A stretch of DNA of 64,000 nt from a virus, in IMG/VR virus record IMGVR_UViG_3300032103_000260, positions 114,250-178,249 of that record. One strand, 5' to 3'. Below the pieces are notes generated by a model that saw nothing but the letters and a program-made list of their open reading frames with translations, was not told the origin of the DNA and made no database searches. This document shows positions 1-64,000 of this stretch, in pieces (the stretch's first letter is position 1; every line of letters starts with the position of its first letter). Both the position numbers and the translations under genes were made by a program.

Positions 1-475
1 CATTAAAATCTGTTTTAAAATTGAAAAGATATTGTTGCTCTTTGTATATATTAACAAAATATCCTGATTTATAAATATCAAAATCACTTATTTTTGTTAT
101 AACTTCAAAATTTCTGACATATCTATTTGATCCTATCGATGTATATCCTGTCGATGGTTTAAGAAGATACCAATCGAAAGAATTTAAAATATTTTTAGAG
201 TCCGATATTGTTGGATTAAAAAAATCTTCTAAATCAATATATTCATTTTTTAATCCATTAAGAAGTGATAGATATTCTATTCTACCATAAATTCTATAAT
301 CTTCAGTTTGTTGTCTTTCATTATTAAAGACATCACTAACATTAAGTACATTTTTTATGTCATATTCAATAAGTGGTTTCTTTTCATTACTAAAAGCTAG
401 TTGTTGAAAATAATCAACATTAACTGCTTGTTCAAATTTTTTCTCACCTAATTGAAGTTTTTTTTGGATATCCAT
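1..475 (-). CDS. putative virion structural protein (partial, runs off window start)
   Basis: Open frame from ATG at 475 (MDIQKKLQLGEKKF...NVSDVFNNERQQTEDYRIYG...) to the window edge, missing from the ORF track; preceded by the late-type motif CTATTTATA (minus strand, 494-502). Confidence 0.6.
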   Translation of the reverse strand, partial: MDIQKKLQLGEKKFEQAVNVDYFQQLAFSNEKKPLIEYDIKNVLNVSDVFNNERQQTEDYRIYGRIEYLSLLNGLKNEYIDLEDFFNPTISDSKNILNSFDWYLLKPSTGYTSIGSNRYVRNFEVITKISDFDIYKSGYFVNIYKEQQYLFNFKTDFN

Positions 476-528
476 AGAGTATATTTCTATTACTATAAAT
501 AGATATACTCAGAAAATGTGAATTTTCA

Positions 529-557
529 TAACCAAAATGTTCACTTTGTCGTATAAT
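529..557 (+). promoter_or_regulatory. putative ECF-type promoter TAAC-N17-CGTATAAT
   Basis: Same motif with identical spacing recurs at 52917-52945. Confidence 0.4.
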
Positions 558-578
558 ATACTAAAAACAACTATAATA

Positions 579-1079
579 ATGAAAAACACGTTAAAAACAA
601 TGATTTTGGGCTTTTTAGTCCTGACGCTTGCACTCGGTTTCACCTCTTGTGGTGATGAAAGTGGTGACCCTGCACCTAACAAACAAAGTAATGAAGTAAC
701 GTTTAATGATGTTACTGGTGTTTGGAATTTTGTGTCGTTGACTTATCAAGGTACTACTTTTACTGATTCTTGTGATCCAAAGTGGAATGACTTGCGTAAC
801 GATTTCAATAAGCCAATTAGTGGAATGCGAACAATTAATAAATTATCATTAGATATTACTAATACACTCCTTGAAAATTACTCGTGTGTTAATAACAAAT
901 CTAATCTTAATATTAAAACTTTTAATTCTAATTCTTTAGAACAAAATATTATATCACTAGATAATAGTTTACAATTTGAAATTATATCTTTTAAAAAGAG
1001 TGAAATTGAATTAAAATTAATTAGATGGTCACAAGCTACTCCAAATGGTGGAGTATATAAATTAAAAAAGGCAAGTTAA
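579..1079 (+). CDS. lipoprotein (lipocalin-like, Bacteroidota style)
   Basis: Likely start at 579 (MKNTLKTMILGFLVLTLALGFTSC); lipobox FTS-C followed by acidic residues; lipocalin-like VTGVWNFVS motif. Confidence 0.7.
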   Translation: MKNTLKTMILGFLVLTLALGFTSCGDESGDPAPNKQSNEVTFNDVTGVWNFVSLTYQGTTFTDSCDPKWNDLRNDFNKPISGMRTINKLSLDITNTLLENYSCVNNKSNLNIKTFNSNSLEQNIISLDNSLQFEIISFKKSEIELKLIRWSQATPNGGVYKLKKAS

Positions 1080-1091
1080 CTTGCCTTTTTT
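1064..1091. terminator. bidirectional intrinsic terminator
   Basis: Palindrome AAAAAAGGCAAGTTAACTTGCCTTTTTT between convergent genes. Confidence 0.8.
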
Positions 1092-3145
1092 TATATTAGA
1101 ATAATTCCACTTTCTATTAAAAATTGAATACAATCTGCTTCATTTAATCCTCTATAAAAATAGTATCTTTGATCTACACTATTTGAGGGATTCCCATTTA
1201 ATCTCCCACCACCTTGTGGTACTATTGATTGCCCGTTATAATAATTTCCAATTAAATTTACACTAATATCACTATCATTAAATCCTTTTTGATTTCCTAT
1301 TTCATTAAGAATTAATATTATATCTTCTTTAGGTACTTCTACAAAAGCAGTATAGTGTAAATCTGATCTTGCAAAGAATTTAGTATTAATAACATCATCA
1401 ACAATTTTTTGAGTATTATCAGTAAAAAAATGATCTGAAGTGTAATTAATAGTAAAATGTGTATTTGATCTATGATTTCTCAATGTAGATGGGCCTCCGC
1501 TACCAACTAAGTATGAGTTTTGATGAAAGTGAACACAAAAATTAATCCAATTAGACCCAAAAAATTCACCACCACTATTAATTGGAAATTCTTTGCTTGG
1601 GTTTGCGGCCATTGCGGTTGCATTATTTGTTACAATACCCACATTCCAAAAAGCATCAAAAGTAGCATTATTTAAAATATCTGGAGCAACAAAACCATTA
1701 TTTGGATTTTGATCTGGATCATTTTGTTCACTGTTTGCAACAAGTGCTTTGAAAGTACTAATAGTATATAGTTTACCACCATTAAATTTAAAATTTTGTT
1801 TGCGCCAATTATTAGTATTAATACCATCTGTTTGATCAAATGATTGATTTCTCAATGCATTTTGGGGAAACTTATATTTATACCTAAATGGTATTAATGT
1901 TGCATTGTTTCCAATACTTTTTCTAAATGTTAAAGGTGCTTGTTCATCAGGTAATTCTAATGTTATAAAACCTATAAATTCAGTAAATATACCATCAGTA
2001 GAATCATTAGAAACTGGTATCTCACTGCCATCTTCGGCAGTTATAACTTTTTTTCTGTTACATTGTATTTGATATAAAAAATCACCATCTCTTAAATTTT
2101 TAAAATAATCTGTTTCACTTAATAAAAAATAATCTTCAATTGGATCAAAATTACCAATGTTTGCATCATCATCAGATACATCTCTTTTTAATGAAAAAAT
2201 ATTTTCTTTTACAATTCCAATTCTTTTATCTGCAATAGATATAGTAACTAAACCATCTTCTGCTGCTCTATATAATTCTCTTATTCTTTTATTACCACCA
2301 TCAAAATTTTCACCCCAAGTAGCATTTGTTCCATCAGTAAAAGATGTACCAAATATTACAAACGTATTTATTAATGTTGCTCTTATTCTAAAATCTTGTC
2401 TAGTTATACCTATTTCATAATTTTCTCTATCACCCCAAAAAGGTCTTACTTGAACAGATATTTCTTGTGTTTCAATATTAGGTAAATCTGCCAAATCATT
2501 GCTTGGTCTAATTTTAGTTCCTGCATCGTTAAAAAGATTTGAGGAATAACCTAAATTACTTATCATACTTGTCGGTGTCATTGAATATTTTCCAATATCA
2601 GTAATATCAACTGACATATGGACTGTTTGTATTCCAACAGGAACACCAAATATCATATAATCACCAGAATTATTTGTAACTGTAGTATATTTATAATACT
2701 TTTCGTATATTTCTAAAAATGTTTCATTAGTAATAATTTCTTCTTTAGGTGGAAACGTACCAAATGTCTGTGTTGGTTTTATTGTTCCATCTGAATCTCT
2801 TTTAGCTACACGTGGTAATAAATTATATCTTTTACCATCTAAATTTTTATCTTGAGGGTTTTTATATGGATATAATGCTTTTATTTTAGCATTCATCTCA
2901 TCTTGATCTGATAATGGAATAAATATTGAAATTTTAGCATTTGGAACACCAATTCCACCATTAGCTATAACTCTTCCGATAAGTACTCCATAGTCGGAGT
3001 TAAAATTTTGATAGGCTTGTTCTTGATCAATCTTTAAGGATAAAATCTCTAAAAAATCAACATTTTGTTCAAATTTAACCTGTAGGTATTTATCGCTACC
3101 ATCTAAATTAGCCTTGATTCTTTCCGACTTATTCATTAAAACCAT
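1091..3145 (-). CDS. virion structural protein (baseplate/tail associated, Ig-like carboxypeptidase-regulatory-type N-terminal region)
   Basis: 684 aa; GRVIANGGIGVPNAKISIF...TNNSGDYMIFGVPVG pattern; late motif at 3159-3167; adjacent to tail sheath. Confidence 0.55.
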   Translation of the reverse strand: MVLMNKSERIKANLDGSDKYLQVKFEQNVDFLEILSLKIDQEQAYQNFNSDYGVLIGRVIANGGIGVPNAKISIFIPLSDQDEMNAKIKALYPYKNPQDKNLDGKRYNLLPRVAKRDSDGTIKPTQTFGTFPPKEEIITNETFLEIYEKYYKYTTVTNNSGDYMIFGVPVGIQTVHMSVDITDIGKYSMTPTSMISNLGYSSNLFNDAGTKIRPSNDLADLPNIETQEISVQVRPFWGDRENYEIGITRQDFRIRATLINTFVIFGTSFTDGTNATWGENFDGGNKRIRELYRAAEDGLVTISIADKRIGIVKENIFSLKRDVSDDDANIGNFDPIEDYFLLSETDYFKNLRDGDFLYQIQCNRKKVITAEDGSEIPVSNDSTDGIFTEFIGFITLELPDEQAPLTFRKSIGNNATLIPFRYKYKFPQNALRNQSFDQTDGINTNNWRKQNFKFNGGKLYTISTFKALVANSEQNDPDQNPNNGFVAPDILNNATFDAFWNVGIVTNNATAMAANPSKEFPINSGGEFFGSNWINFCVHFHQNSYLVGSGGPSTLRNHRSNTHFTINYTSDHFFTDNTQKIVDDVINTKFFARSDLHYTAFVEVPKEDIILILNEIGNQKGFNDSDISVNLIGNYYNGQSIVPQGGGRLNGNPSNSVDQRYYFYRGLNEADCIQFLIESGIILI

Positions 3146-3158
3146 GTTTATAACAATT

Positions 3159-3213
3159 TATAAATACTTAAGCCTATTATTTCTTGTTTTTGAGAAATAA
3201 GGAAGTATTTATA
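3159..3213. promoter_or_regulatory. divergent pair of putative late promoters GTATTTATA
   Basis: GTATTTATA on the minus strand (3159-3167) and the plus strand (3205-3213), each upstream of a structural gene. Confidence 0.6.
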
Positions 3214-3279
3214 AAAAAAATCTACAGTAATGTAAATGTAAATTTAATAGAATAATTTAAAAAAATCAAATAAATAAAG

Positions 3280-5988
3280 ATGGCACAAGGTTTTATTTTT
3301 ACCTCACCGGGAGTTAAATTCAGAGAAAGAGATTTATCATTTGTAACAAGAAATGTTGGTGTTACCACATTAGGTCTTGTTGGAGAAACATTGAAAGGCC
3401 CTGCTTTTGAACCCTTTTTCGTTCAAGATAAAGGTCAATTCAGGCAAAGATTTGGTTTTCAAAGTGTTGAGAAATTTCAAACTGGTGATCTTAGATATAT
3501 GCTTCCGTATTATGCAAATGCATATTTAGAAGAATCATCACAATTATTTGTAACTAGAGTATTAGGTTTATCAGGTTATGATACTGGTACTGCTTGGGCA
3601 CTTACTTTAAGTGCGGGTGTTAGTGGTGATACTGTCACTACAAGTTCAACATCTGCAGTAATGGGAGTTTCATTTACTAATTTCTCATATCTTGGTGAAG
3701 TTATTTCAAGTAGTGATCAAACAGGAACAATTTTTAGTGGTTTTACAAAAACAGGCCCTACAACATTTATTGGTGTTGAATATATTTATGAAGTAACTTC
3801 ATTATTAAATAATGGCAGTGGTACACTTAATTATACTGCTAACACATTAAATGCTTCATCACTTGGTAATTATGAAAATATGGTTCTTGCTGTTTTAAGA
3901 CCAAGAGCTACCGTAGAAGATGTTGATGGGGCAGCACCAGTAACTAGTTTTGAATCTAACGTGGTTACTATAACTGCTAATGCTACTAATACTGGTACAG
4001 GTGATTTATTTGGACAATTTACTATCAGAGCAGTAAACACGTTTGTTACTGGAGCAACAAGTGCAGAAACCTATGTTGTATCGTTAAATCCAAATTCAAG
4101 AGATTATATTGTTAATGTTTTAGGCGATAAACCAAAAGGAAAAAATACTAAATTATATGTTGAGTCACTATTTCCTGATTTAATCAAAAAATTAGACGCT
4201 GATTCATTAGCATATGGTGTTAATACTGCTGTAAGTAACTATACTTCTGCAGCATTTACTGATTATAAATTTCAATATCAAACACCTGAAACTCCTTGGG
4301 TTGTATCTGAATTACGTGGTAATAAAATTGAAAAATTATTTAAGTTCATTTCTATTTCAGATGGTAATTCAGCAAATAAAGAAATTAAAATAACAATTTC
4401 AAATATTAATCCAACATCAAGAGAATTTGATGTAATTGTTCGTGATTTTAATGATACTGATGATAATCCTACTGTGTTAGAGTCATTCCAGAGATGTACC
4501 ATGAGAAAATCAGAAACTGGTTACGTTGGTAACCGTATTGGTACAGCAAATGGTGACTATGATTTAAAGAGTAGCTATATTATGCTTGAATTAGATATTG
4601 ATGCACCAGAAGATGCGTTTCCTGCTGGTTTTGAAGGATATTTTCAACCAAACTTTGGTTCAAACGTAGCACCAAAAATCTTCTATAAAACATCATACTT
4701 GCCTGATGATAGAGTGAACAGAGTATCACTTGGTTTATCTGAAAGAGGTTATGATGGTGTATCATTAAGAGGTACAGGATTTAATCAGAATTTGTTTAAC
4801 TTCATTGGTAAATCAAATAACTTTGTTAAGTCAAAAGGTTTTCATATGGATGCTGACGCTACTGGTGTATATGAAACTGGTCAGTTTGAAGTTGGTGCAG
4901 CTAATTTTCAAACAACTTCTGATATTAATAATAGTTTAAATCCATATTCTAATTCACAATCAAGAAAATTCACGTTAGTACCTGCTGGTGGCTTTGATGG
5001 ATGGAATGAACATAGATCAGAAAGAAGTAATAGCGATTTATTTAGAAAAGGTGGTGCTTTTGATGGTGTAGCCGATGGATTAACACCATCTAACGATTTT
5101 CAAGCATGGGAAGCTGCTATAAACACATTTGCTAATCCTGAAGAGATTACAATTAATTTATTTGCAACACCAAATTTAAATTTTGCTGATCATTCTGTAT
5201 TAGTAAAAGAAGTAATTAATATGATTGAAGTTGATCGTGCAGATACTTTATATTTGTTAGATACTCCTGATATATCAGTACCACTTGGTATTGACGAAAG
5301 ACAAGATGTTGTTGCTGCAGAAGACATTGTTGATTTGTTAGATACTGTCGATATTGATAGTAACTACACAGCAACATATTTCCCTTGGATTAAAATTTTA
5401 GATAGTGATAATAATGTTAGTGTATACATTCCACCTACTGGTCAAGTAGCAAAGGCAATTGCATTCACTGATAATGTTAAGTTTCCTTGGTTTGCACCTG
5501 CTGGTTTACAACGAGGTATTATTGATGCAAGAAGAGCTAAATATAAACTTTCTCTTGATGCAAGAGATATCCTATACAAAGGCAGAATTAACCCTGTAGC
5601 TGACTTTACCGATGTAGGTAGTGCAATCTTCGGACAGAAAACATTACAGGTAAGAGAATCAGCATTAGATAGAATTAATGTTAGAAGATTATTGTTACAA
5701 TTAAAAGTATTGATCTCTAACGTTGCAATCAGATTGGTGTTTGAACAAAACGATCAAACCACTGTAGATGAATTCTTATCAAAAGTAAATCCTATTTTGG
5801 ATACTGTTAAGAGAGAAAGAGGTTTACAGGAATTTAGAGTGAAAATGGATGATTCAAATAATAGTCCCGAATCTAGAGATAGAAATGAATTGTATGGTGA
5901 AATCCAAATTAAGCCAACTAGAGCAGTTGAATACATTGGAATTACCTTCACAATTACTCCTTCTGGAGCAAGTTTCGATGAAGTTTAA
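3280..5988 (+). CDS. contractile tail sheath protein (gp18-like)
   Basis: N-terminal FTSPGVKFRERDLS, GETLKGPAF; C-terminal WFAPAGLQRG, INP, IFGQKTL, LDRINVRRL, IQIKPTRAVEYI. Confidence 0.95.
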   Translation: MAQGFIFTSPGVKFRERDLSFVTRNVGVTTLGLVGETLKGPAFEPFFVQDKGQFRQRFGFQSVEKFQTGDLRYMLPYYANAYLEESSQLFVTRVLGLSGYDTGTAWALTLSAGVSGDTVTTSSTSAVMGVSFTNFSYLGEVISSSDQTGTIFSGFTKTGPTTFIGVEYIYEVTSLLNNGSGTLNYTANTLNASSLGNYENMVLAVLRPRATVEDVDGAAPVTSFESNVVTITANATNTGTGDLFGQFTIRAVNTFVTGATSAETYVVSLNPNSRDYIVNVLGDKPKGKNTKLYVESLFPDLIKKLDADSLAYGVNTAVSNYTSAAFTDYKFQYQTPETPWVVSELRGNKIEKLFKFISISDGNSANKEIKITISNINPTSREFDVIVRDFNDTDDNPTVLESFQRCTMRKSETGYVGNRIGTANGDYDLKSSYIMLELDIDAPEDAFPAGFEGYFQPNFGSNVAPKIFYKTSYLPDDRVNRVSLGLSERGYDGVSLRGTGFNQNLFNFIGKSNNFVKSKGFHMDADATGVYETGQFEVGAANFQTTSDINNSLNPYSNSQSRKFTLVPAGGFDGWNEHRSERSNSDLFRKGGAFDGVADGLTPSNDFQAWEAAINTFANPEEITINLFATPNLNFADHSVLVKEVINMIEVDRADTLYLLDTPDISVPLGIDERQDVVAAEDIVDLLDTVDIDSNYTATYFPWIKILDSDNNVSVYIPPTGQVAKAIAFTDNVKFPWFAPAGLQRGIIDARRAKYKLSLDARDILYKGRINPVADFTDVGSAIFGQKTLQVRESALDRINVRRLLLQLKVLISNVAIRLVFEQNDQTTVDEFLSKVNPILDTVKRERGLQEFRVKMDDSNNSPESRDRNELYGEIQIKPTRAVEYIGITFTITPSGASFDEV

Positions 5989-6006
5989 TAGTTAATAATT
6001 AATGTT

Positions 6007-6035
6007 AAAAAACCTGTGTCTCCACAGGTTTTTTT
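6007..6035. terminator. bidirectional intrinsic terminator
   Basis: AAAAAACCTGTG-TCTC-CACAGGTTTTTTT. Confidence 0.8.
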
Positions 6036-7758
6036 ATTTTAAAACCATTTCATACTTTAAATTGCCACAATCATAGATTCTTAAATATCCTCTTTCAAGC
6101 ATTATTTCATGCTCTGTTTTATTATTATCAAAACCATGTTTTAATAATATTCTTTTTCTAAAATTAAATCTATGCTGACGTATCTTATCCTTTTTATTAA
6201 AATACCAATAATTGGGTTCAATAACATATTTGAACTCAAATCCTAATTCTTGATATAAATTACCTGTTGAATATCTTCTATCTGCAAATGTTGATATTAC
6301 TTTAGGATTATATTTCTTTATAAAATATTTGAGTAATTTTGATGCTCCCCCAATTACTATTGTATCTAATTTATTAGCAAATCTGACTAATTCATATTCA
6401 TCAATATATTTATTTTTTTTCTTTTTTCGTTTTTCTTTACTAAATGTCATTATAGACACCAAATTATTATCATAGAAAAGTCCTATTCTAATAGATGAGT
6501 TAATATATCCTTGTAAATGATTTTCATTTAAAAATTTTTCAGACATTTCTGATGTAATTTCTTTTATTTCACATTTTCTTGCATAAATTTTATTTCCAAT
6601 AATACCAAGTTTTGCTTTTAGTAGGCTCTTAGTTATTTCTTGTTTATATAACCATTCATCTTCAAAAATATGATATAATTTTATTCCATTTGAAGCCATG
6701 TAATCTGTTTTTTCTACATGATAATTATTATTTAAAAATAATTCACTATGCCAATATATTCCATTATATTCGATACCTATTTTTAATTCATCAATATAAA
6801 TATCAATCTCTTTTTTACCTATTCTTTTTTTCTCAGATTTAAATCCTAATGAATCAATATAGCGTTTTAATTCGTTTTCTTTGATAGAATCATTGTAATT
6901 AATAGGATTACAATGAATACAAGGATTTTTTATTCCATGTACCAATACACGATAATAGAATAATGTATTATTTATCATGTATTCAGTGTGATAAATACAC
7001 TGATTTTTAATTATTAATGTATTTCTACTGTGCTCAATATCAACATGATCACCAAGTATTTCTTTATATCTTTCAGTTGTTTTTTTTGTTCTTGATTTTA
7101 CATTTTTTTTTATTACTGAATCAAGCATCATCACAGAAGGTACACCATATTTTTTTAAATTAGACTCTCTCATTTTAATTTTTACAGAATCTAATTTAGA
7201 TGGTATTTCAACACCGTATTTTTTTATATTATTTTCTTTTATTCTATTTCTAATTATTTGTGATTGAGTTGGATGTTCTACACCGTATTTTTTTTCTAAA
7301 GTGTTTCTGGTTTTTTGTTTTACAAAATTGGATTGAAATATATTTTTATGACCATATTTATTTAGATATGTTTCATTTTTTTTATCTTTTACACTTTGTA
7401 ATTTACTTACTGATAAAACACCATATTTCTTAAGATTAGTTGATTTTATATTTTCTAATCTAGAAACACTTTTATTTCTACAAATCTTACTACAATTTTT
7501 GCCATATCCTTCACTAAAAACACCTCTCCATTTTATTACTGCACCACAAGTTTCACATTTTGGTATATGTTTAATATCATATAAATAATTATATAATTTT
7601 TGTGTAAAAGATATTGATGCATCAAATTCGAAATCCATATTATGTTGCTCAATCCTATCAATTAATCCATTAAAGATTTGATCTAAATGATTTTTTTTAG
7701 TTTTATACCCTGATTTATTATCTGTTAGCAAATATTCAATAATTTTTTCTTTTTCCAT
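6034..7758 (-). CDS. free-standing homing endonuclease-like protein (Zn-finger + KYG repeats + Vsr/PD-(D/E)XK nuclease + C-terminal GNAT-like domain)
   Basis: Likely start 7758 (MEKEKII); CxxC motifs, repeated KKYGV units, EIDIYI...GIEYNGIYWH...HIFEDEW, then YARKC...ELVRFA...GGASKLL...FADRRYS...RIYDCG. Confidence 0.75.
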   Translation of the reverse strand: MEKEKIIEYLLTDNKSGYKTKKNHLDQIFNGLIDRIEQHNMDFEFDASISFTQKLYNYLYDIKHIPKCETCGAVIKWRGVFSEGYGKNCSKICRNKSVSRLENIKSTNLKKYGVLSVSKLQSVKDKKNETYLNKYGHKNIFQSNFVKQKTRNTLEKKYGVEHPTQSQIIRNRIKENNIKKYGVEIPSKLDSVKIKMRESNLKKYGVPSVMMLDSVIKKNVKSRTKKTTERYKEILGDHVDIEHSRNTLIIKNQCIYHTEYMINNTLFYYRVLVHGIKNPCIHCNPINYNDSIKENELKRYIDSLGFKSEKKRIGKKEIDIYIDELKIGIEYNGIYWHSELFLNNNYHVEKTDYMASNGIKLYHIFEDEWLYKQEITKSLLKAKLGIIGNKIYARKCEIKEITSEMSEKFLNENHLQGYINSSIRIGLFYDNNLVSIMTFSKEKRKKKKNKYIDEYELVRFANKLDTIVIGGASKLLKYFIKKYNPKVISTFADRRYSTGNLYQELGFEFKYVIEPNYWYFNKKDKIRQHRFNFRKRILLKHGFDNNKTEHEIMLERGYLRIYDCGNLKYEMVLK

Positions 7759-7811
7759 ATGTAGAGTATTTATATAAAAATAATAATATTTAATCATAAA
7801 TACAATAAAAA

Positions 7812-8300
7812 ATGGCAGAACTTATTCGTGGTATACCTTTCGATTATGAACCAAAAAGAGAGAATAGATTCTTTTTAGAGTTTCCTACTGAATTAGGTAT
7901 TGAAGAATGGAAAATACAGGAGGTTAAAAGACCTTCTATGACTATAAACTCAGTTGAAATTCCTTTTATAAATGAAACCAACTATGTAGCTGGTAAATAT
8001 AAGTGGGAATCGATTGATATTAAGTTGATTGACACAATTGGCCCTTCTACATCAACACAGGTTATGGAGTGGGTTCGTTTACATGCTGAATCATTAACTG
8101 GTCGTATGGGTTATGCTGCAGGTTATAAGAAGAACCTTATAATCAAAGCACTTGATCCTACTGGTGTACAAGTTGAGAAATGGTTCTTGGAGCAATGTAT
8201 GATTACCAGTGTTGATTTTGGTAATAACTCTATGGATTCTGATGCAGTACAAATGGTTTCATTTACTGTACAGCCTTGGAGGGCAATTCTTAATTATTAA
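7812..8300 (+). CDS. tail tube protein (gp19-like)
   Basis: EPKRENRF, VKRPS, YVAGKYKWESI, VMEW, GYAAGYKK, LDPTG..VEKW; follows sheath; late motif at 7766-7774. Confidence 0.9.
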   Translation: MAELIRGIPFDYEPKRENRFFLEFPTELGIEEWKIQEVKRPSMTINSVEIPFINETNYVAGKYKWESIDIKLIDTIGPSTSTQVMEWVRLHAESLTGRMGYAAGYKKNLIIKALDPTGVQVEKWFLEQCMITSVDFGNNSMDSDAVQMVSFTVQPWRAILNY

Positions 8301-8321
8301 GAATTTTCTATTCAAATTATT

Positions 8322-8351
8322 AAGAGAGCATATAATTTATATGCTCTTTTT
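8322..8351 (+). terminator. intrinsic terminator
   Basis: AAGAGAGCATATA-ATT-TATATGCTCTTTTT. Confidence 0.75.
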
Positions 8352-8366
8352 GTTTAATTTTACTAT

Positions 8367-8496
8367 ATGAAATATGGTATTTATCTAATAAAAAATATAA
8401 CTACTAATCAAAACTATGTTGGTTCATCTTATGATATAAAAAATAAAAGGAACTATTATGAATATAATTAAAAGAATGGGATGGACACACATTTAA
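8367..8496 (+). pseudogene. internally deleted GIY-YIG homing endonuclease remnant
   Basis: MKYGIYLIKNITTNQNYVGSS (GIY-YIG motif) then, in another frame, KGTIMNIIKRMGWTHI* resembling the C-terminal HTH tail. Confidence 0.7.
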
Positions 8497-8502
8497 AATA
8501 AA

Positions 8503-8529
8503 AAAAGGGATAGTTTTGCTATCCCTTTT
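8503..8529. terminator. bidirectional intrinsic terminator
   Basis: AAAAGGGATAG-TTTTG-CTATCCCTTTT. Confidence 0.8.
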
Positions 8530-8550
8530 GTTTTTATAAACAGTTACTAA

Positions 8551-8772
8551 TTATCGAGTCATTTGATATTTCAATACGCCTTCTTTTGTACGTGAAGTTT
8601 CAATATTGTTAATACCTTCTTCACGAAGATCAGAGATTGTTGCTCTCAAATTCTTCAATTTAAACTGACTACTTGCCAATTTTTTAGTTACTGCTTTACC
8701 TGTCTTAAGGTAGTTGTACAATTTTTCTTTTTTAGAAATTGTACTGGTTTTGTTTGTTTTTTTGGTTGCCAT
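8551..8772 (-). CDS. small basic winged-helix DNA-binding protein
   Basis: 73 aa; LYNYLKTGKAVT...FKLKNLRATISDLREEG pattern; host-type promoter upstream. Confidence 0.6.
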   Translation of the reverse strand: MATKKTNKTSTISKKEKLYNYLKTGKAVTKKLASSQFKLKNLRATISDLREEGINNIETSRTKEGVLKYQMTR

Positions 8773-8828
8773 AATTTTATGGGTTTAAAAGTTAAAATTT
8801 AATGACTGTAAAGATATATAATTAAAAT

Positions 8829-9647
8829 TTACTTGTCAAGTATTTTAACTAATTGATTTTCATTAATATATTCATTGACCATTATATCTACATATTTACT
8901 TCTGTCCATAATTTCAAGATAAATTGGTTCATCATTATTATGTGATATCCATACAAGGTAGCACTTACCAATCTTAATACCAGTATTTTTTTCAATTATT
9001 TTTTTATATAAACCTAATTGTAACGAATATATTTCCATTTCACAATCCTGTAGAGTAAAAAGACTTCCCTTTAGTGTTTCACCCATTTTATTCTCGGTAT
9101 TAAGTTTTTTATTTGTTTTATAATCCCATAGCTGAAATTCCTTTTGTTTAACATTATAAACCAATAGATCAATCATTCCAGCAATACCATATTCCACATC
9201 ACAAATAACATACTCTGTTTTAATAGGAATTAAAGTAGCATATGACTTCTTAAAAAAAGTATCTATTAATTTTTTAGTTTTTAGAAATTCTTCATAAATT
9301 GGGTCATATCCAAAAGTTTTAACTACTAGTTCTTTAGGGTATGGAAAAAACTTGTTATTCCACAAATTTTCAGCATAATTATGGGCTATTGAACCTTTCA
9401 TTGTAGCTTTTTTATTTAAAAAATTCCATGCTCTTTCGATTTCTTTTTGATCGAGATGATATTCATCGGCTTTATATTCTGACCAATATTGGTGATTAAA
9501 TTCTTGCTGGTACTTATGAATTAAAGTTGTTACAGAAACTAATTGTTTATCTCCAACAAAATATTTGTGTGTATCATCATAAAATTTGACGTGATTAAAC
9601 TTATTAAATATGCTAATAGGTAAGTTCTCAATCATAGATAAATGCAA
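8829..9647 (-). CDS. PD-(D/E)XK exonuclease
   Basis: HKY..SVTT, GSIAH, E..I.D..YGIAGMIDLL, DYKTNK, YSLQLGLY. Confidence 0.85.
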   Translation of the reverse strand: MHLSMIENLPISIFNKFNHVKFYDDTHKYFVGDKQLVSVTTLIHKYQQEFNHQYWSEYKADEYHLDQKEIERAWNFLNKKATMKGSIAHNYAENLWNNKFFPYPKELVVKTFGYDPIYEEFLKTKKLIDTFFKKSYATLIPIKTEYVICDVEYGIAGMIDLLVYNVKQKEFQLWDYKTNKKLNTENKMGETLKGSLFTLQDCEMEIYSLQLGLYKKIIEKNTGIKIGKCYLVWISHNNDEPIYLEIMDRSKYVDIMVNEYINENQLVKILDK

Positions 9648-9682
9648 TAATATACACTTATTCTAACAAAATCAAGATAGAA

Positions 9683-10561
9683 TTAATTAATAACGATATT
9701 TTTCTGTAAAATACCTTCAAAATTGATTTTTTCTAAATCAATAATAATTCCTGATTTATTTGCTGGCAAACCATTATAACCGTGAATATGATTAATAATG
9801 GCTTTTCTTAAAATCTCTAAGGCTTCAACTAATACGTCACCTCTTGTCATTGGGTGACCATTTTTAAATATTTTTTCTCTTTCTTCTAAATTAATATCAT
9901 ATGCTTTAAACTTTGGAATACCATCATGTGATAATATTGCAATTTTATCTGCAATCATTACAATGCTTGATTGTAAACCATCTTCTCCAATTGTCATTTT
10001 TATTGATGACGGATTTTTTTTATTTAAGCTAAGAATATCATTTACTTCGTGTTTTCCTACACGTAATTCAATTTCTTTTCTTTTTAAAATAATATCAGTA
10101 TTATCTCTACCAATTAAAGCAATGTCTTCAATTTTAGGAAATACACCAATAGCATTTGGAAATGTTGATGGTGCTTTTTCTGGAGCATTTCTGGCTAAAT
10201 CTGTTGTTGAAAAAGAACTGGCAAACGAATCAAAATATATTGATTGTGGCTGTGATATTACACTACCCATCCATTGACGACCTTTTTCTGGATATCTAAC
10301 ATCATCTAAGATAACTCTTACTGCTTCACCAACTTTTGGATAAATATGGAAAAATTTAGGTAGTAATGGATATGCCCAAGGTAAATTTTCATTAATTGTT
10401 TTATCATCTAATCCAAAAATTCTTACTTTTATTCTACCACCTTCTGTTGGATCGATAACATTAACAACCTCACCATAATAAATATTTCTTATTGTAGTGT
10501 TTTTATTAGTTTCTTTTCTATATGGATCACTAGTAACTAAAAATTTCTTATCGTATCCCAT
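9683..10561 (-). CDS. baseplate central spike/hub (gp5/GpV-like OB-fold)
   Basis: GEVVNVIDPTEGGRIKVRI, LPWAYP, PKVGEAV; C-terminal HIH metal-binding tip motif. Confidence 0.8.
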   Translation of the reverse strand: MGYDKKFLVTSDPYRKETNKNTTIRNIYYGEVVNVIDPTEGGRIKVRIFGLDDKTINENLPWAYPLLPKFFHIYPKVGEAVRVILDDVRYPEKGRQWMGSVISQPQSIYFDSFASSFSTTDLARNAPEKAPSTFPNAIGVFPKIEDIALIGRDNTDIILKRKEIELRVGKHEVNDILSLNKKNPSSIKMTIGEDGLQSSIVMIADKIAILSHDGIPKFKAYDINLEEREKIFKNGHPMTRGDVLVEALEILRKAIINHIHGYNGLPANKSGIIIDLEKINFEGILQKNIVIN

Positions 10562-10742
10562 TCTTTCTTTTATTTAATTCATCAATTAATATAACATACT
10601 GCTCCTCTAATTTATCCAGATTAGATGTAAGTATATCAATTTGATATGTTAAATTAATTATTTCTTGTTTTTTTAGTTCATGTTCTTTAACAGTATCATC
10701 TATTTTTTTTATTATTTCAGTATCAGTAAAATTTTCAAACAT
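10548..10742 (-). CDS. hypothetical coiled-coil protein
   Basis: 64-aa ORF coupled to neighbours. Confidence 0.6.
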   Translation of the reverse strand: MFENFTDTEIIKKIDDTVKEHELKKQEIINLTYQIDILTSNLDKLEEQYVILIDELNKRKNGIR

Positions 10743-10744
10743 AA

Positions 10745-11152
10745 TTATTGAATTTGACCATATGCAGTAGTAAATGTTATTGTTGAACCAAATACAGTGA
10801 CAGGCCCTGCAGGTGATGCACCAGCAGCAGTAAGTGTTGTTCCCGGTGGGATTCCTACCGTTATAATAGCGTCTTCCTGCAATGCACGAATAATTTCTTC
10901 TATCCTGATTCTTTCCATTATTTCATCAGGACTTATTTCACCACTAGGTAATGCGCCTATAGGTAAACCAGCTTCACTTTTTCTAGATATTATTCTACTT
11001 GCTATTTTTGTTGGTGACAATCCACTTTTTCTTCTTACACCAACAAATACAACTGGTGCTGGTAGAACAGTGGGAGCACCAGCCGTTTGTATTTTAAGTA
11101 CTTTTTGAAATCCAGAAATGATTGATGATATGTCGCTGTAATCTATTGCCAT
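10745..11152 (-). CDS. hypothetical (probable baseplate/spike-associated) protein
   Basis: 135 aa; G/P-rich C-terminus; operonic with the gp5-like gene. Confidence 0.55.
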   Translation of the reverse strand: MAIDYSDISSIISGFQKVLKIQTAGAPTVLPAPVVFVGVRRKSGLSPTKIASRIISRKSEAGLPIGALPSGEISPDEIMERIRIEEIIRALQEDAIITVGIPPGTTLTAAGASPAGPVTVFGSTITFTTAYGQIQ

Positions 11153-11153
11153 A

Positions 11154-11315
11154 TTATTTCTTTACATCATGCCATACCCAACCTAATAAAAGCCTTACAA
11201 TAATTCTTCTAATAATGTTAGGTTTTTTTGTTAATGCTAATTTTACTCCATCTTCTGTACCATCGACATAATAAACTCCAATGAGTTGTTTGTTTACTTT
11301 GTTATCTGTTATCAT
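11154..11315 (-). CDS. small hypothetical protein (53 aa)
   Basis: MITDNKVNKQLIGVYY...KKPNIIRRIIVRLLLGWVWHDVKK; fills the gap exactly; below ORF-track cutoff. Confidence 0.6.
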   Translation of the reverse strand: MITDNKVNKQLIGVYYVDGTEDGVKLALTKKPNIIRRIIVRLLLGWVWHDVKK

Positions 11316-11319
11316 AATT

Positions 11320-12633
11320 TTAACTAATTAAACTTTTTAATATTCTTATAAATTGATTTATTTTTTCTCTTAAAATAACTGCAGAAACTACTGCAACAAT
11401 TTTAAGTAATTCTTTTTTCACTAAGTCAAAAATAAATTTATTAATTGTTGTTTTTGCTGTTTTTGCTAAACAATCAGCATTATTTCTATTTTTTTTTAAT
11501 TCATTGATAGGTGAATCTAAAGTTGCAATACCATTATTTTTAAATCCACTAACTATTAATTGAAATGCTCTTATTTGAGGTGTTGTTGTAATGGCTTCCA
11601 TTATTGCTCTTACTATTGTATTTGTTAATCTTTTAAAAAAACCATCTTTAATTGTTTTTTTATTATTGTTTTTTAACTCTTGTTGCGTGGGATCGGTAAC
11701 GCTTTGATCTATTGTATTTTCATACAAATCACCAACTAATGTAGGATCACTACTTCCTGTTACTGAACTAATTAAATTTTCTGTATCAGTTAAATTTAAT
11801 GAAGCATCAACACAATCACAACAACCAATTTGAATTTGTGTCACACCTTTATATCTTTGTTCTGCAAGTTTTAATATTTCATCTAATTCGTTATCTAAAA
11901 TATCAATATCTTCTTCTTCAGCTAAAAGTTTATCAAGTGATTTATTAAATTTTTCAAGCTCAAAAACAGTGTTTAATGTATTGTCTTTAGACTTTGAACT
12001 AATATTTCCATATATGGAATCAAGAACTTTACTATTAAGTTCTTTTTCATCAATAAGTGTTAATCCATCTATATATTCATTAATAAAATCACCTTTAGTC
12101 ATTGATGGGTTAGTTCCCTTAAATATAAAATCATCAATGACTTCATCATAACGAATAGTCATACTTGAATTATATACTATATCGGTATTTGGATTAGCAA
12201 TTGCGTCATATGACTTTCTATCAAAACCATTAACATTATCACCATATAATAATTTACCGACATCATTTGATGGATCATTATTAAATTTACCCGATATATC
12301 AATATTTTTTGCTGGAGTTCTAAATCCTGTAGTTGTAAATGTACCTGATATGGTAGTATCAGAATTATATAATGTATTTAATTTTTTTAATTCGTCTTTT
12401 AATGCTGGAGTTACATTTCTAATATATTTAGTCATTATTTTACCAAAAACACCTTTTACAGCTTCACTACCTGATGTAACTGTAATTATATCAAGCATTA
12501 AAGGTATTGGTTCCTTTTTGTTATTAATTGATGAAAAAGTATTAACATTATCAGTTCTTTTTTGATTTTTTTGAACTGAAGTGTAAGCACCTAATTCGGT
12601 GAATATCCCCTTTTTATCATCGATTAAACCCAT
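11320..12633 (-). CDS. hypothetical virion-associated protein
   Basis: 437-aa ORF in the operon downstream of the late motif at 13018-13025. Confidence 0.55.
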   Translation of the reverse strand: MGLIDDKKGIFTELGAYTSVQKNQKRTDNVNTFSSINNKKEPIPLMLDIITVTSGSEAVKGVFGKIMTKYIRNVTPALKDELKKLNTLYNSDTTISGTFTTTGFRTPAKNIDISGKFNNDPSNDVGKLLYGDNVNGFDRKSYDAIANPNTDIVYNSSMTIRYDEVIDDFIFKGTNPSMTKGDFINEYIDGLTLIDEKELNSKVLDSIYGNISSKSKDNTLNTVFELEKFNKSLDKLLAEEEDIDILDNELDEILKLAEQRYKGVTQIQIGCCDCVDASLNLTDTENLISSVTGSSDPTLVGDLYENTIDQSVTDPTQQELKNNNKKTIKDGFFKRLTNTIVRAIMEAITTTPQIRAFQLIVSGFKNNGIATLDSPINELKKNRNNADCLAKTAKTTINKFIFDLVKKELLKIVAVVSAVILREKINQFIRILKSLIS

Positions 12634-13001
12634 TATTTTTTAATTTCTAATTCACTTTTAACTAAATTAAGAAGAGCATTTCTTCTTTCGTTTGAAATAC
12701 TACCACTGGTAGTATCTTCTTGTCCACTATCTTTGGTAGGAACATCTTTATACGCAACTTCTTTTAAAAATTTTAATAAAAGTAATTTTTGATCTTGATT
12801 TTTAGCTTCGGCTTGAATTAGTTTAACTATTTGTTCACCTAATACAGCTATTTTAGTTTCATCATTAACATACCTTTCCCATTTTCTGAATAGCATTGTG
12901 ATTTTGGCTCTAATATTGTGTGAGTCATTGTAAATCTCTTGAAGAAGATTGTTTGCACTTTCTTCATCAAATTTTATTTGTTTTCTTTTAATTCTTGGCA
13001 T
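12633..13001 (-). CDS. hypothetical protein
   Basis: 122 aa, helical; late motif just upstream. Confidence 0.6.
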   Translation of the reverse strand: MPRIKRKQIKFDEESANNLLQEIYNDSHNIRAKITMLFRKWERYVNDETKIAVLGEQIVKLIQAEAKNQDQKLLLLKFLKEVAYKDVPTKDSGQEDTTSGSISNERRNALLNLVKSELEIKK

Positions 13002-13039
13002 ATACCTATAATTTATAATAAATACATTTCACCAAAAAA

Positions 13040-13849
13040 TTATTCATCAGTATCATAAAATATGGTTTTTTCTAAAAAATAGATATTTTTAAATGATTTC
13101 ATTAAAAATCTAATTTCTTTAGTTGATAAACCTGTTTGTTCTTTTAAAAACAATAAAATCTTATTTTTTTGATAGTTATTAGTAACTCTTTTATTGAATT
13201 TACCTTCCATTGTTTCCTCTAAAAACAATACGTGCCAATTATCTAATATATTTATTATTGCATCACCCACAATAATTTCGTTTTTCTTTAGCGATTTATC
13301 TGTATCAATTTTTTCTCTTATTTTAGTAATAACATTATTAATTAACTGCTGTAATTCATCGTGTTCATTTTTATCTATTTCATATAAATATTCTTCTTTT
13401 TGTAATATTTCTTCAGAGTAGTTTTCAAAACTGAGTATTGTTTTCTTTTCTTTATAACTTTTTCTACCATGATCCTTAAAGTAATTTCTGACAATTGTTT
13501 GACAATAACTAAATGCTCTTACTTTTTGACCCATTTTATTTAGTTTGTCAGGATTAAACTTAACCATGTTCTCAATTAGATGAGACAACCCATTCATTTC
13601 GATTTCTTTTATATCGTAGTTACCAATATGAATGGGGTATTTTCTAAGAATAGATTCAACCATTTTTTGAAATGGTTTTTTTAATACTCTATTGTAAATT
13701 GCTTCTCTTTCATCAGGTGATTTACTATTAATATAATCAACTAATGCCTTTTCTTCTTTTTGCCCAAAATAATTCTTACTATCAGCTTCTTCAATATTAT
13801 CTATTGATGTTGTATCTTCTACAATAACTTTTTTTAGTTCCTTTTTCAT
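13040..13849 (-). CDS. phage late-transcription sigma factor (gp55-like)
   Basis: YFGQKEEKAL, PFQKMVESI, KFNPDK...AFSYCQTIVRNY resemble the gp55 sigma region 2. Confidence 0.7.
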   Translation of the reverse strand: MKKELKKVIVEDTTSIDNIEEADSKNYFGQKEEKALVDYINSKSPDEREAIYNRVLKKPFQKMVESILRKYPIHIGNYDIKEIEMNGLSHLIENMVKFNPDKLNKMGQKVRAFSYCQTIVRNYFKDHGRKSYKEKKTILSFENYSEEILQKEEYLYEIDKNEHDELQQLINNVITKIREKIDTDKSLKKNEIIVGDAIINILDNWHVLFLEETMEGKFNKRVTNNYQKNKILLFLKEQTGLSTKEIRFLMKSFKNIYFLEKTIFYDTDE

Positions 13850-13875
13850 TATTCATAATAAATATCATATTTAAG

Positions 13876-14694
13876 TTATTGCTGTACTGATACTAATAAT
13901 TCAGATTTATTAATGTCTCTATCAGTATTAAAATTACTTTCTTTCTTTGCAGTTTCAAACCAAAATTTTCTTTCTTTTAAAGTCATTGTTGTAGCATATT
14001 TTGCAAATAAACTATTTGGTCTTGTTACAACATGTTTATATATTGTTTTAGGTATTACAAAAATTTTACTACCCATATTTACATATCTAAGAAGTAATTC
14101 ATAATTAAATGTTAAATCAATTTTAGTTTTTAACATGCCATTATTTTTATATTCTTCTGTCTTAAAAATTGAACCAGCAATTTTAAAATCAGTATATTGT
14201 GAAAGTGCTTTAGCATTCAAATAACCAATAATACCATTTTCTCCAACAAATTGCTTTGACCATACTGGTTCATTAGTTAATTTAAGTGGACGATTTTCTT
14301 CATTTACTTCAACAATAATTGACATAAATAAATCAATGTCAGGATATGCAAAGGTATATCTTTTATAATTTTTCAAAAATTTAATACTTAATTCATCATC
14401 AAATTCAAGTATTGTAAAATATTTTGTATTAATGTTATTAACACCAAAATTTACTTGACCTTGAAAAGATGTGTTACCTTGATTAATAATTGTTTGAGGT
14501 GTAAATGGTAATTCTATTTTAGAAATTAATTCATCAATATTATTTTTAACTACCTCTGATGCTGATACAATAATAACAGCAGGAAATAAATTATTAGCTT
14601 CTTCTTGATTTTTTACTGAATCAAGTGCAGTTTTTAAATATTTTTCTACAGTTTCATCAAATTCGTGAACTGGTATAATTACAGATAATTCCAT
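13876..14694 (-). CDS. glycosyltransferase family 2
   Basis: LSVIIPVH...YLKTALDSV.NQ; EFDD metal-binding motif. Confidence 0.8.
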   Translation of the reverse strand: MELSVIIPVHEFDETVEKYLKTALDSVKNQEEANNLFPAVIIVSASEVVKNNIDELISKIELPFTPQTIINQGNTSFQGQVNFGVNNINTKYFTILEFDDELSIKFLKNYKRYTFAYPDIDLFMSIIVEVNEENRPLKLTNEPVWSKQFVGENGIIGYLNAKALSQYTDFKIAGSIFKTEEYKNNGMLKTKIDLTFNYELLLRYVNMGSKIFVIPKTIYKHVVTRPNSLFAKYATTMTLKERKFWFETAKKESNFNTDRDINKSELLVSVQQ

Positions 14695-14718
14695 GTTTAT
14701 ATTTTATTTTAAATAATG

Positions 14719-15864
14719 TTATGATTGTGGTACTTCAACTAATTTTACAGCACCTTTACGAGCTTCAATTTCTTTTTCAAGTGTTTGAAGTCTTTCGTCT
14801 AGTAATGATTTATAGTATGTTGATAAATCAGACTCTGACTTTTCAACACAATATTTTGATACAATTTCTTGCATTGTTATATATGTTTCATCTGAAATAT
14901 TATCATCTAAAAATTTAGTTATAACATCACCAATTAACTTAGGTAATGCATAAAGATCGTTTGTCCATACACCAGAATTTTGTACATATTCATTCTTTTC
15001 ACGATCAATTAAATACTCAGGAGTTACATCTGGTAGTAATGCAACAGGTATTGTACCACATTTCATACATTCAAGTGGAAATGTACCAAAGCTAGATAAA
15101 CGATCAATCCACAATGCGGCAAAGTTTTTAGATAATCTTTCTGCAAAATCTTTTCTTTTCATTGGTTGAGGCGGTTTTGATTCGGTTTGCATAGTATCAA
15201 AACCAATCCAACTATAATGAGGATATTTTAAATAAAATAATTTAATAACCTTAGTAACATCATTAGCATTTCTACTAACAACTGAAATTATTGGTTTTTT
15301 TGGTTCTTTAGATGAATTAAAATAATCGGGAATTCCAATTGTATATGTTTTAATATCAAATTTATCTTGTCCAAAATAATCTTTAATTAAAGATTTTAGT
15401 TGTTCACTAGTAGTAAGTACATTTTTAATACCAAATGAACTCCAATCCATTGTAGGCACTAAAGCATTTAATGCAAAATCAATTGATTGAACAAATGCTA
15501 CTCTAATGGATGGCAAGTTTTTAGTTTGTTCCATAACATTTGAGAATATTTCTGGAATAACCAATACGTCTTCAGGGCCAACCGTTAATTGTGCTTTAGT
15601 CATTGACATATGTTGTACCTGAACTAATTCGGTATCAAGATATGATGGAATAGTATATTCTTCCGTATCTGTTAATATTACAACAGTATATCCCATTTTT
15701 TTCACAACATTAGCATGAAAATAAATTTCATGTATTGCTGCTGATGGTTGTGGAGTATTAGCAACAAAAAACATGAATTTGCTTTTGTTTGTCTTTAATA
15801 GTTCTACAGTTTTAGTTAATTTTTCAAGTTCTACTTGATTTAATTGTTCTTCTCTTTGATCCAT
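14719..15864 (-). CDS. GT-B fold glycosyltransferase-like protein
   Basis: DVLVIPE; SSFGTFPLECMKCGTIPV (GT4-like E-x7-E region variant). Confidence 0.7.
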   Translation of the reverse strand: MDQREEQLNQVELEKLTKTVELLKTNKSKFMFFVANTPQPSAAIHEIYFHANVVKKMGYTVVILTDTEEYTIPSYLDTELVQVQHMSMTKAQLTVGPEDVLVIPEIFSNVMEQTKNLPSIRVAFVQSIDFALNALVPTMDWSSFGIKNVLTTSEQLKSLIKDYFGQDKFDIKTYTIGIPDYFNSSKEPKKPIISVVSRNANDVTKVIKLFYLKYPHYSWIGFDTMQTESKPPQPMKRKDFAERLSKNFAALWIDRLSSFGTFPLECMKCGTIPVALLPDVTPEYLIDREKNEYVQNSGVWTNDLYALPKLIGDVITKFLDDNISDETYITMQEIVSKYCVEKSESDLSTYYKSLLDERLQTLEKEIEARKGAVKLVEVPQS

Positions 15865-15883
15865 TTTAGTTTATAGTTTTTTA

Positions 15884-16618
15884 TTATTGTAATAATTTTT
15901 GTTCTGTTGTCTGAAATAATTTTTCAATATCATTATAATTTAATATGTCAATAATACTTGTAACATTTAAATCTCCAGTTAATTGTTCATTCCATTGTCG
16001 ATTAAATTTAATTACTTTTTTGTTTATTGGTTTTGATTTAATTAACTCAGGGTCTGTTGTTATAATACAATCCATCATATTCCAAATAACATTACTATCT
16101 TCAAAAAAATGATAACTCATATATCTTGATATAGCTTTGCTTAAAAAAAATAATGTAGACGGAATTGATAATATATTTTCTTTAGAAATAATTCTAATGT
16201 CAAAAGTGTCTTTATATTTTTTATAAAATTTTTCAAAATCAACTTCAACATTTTTATATAATAATGGTGCTGCACCAAAAATTTCAAATACATAATCTTC
16301 ATATAAAAATTTTTTATATGCTGCATTCGAACTAATATTTTCTATTTCAGATTTAAATGCAAAAGCATCTACTGGTGCTTCATTAGTTTTTGGATTTACA
16401 ATATACTCAAGTGGTGATACTTCTTCAGGTAATTCCTCATTTAAAAAATTAGTTGTTTGAATGATATTTTCAAATTTATAATGATTTCTAAAATCAAATG
16501 TATCAAATGGTTCAATTACTCCATCTATACCAAATTCAGAAACATAGCATTGATCAAACTTTTGCCATCTTCCTCTAATTATTTCATTTATATCAATTCC
16601 TATTATTGGTTTATTCAT
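15884..16618 (-). CDS. HAD-fold 5'(3')-nucleotidase-like protein
   Basis: IIGIDINEII (degenerate DxD) and C-terminal KFNRQWN. Confidence 0.55.
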   Translation of the reverse strand: MNKPIIGIDINEIIRGRWQKFDQCYVSEFGIDGVIEPFDTFDFRNHYKFENIIQTTNFLNEELPEEVSPLEYIVNPKTNEAPVDAFAFKSEIENISSNAAYKKFLYEDYVFEIFGAAPLLYKNVEVDFEKFYKKYKDTFDIRIISKENILSIPSTLFFLSKAISRYMSYHFFEDSNVIWNMMDCIITTDPELIKSKPINKKVIKFNRQWNEQLTGDLNVTSIIDILNYNDIEKLFQTTEQKLLQ

Positions 16619-16622
16619 ACTA

Positions 16623-17048
16623 TTAAATTGATTTTGGTACTATAATTACTTTATCATCATATGTTGTTAATAAAACATTTCTAATTTCATTTATACCTTG
16701 TTTTAAATAGATTGGATCAATACAAATTTTTAAATCAGGGTCTTCTTCAGATAAGAATTTTTTTAACTCAGATAGTTTCATTGTTTCATCACTAGGCTTT
16801 TTAAGCATTTCATCATAATTCATATCCATACTATAATTATATGAATCTTCATTAAACGTATCTACACCTAATGGATCATCTAAATCTGCAACAATTAATG
16901 CAATATCTATCGGATAACCATATATTTCTTCAATTTTTTTAATTGAATCATGTAATTCTTTTTTTACAGATTTATCAGATAAACGTTCATATATTTTTTT
17001 TAGAACCATATTTCTTTTATCTTCTGGTAATTCATTGTTGTCCATCAT
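16623..17048 (-). CDS. hypothetical protein
   Basis: 141-aa ORF in operon. Confidence 0.55.
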   Translation of the reverse strand: MMDNNELPEDKRNMVLKKIYERLSDKSVKKELHDSIKKIEEIYGYPIDIALIVADLDDPLGVDTFNEDSYNYSMDMNYDEMLKKPSDETMKLSELKKFLSEEDPDLKICIDPIYLKQGINEIRNVLLTTYDDKVIIVPKSI

Positions 17049-17325
17049 CTTCTTTTGGTTTTAATTCATTAATGTAATGGTTTAAATATTCTTGTAATTC
17101 ATCCATTTTTAATCTATGCTCTTTAATGAGTTCAGCATCAGTAATATATTTTGGATTTATACATTCTATTCTAGTATCGACTTGTTTTGTTGGAATAACA
17201 ATTATTTCACCAACAAATTTAGATTCTGATTTTACTCTATCTAAAATTAGAGATACATATTGCTCTATTTTATCTTCTGGAAAAAAAGCTGTACCTATAT
17301 AATAAACTAATATTAAATTATCCAT
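17032..17325 (-). CDS. hypothetical protein
   Basis: 97-aa ORF overlapping neighbours. Confidence 0.6.
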   Translation of the reverse strand: MDNLILVYYIGTAFFPEDKIEQYVSLILDRVKSESKFVGEIIVIPTKQVDTRIECINPKYITDAELIKEHRLKMDELQEYLNHYINELKPKEDDGQQ

Positions 17326-18106
17326 TTATAAAACCCCTTTTAGCTGACTTTCCTTCCTTTTCTAATTCTTGAAAGTATTTATTATATCCTTCTTCAATAT
17401 AATTGATAATTGGATTACGAATACTTGCATCTGAAGCATCCATTTTTAGTACACCAATTTTATTACTATCCTCAAACATTTTAATTAAAATTTCTAATGA
17501 ACTTTCATTTTTATTTTTTAAATCTATTTGATTGGTATCACCTAATAATATCATTTTACAATTCTCACCAATACGAGTAAGTATTGTTCTTGCATTATCA
17601 ATTGTAATATTTTGAGCTTCATCAATTATTACAATTGCATTATCCAGTGTAGTACCTCTAATATATGCTAATGGAAATGGTCTAATAACATCACTATCAA
17701 ATAATGATTTAATCTCATTGCCACTAACCAATTTGTCAACATTAAGAAGAAAACTCCACATAAAAGGTTCTATTTTTTCACTTAAATCACCTTTTAAAAA
17801 ACCAACTTCTTCGCCTTTTAATGTTGTTACTGATTTTACTAAATAAATTTTTCTATAATTATTTTCTTCGTTTTTTAATAATGATAGTGCCATTCCTAAT
17901 GATACTATAGTTTTCCCACAACCGGGAGGCCCTGCACAAATCGTTATTTCTTTTTCATTTATCAATTTAATTAATTTTCTCTGACTTTCATTTTTAGCAT
18001 GTATTTTTACATCTGAAATCACAATGTTATTAATCAAGTCTTTTGCTTGTTTGTTAATGTCTTCTTGTGATAACGTTAATGATTGATCCCTTTTTTTCTT
18101 AGCCAT
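17318..18106 (-). CDS. phoH: PhoH-like ATPase
   Basis: GPPGCGKT, GFLKGDL.EK, LAYIRGTT, IIDEAQN, LTRIG, LGD.NQ.D. Confidence 0.92.
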   Translation of the reverse strand: MAKKKRDQSLTLSQEDINKQAKDLINNIVISDVKIHAKNESQRKLIKLINEKEITICAGPPGCGKTIVSLGMALSLLKNEENNYRKIYLVKSVTTLKGEEVGFLKGDLSEKIEPFMWSFLLNVDKLVSGNEIKSLFDSDVIRPFPLAYIRGTTLDNAIVIIDEAQNITIDNARTILTRIGENCKMILLGDTNQIDLKNKNESSLEILIKMFEDSNKIGVLKMDASDASIRNPIINYIEEGYNKYFQELEKEGKSAKRGFING

Positions 18107-18232
18107 TTAAAATATCATGTTTATATATGTATTATACAAATATTAACTAAAAATCTTGAATTTTTATACATTTTTTTTTAAAATTCACTATTTATAAATA
18201 CAAATAATAATATTTTATAATAAATTATAAAT

Positions 18233-19180
18233 ATGAATCAAGAACCACTATTAAACGAATCTCTTAAAAACTATTATACTAAAAAAGAGGAAGCTAATGC
18301 TGCAGTTGTAAGTAAAACTGAAAATGTAAAACTATCTCAATCAGGTTTACCTGAAAATCAATTTAATGGTGATGTAACCCCTCAGATGCCAAAATTTGAT
18401 AATGTTGATGAATATATTAAAAGAACAACAACTGAAGGTGATCCAGATTTACTTGTTGGTGTTGATACTGTTAAACTACCATCTAAAGGATTATTCTATA
18501 AAAATAGAATTAATGAAGTTATGGTAGAATACTTAACTTCAAAAGATGAAGACATCTTAACAACTCCAGCACTTATTGAAAATGGAACTGTTTTGGATGT
18601 TATTCTTAAACGTAAAATAAAAACACCAAACATTAGTGTTGGTGATCTATTGGTTGGAGATAAGGATGCTATTCTTATTTTCTTAAGAGCATCATCTTAT
18701 GGTAAGGATTATGATGTTAATGTAACTGATCCATTTACTGGAAAACAATTTAAGGCTACCATTGATTTAACTAAATTAAAAAACAGGGAAATTACTGAAT
18801 TTCCTGATGAAAAAGGTGAATTTACTGTTGAATTACCAATGAGAAAAAAGGTTGCTAAATTCAGAATGCTAACTTCAAGAGAAATTGATGAGGTGATTAA
18901 GAAAGCTGATGCAATGAAAGAAGCATATAATCAAGATTATAACGAATTGAATACTCTTAGACTTAAAACACAAGTTACCGAAATTGATGGTAAAAGAGAC
19001 AAAATGTATATCAGTAGATTTATCGATGCTATGCCAGCTTTGGATTCATTAACATTGAGAAGAAAGATACTTGAGGTAAGTCCCGGTGTTGATATGAATT
19101 ATCAGTTTACTTCACCTGCTGGAAATACATTTAAAGCTCCAATTGTAATGGGTATTGATTTTTTTTTCCCAAGTCTTTAG
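18233..19180 (+). CDS. baseplate hub/tail assembly chaperone (gp26-like)
   Basis: LPSKG.FY, LTSKDEDIL, LLVGDKDAILIFLR, C-terminal DFFFP; two genes upstream of tape measure. Confidence 0.75.
   Translation: MNQEPLLNESLKNYYTKKEEANAAVVSKTENVKLSQSGLPENQFNGDVTPQMPKFDNVDEYIKRTTTEGDPDLLVGVDTVKLPSKGLFYKNRINEVMVEYLTSKDEDILTTPALIENGTVLDVILKRKIKTPNISVGDLLVGDKDAILIFLRASSYGKDYDVNVTDPFTGKQFKATIDLTKLKNREITEFPDEKGEFTVELPMRKKVAKFRMLTSREIDEVIKKADAMKEAYNQDYNELNTLRLKTQVTEIDGKRDKMYISRFIDAMPALDSLTLRRKILEVSPGVDMNYQFTSPAGNTFKAPIVMGIDFFFPSL
19159..19168 (+). other. putative programmed -1 frameshift site (T9C)
   Basis: GAT TTT TTT TTC CCA; the -1 frame (TTT CCC AAG TCT TTA GCG GGG GAC TAT AAA AAA ATG) is open into ORF 19198. 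Confidence 0.65.
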
Positions 19181-19197
19181 CGGGGGACTATAAAAAA

Positions 19198-19392
19198 ATG
19201 GTAATTCAGGAGATTTACCTGCTAACCAAACATGGTAAATTTGCTTCAGAATATATAGAAAATATTCCAGTCTGGAAAAGAAGATATTATCTTCATCTTC
19301 TTGAAAAAGAAGCCAAAGAGACTAAGGAAATGTATGAAAAACAAGCCAGAAAGAATAAAACTCAATCAGTTTCTGGTATAAGAAAGAGATAA
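19198..19392 (+). CDS. gp51-like assembly chaperone / frameshift extension of the upstream gene
   Basis: IENIPVWKRRYYLHLL motif; in -1 frame relative to the upstream gene. Confidence 0.7.
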   Translation: MVIQEIYLLTKHGKFASEYIENIPVWKRRYYLHLLEKEAKETKEMYEKQARKNKTQSVSGIRKR

Positions 19393-19398
19393 TAAGTT

Positions 19399-19425
19399 AA
19401 ACCCTTCGAATTTGAAGGGTTTTTT
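19399..19425 (+). terminator. intrinsic terminator
   Basis: AAACCCTTC-GAATTT-GAAGGGTTTTTT. Confidence 0.8.
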
Positions 19426-19463
19426 ATTTTAAAGGTATTTATTAGAAGTAATATACTAATACT

Positions 19464-21965
19464 ATGGCTAATTCAAATGATGAATTAAGAAGAAAAATTG
19501 AACTTCAAGAAAAAATAAATGCACTTGTTGATGAAGAAAGACAAGCAGTATTTGGTATATCAAATGAACAAAAAAAACTTGAATCTATTAATAGACAAAT
19601 TAAAAAAAATTATAATGTAATTAATAGAATTACTGATGATGTACTAAAAACTGGTAGAGATTTAACTAAAGAAGAAGAAAAACAACTTAAATTACTTGGT
19701 AAGCATACAGGTGAATTAGAAAAACAAATAAAAAAACAAGAATTAAAGAAAAAATTATGGGAAAGCATTAAAACTAATACATTATCCTATCTAGAATATT
19801 TAATGCAATCTGATAAAGCTATCAGACAAGCAAATCTTAATTTAGGATTATCAGGAAAAAACGCTGAAAGACTTCGTAAGAATTTTGAAGATTCAGCAGT
19901 TCAATTAGCATATCTTGGTTCTAATTTACAAGAACTATCAGAAATGCAAACAACATATTCTGATTTAACTGGTAGACAAACTTTATTATATAAAGATGCT
20001 GCTATTGCAGCAACACAAATTGCTAAAGGTACATCATTGGGTGCTCAAGGTGCTGGAGAACTTTTAGGTAATATGGAATTAGTTGGTACTAATGCTGAAG
20101 ATACAGCTAAAATGGTACAGAATGTTGTAGACTCATCTGAAAAATTCGGTGTAAATAGTAATAAGATATTAAAAACTATGAATACAAATTTTAAGAGATT
20201 TGCATCATATGGATTTAAAACAGGTGTTGCTGGTATGTCTGATATGGCAATGTATTCAGAGAAATTTAAAGTTAGTATGCAAAGTACTTTAAATGCTGCT
20301 GATAAAGCCAGAACACTTGAAGGTGCTGTTGAATTAGCATCTAAATTACAAGTATTGGGTGGTGAGTTTGCTAAAACCGATCCATTTAAAATGTTATATG
20401 AATCACGTAATGATCCTAAAAAATTCATGCAGTCAATTAATGAAATGACTAAAGGAATGGCATCATTACGTAAAACATCTGAAGGTTTTGAATTTGATTT
20501 AACATCTCCACAATCAAGAGATGTACTTGCTAAAGCAGCAGAAGCACTTGGTATGTCAACTGAAGAACTTACTGAGCAAGCAATTCAAATGTCTAAGATA
20601 CAAGAGATGCGTAGACAATTATCTGGTAGCGGTATTCTTAATACTGATGATCGTGAATTAATTGAAGGTATGGCTCAATTTGAAAAGAATACTGGTAAAT
20701 TCTATGTAATGGTTAATGATCAGAAAAAGGAATTATCTAAACTTAACAAAACAGAAATTGAGGGATTAAAATCACAAAAAACTTCATTAGAAGATAGAGC
20801 TAAAGCAGCACAAAATTTTGATGAACAATTAAAAGCAACTGTCGAAGGATTAAAGGCTGCATTACTACCAATGTTAAAAGGAATAAATCAAGTACTTGAC
20901 TTTATTGCACCTATAATGAAAACTATTAGCGGTGTATTTGATTCAGTTCCTGAATGGGGTAAAAAATTAATGGGTGGCACTGCAGCATTATTACTTGGTG
21001 CTGTTGCTATTGTAAAATCAATATCAGGAATTAAATCTATTGGTGGTGTTGTTGGAAAAGGGGTTACAAGTGCTGTAACTCAAAAAGGTGGTAGTGTTCA
21101 TAGTGATAAATTAAGAAAAAGTGCTGCTGGTGCTGTGGCTAAAAAAGCAACAGGTGGTGGGGTATCAGAAAACATGACTAAACAAATGAAAAAAATTGAT
21201 CCTAAAACAATTCTTGCTGCTGGTGCTGCAATGATGATGTTTGGTGCGGGTATTGCATTTGCTGCTCTTGGTATAGGTAAAATGTCTGAAAGTTTAAAAA
21301 ATTTAAATACTGAACAATTAGATACTTTAAAAGATATAATGACTAAAATGACAATAATGTTTGGGGTATTTGCTGTTGGATTAACAATTGTTGGTACTGT
21401 TGCTGGTGCTGTTAAAGTACCAATGTTAGCATTTGGTGGTGCAGTACTTATGATAGGTGCTGGTGTCGGTATTGCTGCTGCTGGTATTGGATATATGGCA
21501 GAAGGTATGTCATCACTAATGAAAGCTATTGATCCAAATACTATTGTTCAATCAGCTATTGGTATTGCTGGAATTGCATCATCATTAATGATTCTAAGTA
21601 CTACAGGCTTAATTGGTTTACTTGCTCTTACTGGAGTATTAAAGTTATTATCTATGTATGGTTCTGATATGGAACGTATAGGTAATGCATTTAAAAATAT
21701 TGGAACAGTATTATCTGCTGATGCATCTAATTTTACTGCTACAGCTAATGCTATTAAAACAATAGCATCTGCCGATGTTTCAAATAATAGTGCATTATCT
21801 CAATTAGCACAAATGTTTAATAAACCATTAAAAGTTGAATTCGATAAGAAAGAAGTTGCTTTAAATGTTAATACCGTGATTAATATGGATGGTAGAGTAA
21901 TGGCAAGTAATATGGCTAGACAAATAGCTGATGTTTCAATATACGCACAAAAAGGAAGAGCTTAA
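19464..21965 (+). CDS. tail tape measure protein
   Basis: 833 aa; coiled-coil N-terminus, Ala/Gly-rich hydrophobic C-terminal segments; position after chaperone pair. Confidence 0.8.
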   Translation: MANSNDELRRKIELQEKINALVDEERQAVFGISNEQKKLESINRQIKKNYNVINRITDDVLKTGRDLTKEEEKQLKLLGKHTGELEKQIKKQELKKKLWESIKTNTLSYLEYLMQSDKAIRQANLNLGLSGKNAERLRKNFEDSAVQLAYLGSNLQELSEMQTTYSDLTGRQTLLYKDAAIAATQIAKGTSLGAQGAGELLGNMELVGTNAEDTAKMVQNVVDSSEKFGVNSNKILKTMNTNFKRFASYGFKTGVAGMSDMAMYSEKFKVSMQSTLNAADKARTLEGAVELASKLQVLGGEFAKTDPFKMLYESRNDPKKFMQSINEMTKGMASLRKTSEGFEFDLTSPQSRDVLAKAAEALGMSTEELTEQAIQMSKIQEMRRQLSGSGILNTDDRELIEGMAQFEKNTGKFYVMVNDQKKELSKLNKTEIEGLKSQKTSLEDRAKAAQNFDEQLKATVEGLKAALLPMLKGINQVLDFIAPIMKTISGVFDSVPEWGKKLMGGTAALLLGAVAIVKSISGIKSIGGVVGKGVTSAVTQKGGSVHSDKLRKSAAGAVAKKATGGGVSENMTKQMKKIDPKTILAAGAAMMMFGAGIAFAALGIGKMSESLKNLNTEQLDTLKDIMTKMTIMFGVFAVGLTIVGTVAGAVKVPMLAFGGAVLMIGAGVGIAAAGIGYMAEGMSSLMKAIDPNTIVQSAIGIAGIASSLMILSTTGLIGLLALTGVLKLLSMYGSDMERIGNAFKNIGTVLSADASNFTATANAIKTIASADVSNNSALSQLAQMFNKPLKVEFDKKEVALNVNTVINMDGRVMASNMARQIADVSIYAQKGRA

Positions 21966-22425
21966 GGAAATTGATTGAAATGTTATTTCAATCAAAGTTA
22001 CAGTCAAATCTTAAATTTGTCAAGTGGTATAGATTTCTTAACTAAAAAATAAAAAAAAATCATTAAATTATGTAAAAAATAATATGAAAATCACTTGATT
22101 ATGTCATTTTTTTTTCGTAACTTCGCCAAAATTTGCGATAGCAACGTATGAAGGCTTTTGGAAATAATAAAAAAACAAAACAGAAGCAAAGAGGATGTAT
22201 GGCTATCTCATAATGTCGAAGTCTAAGGCGCACTATTTTGCTCATATTTTTTTTTGAATTTTAGTAAATTTATAAAATTTTATTAAAATAGTTAATTTTT
22301 GGTGTTTTTTATATTCTACTTCGTAAAGTATAAAAAGTCAAGTTTTATTTCTATTTTTTTTAAAAAAGTATTTATCTCAAAGGGTATTATAGAAAATATC
22401 CGAAATGGATCATTTGAGATAAAAT

Positions 22426-25407
22426 ATGTCAAGATTACAAACCAATACCGTAACAACAAGTATAAGAAACACTCTTTTAGCCAAGAACTTATATACTCCA
22501 AATAATGTATATGAAATTGACAATCCAGCAATTGTTGACGTAGTAAATGCATTAGCAAATATAGCATTACCATTCAAAGCGGTTGATGTTACCAACACAG
22601 TATTGGGTAGAGTAATTGGGCCAAATACTCCAATAGCACAAATTGGATTAGTTCAATTAGGTAAACAATTATCCCAAACAATAGTTTCTCAAGGTTCTGC
22701 AGAAATAATACCTACATTCAGTTTAAAAAATTTATTTGACAAAAATCCAAATACGAAGTTTGCATTAAGAAAAATTGATTATCGTATAACAAGAGATGAA
22801 CAACAATCCAATATAGGAAGAATACTTGAGACTTTAACAGGTACAAATTTACGTCAATCACCATTTATTCCTTCAAGTACTGATGTTGATTATATTCTTA
22901 ATACAGGTAAAGGTCAATTATCATTATTATCAGATACATTAGGTAGAAATTTCTATAGAAATTCATCTGCCACAATATATGAAACATTAGAAAGAGAAGG
23001 TTTTTCAATGTTATCTAAATATGCTAAATCAGAAGGATATTTTAGTAATGATGCACCATACAAATTTGAAGCTGATTTTAATGTAGGATTTGCTCAATCA
23101 GAAGCAAGAAGATCATTATCAAAAAATAATTCTCCATATCAGGAATATGGTAGTTCATTAGATAAAAAATTTGGATTAAATCAAGAATTTATAAATGCTT
23201 TAGGTAATACTGACAATAATATTTTTACTGATGAATTTGATTATTTTGAAAGAAGACCTAATGGACATTATGAAGATAATAACCAAATAATTTGGGGTAA
23301 AACTGATGTAAGTAATGATACTTTAGAAGTACAGAAATATTCAAGAGACTATAAAGTTGATAGTCAAAGTATTAATAATTTTGGTTCAAGAATTGGATTA
23401 TTAAAGCATACTGCTCAATTAGTAAATGCTTATGGTGGTAATATAATAGACCAAACAAGAAAGAAATTTTATAGAAAAATAGATATTAATGGTAAGGGTA
23501 AGTTAATGGGATTTAATGGAAGTGCATTATATACTGCTCCAAATACTGCAATAGAAAGATTTAGAGGTAAAGAAGGTTTAAGACAACACACAGTACTAGA
23601 TCAGTATGATCGATTTGCTAAAGCAATTAGATTTGAAGGTAATGTAGTATATAATGGTAATCCTGATTCTGTTATTTATGATAGAGTTATACCAAATATA
23701 ACTCCAACAAACAGTAACGATATTAATAATCCTATTAATAAGAAAGTCATGTTCTCAATCGAGAACTTAGCATTTCAATTAAATGAAAATGGTGATATTG
23801 TAGGATTACCTGATGGTTTACCAAATATTACTTTACCTAAATGTGAGATTGGTCAAAATTTTGGTAGATTAATGTGGTTTGCACCATATGATATTAATTT
23901 AGAAGAACAAGCAACCGCTAAATGGGAACAAGTTAATTTTATTGGTAGAAATGAACCAATGTATACGTATGGTTTTTCTGAAAGAAGTACAACACTTTCA
24001 TTTAAATTAATTATTGATTATCCTCCCCAAGTAAAAGGATTTAATAGTCATAAAGAATTTGCTGATTTTTTTGCTTTTGGTGGTCAAGCAAGATCAATAA
24101 CAACCAATAATCTTTCTGATAAAGAAAAAGAATTAAATGAAACAATTGCAGATATTACTAATTTAAAAAATGATACTGTAGTTATAAAAAATTTAAAATT
24201 TAAACCTAGAAGTATTAATTTGTTTTTTCCAAATGATATTCCAAAAGTTGGTACTGAAAAAACCTCAGTTAATAATGATATTTTAGGAAAAAATAATAGT
24301 GGTAGAGAATATGAAATTGGGAGCAGTCAACCTTCAAAATATGGTATTAATTCTGATGATTTATTAAATATATCATTTACTGATGAAATTGATAATATAT
24401 TAAATATCATAAAAAATGATGGAGTAATATCAACGATTGAAATATTTGTTGTTGGTAATGCTTCTAAATTATATGCAAGAAGATCACAAGAATTTGATTA
24501 TAATGAAAGATTAGGTAAGAGAAGAGCAGATGCATTATTGAATTATATTAGAGAAAGAGCTAAAATAATTTTTGAAACTTCAAAATCATTAGAGGAACTT
24601 GGTGCTACAGTATTAGAAACAGAAAGCAATAGTAGTTTATTAGCACCGCCATCAACATCAGCAGTAACAAATATTAATAGTATTGATTCTAAAAAAGCTA
24701 GATTTGCAACAGTTAGTTTTATAAATAAAGGTACTACAACCCCATCCGAAGAATCAGTACAAAATCCAAATCAAGAAGAAATTAATTTATTAATTCAGCA
24801 AAAGGAATCATTAGAAAAAAGTATTGCTGAAATAAAAGCAAATGAAAGATTTGCATCTAATTGTGTTTTTAATCCTTTTACAATTGAAGATGGTCAAGCA
24901 AAAGGTTTTGATTATATTCGTCAAAATAAATTTGTTCCCGTATTTTATTCTCAAACACCCGAAGACTTTCACAAGAGATTAACATTTCTACAACAATGTG
25001 TTCGTCAAGGTGCAGCTATGAGAATGAAAAGTCAAAATGGTAAAGATTTAAGTAGTAAAAATTCAGTATTTGGTCGTCAACCAGTATGTATATTACGTCT
25101 TGGTGACTTCTTCCACACTAAAGTTATTATCGATAGTATTAATTTTAGTTATAGTGATGCTCCTTGGGATATGAACCCTGAAGGTATGGGTATGCAATTT
25201 ATGATATGTGATGTATCTATGTCAATGAAGGTAATTGGTGGTCAATCGTTGAAAGGCCCTATTGATGTACTTCAAAATGCTATTGGATTTAATTATTATG
25301 CCAACTCAACATATTATGACAAAGGTATATATGCTTTACCAAAAAAATATGAAAATTTACAATATGGTACTAATGACCCAAAAAATACTGAAAATCAAAC
25401 AGAATAA
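22426..25407 (+). CDS. baseplate hub/tube-initiator-like protein with inserted OmpA-like domain
   Basis: WEQVNFIGRNEPMYTY..SER...LSF and PVCILRLGDFF...IIDS...Y...PWD tube-like halves flank VVGNAS...YNERLGKRRADAL. Confidence 0.65.
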   Translation: MSRLQTNTVTTSIRNTLLAKNLYTPNNVYEIDNPAIVDVVNALANIALPFKAVDVTNTVLGRVIGPNTPIAQIGLVQLGKQLSQTIVSQGSAEIIPTFSLKNLFDKNPNTKFALRKIDYRITRDEQQSNIGRILETLTGTNLRQSPFIPSSTDVDYILNTGKGQLSLLSDTLGRNFYRNSSATIYETLEREGFSMLSKYAKSEGYFSNDAPYKFEADFNVGFAQSEARRSLSKNNSPYQEYGSSLDKKFGLNQEFINALGNTDNNIFTDEFDYFERRPNGHYEDNNQIIWGKTDVSNDTLEVQKYSRDYKVDSQSINNFGSRIGLLKHTAQLVNAYGGNIIDQTRKKFYRKIDINGKGKLMGFNGSALYTAPNTAIERFRGKEGLRQHTVLDQYDRFAKAIRFEGNVVYNGNPDSVIYDRVIPNITPTNSNDINNPINKKVMFSIENLAFQLNENGDIVGLPDGLPNITLPKCEIGQNFGRLMWFAPYDINLEEQATAKWEQVNFIGRNEPMYTYGFSERSTTLSFKLIIDYPPQVKGFNSHKEFADFFAFGGQARSITTNNLSDKEKELNETIADITNLKNDTVVIKNLKFKPRSINLFFPNDIPKVGTEKTSVNNDILGKNNSGREYEIGSSQPSKYGINSDDLLNISFTDEIDNILNIIKNDGVISTIEIFVVGNASKLYARRSQEFDYNERLGKRRADALLNYIRERAKIIFETSKSLEELGATVLETESNSSLLAPPSTSAVTNINSIDSKKARFATVSFINKGTTTPSEESVQNPNQEEINLLIQQKESLEKSIAEIKANERFASNCVFNPFTIEDGQAKGFDYIRQNKFVPVFYSQTPEDFHKRLTFLQQCVRQGAAMRMKSQNGKDLSSKNSVFGRQPVCILRLGDFFHTKVIIDSINFSYSDAPWDMNPEGMGMQFMICDVSMSMKVIGGQSLKGPIDVLQNAIGFNYYANSTYYDKGIYALPKKYENLQYGTNDPKNTENQTE

Positions 25408-25410
25408 TTT

Positions 25411-25725
25411 ATGATAAGAAATACATATAATAGATACGAAATTTTTATTAATAAAGATGGTAATATTGATCAATTACCATTTATTCAAATCCCTGTAGCT
25501 ACTACAGATAAGTATGAAATATGGAATGAAGGTAGAAGTAGAATGGATAAGATATCTCAAAGATACTATAATGACCCATTTTATGATTTTTTTATCCTAT
25601 TTGCTAATCCAGAATATATTTCAGAATTTGATATTCCTGATGGTACTTTAATTCGTATTCCATTTCCTTTAGAAAGAGTTAAATCTGTATATGAAACAGG
25701 TTTACAGGAAATAAGAACTCAATAA
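25411..25725 (+). CDS. LysM/tail-X (gp53-like) baseplate wedge protein
   Basis: RMDKISQRYY.DP...I..ANP.....I..G..IRIP. Confidence 0.8.
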   Translation: MIRNTYNRYEIFINKDGNIDQLPFIQIPVATTDKYEIWNEGRSRMDKISQRYYNDPFYDFFILFANPEYISEFDIPDGTLIRIPFPLERVKSVYETGLQEIRTQ

Positions 25726-25767
25726 TACTTTACAAGTACCAAATTTTTATTTATATTTGATGCTTGT

Positions 25768-26484
25768 ATGAAAAGTGTAATTCGGGTTATTTATAGTTCT
25801 CATTTAGGAGTACCATTGAATAATAAATTCAATGATCATATTTACCAAACTATTGGTGAATCTAATAGTTTTGAGGTTACTATTCATCCGTATGAAAACT
25901 ATAATCAATACTCACTTACTGAGGTTTACAATAAAGCCCTAAACGAATTAGATAAAAGGGATGCAATATTTGTATTTTGTCATAATGATATTGAATTTGA
26001 TACTAAGGATTGGGGTAAAATTCTCTTAAATCACTTTAATAAAAAACAGAATAATTATCAGATTATTGGTGTTGCTGGTTCAACCGAACTTAATTCTCAT
26101 GGTTGCTGGTGGTTAGATGCATCTGGTAAAAATATGAATTTCACTAAAATGATTGGCATAGTAAATCATGATAATGGGATCAGAAAGTGGGAGAGTAGAT
26201 ATAGTGAGCCTCATTTTGGTGTTAAACCAGTTGTTCTTATAGATGGATTATTTATGGCAATTGATCCAGAAGAAATTGAACATAATTTTGATGAATCATT
26301 TAAAGGATTTCATTACTATGATTTATCATTTTGTTTTCCAAATTATTTAGATAGATGTAATATTGGTGTTATTACTGATATAAGAATAACTCACCGTTCT
26401 GTTGGTATGACCAATCAGGAATGGGAGAATAACAGACAGCAATTTGCAATACAATATGCTGATGAATTACCAGCACAAGTATGA
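25768..26484 (+). CDS. glycosyltransferase-like (GT-A) protein
   Basis: SLTEVYN, FCHNDI, IIGVAG, IDGLFMA, FDE.F.GFHYYD; host-type promoter TATATTTG at 25752-25759. Confidence 0.8.
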   Translation: MKSVIRVIYSSHLGVPLNNKFNDHIYQTIGESNSFEVTIHPYENYNQYSLTEVYNKALNELDKRDAIFVFCHNDIEFDTKDWGKILLNHFNKKQNNYQIIGVAGSTELNSHGCWWLDASGKNMNFTKMIGIVNHDNGIRKWESRYSEPHFGVKPVVLIDGLFMAIDPEEIEHNFDESFKGFHYYDLSFCFPNYLDRCNIGVITDIRITHRSVGMTNQEWENNRQQFAIQYADELPAQV

Positions 26485-26669
26485 AAGAAAAAAAACATAA
26501 AACTATAATTGAACGAAGTGGAAGCAAATTTATAGTTAAAAATTCCCCTGTATGGAATGGATTTACTGGTGAGATTCTTAAAATTAAAAATGATAGTATT
26601 CAGGGTGAAATGTCAAATGGATTTATAGGGACTTGGAAACTATCAGATATTGAAATAATTGAAGAATAA
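26481..26669 (+). CDS. small hypothetical (SH3/KOW-like) protein
   Basis: 62 aa, overlaps upstream stop (ATGA). Confidence 0.5.
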   Translation: MKEKKHKTIIERSGSKFIVKNSPVWNGFTGEILKIKNDSIQGEMSNGFIGTWKLSDIEIIEE

Positions 26670-26670
26670 T

Positions 26671-27151
26671 ATGAATGAAGATTTAATAGGTACAGGAGTT
26701 GTATATAGAACCACAAATGTTCAGGATGCATCAACATATATTAGTTCTGATGTTGCAAAGTCAATCAGAAGTAGATAAATTAAAAGAACAAGTAGAATTA
26801 CTTAAAAGAGTAACTGATGTTGAATATGCTAAAGAGTGTGTTCGTAAAGAGATACTATAGGAATATAATAAACTAGTATTATCTGATTTGTGGTTTGAAG
26901 CATGTAGTGAATATATCAGAAAAAGAGTTGATGATATATGTAAATCATATAATAAAAAATGGTTTTTGTCTTCAGGTGGTTTTTTAACTATTGGTAATGA
27001 TATTGGTGATAATTGGTCAAATGATATTGTTTTTTATATAAATGGAAAGACTGTAAAGGTATCTGAATTATTAAATTCATATCCTGAAATTGAAGGATTT
27101 GAATTTGAAAAGTTTGTTATACAATATTGTAATGAAAAAAGAGAAAATTAA
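26671..27151 (+). pseudogene. disrupted hypothetical gene
   Basis: ATG 26671, frameshift near 26760, in-frame TAG at 26858, then continues into track ORF 26888. Confidence 0.5.
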
Positions 27152-27545
27152 CATAAAAGGATGTGTCTTATATAAGACATTTTCATATTTACCAAAATTT
27201 AATAATTTATTTTTTGATAATTTTATAAGCAGGGAAGAAGAAATTATAGATACTCATTTTTCATTTACAGTATTAAACGCATTAATAGCATTAATGCAAG
27301 TTTGTTTAAAACAACAAGGATTAGACGGTGATAAAATAGAAGGTGAGTTTATAAGACATGATACATATGTTTTAGTTAATTCTAAATTAATGTATTTTGT
27401 TGAACAAAATATTTCTGATAGATACTATATAAATTTATTTTCTACAATAGATATGAATTATACTATAGTTGAATCAAACATAAATGAGGATATTATATAT
27501 CTTATGGAAAATAATAATTGTGTAAAAATTTATATTGATTATTAA
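27132..27545 (+). CDS. hypothetical protein
   Basis: Likely start ATG 27132. Confidence 0.5.
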   Translation: MKKEKINIKGCVLYKTFSYLPKFNNLFFDNFISREEEIIDTHFSFTVLNALIALMQVCLKQQGLDGDKIEGEFIRHDTYVLVNSKLMYFVEQNISDRYYINLFSTIDMNYTIVESNINEDIIYLMENNNCVKIYIDY

Positions 27546-27606
27546 AATTGTGAATAGAAAACTTATATATGATTTTTTATATTAAAATATTGATTGCTTA
27601 TCAACA

Positions 27607-27684
27607 ATGAATGATGAGTGGGAATATATTTATATGATTAGAAATATTGTAAATAATAAGAATAAATTTTGGAAACACGTATGA
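27607..27684 (+). pseudogene. internally deleted GIY-YIG endonuclease remnant
   Basis: MNDEWEYIYMIRNIVNNK fused to NKFWKHV*; stop overlaps next ATG (ATGA). Confidence 0.55.
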
Positions 27685-28316
27685 TTGATATAATAACATA
27701 TGATGATGGATTACCAGTATCAGTAATAGTTCCATTATCACCTAAGAGAGAAAAATTTTTTAATGAATTTGTTTATCCATTAATAGAGTCAATGGGAGCA
27801 AAGGAAATTATTATAAATAATGATAATGGTGGCGCATGTAAAAAAAGAAATGATGGATTTAAAAAATCAACACAACCATATATTTTGTTTGCCGATGACG
27901 ATATTCTATTCCCTAAAAGTTTTTTATTAAAATTACTTGAAGCATTAAATAATCATAAAAATGCTGGTTATGCCTACACAGGGTATAAGGGAATAGTATT
28001 AACACATACCCATCCAATGGGTAAAAATTATGATATTAGAACAATGTCATTTAATGGTGAAAATCTAAAAAGAGGTAATTATATATCAACTATGTCATTA
28101 ATTAGAAGAGAACATTTTCTAATGTTTGATGAAAATTTAAAACGCTTTCACGATTGGGATTTGTGGTTAACTCTATTAAATAGAGGTATTGAAGGTGTTG
28201 CAGTATTTGATAATGAATTTTTTGCATACTATTTAGATGAAGGAATTACATCAAATTCTAATAATGAACAGGAAGCTATTCTTGCTATAATTAGAAAACA
28301 TAATTTAGGAATGTAA
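27681..28316 (+). CDS. glycosyltransferase family 2
   Basis: VSVIVP, RNDG, ILFADDD, FDENLKRFHDWDLW; likely start ATG 27681. Confidence 0.85.
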   Translation: MIDIITYDDGLPVSVIVPLSPKREKFFNEFVYPLIESMGAKEIIINNDNGGACKKRNDGFKKSTQPYILFADDDILFPKSFLLKLLEALNNHKNAGYAYTGYKGIVLTHTHPMGKNYDIRTMSFNGENLKRGNYISTMSLIRREHFLMFDENLKRFHDWDLWLTLLNRGIEGVAVFDNEFFAYYLDEGITSNSNNEQEAILAIIRKHNLGM

Positions 28317-29362
28317 TGGCTAAAAAACAGAACATAAAAACTATTATTAAGAAGAAGATAGATATCTCTGGTTCTGGTAGAAAGATAATTATTGGTAAGT
28401 CAAATGATAATAATGTTGTAGCTAAAAAAAAGAAAAAGGAATCAACTAAAGTAATTGATAAAAAAATAGATCAGGTAGTTAGGGTACAGAAAAAAATAAC
28501 TACTCAACAAGATGAACAAAAAGTTATAAATAAAAAGAACGATCAAGTATTTAGATTACGAAGTACTAATACTTATACAAGTATATCATCAAGGCTTGAA
28601 AAAAGGGCAATAAAAGTACCAACATATAATTACATCAAAAAAAGTGTTGTTGATTATGATTTAGTGATCTGCATACCATCACATAATAGATTTGATAAAG
28701 CAAATAGATTGATAAATCAATTTAATAGTCAGAAAACTAAATATACATTTAAAATCATTTTATTAAATGATGGTTCAAATGATAAAAGATATGATATATA
28801 TGAATCAGATTATCCTAACTTAGTTTATTTAAAAAATAATATACCTAATGGTAAAGTTAAACATTGGTATTGTTATAATCAGTTGTGGGAGTACTTGAAA
28901 AAAATTGAAACACATTGTGTATTACAAACTGATGATGATTTTATTTTATGTGATGGATTTATTGATAAAATAGTTGATTTGTATTTTGAAAATAAAAATA
29001 GAGATGGTAGTGTTGTTGCAATAGCACCACACTTATGGTCATTTGATAAAGTGTCGGAATATGAATATTGGTGGAAAACTAATCATGTTGATGGTATAGT
29101 TTTATTAGATTATAATGTAATAAAATTTATGGGATACGGTATGCAACCAGTTGATGCTAATATAGTAAAAAAAACTGGTGAAACAGTAAGAACATGGAAT
29201 CAAATAAAATCAGGAATAACTAATATTGGTGGTAAGGTTTATAGAACTGATGTGTCATTAGTATACCATGATGGAAATAATGATTCAAAATTACATAGTG
29301 ATCATAGAAAAAACGGAAAAAGTGGTGTTTATACTCAAAAATTTATTGGAAAGATTATATGA
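28316..29362 (+). CDS. glycosyltransferase family 2 with Lys-rich N-terminal extension
   Basis: ICIPSHNR, LNDGS, QTDDDF; about 110 aa basic N-terminus. Confidence 0.8.
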   Translation: MAKKQNIKTIIKKKIDISGSGRKIIIGKSNDNNVVAKKKKKESTKVIDKKIDQVVRVQKKITTQQDEQKVINKKNDQVFRLRSTNTYTSISSRLEKRAIKVPTYNYIKKSVVDYDLVICIPSHNRFDKANRLINQFNSQKTKYTFKIILLNDGSNDKRYDIYESDYPNLVYLKNNIPNGKVKHWYCYNQLWEYLKKIETHCVLQTDDDFILCDGFIDKIVDLYFENKNRDGSVVAIAPHLWSFDKVSEYEYWWKTNHVDGIVLLDYNVIKFMGYGMQPVDANIVKKTGETVRTWNQIKSGITNIGGKVYRTDVSLVYHDGNNDSKLHSDHRKNGKSGVYTQKFIGKII

Positions 29363-30093
29363 TTAGTGTAATAATAAATGTTTATAAAAGACCTCATATG
29401 TTGGAGAAACAAATTGAGGCTATTAAAAAACAATCAATACCTATATTGAGTGAAAATATTCATGTTTGGTATAATAATGGTGATGTACCATATCAATTAC
29501 CTGCTGATAAGAAGATCAATACATATCAATGTAGTTGGAATACTAAATTTTGGGGTAGGTTTACAATACCACTACTAGTTAAAACTGAATTTGTTGCAAT
29601 TTTTGATGATGATATAATTCCTGAAAAGGATTGGTTTAAAAATTGTTTAAATACAATAAAAAATCCATTAACTAATGGCATTATAGGTGGTAGTGGTGTA
29701 ATTTTAAAAGGTAAAGGGTATTTACCTAATATTAAAGTAGGTTGGAATGCAGAGCACTCTGATACAGTCAAACGTGTTGACTTAGTTGGTCATGCGTGGT
29801 TTTTTAGACAAGAATGGACGAAATATTTATGGTATGAAAAGCCTGTAACTTGGAATAATGGTGAAGATATAATGTTTTCATTTCTTGCTCAAAAATATGG
29901 AGGAATAAATACATTCGTACCCCCGCATCCAGAATCTAATAAAAATTTATGGAGTTGTATTTATAGTGTTGGTATGGATATTGGTAACGACACTAACGCA
30001 TCATGGAAAAAGAATACTCACTTCAATGAAAGAAGTGATGTATGTATAAGTTGTATTAATAAAGGATGGAAGACAGTAAATAACATTAAGTAA
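29359..30093 (+). CDS. GT-A fold glycosyltransferase
   Basis: SVIINVYKRP, IFDDD, VDLVGH, GEDI. Confidence 0.8.
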   Translation: MISVIINVYKRPHMLEKQIEAIKKQSIPILSENIHVWYNNGDVPYQLPADKKINTYQCSWNTKFWGRFTIPLLVKTEFVAIFDDDIIPEKDWFKNCLNTIKNPLTNGIIGGSGVILKGKGYLPNIKVGWNAEHSDTVKRVDLVGHAWFFRQEWTKYLWYEKPVTWNNGEDIMFSFLAQKYGGINTFVPPHPESNKNLWSCIYSVGMDIGNDTNASWKKNTHFNERSDVCISCINKGWKTVNNIK

Positions 30094-30824
30094 TGAATAA
30101 AAATTTTAAAGACCACTTTAAAAAATTTAAAGATATGATATCGAATCATAATCCATTTGCTATTTCAAGAAATAATGATGGAGAAATGATAATATTATTT
30201 AATGAATTCATTGATATTAGAAAAAAATTAAATGGTGAGTTCATATATGATCCAAATCTTCCAGAACATAAATTTTTTAGGGATAAACTATTAGAGTCTG
30301 CAAAACATCGTGCTAACAACTATTATGTAGGAATAGCGTGTAGATGTTGTGTTGGAAATGAAAAGCACGAAAAATTAAAAAAACTGGTTGATCAAAAGGA
30401 AGAAAATTTAACTTGGGGTAATATTTTTGTTAATTCAAATTACCCACAATTTAAAAATGAAATAATACCACTATTCAATAATTACAATGTTGTTATGATT
30501 GTTAATAAAAAAGCAAACGTAAATCAACTACCATTTAATAAAAAAATAGTAAAAACATTTACTGTTGGAACAAATGCATGGATGTCTGACTATGGTTTAG
30601 TTACAGAAATTAAGAATTACATTTTTAATAATAAAATTAATAATCATTTATTTCTTTTTTGTGCAGGGCCATTTTCAAATATATTAATATATGAATGTTT
30701 TAAAACATCATCGAATAATACATATTTAGATGTTGGTTCAACGTTAGATAATTTAATGAATTTGGGTGCAACAAGAGGATATTTACGTGGTGCTGACACT
30801 TTAAACAAGATTTGTATATGGTAG
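30093..30824 (+). CDS. GT-D fold (DUF1792-like) glycosyltransferase
   Basis: FAISRNNDGE ... LFCAGP ... LDVGS. Confidence 0.65.
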   Translation: MNKNFKDHFKKFKDMISNHNPFAISRNNDGEMIILFNEFIDIRKKLNGEFIYDPNLPEHKFFRDKLLESAKHRANNYYVGIACRCCVGNEKHEKLKKLVDQKEENLTWGNIFVNSNYPQFKNEIIPLFNNYNVVMIVNKKANVNQLPFNKKIVKTFTVGTNAWMSDYGLVTEIKNYIFNNKINNHLFLFCAGPFSNILIYECFKTSSNNTYLDVGSTLDNLMNLGATRGYLRGADTLNKICIW

Positions 30825-31513
30825 AAATTGTTTACACAAATAAAAACTGTTCAGATGTTTTTATACCGTTCTATAAGCAAAATAGAAAATATTCTAAATA
30901 CCCACTAAAGGTAATTAGTGATTATATACCAAAGGTTGATTCTAATGTTGAAATATATACATATGAAAATAGTGATCCTTATTACGTGGTGTGGACTGAG
31001 GCATTGAAAAAATTTAAATCAGATTATTTCATATATCTACAAGAAGATTTTTTCTTATATAGTAATGTTGATACTGAAAAACTGAATGAATATAGAAAAA
31101 TATTGGAAACTACTGATTATTCATTTGTTAGGTTGTTAAAATCCGGTCAATTAAATAATAAAATGATTTATAAAAATATCTATGAAATAGAATCAACCAA
31201 TGTTAATATATTTTCAATGCAAGCAACTATTTGGAAAACTGCTGATTTCATTAAAATAATGAATAGTGTAAAAGAGAATAAATGGCTTGAGAATGATAAT
31301 TATCGTAATAAAATTATTGAATTAAAATTAAAAGGATTGTATAATTATAATGGTGAACCAAAACGAGGTTCTAATCATTATGATAGTATTACATATCCAT
31401 ATATCGCAACTGCTGTTGTTAGAGGTAAATGGAATTATAAGGAATATAAAAAAGAGTTAGAACCAATTTTATTAGAAAATAAAATAGATATTAAACATAG
31501 AGGATTATTTTAA
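30812..31513 (+). CDS. glycosyltransferase-like hypothetical protein
   Basis: IYLQEDFF, SMQATIW, VVRGKW. Confidence 0.55.
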   Translation: MYMVEIVYTNKNCSDVFIPFYKQNRKYSKYPLKVISDYIPKVDSNVEIYTYENSDPYYVVWTEALKKFKSDYFIYLQEDFFLYSNVDTEKLNEYRKILETTDYSFVRLLKSGQLNNKMIYKNIYEIESTNVNIFSMQATIWKTADFIKIMNSVKENKWLENDNYRNKIIELKLKGLYNYNGEPKRGSNHYDSITYPYIATAVVRGKWNYKEYKKELEPILLENKIDIKHRGLF

Positions 31514-31524
31514 ATAGAATAAAG

Positions 31525-32145
31525 ATGTTATTAAATTTAATTAATTTAAGTAAAAAATATAATATAAAGATTGATGGTATTATTCATATTGGGGCACACT
31601 TTGCAGAAGAACATCAAACATATAAACAACTAAACGTAAGTAATATAGTTTATTTTGAGCCAGTAGCTAAAACATTTAAAGTATTATCTGAAAGAATAAA
31701 AGATAATAGTGTTCTTTATAATTATGCACTAGGTAATGAAGATAAGGATATTGAAATGTTTATTGAAGATGCTGATGCTTATGGATGTTCATCAATATTA
31801 CAGCCTAGTTCTAACTATATTAATGTACCTTTCAGTACTAAAGAGATTGTGAAAATGAAACGTTTAGATAGTTTTAATTTTGTTGGATATAATTTTCTTA
31901 ATATTGATGTTCAAGGATATGAATTAGAAGTGTTAAAAGGATCATATGAGACATTGAAAAAAATTGATTACATAGTATGTGAAATAAATAGAGAAGTACC
32001 ACAAAAATGTTTAGATTATGTAGGATCAAGTACAGTTAATCAAGTATCAGAATATTTAAAACAGTTCGGATTTGAGTTGGTTGAAACAAGTTGGGATGGT
32101 ATTTCTTGGGGTGATGGATTTTATTTAAAGAAAAATAACTATTAA
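31525..32145 (+). CDS. FkbM family methyltransferase
   Basis: IHIGAH, FEP, ALG, LNIDVQGYELEVLKG. Confidence 0.9.
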   Translation: MLLNLINLSKKYNIKIDGIIHIGAHFAEEHQTYKQLNVSNIVYFEPVAKTFKVLSERIKDNSVLYNYALGNEDKDIEMFIEDADAYGCSSILQPSSNYINVPFSTKEIVKMKRLDSFNFVGYNFLNIDVQGYELEVLKGSYETLKKIDYIVCEINREVPQKCLDYVGSSTVNQVSEYLKQFGFELVETSWDGISWGDGFYLKKNNY

Positions 32146-32154
32146 AATAATATA

Positions 32155-33195
32155 ATGCATGAAATGAAAAAAATATTAGTATTAGGCGGTGGAGGTTTTA
32201 TTGGCGGTCACTTAGCAAAAAAACTTAAAACCCAAGGCAATTGGGTTAGAGTTGTGGACATTAAAAAACATGAATATTTCAGTGAAGATGAAATTTGCGA
32301 TGAGTTTATTTTGGGTGATTTACGTGATATTGGTTTAGTGTCAAGAGTTATGTTTTCACCAACTCAAACATCTTTAGATGATAATGAAAACTCTTTTGAT
32401 GAGGTATATCAACTAGCAGCAGATATGGGTGGTGCTGGTTATATATTTACTGGTGATAATGATGCTAATGTTATACATAATTCCGCATTAATAAACTTAA
32501 ATGTGGCATTTGAAGCAATTAAAAAAGGCGTAAAAAAAATATTTTATAGTTCCTCTGCATGTATGTATCCAGCATATAATCAAGAAGACCCTAACAATCC
32601 AAATTGTGAAGAATCATCAGCATATCCAGCAGCACCAGATAGTGAATATGGTTGGGAAAAATTATTTAGTGAAAGACTGTATTTAGCATTTAATAGAAAC
32701 TATGGTTTAAATGTTAGAATAGCAAGATTTCATAATATATTTGGTACGCATGGCACTTGGCGTGGTGGAAAAGAAAAAGCACCTGCTGCAATTTGTAGAA
32801 AAGTTGCAGAAACACCGGATGGTGGTGAAATTGAAATATGGGGTAATGGAGAACAAACTAGATCATTTTTATATATTGATGAATGTGTTGAAGCTGTAAT
32901 TAGATTAATGAATAGTGAATTTAATAAGCCAGTAAATATTGGTTCAGAAGAAATGGTTAGTATTAATCAATTAGCCAAAATGATTATTAATTTATCTAAA
33001 AAAAATATAAAAATAAAAAATATTGATGGACAAGATTTTATTGAAAAATATGGTTTTAAATGTCCTGTAGGTGTAAAAGGTAGAAATTCAGACAATAAAT
33101 TATATCGAGATAATATTGGTTGGGAAGTTAATCAACCATTAATTGAAGGTATATATAAAACATATAATTGGATTAATAAACAAATAGATGTATGA
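32155..33195 (+). CDS. GDP-mannose 3,5-epimerase-like extended SDR
   Basis: GGGGFIG, QLAADMGGAGYI, SSACMYP, YGWEK, RFHNIFG, GGKEKAPAAICRK, QTRSFLYID, GVKGRNSDN. Confidence 0.88.
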   Translation: MHEMKKILVLGGGGFIGGHLAKKLKTQGNWVRVVDIKKHEYFSEDEICDEFILGDLRDIGLVSRVMFSPTQTSLDDNENSFDEVYQLAADMGGAGYIFTGDNDANVIHNSALINLNVAFEAIKKGVKKIFYSSSACMYPAYNQEDPNNPNCEESSAYPAAPDSEYGWEKLFSERLYLAFNRNYGLNVRIARFHNIFGTHGTWRGGKEKAPAAICRKVAETPDGGEIEIWGNGEQTRSFLYIDECVEAVIRLMNSEFNKPVNIGSEEMVSINQLAKMIINLSKKNIKIKNIDGQDFIEKYGFKCPVGVKGRNSDNKLYRDNIGWEVNQPLIEGIYKTYNWINKQIDV

Positions 33196-33683
33196 TTGAT
33201 TTAGTTAATTTTAAAGGTAAAAATTATCCGATGTTTCAAGCTAAAGGTAATGCATCACAATTTGCAATACCATATGCATTACATGTATGTAAAGGCGTTG
33301 GATTTGATATTGGATGTATGAAAAAAGAATGGGCATATCCTAATTCAATACCTATTGATCTTTCATTTAATGATGGTTATTCAGCAAATAATTTACCTAA
33401 CATTGATTTTGATTATATTTTTAGTTCACATTGTTTAGAGCACATTAATGATTGGGTTGAAACGTTAAATTATTGGGATAGTAAACTTAAAATTGGTGGG
33501 GTAATCTTTTTATATTTACCCGATTATTCTCAAGAATATTGGCGACCTTGGAATAACAGAAAACACGTAAATATTCTTAAACCAGAATATTTAGAAGATT
33601 ATTTTAAAAGCAAAGAGTATTCAAAAATTTTTGTTAGTGGTGTTGATTTAAATAATAGTTTTATGGTAATGGTTGAAAAATAA
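33192..33683 (+). CDS. class I SAM-dependent methyltransferase
   Basis: GFDIGC, DYIFSSHCLEH, LKIGG.IFLYLP. Confidence 0.85.
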   Translation: MIDLVNFKGKNYPMFQAKGNASQFAIPYALHVCKGVGFDIGCMKKEWAYPNSIPIDLSFNDGYSANNLPNIDFDYIFSSHCLEHINDWVETLNYWDSKLKIGGVIFLYLPDYSQEYWRPWNNRKHVNILKPEYLEDYFKSKEYSKIFVSGVDLNNSFMVMVEK

Positions 33684-33684
33684 T

Positions 33685-34263
33685 ATGAAAAAATGTGATA
33701 ATGTAAGGTTCGGAGATTCAATTGTTGGTTTAAATAAAATTGAATTTATTAAAAGTATTATTCAAAAATTGAATGATATTGATGGTGAAATTGCGGAAGT
33801 TGGTGTTTATAAAGGTGGAACAGCGAAAATAATTCATAAACAAATAAATAATAAAAATAATTTATTTTTATTTGATACATTCTGTGGAATACCGAATAAG
33901 AGTGATTTTGATAACCACCATATAATTGGTGATTTTTTTGATAGTTCATATGAAAGTGTTGCTAATCTCTTTACTGATGCAGAGAATGTTAAAATATTTA
34001 AAGGAATATTCCCAATTGATACTGGAAAATTTATCACGGATTATAAATTTAAATTTGTTCATTTGGATGTTGATATGTACGAATCATATAAAGACGGATT
34101 AAACTTTTTTTACAATAAAATGATTGTTGGTGGGTATATTGTTTTTGATGACTATAATGAGATAACATGTATGGGTGCAACAAAAGCAGTTGATGAATTT
34201 TTTAGTGATAAAAAAGAGAAAATAAGAAATATCAATAAAAGTTTTTTTATAATAAAAGAATGA
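33685..34263 (+). CDS. TylF/MycF family O-methyltransferase
   Basis: AEVGVYKGG, FDTF.G, KGIF, VHLDVDMY, GGYIVFDDY. Confidence 0.9.
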   Translation: MKKCDNVRFGDSIVGLNKIEFIKSIIQKLNDIDGEIAEVGVYKGGTAKIIHKQINNKNNLFLFDTFCGIPNKSDFDNHHIIGDFFDSSYESVANLFTDAENVKIFKGIFPIDTGKFITDYKFKFVHLDVDMYESYKDGLNFFYNKMIVGGYIVFDDYNEITCMGATKAVDEFFSDKKEKIRNINKSFFIIKE

Positions 34264-35000
34264 TAGAAAAAAAAATCGTAATACATCAACCATCAAAATA
34301 TGGTGATTTTATAAATGTTATGCCAATTGTTCAAAAATTAATGAACAACGGATACGATGTTTGGTTTCCCCATTGTAGTACAACAAAAGAGTTGTTAAAA
34401 CATTTTCCTGATGTTAAAACTTTTGAAATAGGTTGTGTTGATAGTAATACATCTGGAATGGAAGCTAAAAAAATAGGTGCGAAATTAATTAATTGTCAAA
34501 CAAATGATAAATATAGTTCATTATGTACAATACATGGTGGAAATTTATTTATTGAGGAATTAAAATATTATATTGTTAATGATAATGTTGATATTGAAAT
34601 AAAATATGAGAATAAATATAAATTAACTTGGAAACGTAATACTGAAAATGAAAATAATTTATTTAAATTACTGAACATAAATAATAATGAAGAATATGTT
34701 ATCACACATACCGTTGGTGATAATGGAAGAGTTGGTATAGTCCCAAAAAGTGAAACAAGAAGAAGAATTGAGATAGTAAAATTAAAAGGATACACATTGT
34801 TAGATTGGTATGTAGTAATATTGAAGTCTCAAGCAGTATATATGATACAGAGTTCTGCACAATGTTTTGTTGATTGTATTAAATATAGTTTAAACAATAA
34901 AACATTATATCTATTAAACGATACTTCTAATCCTGAAAGATTATTAGTCCCAGCATATGATTGGAATTTTGAGTATTTTATAAACAATAGATTTAAATGA
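34260..35000 (+). CDS. GT9-like glycosyltransferase/hypothetical
   Basis: HQPSKYGD.I...P N-terminal motif; position in glycosylation cluster. Confidence 0.5.
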   Translation: MIEKKIVIHQPSKYGDFINVMPIVQKLMNNGYDVWFPHCSTTKELLKHFPDVKTFEIGCVDSNTSGMEAKKIGAKLINCQTNDKYSSLCTIHGGNLFIEELKYYIVNDNVDIEIKYENKYKLTWKRNTENENNLFKLLNINNNEEYVITHTVGDNGRVGIVPKSETRRRIEIVKLKGYTLLDWYVVILKSQAVYMIQSSAQCFVDCIKYSLNNKTLYLLNDTSNPERLLVPAYDWNFEYFINNRFK

Positions 35001-36013
35001 AAAAAATATTAGTAACATATGGTACAAGACCTGAATTCATAAAGGTAAAACCAGTAATTAAAGAACTTGAAAAAAAAGGATATAATTACAAGGTTCTATT
35101 TACAGGTCAACATGAAATGGTTCGTAATGAAGATTATGATTATAGATTCATAATCGATCATGACGATAGTGTTGATAGATTAAGTAATGTATTTTCAACA
35201 TCATTGGTTGGCTTATCAAAAATATTACAACATAATAATGTTGGTATAACCTATGTATTAGTTCAAGGAGATACAACTTCAGCAGTTGCAATTGCAATGG
35301 CAGCGTTTCATAATAAAGTAAAAGTTATTCATCTTGAAGCTGGTTTAAGGACATATGATAAGGAAAATCCATTTCCAGAGGAAGTTAATAGAAGACTTAT
35401 TTCTGAGATAGCAGATATTCATTTATGTCCAACATTAGAATCATTAATTAATTTAAGAAAGGAAAATATAACTAATAATTGTTACATTGTGGGTAATACT
35501 GCACTAGATAATTTAGTTGAATATAAGGAAAAATGTGAATACGGTGATATTATATTGATCACAATGCATAGACGTGAAAATCATGATATTATGGATCAAT
35601 GGTTTGTTGAATTAAGTAAATTAGCTAAAAAATATCCATATTACAGATTTATTTCACCCATTCACCCCAATCCTAATGTTCAGAAACATAAATATTTATT
35701 AGAAAATATTGAAGTTATTGATCCATTAAGTCATGAAAATTTACTTAATTTACTGGCTAAATGTAAATTAGTAATAACTGACAGTGGTGGACTTCAAGAA
35801 GAATGTTCATTCTTAAATAAGAAATGTTTAGTGTGTAGAAAAACTACTGAAAGACCTGAATCAGTTGGGTTCACATCTTTCTTAGTTGAAGAACCTACAC
35901 AACTAAATAGTATTTTTGATGAACATATTAATAATTATATAGTTGATTTTAATTGTCCATATGGTGACGGTAAATCAGCAGAAAAAATTTTAAATTTACT
36001 TTATGAAAAATAA
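34997..36013 (+). CDS. wecB: UDP-N-acetylglucosamine 2-epimerase (non-hydrolysing)
   Basis: GTRPEFIK, TGQH, VQGDT, HLEAGLR, PFPEE.NR, HRREN, TDSGGLQEE, TERPE, YGDG. Confidence 0.93.
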   Translation: MKKILVTYGTRPEFIKVKPVIKELEKKGYNYKVLFTGQHEMVRNEDYDYRFIIDHDDSVDRLSNVFSTSLVGLSKILQHNNVGITYVLVQGDTTSAVAIAMAAFHNKVKVIHLEAGLRTYDKENPFPEEVNRRLISEIADIHLCPTLESLINLRKENITNNCYIVGNTALDNLVEYKEKCEYGDIILITMHRRENHDIMDQWFVELSKLAKKYPYYRFISPIHPNPNVQKHKYLLENIEVIDPLSHENLLNLLAKCKLVITDSGGLQEECSFLNKKCLVCRKTTERPESVGFTSFLVEEPTQLNSIFDEHINNYIVDFNCPYGDGKSAEKILNLLYEK

Positions 36014-36173
36014 TATAATAGAATTAATTAGAGAAAAAATCAAAAAAATTGAAATTAAACTAACTCATGAAGGATATATTGATGGATGGTAATTACAATA
36101 TTTAAAAGATAAAAAAGTTAATTTAGAAAAGGAATTAGATGATCTGAAAAAATCAATTTTTGAATTAATATGA
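36003..36173 (+). pseudogene. small gene with internal TAA
   Basis: MKNNIIELIREK...YIDGW*LQYLKDKK...FELI*; both ends overlap neighbouring genes. Confidence 0.45.
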
Positions 36174-36430
36174 ATATTAAATCATCATCTGAACTACAAC
36201 AAGCAATAGATAATTATGTGTTAGGTGATAAACATATGTGTTTTGATATTGCTAGATATATAACATATAATTACTATATGTATACTCATATAAAAAAAGA
36301 CTCATTAGAAGATTTGGAAAACGAAAAAATATATAAGAAATTTGAGCAAGAGCATAATGAATTATATGATGAAGTTGAAAAACAAGTTGATTTTTTATTT
36401 AAACGAATGAGTTCAGATTTAGATGATTAA
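36170..36430 (+). CDS. hypothetical protein
   Basis: 86-aa ORF. Confidence 0.55.
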   Translation: MNIKSSSELQQAIDNYVLGDKHMCFDIARYITYNYYMYTHIKKDSLEDLENEKIYKKFEQEHNELYDEVEKQVDFLFKRMSSDLDD

Positions 36431-37106
36431 GTTAGCAAAAATATATTATATCGATGAATTAGTAAATCACGAAAAACTAGATTATATCGATTATGTTTTC
36501 GGTGATGATGCTATTGATTTAAATTTCTCATTACCTACACTTATTGTAGGATGGGCATCAGTAAAGAAATTAATTAATTCTAGTCAAGATATTGAACATT
36601 ATAAATATCTTCAGGGTGCATCAATCCTTGATAATAGGATAATATCTAATAATCTATATTGGGCTTATTCATTTAAAGAGAATAAGCATGGACACATAAG
36701 TAAGGTTGAAGAGTTTGTTCAAAATGCACCAAATTTTTACTTTAACTCCAGATATTCATATATTAATCTAGACCCTATATTTTTTGCCATTGAATCTGTT
36801 GAGGAATTAATGAATTTATTACCTAAAACAAATGTGATGGATTTGTTAACTCTTAAAAGAGTTTATACCTATATCTATAAGAATGACATGATATATATCT
36901 TATGTGATAATAAAATCACAGGTATTGATTTGAAGATATATGATTATTTCAATTTTGATGTTGAGAAAATAAAGACCGAACTACTGAACCGATCATACCA
37001 ATACATAGATGATACTGATGGTTCTAAGTATCAATCCTATTATAAAAAACTACCCAATTTTGAGAATTTAAAGCGATACATGCCAGTTTTCCTATCAAAT
37101 GAGTAA
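36423..37106 (+). CDS. hypothetical protein
   Basis: 227 aa, LPTLIVGW motif. Confidence 0.6.
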   Translation: MIKLAKIYYIDELVNHEKLDYIDYVFGDDAIDLNFSLPTLIVGWASVKKLINSSQDIEHYKYLQGASILDNRIISNNLYWAYSFKENKHGHISKVEEFVQNAPNFYFNSRYSYINLDPIFFAIESVEELMNLLPKTNVMDLLTLKRVYTYIYKNDMIYILCDNKITGIDLKIYDYFNFDVEKIKTELLNRSYQYIDDTDGSKYQSYYKKLPNFENLKRYMPVFLSNE

Positions 37107-37137
37107 ATAGTAAGTATTTATAAAAAAATGTATTACT

Positions 37138-37314
37138 ATGGAAAACAAGGAAAACATCTTAGATCAATTTTTGGGTGATGATGCTCAAAAAAGGGATAAA
37201 AAAGCAAAAAAAGTAATTGAAGATAAACAATTAAAAGACAATTCTATTATTGAAAGAATAGATAAGGTCATTATTTCTGAAGATGGAAGACAATTACTAA
37301 GAGAACAATATTAA
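37138..37314 (+). CDS. small late protein (58 aa)
   Basis: MENKENILDQFL...IERIDKVIISEDGRQLLREQY; late motif at 37114-37122; below ORF-track cutoff. Confidence 0.7.
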   Translation: MENKENILDQFLGDDAQKRDKKAKKVIEDKQLKDNSIIERIDKVIISEDGRQLLREQY

Positions 37315-37327
37315 TATCTATTAAATC

Positions 37328-38359
37328 ATGAGTCGTAGAACCCTACAAGAACAGATTGATAGAATGAAGCATATCTCTAAGTATCGCCTTAAAGAGGCGA
37401 GCTATAAGGCTGTTTTATCTGATGAATTAAACAGTGGTGATGATGATGCGCTTTCAAAATCTATCTATACTGGTGCGCAACCACAAACACCAAACAATAC
37501 GAATATATTTGACTCAGTTGTAACTGAGGATAGTGAACCTAATATTGAAGGTGCTCCAACAGGTGATACTGGAATGCCAGCAGGTACTGGTGATACAATG
37601 GGTATGGGTGATCCTTTAATGGCTGATATGTCACTATCTGCACCTCTAGAGCCAACTATGTCACAGGATGCTGTTGATATCGATAAAAAACAAACTGATT
37701 TATTGGCATTACAATTAGATGTAATGAATAAACTTAATGATAAGGTTAAAGAACTTCATATTCTATTTGCTAATTTAGATACTAAATATCAGCAATTAAA
37801 TAAGGATGTTGAGGAAGTAAAAGAGCCAACAAATCAAGAAAAATTAATGTCGAGAAAACAAGATTCACATCCATTTTATTATAATTTGAATGACTTATGG
37901 AAAGACAATTGGTTTGAAGCAAGAAGAGATCAATACAATGAAAAAGGTATTGTAAAACTTGACAATGGAACATATATTGCTGACTTTGATAATTTACCTA
38001 AACTAAGTGATAGAGAAATTAGAGATAGTTTTTTATATTATGAAGGAGTAAAAAAAAAATCTAAGTTAATCAAAGAATCAACTTCAGATACATATTTTAA
38101 AACATTAAGTGAGGCACTTGATAATGTTAGAGAATATGTATTATCATTAGGGTATGAAATTGATGAAGATACATTATTTAATGAATTTGGTACTGGTGGA
38201 ATATCATATGGTGAAACAAAAAGAGCAACAATACCTGTATTAAAGAATGGACAGCCTATTTTAGATAAAAGAGGTAAAGAAGCTAATAGAAGTATAGTTG
38301 TAGTTATCTATAGAATGGATAATGGTATGTATGAATTAGTAAAATATAAAACTTGGTAA
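37328..38359 (+). CDS. putative head/internal virion protein
   Basis: LQEQIDRMK N-terminus, acidic/Pro-Gly linker, coiled coil, LIKES junction. Confidence 0.55.
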   Translation: MSRRTLQEQIDRMKHISKYRLKEASYKAVLSDELNSGDDDALSKSIYTGAQPQTPNNTNIFDSVVTEDSEPNIEGAPTGDTGMPAGTGDTMGMGDPLMADMSLSAPLEPTMSQDAVDIDKKQTDLLALQLDVMNKLNDKVKELHILFANLDTKYQQLNKDVEEVKEPTNQEKLMSRKQDSHPFYYNLNDLWKDNWFEARRDQYNEKGIVKLDNGTYIADFDNLPKLSDREIRDSFLYYEGVKKKSKLIKESTSDTYFKTLSEALDNVREYVLSLGYEIDEDTLFNEFGTGGISYGETKRATIPVLKNGQPILDKRGKEANRSIVVVIYRMDNGMYELVKYKTW

Positions 38360-38362
38360 GTC

Positions 38363-40063
38363 ATGAAAATATTCAATAAAGCTGGATCAAAAGAAAGACT
38401 TTTCGAAATGATGTCGAGAGTTAATAAAATTTTATTAAATGAAGCAGTAATACCAGTAGGAACTAAAATACCACTGAAAGGACTTACATTTGATAAGTTA
38501 GGATTTCAATTAAAACCCGAAACCTCAAAAGGTGGCGAACAATATCAACTTGTTACAACTGAAGAATGGTTTCCATCACCAAATGAAGGTGATGTCAATA
38601 ACAAAATAAGCACCGATAAACATTTTAGTAATTGGTTTAATATGTTTCTTAAAAAACATGGGGATGAAGGATTTTTAACTAAGATTTCAGATATAAAATG
38701 GGATGTTATTGGTAACGATAAATTTTCTCAATGGAGAGATCAATATGTGGAAAATAAGGCTGCTGGAATGGAAAAGGATTCAAAAAGAAATTGGAGTACA
38801 GAATCAGTAATTAAGGAAAGTGGATATGAAGCAATTAAAGAATATGATGTGTTAGACGGTATTGATGACACATCTAATGATGATAATTCTGACCCATTAC
38901 CACAAGAACCAGAAGAACATGATTGTGTTGTAAGCTCAAATGGTTGGAAATTATCGGTATCATGTGGTGGTAAATTTATTGATGAATTTGAAGATGATGA
39001 TAAAGCCTATGCTGCTGTAAGAGAGTGGAAAAAAAGAAATAATTGGTATCCTAATACTTGGTTTATATCTGATCACGGAAATGTATCACTTGTTGATGAT
39101 AACGGTAATATGATTGGTGAAGGTATGAATGAAGGTAAAGGAAGCAATGAAATATCATATAAAGGCAAAACAATAAAAAAATTGCATCCAAGTGGATATT
39201 ATGAATATTATTCAGATAAGAATGGAAGATTTGTAAAATCAGATGATTTAAATAGAATTAAATCTATGATTGATAATGAATTGGGTAATATGAATGAAGG
39301 TAATAGTAAATTATCACAAATAAAATCATCAAATCCAGCATTATATAATCAGTTAATGGTTGCAAAAAAAACCATGAAAATGAATGATGCTATGGTAGGT
39401 GTTATGGGTGGTATGTCTAAAGAAGAAGCAAGACAACTACTTATGAAACATGGTATGTTAAAAGAGGAAGATGACTCAACTTCAAGTGTTGATGGTGATT
39501 ACACTAAGGGTAATGAAAATTATAAAAAAGCTATTGCTACTGATTTAAAGAATACCGGACATAATGTATCTAATAAGAATAATTTATCTTCAATAGAAAA
39601 TAAGGATGGACTGTTTAAGGAAACAGTAGATTCTATTGTTGATTTTGATAAAGCATATTTAGATAATTCTATTGATACAGAAGAAACTAATGTATCTAAA
39701 TATGATGGTGGATTGGATTATCCTGAGAAAAATTTGAGAGTTGATTCTAATTTATTACATCAAGAACCAATAGTTGAATATGATTATAATCAAGAGGAAA
39801 GAGATTACTATAATATGGAACTTGATGCTGATATGAATGATTTTAGACCATTAACATTGAAATATAATGATCAAACAGGTAACTGGTTACCAGTTGGACA
39901 TGAAGATAAGGGATATGCGTTAAGAGTTACATATCACCCAATAGGTAGTAATAATGAAAAAACACTATTGGTTAATATTTTACCAGATGGTAAAATAAAG
40001 AAAATTTTAAAGGTTTATGATAATTGGGATAAAGCTAAAGAAGAATTAAAAAAATACTTATAA
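38363..40063 (+). CDS. putative multi-domain internal head protein
   Basis: SKERLFEMMSRVN N-terminus; domains separated by LNE/IKE/MNE/LKE motifs. Confidence 0.5.
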   Translation: MKIFNKAGSKERLFEMMSRVNKILLNEAVIPVGTKIPLKGLTFDKLGFQLKPETSKGGEQYQLVTTEEWFPSPNEGDVNNKISTDKHFSNWFNMFLKKHGDEGFLTKISDIKWDVIGNDKFSQWRDQYVENKAAGMEKDSKRNWSTESVIKESGYEAIKEYDVLDGIDDTSNDDNSDPLPQEPEEHDCVVSSNGWKLSVSCGGKFIDEFEDDDKAYAAVREWKKRNNWYPNTWFISDHGNVSLVDDNGNMIGEGMNEGKGSNEISYKGKTIKKLHPSGYYEYYSDKNGRFVKSDDLNRIKSMIDNELGNMNEGNSKLSQIKSSNPALYNQLMVAKKTMKMNDAMVGVMGGMSKEEARQLLMKHGMLKEEDDSTSSVDGDYTKGNENYKKAIATDLKNTGHNVSNKNNLSSIENKDGLFKETVDSIVDFDKAYLDNSIDTEETNVSKYDGGLDYPEKNLRVDSNLLHQEPIVEYDYNQEERDYYNMELDADMNDFRPLTLKYNDQTGNWLPVGHEDKGYALRVTYHPIGSNNEKTLLVNILPDGKIKKILKVYDNWDKAKEELKKYL

Positions 40064-40082
40064 ACAACATTTCTTTCTTTTA

Positions 40083-40108
40083 ATAAAGGGTCGATATCGA
40101 CCCTTTAT
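40083..40108. terminator. palindromic hairpin/terminator
   Basis: ATAAAGGGTCGATATCGACCCTTTAT. Confidence 0.7.
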
Positions 40109-40143
40109 GTTTTTATGGGTAAGTATTTATAAAGAAAATAGTA

Positions 40144-41550
40144 ATGAGCTACTTCAGATCATATTTTGGCAGCAATAGCAGCCTTATTAAATTCAGTGAA
40201 ATTAACAACTCGCAAAACCCTGTTACTGAAATATCATACGGTACACTAAACAAACAGGTTAGTAGATTTATATTTTCAATAGATATTACTGACCTAAAAA
40301 ATCACATTGATTCGGGGGAAATTTCAATAGATTCAATAGATAAACATGTCCTTAAAATAACAAATACTATTGCATATAGGCCAGATTTATTGGGTAGAAA
40401 ATCATATGATGGTAGTACTGATAGAGCGAGTTCTTTTGTACTCGAATTATTTAATATTGATGAGGAATGGCATGAGGGTAGTGGTTATGATTTTGTTTAT
40501 GATGATGAAATATATATTACTAATCAAGTGTTATCAAAACAACCAGTAAATTGGTATTTTAGAAAAACAAATCAGGAATGGAATATAGAGGGTGCATATA
40601 GTACAGGAAATACAGGATCGACCATAATTGGTTCACAAACTTTTATAAAGGGTGATGAAAATCTTGAAATAGATATTACTAACTATGTAAATTATTTACT
40701 TGGATTAAATACTGGTTTTACTGGAACTACCTTTGGGTTAGGACTTAAGTTTATTGATGAATTAGAAAATTTAGAAATAATAAATAGACAAGCAGTAGCA
40801 TTTCATACTAAATATACTAATACATTTTATGAACCTTTTGTTGAAACAACATTAAATGATCATATTCAAGATGATAGAAATTATTTCTTTTTAGATAAAC
40901 AAAACGAATTATATTTATATTCTACTGTTGGTGGAAATTTTGAAGATATTATTGTGTCTGCTGTAACAATTTATGATTATGAAAACAACGAAATTCTGAC
41001 AATTGCAGAGTCAGGAATTACTAAAGTTAAAAAGGGAATATATAAGATTTCAGTTACTTTAGACTCAGACACTTACGTTGATTCAGTATTATTTACCGAT
41101 AGATGGTTTATCAATCAAAATGAAAAGTCAAAAATTATTGATCAAGAATTTTATTTAATTAAACCTGAAAATTATTTTGGATTTTCACTTGACAACAGGA
41201 TAAATTTTGACGATTTTTACTTTAGTTATAGTGGAATAAAATCAGGTGAATACTTAAAAAGTAATGAGAAAAGAAAAGTCAAAATAAATGTTAAAAGACT
41301 TTATTCTCAAAATGAATTTTTCGCATTAGAACTTGAGTATAGAATATATACAACACAAAGCGATAAATATCAAATTGATATTATTCCATTTACAAAAGTA
41401 AATAGAACAGTAAAAGGATACGAGTTTGATATTGACACATCATGGTTGATACCACAAGATTATTATCTTGAATTAAGATTAAATAATGGTGGAGAATATT
41501 CTGTGAAATCGCCTTTAAGATTTACTATTATTGATGATGGTATTTTTTAA
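40144..41550 (+). CDS. virion structural protein
   Basis: 468 aa, beta-rich; SRFIF, W.EG.GYD, IDITNYV; late motif at 40123-40131. Confidence 0.6.
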   Translation: MSYFRSYFGSNSSLIKFSEINNSQNPVTEISYGTLNKQVSRFIFSIDITDLKNHIDSGEISIDSIDKHVLKITNTIAYRPDLLGRKSYDGSTDRASSFVLELFNIDEEWHEGSGYDFVYDDEIYITNQVLSKQPVNWYFRKTNQEWNIEGAYSTGNTGSTIIGSQTFIKGDENLEIDITNYVNYLLGLNTGFTGTTFGLGLKFIDELENLEIINRQAVAFHTKYTNTFYEPFVETTLNDHIQDDRNYFFLDKQNELYLYSTVGGNFEDIIVSAVTIYDYENNEILTIAESGITKVKKGIYKISVTLDSDTYVDSVLFTDRWFINQNEKSKIIDQEFYLIKPENYFGFSLDNRINFDDFYFSYSGIKSGEYLKSNEKRKVKINVKRLYSQNEFFALELEYRIYTTQSDKYQIDIIPFTKVNRTVKGYEFDIDTSWLIPQDYYLELRLNNGGEYSVKSPLRFTIIDDGIF

Positions 41551-41585
41551 AATGTGACGTATTTATAACAAATTGTATAACAAAA

Positions 41586-41670
41586 AACTGTGTATTTTTA
41601 ACTATTGTGTATTGTTTTTTATTTTGTATTTTATAATAATAACTGTGTATTTTTAAATTAAATTGTGTAT
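41586..41670 (+). repeat. TGTGTAT direct repeats in the SSB leader
   Basis: AACTGTGTATTTTTAA at 41586 and 41641; ATTGTGTAT at 41604 and 41662 (the last overlaps the ATG). Confidence 0.75.
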
Positions 41671-42805
41671 GGAAACAAAAACCCAAGCAACGCTTGATCC
41701 GCGTTTGAACAAAATGTTCGAGGATCACAAAAATCAAGGCAAATCCAAGCCTTCTAAAGAAGAAATACTTGCTAAGTATTTCGTGCCAAGAAAAGATAAA
41801 GAGGTATTTAGAATTCTTCCACCAATTGGTGATGAATACATTGAAACGGCACATTTTCACACTTTAAAAGTGAATAATAAATACATAAAAGTTTATTGTC
41901 CACGTCATAACGATCAACCAACTCCCAAAAAAGATGAAGCTGGTAATCTTATTAAAGACTCTCAGGGTAGAACTGTTATGGTTAGATCAAGATGTCCTCT
42001 TTGTGAAAAAGCTGACTATTACTTAAATCAACAAGATAAATCGATTCTTAAGAAGAAGAAAGAAGAATTGAATGCTTCTGAATTAAAAATTAAAGAGAAG
42101 AATGATGCTCTTTATAAAGAAGCTATGAAATGGTCTGCAGATAAGTATTATATCGTTAGAGGTATCGATAGAGGTGCAACTAAGGATGGTGTTAAATTCT
42201 GGAGATTTAAGTTTAACAAGAAAAGACAAGGAGTATATGATAAGTTGATTCCTGTTCTATCTGATTATGTTGAACAAACAGGTACAAACTTTACTGATCC
42301 ACAAAAAGGTATTGATATCGTAATTAACGTAGTGGATAATCACACCCCATCAGGACAGAAGTACAGAGATGTATCATCAATTATGGCTCGTCCTGCATCA
42401 TCATTAAGTGATGATCCTGTGATTGTGTCTTCATGGCTAAATGATAAGACTACATGGAGAGATGTATTCAAACCTAAATCAGCACCAAAAATTACAGCAT
42501 TACAGTATTTGGAATTAGCTGCAGAAGGCAATGCTCCATATTGGGATGATAGTGATCCTGCAAATAAGAAATGGGTATTTCCTAATCACCCTGACTTACA
42601 AGCAGCAGCAAATATTAGAGATGCTAGTTATGTAAATGATGAGGTATATGAAGATGAAGAATCTTATAGTACCAAAACATATCGTAACATTGAGCAGATT
42701 AGTACGAGTGATGTGGGTGTATTCCAAGACGATGCAGTAGATGCTATGACAGGTAAATCACCACAGCTTACTGATCCAAGTGAATTAGATGATCTACCAT
42801 TCTAA
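41669..42805 (+). CDS. single-stranded DNA-binding protein (gp32-like)
   Basis: FRILPP, H/C..CPLC Zn ligands, GVKFWRF, TDP..G.DI, acidic tail ending DDLPF. Confidence 0.85.
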   Translation: METKTQATLDPRLNKMFEDHKNQGKSKPSKEEILAKYFVPRKDKEVFRILPPIGDEYIETAHFHTLKVNNKYIKVYCPRHNDQPTPKKDEAGNLIKDSQGRTVMVRSRCPLCEKADYYLNQQDKSILKKKKEELNASELKIKEKNDALYKEAMKWSADKYYIVRGIDRGATKDGVKFWRFKFNKKRQGVYDKLIPVLSDYVEQTGTNFTDPQKGIDIVINVVDNHTPSGQKYRDVSSIMARPASSLSDDPVIVSSWLNDKTTWRDVFKPKSAPKITALQYLELAAEGNAPYWDDSDPANKKWVFPNHPDLQAAANIRDASYVNDEVYEDEESYSTKTYRNIEQISTSDVGVFQDDAVDAMTGKSPQLTDPSELDDLPF

Positions 42806-42815
42806 TTAGAATAGA

Positions 42816-42852
42816 AGGATTGAGAGGTCATAATCTTTCAATCCTATTTTTT
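42816..42852 (+). terminator. intrinsic terminator
   Basis: AGGATTGAGAGG...TCTTTCAATCCT followed by a T-run. Confidence 0.65.
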
Positions 42853-42882
42853 TAATAACCTTAAATAAACTGAATATGAAAA

Positions 42883-43995
42883 ATGTCAGAAACACCCAAA
42901 AATACAAATTCGAGAAAACCAACATTAAAGAAAAGTTTTTCTTTAGCAGACTTTAAAAAGAAAGTAAATGGTGAAGATATTCCTGAAAAATCATTAGAAT
43001 GGATTAAATGTTCAAAAGCATTTCAAGAAGCAACTGGCTTACCGGGATTTCCAAAGGGATATGTATCATTATCAAGAGGTTTTACAAATACAGGTAAATC
43101 AACTTCAGTATGTGAAGCAGCAGTAAACGCTCAAAAGATGGGTATTCTTCCGATATTAATTGATACTGAAAATAATATGGGAAAAAAACGTTTAGAAATG
43201 ATGGGCTTTGACTGGAATAATGATTTTTTTATTGAAATAGATAATGATTTTTTATTAGAAAATTTTGGAAAGAAAAGAGATAGTAAGGCACGTGAAGCAA
43301 CTATTGAAGATATGTCGGAATGTATACATCATTTCATCGATCTTCAAGATAACGGTGAGTTACCATACGATATATTATTTGTAATAGATTCTATAGGTAC
43401 ATTAGACTGTATTAAAACAGTTAATGCTAAAGAAAATGGTACAAGTGATAATAATATGTGGAATGCAAATGCATTTGAAAGAGCATTTAAATCTCTTATT
43501 AATAACAGAATACCATCATCACGTAAATCTAATAAACCATATACTAATACACTTATTGCAGTACAAAAAATATGGCTAGACAGCATGAGTGGCGGTCAGC
43601 CAGTTGTGAAACATAAAGGTGGTGAAGCGTTTGCATATGGTGCAAGATTAATATTTCATCATGGTGGGGTATTAACTCATGGTACTAAAAAGATTATTGC
43701 CACATCAAAGAATAGAGAAATTTCATATGGCATTGAAACTAAAATTTCAATTATGAAAAATCAAATTGATGGTGAATTAGGTGGTATTGCTTTTGAAGGT
43801 AAATTAATTTCAACTCCACATGGTTTTATTGGTGCTGAATCAGAAGATAAAGAAAAATATAAGAAGGAACATATTAAGTATTTTAGAGATTCTTTAGGTT
43901 CTGATATATCACCAGATGATATCACTACAAAATATAATGCAGATAATGAAGATATGAACGTTGAGGAATTTAACGGAATGATGAATGATATGTAG
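42883..43995 (+). CDS. uvsX: RecA/UvsX-like recombinase
   Basis: Walker A GFTNTGKS, IDTE, VIDSIG, KGG, KNQ; located between SSB and exonuclease. Confidence 0.85.
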   Translation: MSETPKNTNSRKPTLKKSFSLADFKKKVNGEDIPEKSLEWIKCSKAFQEATGLPGFPKGYVSLSRGFTNTGKSTSVCEAAVNAQKMGILPILIDTENNMGKKRLEMMGFDWNNDFFIEIDNDFLLENFGKKRDSKAREATIEDMSECIHHFIDLQDNGELPYDILFVIDSIGTLDCIKTVNAKENGTSDNNMWNANAFERAFKSLINNRIPSSRKSNKPYTNTLIAVQKIWLDSMSGGQPVVKHKGGEAFAYGARLIFHHGGVLTHGTKKIIATSKNREISYGIETKISIMKNQIDGELGGIAFEGKLISTPHGFIGAESEDKEKYKKEHIKYFRDSLGSDISPDDITTKYNADNEDMNVEEFNGMMNDM

Positions 43996-44005
43996 TAGTT
44001 AGATT

Positions 44006-44494
44006 ATGATAGAAGTAATACCTACAGAAATACAAATTGAAAAAGCAAAAATTAAATTTGATTTTAATGAGCTAAAAAATTCAATAACAAAAGGCAATGG
44101 TAATATTCTTGGTGCATTAGGAGAAATAATTGTTTGTGATTACTATAAAAACATCTATGGGGATCATGTGGTGATTGAGCAAAATACGTATGATTGGGAT
44201 TTAACCATAAATGGATTTACCATAGATGTTAAAACAAAAAATTGCACATCAAAACCTATCAATTATTATAATGTAACAGTTAGCAATTCAAACATAAAGC
44301 AGAAATGCCAATATTATTGTTTTGTGAGAATTATGAATGATTTTTCAAAAGCATGGATTTTAGGATTTTTACCAAAAGATAAATTTTATAAGTTAGCGAC
44401 ATTTGCAAAAAGGGATAGTATTGATCCAACTAAACCAGAATGGACATTTAAAGATGATTGTTATAATTTAGAAATTAGTAAATTAGCTATTTAA
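44006..44494 (+). CDS. PD-(D/E)XK-fold hypothetical nuclease
   Basis: GALGE, WD....IDVKTK. Confidence 0.6.
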   Translation: MIEVIPTEIQIEKAKIKFDFNELKNSITKGNGNILGALGEIIVCDYYKNIYGDHVVIEQNTYDWDLTINGFTIDVKTKNCTSKPINYYNVTVSNSNIKQKCQYYCFVRIMNDFSKAWILGFLPKDKFYKLATFAKRDSIDPTKPEWTFKDDCYNLEISKLAI

Positions 44495-44506
44495 AAAAAT
44501 TTTTGG

Positions 44507-45559
44507 ATGAAATTAGTAAAGACACTGTTAGTAGATTCATCATATCTATTAAAAAGGTCATTTCATGGTGCGAAAGAATACAATCGAAAAGAACATATTG
44601 GTGGATTGTATTCTTTCCTAACCACAGTGAGAAAATTAATTAAACAACATGCTTTTAACAAGGTCGTTCTTATGTGGGATGGGGAAAATGGTGGAATTAA
44701 AAGACATATTATTGATATAGCATATAAGGCTAATAGAAAAGATAAATCATGGCATAAAAAAATTGAAATGACTGATGAACAAATCCGAATAGAAAGTGAA
44801 AAAGAAGAATCAATTTTAAAGCAACGAAAAAGAATACAAGCATATGCAGAGGAACTTTATTTGAGACAAATTGAAGTACCAGAGATAGAAGCAGATGATT
44901 TAATTGCATCATATGTAATTCAGAATTACAAAAAAGAAGATATTTTTATTTATACTAATGATAGAGATTTTGCACAACTAATTGATTATGATATTACTAT
45001 TTTATTTGATAATAAATCAGAACCGATAAGTAAAAAAAACTTTTTCTTTAATTTTCCATATCATCATTCAAATGCCTTAACAATGAAGATAATTTGTGGT
45101 GATACATCTGACAATATTCAGGGTATTGAGGGATTGAAAGAAAAAACTTTATTAAATTATTTCCCTGATTTAAAATTAAGAAAAATGACAGTTAGAGAAA
45201 TATGTATAAAAGCCAAAGAAATTCTTGAAGAAAGAAAATCAGATAAAAAAAAGAAACCAATTAAAGCTCTTGAAAATTTAATTAGTAGTATGGATAGATT
45301 AATTACTAATCATAAATTAATTAATCTTAACGAACCATTTTTAAATGAACAAGCGTTAGATGAATTAGATCAACTTAATATGCCTCTTGCTGAAGATGAT
45401 GGCCAAGGCAATAAAAGAGGTAGTGAAAATTTATATAAAATGATGACAGAAGATGAGTTTTTAATTTCATGGGGTGGTACGTTTGTTAATTATGTTGAAC
45501 CATTTTATCCAGTAATCATGAAAGAAAAAAATTTATTAAAACAATATTTAAATGGATAA
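44507..45559 (+). CDS. 5'-3' exonuclease / RNase H (FEN-like)
   Basis: LLVDS, WDG, YKANR, EADDLIA, TNDRDFAQL, GDTSDNIQG. Confidence 0.92.
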   Translation: MKLVKTLLVDSSYLLKRSFHGAKEYNRKEHIGGLYSFLTTVRKLIKQHAFNKVVLMWDGENGGIKRHIIDIAYKANRKDKSWHKKIEMTDEQIRIESEKEESILKQRKRIQAYAEELYLRQIEVPEIEADDLIASYVIQNYKKEDIFIYTNDRDFAQLIDYDITILFDNKSEPISKKNFFFNFPYHHSNALTMKIICGDTSDNIQGIEGLKEKTLLNYFPDLKLRKMTVREICIKAKEILEERKSDKKKKPIKALENLISSMDRLITNHKLINLNEPFLNEQALDELDQLNMPLAEDDGQGNKRGSENLYKMMTEDEFLISWGGTFVNYVEPFYPVIMKEKNLLKQYLNG

Positions 45560-45628
45560 TTTATATTATGTTCTTGACTTATTTTATATAAAGATTATAT
45601 TTGTAAAAACTCAAAAATAAAATAGTAT

Positions 45629-46318
45629 ATGTTAGAAAAAACCCATGAAAACTTTTTTAAGTTTACACTTTATCAAGAATCAAATGTAATGGTTGAAAAA
45701 TCATTTAGTTCTGATGTTTATAGTCAGATGTCAAGGTATTCTGTTAATATTCGAGAATTAATTCCTTCAATTATACAAAGACTTCAAAAATTGCTTTCAA
45801 AAAGAAATCTTGAGTATAAGGTCACATATGGTGAAAATGAATATGATTTTTTAAAATATTATGAAGACTTAGCTTCGTTTTATCATGTTAGGTTTAATAA
45901 ATTAAGTAAACCACAAACAATAACACAAGTTATTAATGGTAAAACAATTAGAGGTGTTGAATGTAAATTTTGTTTACATATTAACAATAATCTTATTGTT
46001 GAAAGATTATTTTATGTTGATAATTATAATCCATCAGTAAGGTTTAGTACCGATATAATCTCAACAGTTAATGAAATTGTTGAAGATATTAAATTAAAAA
46101 TTAAATTAAATGATGATAATAACATATGGGATGATTTTGATATTATCAACCGATATGGATTTCCACACATTAATAATGTTAGAGAATTAGGTAAAGAACA
46201 AAGAGAATTTTACTTAAAAAATATTAATGATAAGGAATTTGTTAAGAACACTAGAAATCAAATTCGTAAAAAATATTTTACAGAGCAACAAGAAGAGGAA
46301 GTTTCTTTAGAAGATTAA
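45629..46318 (+). CDS. hypothetical protein
   Basis: 229 aa; Bacteroidota-type promoter TTG(45574)-N19-TATATTTG(45596) upstream. Confidence 0.6.
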   Translation: MLEKTHENFFKFTLYQESNVMVEKSFSSDVYSQMSRYSVNIRELIPSIIQRLQKLLSKRNLEYKVTYGENEYDFLKYYEDLASFYHVRFNKLSKPQTITQVINGKTIRGVECKFCLHINNNLIVERLFYVDNYNPSVRFSTDIISTVNEIVEDIKLKIKLNDDNNIWDDFDIINRYGFPHINNVRELGKEQREFYLKNINDKEFVKNTRNQIRKKYFTEQQEEEVSLED

Positions 46319-46332
46319 AACAATAAGTTATT

Positions 46333-49011
46333 ATGTCCGAAAATAAAGATAGCATAGCTACTTATTTAGGTACAGACTTTCAACTTAAATTGTTGTGGCA
46401 GTTAGTTACCGAAAGTAGTTTTTGCGAAAAGATATTGCCATATCTTGAAGTAGGGTATTTCGATGATCATAATTTTAAAAGATTCTTTATTGTTATTAAA
46501 GAATATTATGATAAATATAAAAAAGTACCGAATCTTCAAAATAAAAGTATTGACCATGCAATAAAAGAATTTCAATTAGATAATGAGATTGATTATGAAC
46601 AATTAATAGGTGTATTAAAACCAATAACTAACTGGCAGGAAGCATGTATTAATGGCGTACTAATGTTCGATGGTGATGCTGTTCAAAAACAAACATGGCA
46701 TTTTATTAAACAGCAAGAATATAAAAAACTTGCAGGTGAAATAATTGAAAAATTAGTTAGAAATAAACTTGATAAAAACGTTCATGAAATAGAGGAACGT
46801 ATTAGAAAGATTGCAGAGGTTGGTGTTGAAGATGATGATGCTGTAGAAATATTTGATAATATTGAAATGGCATTGAGAAAAGAATTTAGAGAACCAATAC
46901 CAACAGGTATTAAAGTTCTTGATGAAGCGACTGGTGGTGGTCTTGGTCGTGGTGAAATAGGTATAATATTAGCCCCAACAGGGGCTGGTAAAGCACAACC
47001 ATTATCATCTAAGATTTTAACTCCCAAAGGATGGAAATTAATGGGTGATATTAAGGTTAATGATTTGATTATTGGATCAAACGGATTATCTCAAAAAGTT
47101 TTGGGTGTGTATCCACAAGGAGTAAGAGATATCTATAGAATTAATTTTAGTGATAATACATCCGTTCTATGTGATAAAGAACATATATGGTCAGTTAATA
47201 GTAGAAAACAAAGAACATCTAAAAGTAAAATAAATGGTAAAACATTTTTAATACCAGACTATACATTTCAACAATTAACTGTTGCTGAAATGATAGATAC
47301 CATAAAAACAAAAAATGGTCATCTTAATTATAGATTGCCAAATCTATCACCAGTAAATTTTGATGTTTTAGATATTAAATTAGACCCATATATACTTGGT
47401 GCTATGCTTGCTGATGGTAATATGACTAAATTTAATCAAGCGAATTTAACGACTGTTGATGATGAAATGGTTGAAGAATTTAAGAAAAGATATTCGAATA
47501 TTAACGTACATGAGTATAATTATGAGAATAGAAATAAAATATATTGTATATCATTGCTTAATAGTCGTAAATTATTAGAAGAATTAAAATTGTATGGTAC
47601 AGATTCATCAACTAAATTTATACCTGAAATATATAAATATAATTCACTTGAAAATCGAATACTATTATTACAAGGTCTAATGGATACTTATGGTACTGTA
47701 TCCAAGAGTGGTTTAGCATCATACTCTACAGTATCAAAAACATTAGCTATGGATATTAGGGAGTTAGTATTATCATTAGGCGGTAGTTGTAAAATAAAAA
47801 CATCACAAAAATATTATAAGAAAAATAATATTAAAATAGCTGGTAAATTATCATATAATTTAAATATTAGTTTTCCAAAAACATTTCAATTTGATATATT
47901 TAGATTATCAAGAAAATTGATTAATTATAAAAAAAGAAATAAGTATGAGCACAATAAATTTATATCATCTATAGAATACTCACACAAAGAAGAAGCTCAA
48001 TGTATTTACGTGGAAAATAGCGATTCGTTATATGTTACTGATGATTATGTATTAACACATAATACCACGATCTTAACTAAGTTTGCTAACCATGCATTTG
48101 AAAGCGGTAAAAATGTACTTCAATTAATTTTTGAAGATACTCCTGATCAAATAAGACGAAAACATTTTACTATATGGTCTGAAGTTCCATTATCAGAGAT
48201 TGATGAAAGAACTGAAGAAGTTACAAGAATTGTTGAGAAAAAACATAATGATGTTCAAAATGAATTTAATAATAAACTAATAATTAAAAGATTTTCACAA
48301 GAGAATACTACATTACCTATGATTAAGGATTATGTGGTTAGATTTCAAAAGAAATATGGCTATAAGTTTGATATTATAATTCTTGATTATATTGATTGTG
48401 TTGATAGTCATAAGAAGGGTAGTGATACTAATGCTGATGAATTAGCAATCATTAAATCATTTGAAGCAATGGCTGCTGAATTTAATATACCATGTTGGAC
48501 TGCTATTCAAACAAATCGTTCTGGTATTGAAAGTGAATTGGTGTATATTAACCATATGGGTGGTAATATTAAGAGAGCACAAAAATCACATTTTTTAATG
48601 TCTATTGCCAGAACACAAGATCAAAAGTTTCATAACTTAGCTAATCTTCAAATATTAAAAGCACGTTTTGCAAAAGATGGTTATGTGTTTAAAGATTGTA
48701 TTTTTGACAATAATACTCTTAAAATTGAAGGAACTGGTGATATGTTTAAGACAAAGAGTAGTGCTGATGACTTTAAAAAAAATGAACCAGAACACTTTAA
48801 CGAAAAGATGAAGAAGCGTAAAACAAAAGAAGAACGTGAAGATATCTTAAAAAATGTAACCAAAGCAATGGAACTTCAAGGTGAAATAAATCTTGATAGT
48901 TTAGATGATGAACCACATGATAATGATAAGTTTCAAGAAAAACTACAAAAATTGAGGGAAGAAAGCCTAAAAAATCAAAATTCTGATGAAAAAGATAAAA
49001 AAAGTGAATAA
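46333..49011 (+). CDS. replicative DNA helicase (DnaB/gp41-like) containing an intein
   Basis: IPTG...LD...GGG..GE..APTGAGK|T Walker A split by intein; ILDYID, WTAIQTNR, ILKAR. Confidence 0.92.
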   Translation: MSENKDSIATYLGTDFQLKLLWQLVTESSFCEKILPYLEVGYFDDHNFKRFFIVIKEYYDKYKKVPNLQNKSIDHAIKEFQLDNEIDYEQLIGVLKPITNWQEACINGVLMFDGDAVQKQTWHFIKQQEYKKLAGEIIEKLVRNKLDKNVHEIEERIRKIAEVGVEDDDAVEIFDNIEMALRKEFREPIPTGIKVLDEATGGGLGRGEIGIILAPTGAGKAQPLSSKILTPKGWKLMGDIKVNDLIIGSNGLSQKVLGVYPQGVRDIYRINFSDNTSVLCDKEHIWSVNSRKQRTSKSKINGKTFLIPDYTFQQLTVAEMIDTIKTKNGHLNYRLPNLSPVNFDVLDIKLDPYILGAMLADGNMTKFNQANLTTVDDEMVEEFKKRYSNINVHEYNYENRNKIYCISLLNSRKLLEELKLYGTDSSTKFIPEIYKYNSLENRILLLQGLMDTYGTVSKSGLASYSTVSKTLAMDIRELVLSLGGSCKIKTSQKYYKKNNIKIAGKLSYNLNISFPKTFQFDIFRLSRKLINYKKRNKYEHNKFISSIEYSHKEEAQCIYVENSDSLYVTDDYVLTHNTTILTKFANHAFESGKNVLQLIFEDTPDQIRRKHFTIWSEVPLSEIDERTEEVTRIVEKKHNDVQNEFNNKLIIKRFSQENTTLPMIKDYVVRFQKKYGYKFDIIILDYIDCVDSHKKGSDTNADELAIIKSFEAMAAEFNIPCWTAIQTNRSGIESELVYINHMGGNIKRAQKSHFLMSIARTQDQKFHNLANLQILKARFAKDGYVFKDCIFDNNTLKIEGTGDMFKTKSSADDFKKNEPEHFNEKMKKRKTKEEREDILKNVTKAMELQGEINLDSLDDEPHDNDKFQEKLQKLREESLKNQNSDEKDKKSE
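46993..48063 (+). mobile_element. class 3 intein (Ala1, WCT signature) with LAGLIDADG domain
   Basis: Starts AQPLSS, block B CDKEHIW, block F AQCI, ends LTHN|T; LAGLIDADG motifs LGAMLADG and LQGLMDTYG. Confidence 0.9.
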
Positions 49012-49085
49012 TTTTATGGCTTTTTAGTAAAATATATAGTATTTATGTTTACACAAAAAAAAATTGAAAAATTTTCTCAAAAACA

Positions 49086-49117
49086 CTTGACAAGAGAAAT
49101 TCTTCGTTTTACATTTG
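49086..49117 (+). promoter_or_regulatory. Bacteroidota-type sigma70 promoter for the RNA operon
   Basis: CTTGACA...TACATTTG (TTG then about 20 nt then TAnnTTTG), ending 11 nt before the first tRNA-like element. Confidence 0.65.
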
Positions 49118-49128
49118 TAAAACAATTG

Positions 49129-49199
49129 GGGAGAGTGGTGAAAATAAACACTACTGTTCGTAAAACTGTAGATTACAGGTTCGATTCCTGTCTCCTCCA
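49129..49199 (+). tRNA. degenerate tRNA / tRNA-like element (identity unclear; GTA or CGT in an abnormal loop)
   Basis: Perfect T arm ACAGG-TTCGATT-CCTGT, acceptor GGGAGAG/CTCCTCC with a mismatch, D loop lacking GG, non-canonical anticodon loop. Confidence 0.6.
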
Positions 49200-49204
49200 C
49201 ATAA

Positions 49205-49227
49205 AATAACAACAGACGGTTGTTATT
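49205..49227. other. perfect hairpin in spacer
   Basis: AATAACAAC-AGACG-GTTGTTATT. Confidence 0.5.
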
Positions 49228-49237
49228 AAGATTTAAT

Positions 49238-49360
49238 GGGAAAACTAAAAGTTATTACAGTAAATTAGCTCAGAGGATAGAGCGTAAACAAGTAAAGTTT
49301 AATGCCGTTGGTTCAACTCCAACATTTACAACCAAAAAAAACAACTTATAAATTATTCCC
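49238..49360 (+). ncRNA. stem-enclosed tRNA-like RNA, copy A (Y-RNA-like candidate)
   Basis: Outer pairing GGGAA/TTCCC and AAGTT/AACTT encloses a cloverleaf 49259-49334 (AGTAAAT..GCTC/GAGC..TAAAC-AAGTAAA-GTTTA..GTTGG-TTCAACT-CCAAC..ATTTACA-A-CCA). Confidence 0.7.
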
Positions 49361-49373
49361 AAACTTATTAAAT

Positions 49374-49446
49374 TGCGAGATAGAGAAGAGGTTATCTCAC
49401 TTGGCTCATAACCAAGAGATCGTTGGTTCGAATCCATCTCTCGCTA
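49374..49446 (+). tRNA. tRNA-Met(CAT), possibly initiator-like
   Basis: Cloverleaf with CTTGG-CTCATAA-CCAAG anticodon arm, TTCGAAT T loop, 1:72 mismatch; CCA not encoded. Confidence 0.85.
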
Positions 49447-49450
49447 CAAA

Positions 49451-49527
49451 GTAAAGTTCCTACAAGTCTCTGATTCGAAAGTTGAATTAAAACCAACCAC
49501 AAAATCAAACTCGTAGGGTAATTTTAC
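49451..49527 (+). ncRNA. orphan long interrupted hairpin
   Basis: GTAAAGTT/AATTTTAC, CCTAC/GTAGG, AGT/ACT, TGATT/AATCA, GTTG/CAAC nested pairings. Confidence 0.5.
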
Positions 49528-49561
49528 AAATCAAAATAGATAATTTTAATTTAAAAATATT

Positions 49562-49689
49562 AAAGGAAAACTATTTGTATTTACAGTAAAATAGTCAAAT
49601 TGAAAAAGACGATTGCCTTAAAAGCAGCAGTTAATTGTGGGTTCAAGTCCCGCTTTTACAACAAAAAAATACAAGACAAATATTCTTTT
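49562..49689 (+). ncRNA. stem-enclosed tRNA-like RNA, copy B (Leu-TAA-derived cloverleaf)
   Basis: Outer AAAGGAA/TTCTTTT and TTGTATTT/AAATACAA enclose 49585-49664 (AGTAAAA..GTC/GAC..TGC-CTTAAAA-GCA..GTGGG-TTCAAGT-CCCGC..TTTTACA-A-CAA). Confidence 0.7.
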
Positions 49690-49700
49690 AAAACATTAAA

Positions 49701-49771
49701 GAAGAACTTTTGGTTTTTTTCAGTATAGGAACTTGCAATATAGTCAAAATATAAAATCAATAAAATTCTTC
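49701..49771 (+). ncRNA. minimal copy C of the same stem motif (no full cloverleaf)
   Basis: GAAGAA/TTCTTC and TTGGTTTT/AAAATCAA, conserved AACT and CAGT; short insert containing CTTGCAA. Confidence 0.6.
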
Positions 49772-49781
49772 AAACTCTCTT

Positions 49782-49820
49782 AAAAAGGTGGTGGGCAAAA
49801 TTTCATCACCTTTTTTTTTT
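49782..49820 (+). terminator. intrinsic terminator of the RNA operon
   Basis: AAAAAGGTGGTGGG-CAAAA-TTTCATCACC followed by T10. Confidence 0.8.
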
Positions 49821-49923
49821 AATTTTATTTTGACGGAATAAAAATGTTTTGTACATTTAAACTCTTGAAACAAAATAACGGCAATAGCTGCATTAATAAA
49901 TTTTAAAAATAAAAAATAGATAT

Positions 49924-51561
49924 ATGGAACAATTGGTATTAACAGCAAAGCAACTATCAGTGATTAAGAAGTCATTAATTGACGGTATTTCTCTTGCAAG
50001 TGGAGCTAGAGGTGGGGCGACATACTATCATTCTAAAGCAGAACAAGATGCAGCAATTAAGAATGCTATTGCAACATTATATTCGCAATCAAAGGAATTA
50101 CCTTTGATCTTGGCGAATCAAAATGGTGCTACAGGTAAGTTTATTCAAGAGGCTCTTTTGAATGAATTTAAGAATACTGCTAATGGTGGTGCTTGCTATA
50201 TTGTTAACCCAATTGACTGGATTGATAACGGTATTTCAGATAAAGCATTACTTGGTGCATTATATAATCTTGATAGAAATGCTGGTATTCCATATGTACT
50301 TCGTTTGTTTGTTTCATTGAAGAATAATAAAATCAACAATGAAAGAGCAAGAAAAATTACTCTTGGATATATTTTTGGTAATTCAAATTTGGAATATAAT
50401 GCTGTTAAATATAGAAACAAGATTAAAGCAATCTTGAAACACGTTTATGGTGTTAAGAAAACATCCATTTTAATTTCTATTGCTGATAAATATGTTAGAA
50501 ATGGTGGTGTTTATTCAAATGAAAAGGAAGCAAAAATTAGTGCAAACTATCTTGAAAAATATTCACCTAATTTTAGTGTTGATAAATTGTACAAGATTTT
50601 CTTGTTTATTTTTGGTAAAGGTGACAAGTCATTCTATACAAAGAATGAGTTTCCAATTATTAGTGAATATTATGTGGCAACACAAGATATTACTGCAGTA
50701 ACTAAAGTTCCTGAAGAAGTATTGGTTGGTTTGGTTTCAAACAAGAAACACCCACAATATTCTGGTATGTGGTCAACTAAGTTGTTGAGAGAATCAACAC
50801 TTGGATTGATTAGAAAGAATACTGAAGTAACTTCAGTTAATCAACAAGTAAGACAAACCAAGAAAAATGAAAAACTTGGTGTAACTAAGGAAGTAAACTT
50901 AGAATCTGCAACTGATTTTATGGCATTGTATAAAACTGGCTATGGAAATGGTTTTGATACTAAATTAAATTCTGCAATCGACAAACTTGCAGAGTCTAAG
51001 AAAATTACTGGTTTTGCATACAATAATATTGGTGTTATAGTTGATACATCAAACTCAATGTATGGAAATAAAGTAGAGTCTAAAAATACTCCAATAGCAA
51101 TTGCAGACTTTACAGTTAAAGTATTGGGTAAATCATCAAAATCACAAGTAGTTGTAAATACTGACGGTGAAACAACTGATATAGCATCAGCATTCATCAC
51201 TTTGTTGAAGAATGAAACTGAACAGAATAAGTTCGATGCTGTATTTGTAATTACTGATGGTTATGAAAATCAGTATGAAGGTTTGGCGGGTGAAGTGATT
51301 GAAACATATTTCAATGAAACACAGAGAGCATTGCCTATCTTCCAGATTTCACCAATTATTAGTGCTGAAATGAATGCTAATGTAAAACCAATTGCAAACA
51401 CTAATGTTGCATTGCTTGCAGTAAGTAATCCTGCATCTATCGGTACTCAAATGAGTGCTAAGTTGCTTGAAGTTGATACTAAGCAGTGGTTGTTAAATCA
51501 AGTAAAATTGATTGAAGCAAACAATGTATCAAGAGTAAGAAAAAATTATGTTAATGCTTAA
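49924..51561 (+). CDS. Ro60/TROVE-like protein: helical N-terminal region + C-terminal vWA domain
   Basis: MIDAS elements IVDTSNSM, TDIA, VITDGYEN; about 360-aa basic helical N-region; 545 aa, similar in size to Ro60. Confidence 0.65.
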   Translation: MEQLVLTAKQLSVIKKSLIDGISLASGARGGATYYHSKAEQDAAIKNAIATLYSQSKELPLILANQNGATGKFIQEALLNEFKNTANGGACYIVNPIDWIDNGISDKALLGALYNLDRNAGIPYVLRLFVSLKNNKINNERARKITLGYIFGNSNLEYNAVKYRNKIKAILKHVYGVKKTSILISIADKYVRNGGVYSNEKEAKISANYLEKYSPNFSVDKLYKIFLFIFGKGDKSFYTKNEFPIISEYYVATQDITAVTKVPEEVLVGLVSNKKHPQYSGMWSTKLLRESTLGLIRKNTEVTSVNQQVRQTKKNEKLGVTKEVNLESATDFMALYKTGYGNGFDTKLNSAIDKLAESKKITGFAYNNIGVIVDTSNSMYGNKVESKNTPIAIADFTVKVLGKSSKSQVVVNTDGETTDIASAFITLLKNETEQNKFDAVFVITDGYENQYEGLAGEVIETYFNETQRALPIFQISPIISAEMNANVKPIANTNVALLAVSNPASIGTQMSAKLLEVDTKQWLLNQVKLIEANNVSRVRKNYVNA

Positions 51562-51572
51562 AGATTAAGACT

Positions 51573-52688
51573 ATGAATACACAGAAAGAATTTGTTGAAT
51601 TACTTAAGGGTTGCAGACTAGTAAAGGATACATCTGGTAATATTGTTGTTCAATCAATCATGAACATGCAATTGGTGTGTTTAACCACTGATAAGGAATT
51701 CTCATTGGATGAAAGATTTGCCAATCCATTTAAAGATGTGAAAGCATCTAATAGTGGTTATGGTAATTTAATCTTTAAGAATAACACCGATAAGGAAGTT
51801 ATTATGCCAACACAATTGGCTGTAATGACTAAGCAATCAGCACAGAATCACGGTATGGTGAAGTCTGCTTATGTACCTAAATCAGCAACAGTTAGATATG
51901 ACGATGCTGGTTGTGTTCAAGGTTCTCAGACAGGTTACATCAGAGATACTAATGATAACGAAATGCGTTTGATTCCAGTATCAATGAGAGAAATGTTGTT
52001 TGATAAGGTAGGTGATACTACTGGTCACTCAAATATTTATCCTGCGATTCAAAAGTTAGGTAGAGATACCAATGCAAACACAGGATATTATCTTGATAAG
52101 TACTTTGATAAGTATGACAAGAAACTTGAACAGTTTATTGCACACTTTGAAAGACCAAAGAATTTGATCGGTACTATTGTATTGATTGATGGTGAAATTG
52201 TTGCAATAGATAAGTTCCCATCATTTACTTATGCTGAACAAGTATGGGATAGACTTATTCGTGATTGCTATGGTTCACTTGCAGTTATAAGTGAATTGAA
52301 AGAAAAGAAGGGTAAAAAAGTCTTTACTGAAGAATATTCTAAAGTTAAGACTGGTGATATACTTAGCAGACTTGAAACTGTTTTGAATAAAACCAAGAAA
52401 AACATTACCAAATCTGTGGAAGATAAGGTAAAAGAATTGCTTGAACTTACTTTCGATTCAACTCTTGATACAACTCTTGATACAACTGGTAATCCAAGTA
52501 GTGTGACTGCATCTGTACCAAAAAGCTATATGTTAAAGCACACTGGCTATGTTGGTCAGGTGATCAGCGAAGAGAATTATCACCACATGGTGAGTCTTGT
52601 AAAGAGAGAAAGATTTGATCCAGAAGCCTTACGTAAGGTGACTGAATTAAAAGCTAAGTCACGTAAACAAAATAATTTTAGTATATAA
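51573..52688 (+). CDS. ARPP-1 (DUF6569)-like protein
   Basis: LIFKN...VIMP......QNH......VP......GCVQ and C-terminal G..VLIDGEIVAIDKF pattern; 11 nt after the vWA gene. Confidence 0.6.
   Translation: MNTQKEFVELLKGCRLVKDTSGNIVVQSIMNMQLVCLTTDKEFSLDERFANPFKDVKASNSGYGNLIFKNNTDKEVIMPTQLAVMTKQSAQNHGMVKSAYVPKSATVRYDDAGCVQGSQTGYIRDTNDNEMRLIPVSMREMLFDKVGDTTGHSNIYPAIQKLGRDTNANTGYYLDKYFDKYDKKLEQFIAHFERPKNLIGTIVLIDGEIVAIDKFPSFTYAEQVWDRLIRDCYGSLAVISELKEKKGKKVFTEEYSKVKTGDILSRLETVLNKTKKNITKSVEDKVKELLELTFDSTLDTTLDTTGNPSSVTASVPKSYMLKHTGYVGQVISEENYHHMVSLVKRERFDPEALRKVTELKAKSRKQNNFSI
52459..52487 (+). repeat. in-frame 12-bp tandem duplication
   Basis: CAACTCTTGATA x2.4 giving TLDT-TLDT. Confidence 0.8.
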
Positions 52689-52709
52689 ATTTGCTTTGTT
52701 TTAGTGTTT

Positions 52710-52744
52710 AAAGCAGTATTTAGCAATAAATACTGCTTTTTTTT
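52710..52744. terminator. intrinsic terminator
   Basis: AAAGCAGTATTTA-GCAA-TAAATACTGCTTTTTTTT. Confidence 0.85.
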
Positions 52745-53068
52745 ATATCATATGGAAGTTTTAATTTTAACACTAATACAAATATTCTTATCCACCTCAA
52801 GAATACTATTACTAATAGTACAGGATATTATAAAAAATGGTGTCTATATCTTTTTAAAAAGATAATTATCTACTTATTGGGAATACTTAAAAATTCTTAT
52901 AATTTTAGGTTTTTAATAACAATTTAATCTATTAAATCGTATAATATCTATATGAATATTTGGCTTGACGATTAATCAATAAAAAATAAATAAGACTCTT
53001 TCTGAAAATAATAAATTACAAAAAAAGGCTAAAAAAAAACTTAAAAAGAAACCATTAAAAAAATAAGT

Positions 53069-54064
53069 ATGAGAGATGCTACTATTGAAATTGTATCAAA
53101 TGTAATTAATCACCCAAATGCCGACCGATTAGATATTTGTACGGTATTAGGTTATCAGTGTGTAACTAAAAGAGATCAATTTAAGGTTGGAGATAAAGTG
53201 GTTTATGTCCGTCCTGACAGTGTATTTCCTGATTCTGAATGGGCACAAGAATATAAGAAGTATTCACAAAAGAGAGTGAAAGCCCTAAAACTTAGAGATT
53301 TTTGGAGCGAAGGTATTATTATTCCTTTCGATGCTTTACCACCAATAATGGCTGAAGCAGCCAAAGATTGCCTTATTGGTGATGATGTGTCTGAATTACT
53401 TTGGATAAGTCATTATGAATCACCTGCACCAACTGACTTATCTGCAAAAGGTGGTTTACCATATGGTATTCCTATGACTGATGAAGAAAGATGGGAAAAT
53501 TTTGATCAATCAAAATTACCGTTTGGTGAATTGGTTGACCTATTCTTAAAAGTTGATGGTCAAAGTAATTCATTTTATCGTCACTTTACTGATAAAGTAT
53601 TTGGTGTTTTAGGTAGAAAACTTGAGTTAAAACCTGAATTATCAAATAACTATACCAATAATGTTTCTCGTTATGATATTGAAAGAAAACTAACTGAGTT
53701 TAGTGAAAAATATCAAATGTCAATCGTTATTCGTGGTGAGTCATATGGTACTGGTATTCAAACTATGGAAATCAACCCATACTCAAAACTAAGTAATGGT
53801 TGGGCAATGTTTTCAGTTTATTTGATTGATGAACGTAGATATGCACGTAAGGGTGAGCCATTCTATTTCCTTAATGTAGCTAAAGAATTGGATTTGCCTA
53901 CTGTTAAACTGGTGGAAGAAAATGTGGTTCTTACTCCAGAATTAATTAAAAAATATTCTGAAGAGTTAAAAGAATTGTATGGTAAACCATTTGAAGGTAT
54001 TGTAGTACAACACAATAAAGGAAGTTTCAAAATAATAAATAAACACTATGACTCAAATAAATAA
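53069..54064 (+). CDS. RNA ligase, DRB0094 family (ATP-dependent, N-terminal OB domain)
   Basis: HPNADRL OB-fold start; nucleotidyltransferase motifs KVDG, RGESYG, FSVY, EGIVV, FKIIN. Confidence 0.88.
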   Translation: MRDATIEIVSNVINHPNADRLDICTVLGYQCVTKRDQFKVGDKVVYVRPDSVFPDSEWAQEYKKYSQKRVKALKLRDFWSEGIIIPFDALPPIMAEAAKDCLIGDDVSELLWISHYESPAPTDLSAKGGLPYGIPMTDEERWENFDQSKLPFGELVDLFLKVDGQSNSFYRHFTDKVFGVLGRKLELKPELSNNYTNNVSRYDIERKLTEFSEKYQMSIVIRGESYGTGIQTMEINPYSKLSNGWAMFSVYLIDERRYARKGEPFYFLNVAKELDLPTVKLVEENVVLTPELIKKYSEELKELYGKPFEGIVVQHNKGSFKIINKHYDSNK

Positions 54065-55082
54065 AATAATTAATCCAGAACATGTTGGTGATTATGGTTA
54101 TTATTTAAATATGAGGTATATTTATGATGTAATGAAAATTAGTGGTGATAATGCTTTACACTACAAATCATTTAAAAACGATAATAATCCCGAAAAGAAT
54201 GTTGAGGTACTTCAAAGTTTAGCAAAATTTGGTTATTTGCTACTTATTGAGTATGATATGGAAAAACATTTAGTACATAAAACATATAAGTCATATATTA
54301 TTGTTGGAGATAAAATTATTCATTATTTCTGTACTAAATTTAAGAATCATAAATCGGTTAATGACTTATTAGCTGATTATGAAAAGGTAATTGATAAAAG
54401 TGATAATGTATATTTCCTTATAGCGAACAACTATAGTATGGAAAAAATACCATTAACACTGCCTAACTTTGAATTATTTGAAGAAAACTATAACATCAAT
54501 TTCACTATTGATGAATTAAAAGAAAAACTATCATTAATAGAAGTGGATTGATGACGTTTATGGGCGATCCCGGTACGGGGAAATCCTATCTCATTAAACA
54601 CTTAATCAAAAACGTTAATAAGGAGTTTATTTATGTCACTCAGGACATGGTACAATTTTTTTTTGAATCAAAAAATATTGGTTTTGTGTTAAAAAATCTT
54701 AAGGATAACATTCTTATTCTTGAAGATAGTGAGAATCTTTTTGCTGATAGAAAAAAACAAAATAACACCACAATATCAACAATATTAAATCTTTGTGATG
54801 GTATTATGGGTGACCTTTTCAGAATAAAGATTATAGCAACCATCAATGTGAAATAGAATATTGATAGCCTTATTTAGAAAAGGAAGATTACTTGCAGAGG
54901 TTAACTTTGAAAAGTTATCTGTTGATGTATCTAATAAGGTTTTGGAACGTATGGGAAGTGATAGACGAGTTGATGATGAGTCAACCCTTGCTGAACTATA
55001 TAATAGTGATAATAATGGTCACCATGATAGTAGATCATTAATTGGCTTTCAACCATCAGGAAGCAAATTATTTATAAAGTAG
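54048..55082 (+). pseudogene. AAA+ ATPase broken into three frames
   Basis: Walker A GDPGTGKS and Walker B ILEDSE in one frame, ALFRKGRL in another; frameshift near 54530, TAG plus frameshift near 54855-54865. Confidence 0.75.
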
Positions 55083-55108
55083 TTTTTATAATTAAAATTT
55101 ATGTTTTT

Positions 55109-55137
55109 AAAGCAAAGATTAATTCTCTGCTTTTTTT
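55109..55137 (+). terminator. intrinsic terminator
   Basis: AAAGCAAAGA-TTAAT-TCTCTGCTTTTTTT. Confidence 0.6.
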
Positions 55138-55282
55138 ATTTTCATTGGTTTTATTATCGATAATTAGGTATTTATATGTAATGAATAATGGGTTTAACCT
55201 ATTATTTTTTTGTAACTAACATAGCGGTCAATGAGTTACGAGAAAAAACATAACAATGAATATAAAATATTGATATAAATAA

Positions 55283-56275
55283 ATGCCTTTTTTCACTCGT
55301 CCAGAACTAGATGACAGACAATTCAAACAAGTTATCGGTAGCACATTAACTCTTTCTGGTAATACAGAGATTGTTAGTGGTGGTACATTTACTTTACAAG
55401 GGAAAGAAATTGTTGCTACTGGTGGCACTTATGGTCAAGTTCTAACATTAGATTTGGATGGTAAAATTAAATTACTTGATCCTACTGGTAGTGATGGAAC
55501 TGGCGTATATACTCTTGATTCTCCACCAACAGTTACAGTGGGTGGTATTACACCATCATATACGTTAACAGGAAAAGGATTAGATGAAATATTGAGAGAT
55601 ATGTTAGTACCATATCTACCACCAACATTTTCATCATTTTCAGTTAGTGGTCAACAAACAATAGTTGAGGCTGGAACTGTTTTGTCTGGTTCAAGAACAT
55701 TTACATGGGGTACAACTAATTCAGGTAATGTTCAAACAAATAGTGTTGATGTTAGAGATATTAATACAAGTACTTTAATAATTACAAATACCGCTAATGA
55801 TGGTAGTGAATCAGCAACTATTAATACAATAACATTAACTAATGACGGTAATACTCAATTATGGAGAGCAGAAGCAACTAATACACAGCTAGGTAACTTC
55901 CAATCATCTAATTTCACTGTAACAGCAAGATTTTTTAGATTTTTTGGTGCATCAGCAACAACACCAGCAACTAGTGTTCAAGTTAGAGCATTACCATCAA
56001 ATACATTTCAAACTGCCGCAGGAAATACATTTATATTGAATACTGGTAATGCATTAACTAAATTTTGTGTGGCATTGCCACCGGGGCGTATTATTACATC
56101 TGTTATTGATTTAGATGCACTAAATGCAAATATAACGGCTAATTATGTTCTTATTGGTACAAGAACTGTTAATGATGGTGGAGGTTCAGGCACATCAAGA
56201 ACATATAATTTATATGAAATGAATGTGGGTGTACCATATTCATCATCACATCAACATCAAATAACGACTGCTTAA
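55283..56275 (+). CDS. virion structural (fibre/decoration) protein, paralog of 59495
   Basis: Thr/Gly-rich; C-terminal RFFG...QVRALPSN...VIDLDA.NANIT...RTYNLY...H.ITTA shared with 59495; late motif at 55168. Confidence 0.7.
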   Translation: MPFFTRPELDDRQFKQVIGSTLTLSGNTEIVSGGTFTLQGKEIVATGGTYGQVLTLDLDGKIKLLDPTGSDGTGVYTLDSPPTVTVGGITPSYTLTGKGLDEILRDMLVPYLPPTFSSFSVSGQQTIVEAGTVLSGSRTFTWGTTNSGNVQTNSVDVRDINTSTLIITNTANDGSESATINTITLTNDGNTQLWRAEATNTQLGNFQSSNFTVTARFFRFFGASATTPATSVQVRALPSNTFQTAAGNTFILNTGNALTKFCVALPPGRIITSVIDLDALNANITANYVLIGTRTVNDGGGSGTSRTYNLYEMNVGVPYSSSHQHQITTA

Positions 56276-56276
56276 T

Positions 56277-58301
56277 ATGAGTTTAGAATTACCTTTTGGC
56301 CTTAAAGTTATAAATCCACTACCAGCAGATGATAAATATCTTAGCAATGGTGTACCATATAGTAGTATTTCTCAAGTAAATATAGAAATACCTATTACAA
56401 TTAGACACATTGGTTTAACAGTAAACATTAATGGTGTTGAATACTGGTATAAAGATGGTGTTAATAATATTGATTTAGTTATTAAACAATCTATAGGTGC
56501 TCTTAATATTACAGGCTATACTGCTGCAACTGAAATAAGACTTCAAAATATAGAAAGTAATATTTTTGAATTACAAGTATTCAGTGCTAATACAATAAAC
56601 ACAATTAATGATATTCAATCAGATATTACATATATATCTGGTATAACTTCAGGTAAACAAGATGCTTTAACTGCAGGTAGAGGTATTAGTTCAAGTGCAT
56701 TATCTAATGACATAGTACAATTAGATTTAAATGGATATACTGCACAAGGAAATATTCATCTTAATATTACAGGTTCATCTGAATTTAAAATATTTGATAA
56801 TAGCACAGTAAAAACAGGTGTTGAATATGGTGCTGATTATTCACCATTTTATACTAATAGATCATTAGTTGACAAAGAATATGTTGATGATCTTGTTGGT
56901 AGTTTATCCGCAGGTTTAAGTCCTAAAAATTCAGTTAATATTGCTACTGCAGGTAATAATATATCAAACTTATCATCATATCCAACAGCAATTCTTGATG
57001 GTATTCCATTACAAAATGGATGGAGAGTTTTAATTAAAGATCAGACAAATCTAGAAGAAAATGGTATTTACACATGGAATAGTGGGCCACAATCATTTAG
57101 TAGAGTAAGTGATTTTGATGATCCAACTGAAATGATATCAGGCTCATTTGTTACAGTAATAACTGGTAACACATTAGCCACTACCGCATGGATAATGACA
57201 TCACCTAGTGTAGTTACTGTTGGTGTTGATCCTGTAGAATGGTCAGTATTTTCAATACCAACAGCAGGAATTACATCAATACAAAATATTGGTATTGGAG
57301 AAGAAATACATTCAGGTACAACATCAGGAATTGCTTATTTAAAATCATTACTTGCAGACGGTGATGCTGACATTAGTTCAGACGATAATGAAATAACAAT
57401 CAATGTTGATTATAAGGGTAGTTCTAGTACATCAACAGTTAATCTTGGCGGTATTTTTGCCGGATATGTTTTAAGTGGTAAAACCTTAAGCACAATATTA
57501 CAAGATTTATTATCACCAGCATTAAATCCAACAATAGTTGCACCATCAAATACATTTGTTATGTCACCATTTACTAATGGTCAAAATTTAGAAGTTGGTT
57601 CAATAGTTAATATAACATTTACTGCAGGATTTAGTAGAGGTAGTATATCACCAGCATATTGTAGTGGATCACCATTTAGAAGTGGTTTACCTAATACGTA
57701 TAATTATACTGGTACTGGATTAGTAACAACTGGTTCATTATTATTAACTAATGTTCAAACTGTAAGCTCATATACAGTATTAGTTGGCACAAATACTTGG
57801 CTATCATCAGTATCATATAATTCTGGTGCAACAGCAGCATTTAATAGTGCATGTGGAGTATTTTCACCTGCATTAGTTGCCGGAAATACTGGATCGATTG
57901 CTAGAACATTAAATGGTATATATCCATATTTTTATGGTAAAGTAGCATCTGGTGGTGCTCCAGCAGGAATAAATAGACCTGCAGCAACATTATCGTTAGT
58001 TACTGGTGGTACAAAAGTAGTTCTTCCATCAACAGGAACAATTGCAATAACATTTGCTGCAACATCGGATGATTATTTATGGTTTGCAATACCACAAACA
58101 TCAACAAGTAAAACTAAATGGTATGTTGATGCATTGAATAATGGTACTATTGGTGGTGCTGTAACACCTGCAGGAAATTTATTTCCTGCAGAATCAATTG
58201 TATCAGTAACAACAGTATTATGGGCAGGTGTAAACTATAAGGTCTATATTAGCAATTACCAAACAGCAACAATTGGTAGTATGGAAATGAGAAATAGTTA
58301 A
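56277..58301 (+). CDS. virion fibre-like protein, paralog of 60581
   Basis: LPFG.KV.NP...RH.GLTV.IN..EYW N-domain; RSLVDKEYVD; RVLIKDQT...ENGIY. Confidence 0.7.
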   Translation: MSLELPFGLKVINPLPADDKYLSNGVPYSSISQVNIEIPITIRHIGLTVNINGVEYWYKDGVNNIDLVIKQSIGALNITGYTAATEIRLQNIESNIFELQVFSANTINTINDIQSDITYISGITSGKQDALTAGRGISSSALSNDIVQLDLNGYTAQGNIHLNITGSSEFKIFDNSTVKTGVEYGADYSPFYTNRSLVDKEYVDDLVGSLSAGLSPKNSVNIATAGNNISNLSSYPTAILDGIPLQNGWRVLIKDQTNLEENGIYTWNSGPQSFSRVSDFDDPTEMISGSFVTVITGNTLATTAWIMTSPSVVTVGVDPVEWSVFSIPTAGITSIQNIGIGEEIHSGTTSGIAYLKSLLADGDADISSDDNEITINVDYKGSSSTSTVNLGGIFAGYVLSGKTLSTILQDLLSPALNPTIVAPSNTFVMSPFTNGQNLEVGSIVNITFTAGFSRGSISPAYCSGSPFRSGLPNTYNYTGTGLVTTGSLLLTNVQTVSSYTVLVGTNTWLSSVSYNSGATAAFNSACGVFSPALVAGNTGSIARTLNGIYPYFYGKVASGGAPAGINRPAATLSLVTGGTKVVLPSTGTIAITFAATSDDYLWFAIPQTSTSKTKWYVDALNNGTIGGAVTPAGNLFPAESIVSVTTVLWAGVNYKVYISNYQTATIGSMEMRNS

Positions 58302-58315
58302 TAATATATTATAAC

Positions 58316-59410
58316 ATGGCAATTGTACTAAACGATAATATAAAAATAAATGCTGGTAAACCATCAGAGGCTAAGTATTTGAATCCAAATACGAATACTC
58401 CATATACTGGTACTACACAAGTTAATATTTTAGTTCCAATATCAGAAAGGCATAGAGGTTTAACAGTATTAATTAATGGTGAAGAATATTGGTATAGAGA
58501 TGGTGTATCAAATCTAGATTTAATATTGAAAACAACCACAGGTAGTGGCGGTGGTGATGGTGAAAAACTTGAAAAAGAATTTACTCAAACATCGCATGGG
58601 TTTTTAGTAGGTAATGTGGTTGAATATTCAGGTGGTACATTTCAAAAAGCATTAGCTGTTCAAGGTAGAAATTCAGAAATTATTGGATGGGTTAGTGAAG
58701 TAATTGATGCCAATACATTTAAATTAGTTCTTAATGGATATGTAGATGGTATTAGTGAATTAACTCTTTTAGCTAATACAACATACTATTTAAGTAGTAC
58801 TGTTGCTGGTGGATTAACATCAATAGAACCAACAATTCCAACAACAATAAGTAAACCAATATTAACAACATTAACAAATAATGATGCGTTAATATTTCAA
58901 TATAGAGGATTTTTAAATACTACAGGTGCAACAGGTAATAATACTGGTTTTACTTCTGCAATTAATATTGGTACTGGACAAACAATATATGATGATAGTA
59001 TTTTAAATACTCTTCAATTTAGAACATTAAAATCAGGTGATAATATATCTGTAGTTACTGTTGGTGATGAAATAGAATTTAATTTTACTGGACAAACAAA
59101 TAATCAAAACATTTATAATTCAAAAAGAATTGTAAGTGGTTCTATTACATTATTATTGTCTGACCATGTTATATTGGTTTCAGCTACAACAGCAATTACT
59201 TTAACTCTTCCAAATACAGGATTAAATGATGGACAAACATATAAAATAAAAGATTTAAGCGGTGCGTTTAGTAAAAATATTACAATTGATGGTGATGGTA
59301 TTGATATTGAACAAGGTAGTGTAGCAGTAATTAATACTGATAGAGGTGCATTAGAAATAGTGTATGATAATAATGTTAATGAATGGATAATTTTGAATTT
59401 TATATCATAA
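58316..59410 (+). CDS. virion fibre-like protein
   Basis: Same N-domain (RHRGLTVLINGEEYW); HGF..G, YYLS...AG.LT; C-terminal LTLP.....G....IKD. Confidence 0.7.
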   Translation: MAIVLNDNIKINAGKPSEAKYLNPNTNTPYTGTTQVNILVPISERHRGLTVLINGEEYWYRDGVSNLDLILKTTTGSGGGDGEKLEKEFTQTSHGFLVGNVVEYSGGTFQKALAVQGRNSEIIGWVSEVIDANTFKLVLNGYVDGISELTLLANTTYYLSSTVAGGLTSIEPTIPTTISKPILTTLTNNDALIFQYRGFLNTTGATGNNTGFTSAINIGTGQTIYDDSILNTLQFRTLKSGDNISVVTVGDEIEFNFTGQTNNQNIYNSKRIVSGSITLLLSDHVILVSATTAITLTLPNTGLNDGQTYKIKDLSGAFSKNITIDGDGIDIEQGSVAVINTDRGALEIVYDNNVNEWIILNFIS

Positions 59411-59494
59411 ATTATATTTTTTTTTATAATATATAATGTATTTATGATTAATAATTCATGAAAAATTATATAAAACCATAAAAAATTATATAAA

Positions 59495-60550
59495 ATGGCA
59501 TTTTCAACAAAACAAAATTTAAGTAATCAAAAATTTCAACAGATTACAGGTAGTACAATGACATTATCTGGCAATACCATTATAGCTAATAGCGGTAGAT
59601 TAAGATATGCATCAGAAGTTTCAATTACGGGAGAAACACAAATAGTACATAAATCTTATGTTGATGAAGCAATTTTATCAGTAAGTACTGGTGGATCAAT
59701 TATATATTCTGGTTCTACACCAGCAAGTGTGGCTTTGGGTGGTATTAATGTTGGTTATCAATTAACAGGTAAAACCGCTAATCAAATTCTTGAAAATTTG
59801 TTGGTTCCTACATTAAATCCAACATTAACAAATCCATCGATCACATCGTTCAGTCAAAATTTATCTACAACTCAGGAAGTTGGTTTGTCTGTTACACCTA
59901 CATTTACAACAAACTTTTCAAGAGGTAGTATTACACCTGCATATGGTACTTCTGGTTTTAGATCAGGACTACCAACAAGTTATGTTTATTCTGGTAGTGG
60001 TAATGTTAGAACTGTCACAAGTTCAGCATTGTCAAATGTAAGTGCTGCAACTGGTGCCACTACACTAATAGAAGGTGCAAATACGTGGGGTGTATTGGTA
60101 AATTATGCGGCTGGTGAACAACCTAGAAATAGTTCTGGTGGTAATTTTAGTTCACCATTACCAGCAGGTGCAACATCAACATCGAATACAACCATTACTG
60201 GTAGATTTTTGAGATTTTTTGGCCCAACAGCATCAAATCCAACAAATAGTGCACAAGTTCGTGCGTTACCATCAAATGCATTACAAACAGCAAACGCACA
60301 GACGTTTATTTTAAACACTGGTGTTGTACAAGTAAGATTTGCTGTAGCATTACCTCCGGGACGTACTATAGCATCTGTTATTGATTTGGATGCAGCAAAT
60401 GCTAATATCACATCATCATATACCTCTTTAGGTACTATTACAGTAAACGATGGTGGTGGTAGTGGGACTGCAAGAACATATAATTTATATGTGTTAACAT
60501 TAGGTGCTCCATATTCATCTAATCATAGACATGAAATAACAACAGCATAA
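59495..60550 (+). CDS. virion structural (fibre/decoration) protein, paralog of 55283
   Basis: N-terminus F.Q..GST.TLSGNT and C-terminal domain shared with 55283; middle shared with 56277. Confidence 0.7.
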   Translation: MAFSTKQNLSNQKFQQITGSTMTLSGNTIIANSGRLRYASEVSITGETQIVHKSYVDEAILSVSTGGSIIYSGSTPASVALGGINVGYQLTGKTANQILENLLVPTLNPTLTNPSITSFSQNLSTTQEVGLSVTPTFTTNFSRGSITPAYGTSGFRSGLPTSYVYSGSGNVRTVTSSALSNVSAATGATTLIEGANTWGVLVNYAAGEQPRNSSGGNFSSPLPAGATSTSNTTITGRFLRFFGPTASNPTNSAQVRALPSNALQTANAQTFILNTGVVQVRFAVALPPGRTIASVIDLDAANANITSSYTSLGTITVNDGGGSGTARTYNLYVLTLGAPYSSNHRHEITTA

Positions 60551-60580
60551 TTATAATAAAAAAATAAAACATATAATAAA

Positions 60581-63500
60581 ATGAGTTTTCAATTACCTTT
60601 TGGAGTTAGAGTTTTAAATCCAGCACCTGTAGAAAATAAGTATTTTAATTTAGCTGGTTTACCATATACGTCAACAACACAAGTATTTACACAAGTACCT
60701 CTTGGTATTAGACATAATGGTTTAACTGTTAACATTAATGATGAAGAATATTGGTTTAAAACAGGAACAACTAATAGTTCACTTATATTAAAAACACCAG
60801 ATATTAGTGCATCTGGCGGTATTACTGGTGCCACTAATGGTTTAACCAAATCTGGTGCAAGTGTTAGATTAGGTGGAAACTTAACTGATGCAACTACAAT
60901 ATTAAATAACGGATTTACTTATACTTTTGGTGCTCCAACTGGACTAGGTACAAGATATAGACAAACTTCAAGTACAACAGAAATCAGACATTCAAATTCA
61001 GGTGAAACTGAAGTTAGTATGTTAGTAATTGCACCTTCATTGGCTTTATTAGGAAGATATGTTGGTTCAGAATATGGAAGAGTTCTTTTAAGCGAAAGCA
61101 ATGCACAATTAATTTCATCAAGAACTGGTGCATTATTTCAAATTGACGTAAATCAAAATAATAATGAAATAGTAGCAAGTAGTACGTTTTCAGCATTTAG
61201 TGGAATTAAGTATGGTGCAAATTATAGCGCAAACTTTACTCCAAGATCATTAGTTGATGTTGGTTATGTAACTGGATTAACTACTACATCAGGTGTACAA
61301 ACAGCTAATAATGGTTTAACAAAAACTGGTAGTAATGTTAGATTAGGTGGAACTCTTATTGGTAATACTACAATTGACAGAAATACATTTAATTTAAATA
61401 TTACGGGTACAACAGGTAGTGTAAAAATTGGTGGTAATTCTGGTGATTTTATTGATGTTAGTTCAAACGGAATAACATTATCAAGTACAAGTGGTAATGG
61501 TATATATTTTGATGACATTAATGGTGGTGGAATGTATTTCCAAGATAGGAATAATGGTGGTGTTTATTTCCAATTAGGTGGAGGTATTGGAGAAGAAAGC
61601 GGTGGTTTCTTTGTTTATGATGGTAATAAAGTAATTAATCCTTCAAATCTTGGTAATGGTATTGCATTAAGATCATATGGTGTAAGTGTTGATTTATTAG
61701 CAGAAAGAACTGATAGTGAAATTGGGAATATATCAGTAAATGCTACTGATGGTATATTAATTGAATCAACGTTATTTGGTAAATTAGATATTGGTAGTGC
61801 TGGAAATAAATTTACTGATTATAGAACAGGTACGACTGCTGTTGGTATTGAATATGATGATGATTATTCATTAAATTATACAAATAGATCACTTGTTGAC
61901 AAACAATACGTTGATAATATTGCTGCTGGTCTTGATGCAAAACAAGCAGTTAAGGTAGCAACAGTAAGTGCTATTACGGGAACATATGTTCCAACTGGCG
62001 GTGTTTCTGGTAGATTTACTGGTGTGACAACAACAGTAGTTGATGGATATTTACTTCAAAATGGAGATAGAATATTAGTTAAAAATCAGTTGGATGCAAG
62101 ACAAAATGGTGTTTACGAAAGAACATCTCCAACCGTATGGACAAGATCAACTGATATGAATGGTACTCCAGTTTCTGAAGTATCAACAGGTAATTTTGTT
62201 TTTGTAACAACTGGTGATACTCAATTAGCAAGTGGATGGGTTGTAATTGGTACTGGTAATACATTAACATTAAATGTTGATGAAATTCAATGGGCACAAT
62301 TTAGTGCAACAATTTCTTCATACATTGGTGGTAATGGTATTGATATAACTGGTGCAATAATTGATGTTGATCTTGCACCTAATAGTGGTCTTGAATTTTC
62401 AGTTAATCAATTAAGAATTGGTGCTGGAAGTGGTTTAACAACTAATGGTGGAACACTTAATGTTGTTGCTCTTAATGGTTTAACTGCAAGTGCAAATGAT
62501 ATTAAATTAGGTGGAACATTAAATGGTTACACTGAAATTCTTGGTGACTTAAATGACTTACAATTAGGTTCTGGTTTTGCTGGTGATAGATTAGGAGCGT
62601 TTACTGTTAGTACGGCAAATAACATCCAATTAAGGGCTGCTGACAATAGTGACATATTAGGATTTTATATGACAAACAGTGGTACGAAAGAAATTTCTAT
62701 GATATCGGGTGATGCATTGGATACAAATCGTGCTGTGTTTACATTAGGTCATAATATAACTAATCCATATATAATTTTTAGTGGTACTTCCACATTTAAA
62801 GGTGTTGAATATGCTGGTAATTATTCAGCGAATTATGATGCGAGATCATTAGTCGATAAAGAATATGTTGATAATTTAGTTGCATCTAGTGGTGTTACTG
62901 CAAATAATGGTTTAACAAAAACTGGTGGAAATATCGAATTAGGTGGTCAACTTGAATTTGGTTTTACTGGTATTAATTTAAATGGTCAATCATTTCAAAT
63001 ATTTAATAGCGATAATAATACAAGTGCATTTTATGTATATCTTTCTGATAACTTTGGTCAATCTTCAACATTGTTTAATGAATTTAGTGGTTTACACGGG
63101 TATAGATCAGCAATACAAGCGGCTGACAGTGATGGGCCAATTGGTATTTCTGCTGCAAGTGATTACGATGGTTTAGGCCAACCAGCTTTATATGTTTTTG
63201 GTGGAGCGTTATTTAAAGGTATTGAATATGATGATGATTATAGTAGTAATTTTATAGATAGATCATTAGTCGATAAAGAATATGTTGATAATTTAGTTGC
63301 ATCTAGTGGTGTTACTGCAAATAATGGTTTAAGAAAAGTTGGTAATGATATTCGATTAGGTGGTGGGTTAATTGGAGATACTCTTATTTCTGGTGTGACA
63401 CATAATTTAACATTTGATAATAATTCATGGACATTTGGTACTAGACTTGGATCATTTGGTAATAGATCATTTTCTGTTGGTATTAACAATATTATTCATG

Positions 63501-64000
63501 CCATTAGTTTAACTACAAATGCTTGTAGTATTCTTGGTGGAGAAGAAAACATTATAGTGGATTCAAATTTTTCATCTATTGGTGGTGGTAATATGAATCA
63601 AATCCTTACTTCAAATAATTCGTTTATTAATAGTGGTAGTATAAATTTTATTAGTGATTCAAATTATTCATTTATTGGTTGTAGTTATGGTGCTCAAATT
63701 TTAAGTTCTCCATTTTCATTTATTGGTGTTGGTGAATCTGCACATTATATAGCTCAATCACCTTATTCATTTATTGGGGGTGGAACAGAAAATAGAATAA
63801 CTGGTACTACTATAGGTGGATTTGATGCTTCTACCATTTGTGGTGGTAAACAAAATCAAATATCTGGACATACCTCATTTATTGGAGGTGGTAATTTAAA
63901 TAGTATAATTGGTAATAATTCATCAATTATTTTTGGTAATACATCATCAGTAAATGGTTTTAACTCACATATTGTTGGTATAAACAACATTATTAATGCA
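60581..64000 (+). CDS. long tail fibre/adhesin-like protein (partial, at least 1140 aa)
   Basis: Open frame from ATG 60581 (MSFQLPFGVRVLNP) to window end, missing from ORF track; repeated NGLTK.G...LGG and EY..DYS...RSLVDK.YVD modules; SFIGGG-type beta-helix repeats near the end. Confidence 0.8.
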   Translation, partial: MSFQLPFGVRVLNPAPVENKYFNLAGLPYTSTTQVFTQVPLGIRHNGLTVNINDEEYWFKTGTTNSSLILKTPDISASGGITGATNGLTKSGASVRLGGNLTDATTILNNGFTYTFGAPTGLGTRYRQTSSTTEIRHSNSGETEVSMLVIAPSLALLGRYVGSEYGRVLLSESNAQLISSRTGALFQIDVNQNNNEIVASSTFSAFSGIKYGANYSANFTPRSLVDVGYVTGLTTTSGVQTANNGLTKTGSNVRLGGTLIGNTTIDRNTFNLNITGTTGSVKIGGNSGDFIDVSSNGITLSSTSGNGIYFDDINGGGMYFQDRNNGGVYFQLGGGIGEESGGFFVYDGNKVINPSNLGNGIALRSYGVSVDLLAERTDSEIGNISVNATDGILIESTLFGKLDIGSAGNKFTDYRTGTTAVGIEYDDDYSLNYTNRSLVDKQYVDNIAAGLDAKQAVKVATVSAITGTYVPTGGVSGRFTGVTTTVVDGYLLQNGDRILVKNQLDARQNGVYERTSPTVWTRSTDMNGTPVSEVSTGNFVFVTTGDTQLASGWVVIGTGNTLTLNVDEIQWAQFSATISSYIGGNGIDITGAIIDVDLAPNSGLEFSVNQLRIGAGSGLTTNGGTLNVVALNGLTASANDIKLGGTLNGYTEILGDLNDLQLGSGFAGDRLGAFTVSTANNIQLRAADNSDILGFYMTNSGTKEISMISGDALDTNRAVFTLGHNITNPYIIFSGTSTFKGVEYAGNYSANYDARSLVDKEYVDNLVASSGVTANNGLTKTGGNIELGGQLEFGFTGINLNGQSFQIFNSDNNTSAFYVYLSDNFGQSSTLFNEFSGLHGYRSAIQAADSDGPIGISAASDYDGLGQPALYVFGGALFKGIEYDDDYSSNFIDRSLVDKEYVDNLVASSGVTANNGLRKVGNDIRLGGGLIGDTLISGVTHNLTFDNNSWTFGTRLGSFGNRSFSVGINNIIHAISLTTNACSILGGEENIIVDSNFSSIGGGNMNQILTSNNSFINSGSINFISDSNYSFIGCSYGAQILSSPFSFIGVGESAHYIAQSPYSFIGGGTENRITGTTIGGFDASTICGGKQNQISGHTSFIGGGNLNSIIGNNSSIIFGNTSSVNGFNSHIVGINNIINA
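62843..63332 (+). repeat. 73-bp exact direct repeat within fibre gene
   Basis: 62843-62915 identical to 63260-63332. Confidence 0.85.

Follow-up and report, generated by a model that had tools for sequence, protein, structure and literature searches.

A candidate diverged Ro60-type system with tRNA-mimicking RNAs in a viral genome

Ro60 and its Y RNA partners have been conserved all the way from bacteria to humans. In 254 bacteria and 22 phages, genes for Ro60 are neighbours of Y RNAs that contain tRNA-like domains (PMC4201824), and the Ro60 of phage phiLo binds two upstream Y-like RNAs (PMC12135203). Within a stretch of 64,000 nucleotides from a large uncultured phage (the window; positions 114,250 to 178,249 of IMG/VR record IMGVR_UViG_3300032103_000260), an array of structured, partly tRNA-like RNAs precedes the genes of a vWA protein and an ARPP-1 family protein. 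What does this locus encode? We consider it probable, at roughly 0.7, that the answer is a diverged Ro60-type ribonucleoprotein system that carries tRNA mimics on a constant handle.

An array of RNAs with a common handle

The initial annotation had described one promoter-to-terminator RNA unit with three copies of a structured motif, two of them enclosing tRNA-like cloverleaves, and every one of these elements is found (49087-49824; all features given here lie on the plus strand). A promoter-like site at 49087-49117 consists of TTG (49087-49089), a spacer of 20 nt and TACATTTG (49110-49117). We take it to be of the Bacteroidota type (TTG / TAnnTTTG), by comparison with Bacteroides promoters, and it is kept in the nearest relative, L001, as well as in more distant loci. 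At the other end lies an intrinsic terminator (49782-49824), formed by a 14-bp stem (49782-49815) and a T run and likewise kept in L001. As read from its sequence, the RNA unit is polycistronic, bounded by a host-type promoter and terminator.

The three motif copies, which we call modules, share one order of handle elements: P1, an internal loop, P2 and an invariant CAGUA junction. In module A (49238-49360), P1 (49238-49242/49356-49360), AAC (49243-49245), P2 (49249-49255/49341-49347) and CAGUA (49258-49262) surround a complete, non-permuted tRNA-like cloverleaf (49259-49334) with the loop AAGUAAA, an encoded ACCA end after the acceptor stem and an Rfam tRNA score of 49.3 bits. Module B (49562-49689) has the same layout, with P1 at 49562-49568/49683-49689, AAC at 49569-49571, P2 at 49575-49582/49667-49674 and CAGUA at 49584-49588, around a cloverleaf (49585-49662) that scores 46.5 bits and carries the anticodon loop CUUAAAA. 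Module C (49700-49772) combines the handle (P1 49700-49706/49766-49772, P2 49710-49717/49753-49760, CAGUA 49721-49725) with a short non-tRNA insert.

Other RNAs are interspersed with these modules. A tRNA-like element at 49129-49200, detected by ARAGORN and scoring 45.5 bits against Rfam tRNA, retains an acceptor stem, a T arm and an anticodon-like loop with C33-GUA. In a pairwise alignment it is 69 nt shorter than its L001 counterpart, where the missing part carries the handle hairpin, and the long form is present in relatives; on this sequence comparison the element is the leftover of a fourth module (module 1). Between it and module A lies a perfect 9-bp hairpin (49203-49227; a sequence reading) that is identical in L001. 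Modules A and B are separated by a tRNA-Met(CAU) without a handle (49374-49447; Rfam 62 bits), which has a U1-U72 mismatch, is found in nearly all related loci and varies least of the array's RNAs across the clade, and by a 77-nt interrupted hairpin that is not a handle module (49451-49527; MFE -16.9 kcal/mol, z -3.69), kept in L001 with one compensatory-looking change. The tRNA-Met(CAU) and the module 1 remnant had both been overlooked in the initial annotation.

The pairing of 5' and 3' ends into a bulged terminal stem, a hallmark of Y RNAs, is seen in these handles, where P1 and P2 covary around the internal loop. Across 42 homologous modules the handle is 99% paired, as against 48-64% when the partners are slid, and compensatory changes occur at 9 of its 12 pairs, a level reached in none of 500 shuffles; dozens of phages maintain the stem through such changes. 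With RNAalifold, P1 and P2 emerge independently from each of three module types, and P1 also covaries between module types. The AAC in the 5' internal loop is invariant across modules A, B and C and is followed in the window by UAAAAG, UAUUUG or UUUUGG; AACGAAAAG is read only in some type-4 modules of relatives (circularly permuted, see below), the invariant part being AAC. That the unpaired AAC and CAGUA are both invariant argues for sequence-specific recognition by a protein and not for a generic duplex.

A Ro60-like protein and its companions

The gene for a 545-aa protein (49924-51561) follows the modules on the same strand, at a distance of 150-690 nt, and is preceded by a promoter-like site of its own (49830-49859; TTG, 19-nt spacer, TACATTTA). 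A helical TROVE-like part (approximately residues 8-358) is followed by a C-terminal vWA domain with a MIDAS. A TROVE-like fold had been proposed for this protein, with structure prediction set in advance as its test, and the AlphaFold2 model (pLDDT 77.6) bears it out: it has a putative toroid of HEAT-like helical repeats and aligns over its full length with Xenopus Ro60 (VIA-align Z 16.2, rmsd 4.5, 409 residues spanning 16-522). Alignments with Xenopus, human, Deinococcus and phage Ro60 give Z 12.2-16.2 over 386-412 residues, including Z 13.8-14.2 for the Ro60 of Thermus phage phiLo (9KOP, 9L5Y). The 12 best Foldseek matches in the PDB are all Ro60/Rsr/TROVE proteins (E 4e-6 to 9e-4), non-Ro structural matches are limited to the vWA part (residues 339-531, Z up to 11.5), and the top BFVD matches include a phage 'Ro-like RNA binding protein' and a 'TROVE domain-containing protein'. 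The MIDAS residues D374, S376, S378, T444 and D445 are invariant in 27 homologues, and distant homologues also keep the MIDAS D, S, S and DGYEN.

Sequence profiles, by comparison, gave no match: neither the window protein nor 10 distant homologues match Pfam, TROVE (PF05731) included, the 545-aa protein has no family match in NCBIfam or PHROGs, and our profiles A1 and A6 match no PDB sequence, so that TROVE homology is drawn from the fold only. The predicted fold (TM ~0.45) supports the view that the 545-aa protein is a very diverged relative of Ro60.

The second gene of the operon begins 11 nt after the stop codon of the Ro60-like gene and encodes an ARPP-1 family protein (51573-52688; Pfam PF20208, E 4e-15, 56.3 bits against a cut-off of 27), in agreement with the two-gene vWA/MIDAS and ARPP-1 operon described previously. 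The absolutely conserved Cys and Gln of the family (C114, Q91) are retained across 58 homologues from phages and bacteria, as are H93, R139, E193, R230 and C232. The structure model (pLDDT 47) is too poor for reading activity or docking. A terminator-like hairpin (52710-52739) follows the operon. Beyond it lies an RNA ligase (53069-54064), whose nucleotidyltransferase domain comes after an N-terminal OB fold. The DRB0094/NgrRnl type assigned to it by the initial annotation holds (PHA02142 OB fold and RNA_ligase in Pfam; E 7e-23 to NgrRnl 5COT; E 1e-31 to TIGR02306 at 110 bits, under the equivalog cut-off of 151); its inclusion in the system does not, since it is found only in the nearest relatives, L001 and L003, and sits behind terminator-like and promoter-like sites of its own. 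The Rnl5-type (DraRnl/NgrRnl) ligase is a lineage-specific accessory outside the conserved module.

Absence of the RNA motif from homologous loci had been named as a refutation of the initial proposal, but these loci carry it, with covariation. Among IMG/VR matches to the handle pattern, counting only those with enough flanking sequence, all 36 have the Ro60-like gene 0.2-3 kb downstream on the same strand, and related loci whose sequence extends far enough all show 3-6 handle modules ahead of the gene. The window modules and the viral loci also share the placement of YrlA, within ~4 kb of the Ro60 gene on the same strand. Because the whole region is collinear within the phage clade, adjacency there is weak evidence by itself. 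In bacterial and archaeal loci ARPP-1 immediately follows the Ro60-like gene in 55 of 61 cases; these cellular gene pairs often lie inside large tRNA gene arrays, and in loci of Bacteroidota and Myxococcota permuted tRNA-like RNAs immediately precede the gene. In viral contigs the handle RNAs and the genes for the Ro60-like and ARPP-1 proteins occur as a set, and the Ro60-like lineage is widespread: its clusters number in the hundreds, in metagenomes and among Planctomycetota, Myxococcota and Bacteroidota.

tRNA mimics and the readings they allow

The cloverleaves of window modules A and B are non-permuted, and their open acceptor stem runs on into the handle; the permuted tRNA domain with a closed acceptor stem that typifies YrlA is absent from both. 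The non-permuted insert had been singled out as foreign to known Ro/YrlA loci, which is correct for A and B and does not extend to the family: type-4 modules of 42 relatives present circularly permuted, YrlA-like tRNA mimics on the same handle, which places the family nearer to YrlA than the window alone suggests; the permuted domain occurs in bacterial loci too. The type-4 model R1 also matches window modules A (E 3e-8) and B (E 3e-6). Entropy is highest in the anticodon-loop columns, and the 42 modules of one type show 27 different loops, the 42 of the other 26. Where the window and L001 differ, the changes concentrate in the anticodon arms, and the loops differ even between phages that are ~95% identical in the RNA unit.

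These modules might be precursors of ordinary decoding tRNAs, such as suppressors or replacements, with the handle as a leader-trailer duplex for processing or stability and the Ro60-like protein, if involved, as a transient folding or quality-control chaperone. M. smegmatis YrlA is cleaved by RNase P and receives CCA (PMC4201824). A and B score above the Rfam tRNA threshold of 29, and the CCA end of A is encoded, so functional tRNAs could be released from them. The anticodons UCA and UUA, which occur among the modules, could read stop codons, GUA (Tyr) is lacking among the 20 ordinary tRNA genes of the 60%-complete record, and the bacterial gene pair sits within true tRNA arrays. Yet at least 24 different anticodon triplets occur on one and the same scaffold, among them Tyr and Leu anticodons in the window and Leu and Ser anticodons in L001; its variable region is short, whereas the Leu, Ser and Tyr synthetases need a long variable arm. 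U33 is absent from 21 of 83 loops, including that of window A (A33) and all 17 GUN loops; A and B both have an A1-A72 mismatch, and T loops are non-canonical in a subset of modules. The set of U33, a paired 1-72 position and identity elements fitting the anticodon, expected of a canonical elongator tRNA, is incomplete in A and B. Type-3 modules, like module C, keep the handle without any tRNA, L003 retains the handle around an unrelated sequence in place of the tRNA body, and the permuted type-4 modules could not yield a one-piece tRNA. Together with the invariant AAC and CAGUA, which point to recognition by a protein, these features make a precursor role unlikely.

A different reading accepts the handle as a binding site and assigns it to a host factor or to ARPP-1; misfolded host or phage RNAs would be the substrates of the Ro60-like protein, and adjacency would reflect co-regulation. 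The handle is indeed unlike the known Ro60-binding motif: GNCGAAN0-1G / CGAA is absent from the window handles, no Rfam Y-RNA family matches the window region at E up to 10 or four relatives at E up to 1, and ARPP-1 is linked to the locus as strictly as the Ro60-like gene. However, in all studied Ro60 systems the adjoining stem-closed small RNAs are Ro60 ligands (PMC4201824, PMC12135203), and the linkage of RNA and gene persists outside the collinear phage clade, so we regard another binder as improbable. Far less credible still is that the repeated motif acts at the level of DNA, as a promoter, a terminator or another signal, or that it recurs by chance in AT-rich sequence. The G+C content of the region is 28%, complementary 3' partners sought without constraint separate poorly from shuffled controls, and single-sequence folding z-scores are modest (-1.4 to -1.8), but compensatory changes fall on both strands of P1 and P2 and this covariation contradicts such an origin. 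Moreover, the 20-nt 5' handle motif is unique to the RNA unit within the 178-kb record, where it is absent from the 20 ordinary tRNA genes, and it lies inside a single promoter-terminator unit.

A proposed particle and its relatives

For the Ro60-type system that we favor, analogy suggests that the Ro60-like ring would bind the handle, much as Y RNAs are held by Ro60 at their terminal stem, and that each handle-bound RNA would present a tRNA mimic on the particle. Ro60 holds that stem on its outer surface and takes single-stranded RNA ends into its hole. ARPP-1 could serve as a coupled effector or cofactor, and the ligase as an accessory sealing enzyme added in the lineage of the window. Since the displayed anticodon loops change fast, we read the particle as acting in a tRNA-centred conflict, a role that such hypervariable sequences would fit. 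Its targets may be host enzymes that cleave or modify anticodon loops, which it would lure away or obstruct; or it may work in the surveillance and repair of damaged tRNA by drawing in tRNA-handling enzymes. In work on phage T5, tRNAs with changed anticodon loops reportedly escape host anticodon nucleases. A more specific version, possible if rather doubtful, is a re-targetable tRNA-bait platform composed of a Ro60-like ring, a constant handle, swappable mimics, host-tuned loops and ARPP-1 as the catalytic arm. Its loops would be tuned phage by phage to host anticodon nucleases or anticodon-modifying enzymes, and GUN loops without U33, for instance, would evade enzymes specific for U33-G34-U35. 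Docked on the vWA/MIDAS face, ARPP-1 would trap, mark or repair captured targets, and the bacterial version would guard or service whole tRNA arrays.

The closest parallels are the Rsr-YrlA/YrlB systems (Salmonella rsr-yrlBA-rtcBA, M. smegmatis, mycobacteriophages; Chen et al. 2014, PMC4201824), which likewise set a ring-and-vWA protein beside same-strand small RNAs whose paired ends form a terminal stem and whose body mimics tRNA (T arm, D arm, acceptor stem), often with linked RNA-repair ligases. The permuted mimics of the window's relatives share the closed acceptor stem of YrlA, although their handle joins at the variable-loop position and not at the anticodon stem. Unlike Rsr, the window protein is missed by the TROVE profile and by every sequence method, and in place of GNCGAAN0-1G the handle has an internal-loop AAC and a junction CAGUA as its signature. 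Each locus here has 3-6 RNAs, the window mimics are non-permuted with a full anticodon arm and hypervariable loops, and the obligatory partner is ARPP-1, not RtcB/RtcA or PNPase.

The phiLo Ro60-Yrl1/Yrl2 system (9KOP, 9L5Y; PMC12135203) also pairs a phage-encoded Ro60 with Y-like RNAs just upstream, and its binding was shown by EMSA and cryo-EM. Yrl1 and Yrl2 are simple stem-bulge-stem RNAs with CGAA and, unlike the window RNAs, have no tRNA-like domain; phiLo has no ARPP-1 partner, and its action was proposed to proceed via host PNPase (PMC12135203). In the Rsr-Yrn1-PNPase complex (RYPER) of Deinococcus radiodurans, a Y RNA that too has tRNA-like features tethers the Ro60 ring to an effector enzyme, but that effector is an RNA-bound host exoribonuclease, while the sole invariant partner here is the gene-coupled ARPP-1. 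The same ARPP domain (PF20208), with absolutely conserved Cys and Gln, occurs in ARG-centred ARPP systems, and ARPP was linked to vWA chaperones and conflict systems by Iyer, Burroughs, Anantharaman and Aravind (2022; PMC9503650). The contexts given there (ADP-ribosylglycohydrolase and rhodanese-phosphatase, HIRAN, WYL and deacetylase neighbours) include no Ro60-like partner, tRNA mimics or tRNA arrays. Phage and bacterial tRNA arrays (PMC4758250, PMC5966550) are similar in that tRNA or tRNA-like genes crowd together on mobile DNA and anticodon-loop variation is the apparent target of selection, and the bacterial gene pair is embedded in such arrays. Ordinary array tRNAs, however, have no handle and none is known to be linked to the Ro60-like/ARPP-1 pair, and many loops here break tRNA rules by lacking U33. 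Our literature search found no paper describing a Ro60-like/ARPP-1/tRNA-mimic system.

The locus looks like an undescribed branch of the Ro60/Y-RNA machines, tied to tRNA conflicts. This branch gives readable clues to what the tRNA-like part of bacterial Y RNAs does: numerous paralogous RNAs built on a single handle at each locus, mimics wired in at least three topologies, anticodon loops that evolve fastest within the RNA, an obligatory enzyme-like partner and a bacterial module within tRNA arrays. Together these clues make the idea that Ro60 particles work on or against the tRNA pool directly testable in a phage-host setting, and ARPP-1, a domain of unknown activity, gains a concrete RNA context. 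Surveys that rely on the TROVE profile miss a widespread Ro60 lineage and therefore under-count Ro60 systems.

The RNA unit and its handle

The virus record comprises 178,249 bp at 29% G+C, with a CheckV completeness of 60%, and the window is its final 64 kb. Here an ORF-free stretch of 0.9 kb separates a DnaB-type helicase gene (46333-49011) from the ORF of a 545-aa protein (49924-51561, plus strand). At the start of this gap is a promoter-like site in which 20 nt separate TTG at 49087 from TACATTTG at 49110, and which we take to be of the Bacteroidota type; a strong intrinsic terminator (49782-49815) closes the gap. Rfam and ARAGORN place in it a remnant of a module 1 (49129-49200, anticodon GUA, 45.5 bits), the core of module A (49259-49334, GUA, 49.3 bits), a tRNA-Met (49374-49447, CAU, 62 bits) and the core of module B (49585-49662, UAA, 46.5 bits); the first and third of these were not mentioned in the initial description of this locus. 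No Rfam family other than tRNA is matched in the RNA region of the window at E values up to 10, and neither the window nor four relatives yield a Y-RNA or YrlA-type match.

We further note several features around these modules. No other RNA of the array is as well conserved as the tRNA-Met(CAU), which lacks a handle and is present in nearly all related loci; it combines a U1-U72 mismatch with A73 as the discriminator base, and while its unpaired 1-72 position resembles that of initiator tRNA, the three G-C pairs are absent from its anticodon stem. A 77-nt interrupted hairpin on its 3' side (49451-49527, z -3.69), which is not a handle module, is kept in L001, the nearest related locus, and a perfect hairpin of 9 bp with a 5-nt loop (49203-49227), which separates module A from the module 1 remnant, is identical there. 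The helicase gene is interrupted around residues 237-513 by a sequence resembling an intein (matches to LAGLIDADG_3, Hom_end and Hint) that is absent from most relatives, in which tblastn covers residues 1-225 and 578-891 only.

Modules A (49238-49360), B (49562-49689) and C (49700-49772) are closed by a two-part stem, the handle, with a common layout. An outer helix P1 of 5-7 bp is followed by a 5' internal loop opening with an invariant AAC, then by an inner helix P2 of 7-8 bp and an invariant CAGUA where the handle meets the insert; the 3' side consists of the P2 partner, an A-rich loop of 5-8 nt and the P1 partner. Single-sequence minimum free energy folds recover P1 in all three modules and P2 in B and C, with modest z-scores (-1.4 to -1.8), as expected for RNA of 28% G+C, so that the main evidence for the handle is comparative.

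The 545-aa protein has 361 homologues of similar length (55-93% identical, from contigs as long as 357 kb), none of which is named. The 79 IMG/VR loci compared are all collinear: two conserved genes precede the helicase, which is followed by an RNA region of 0.9-4 kb, by the genes for the 545-aa protein and ARPP-1, and then by structural-looking genes. The 20-nt 5' motif of the handle occurs in 3-6 copies in every locus with enough sequence, giving 249 distinct copies after de-duplication. The inserts carried on the handle sort into five types: a T-arm module that ends in a tRNA-like 3' strand (type 1), a complete, non-permuted tRNA-like cloverleaf, as in A and B (type 2), a short non-tRNA insert (type 3), a circularly permuted tRNA (type 4) and a terminal module adjoining the terminator, as in C (type 5). 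Type 4 runs in the order T arm, acceptor 3' strand, linker loop, acceptor 5' strand, D arm and anticodon arm, often with ACCA after the acceptor 3' strand, and its point of attachment to the handle is the variable-loop position.

Because an unrestricted computational search for the 3' strands that pair with the 5' handle halves was poorly distinguished from shuffled controls in such AT-rich sequence, type-specific alignments were used instead, with module C aligned jointly with the type-3 modules. Blind RNAalifold runs on the alignments of types 3, 2 and 4 returned P1 and P2 every time, and the cloverleaf stems as well for types 2 and 4. Across 42 type-2 modules, the 12 handle pairs form a standard pair in 99.0% of cells, against 48-64% when the partners are slid by 1-3 columns. 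Nine of these 12 pairs change on both sides, a number reached by none of 500 shuffles (mean 2.8), and P1 also covaries between the module types of a single locus. One stem common to A, B and C, as initially proposed, is thus borne out. Entropy is close to zero at the unpaired AAC and CAGUA and, judged from sequence, this combination of conserved helices and invariant unpaired bases looks like a sequence-specific protein-binding site.

The Ro60-like protein and its neighbors

The 545-aa protein has no match in Pfam, PHROGs or NCBIfam, ten distant homologues are recognized by no sequence library either, and two profiles of the family (A1 and A6) find no match among PDB sequences; the family assignment therefore comes from fold comparison only. 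An AlphaFold2 model built from 27 sequences (pLDDT 77.6, pTM 0.69) gives, as its best 12 Foldseek matches in the PDB, exclusively Ro60, Rsr or TROVE structures, including the Ro60 of Thermus phage phiLo. VIA-align superposes residues 16-522 of the model on Xenopus Ro60 (Z 16.2, rmsd 4.5, 409 residues), with Z scores of 13.8-14.2 against phiLo Ro60 and 12.3 against Deinococcus Rsr, while the next unrelated structures align with the vWA part only (Z <= 11.5). Matches in BFVD are to phage proteins labeled 'Ro-like' and 'TROVE', and the MIDAS residues are invariant. The predicted fold thus supports the earlier suggestion, for which structure prediction had been the proposed check, that this vWA protein is TROVE/Ro60-like.

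The second gene of the operon (51573-52688, plus strand) begins 11 nt 3' of the Ro60-like gene, and its annotation as ARPP-1-like is confirmed by Pfam (E 4e-15). The ARPP-1 family is probably enzymatic, with absolutely conserved Cys and Gln, and the contexts described for it include neither Ro60 nor tRNA (Iyer et al. 2022, PMC9503650). Residues Q91, H93, C114, R139, E193, R230 and C232 are kept across 58 homologues from phages and bacteria; an AlphaFold2 model from a shallow alignment (pLDDT 47) was too poor for structure search.

The RNA ligase further downstream (53069-54064), originally described as DRB0094-type and counted as part of the system, keeps its identity as a DraRnl/NgrRnl (Rnl5) enzyme and loses its place in the core: it sits behind a terminator-like hairpin and, among the relatives, occurs in L001 and L003 only. 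The ligase is an accessory. Its N-terminal OB fold (residues 9-90; 53069-53340) has a weak match (E 2e-4) to bacterial PheT, in the part that binds tRNA. A 102-aa ORF (54548-54856), kept in L003 at 75% identity, matches AAA ATPases in their N-terminal P-loop part only; it could represent either a short ATPase or a gene fragment.

Linkage of the handle to the Ro60-like gene

Adjacency of RNA and gene within the phage clade proves little, because the clade is collinear. In the virus genome, the handle motif occurs at the Ro60-like locus only and is absent from the 20 ordinary tRNA genes of the phage at 61-70 kb, which rules out a genome-wide promoter or processing signal. These ordinary genes form two dense clusters outside the window (G000:C1:61074-69772), with one four-base anticodon call and no GUA anticodon. 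A scan of all IMG/VR with a handle pattern of 17 specified bases returned 69 stretches. In 36 of these, the Ro60-like gene follows downstream, on the same strand and at a distance of 0.2-3 kb; the flank is too short to judge in 24, and the other nine (seven within a single helicase-like gene, plus two singletons) are chance matches in coding DNA with no handle architecture. Together with the covariation, these 36 viral stretches agree with the expectation that homologous loci carry the RNA motif.

Distant homologues of the Ro60-like protein (20-29% identity) are found at 61 loci in GTDB genomes, including complete chromosomes of Planctomycetota and Myxococcota as well as Bacteroidota and archaeal MAGs, and ARPP-1 lies directly downstream at 55 of the 61 loci. 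A covariance model of the type-4 module (R1) detects full-length handle RNAs or permuted tRNA-like RNAs directly upstream of the gene in L119, L083, L085, L089, L120 and L125. Partial matches to the model (positions 34-110) in bacterial loci proved to be tandem tRNA gene junctions and not modules. Many of the 61 loci sit within very large tRNA arrays, such as that of Minicystis rosea (L125, CP016211.1), with 39 tRNA genes in 11 kb around the Ro60-like/ARPP-1 pair. Arrays of 18-39 tRNA genes in about 11 kb enclose the gene pair in L125, L097, L087, L088, L120, L122, L126, L129, L132 and L138. One of the 61 loci, L082 (JBAZIW010000001.1, 362,763 bp), labeled as a Candidatus Paceibacterota MAG, carries a phage-type module (R1 match of 157 bits) and is probably a huge-phage contig binned into a bacterial MAG.

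Anticodon loops and placement among Ro60/Y-RNA systems

Within the otherwise conserved scaffold of the type-2 and type-4 modules, variation is greatest in the anticodon loop: the 42 modules of each type hold 27 and 26 different loops, respectively, with 24 triplets overall, and triplets that read stop codons are among the commonest (UCA, n=9; UUA, n=7). Over the RNA unit, the window shares about 95% identity with L001, with differences concentrated in three places, namely a 69-nt deletion in the window that took out the handle hairpin of module 1, changes at 10 of 17 bases in the anticodon arm of module A with pairing kept, and a 3-nt indel in the anticodon loop of module B. In the alignments of both types, all 17 loops with G34-U35 (Tyr/His/Asn/Asp-type) lack U33, compared with four of 66 other loops (Fisher 3e-14, with modules counted as independent and shared ancestry ignored). 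The rule holds in window module A (49292-49298) and in the module 1 remnant (49158-49164). The motif U/Y33-G34-U35 is read by tRNA-guanine transglycosylase and colicin E5-type nucleases, and we regard the loss of U33 as a lead pointing to enzymes of this kind.

The main rival reading, that A and B are precursors of working tRNAs, is weakened by the comparative data. Some modules have the handle with no tRNA at all, and in L003 the tRNA body has been lost and the handle kept. Type-4 modules are permuted, a single scaffold bears many anticodons, and U33 is missing from many loops. No ordinary tRNA gene of this genome has a handle.

The locus anatomy parallels that of known Ro60/Y-RNA systems (PMC4201824; phage phiLo, PMC12135203), where the gene for a ring-plus-vWA protein neighbors small RNAs that combine a terminal stem with a tRNA-like body. 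In contrast to YrlA, the locus lacks the CGAA-type motif, and the window modules lack the permuted order. It further differs from the known systems in its handle, in having several RNAs per locus with intact, hypervariable anticodon arms, in its obligatory ARPP-1 partner and in its link to tRNA arrays. Given the two departures from YrlA and these added features, we place the locus within the Ro60/Y-RNA kind and not as a member of YrlA. Full-text literature searches found no paper joining Ro60 with tRNA arrays, ARPP or the handle, and TROVE proteins of jumbo phages receive a passing mention only (PMC7824862). We propose that the Ro60-like protein would bind the handle and that ARPP-1 would take part in the role of the resulting particle, which may serve either as a bait or decoy or in repair or surveillance.
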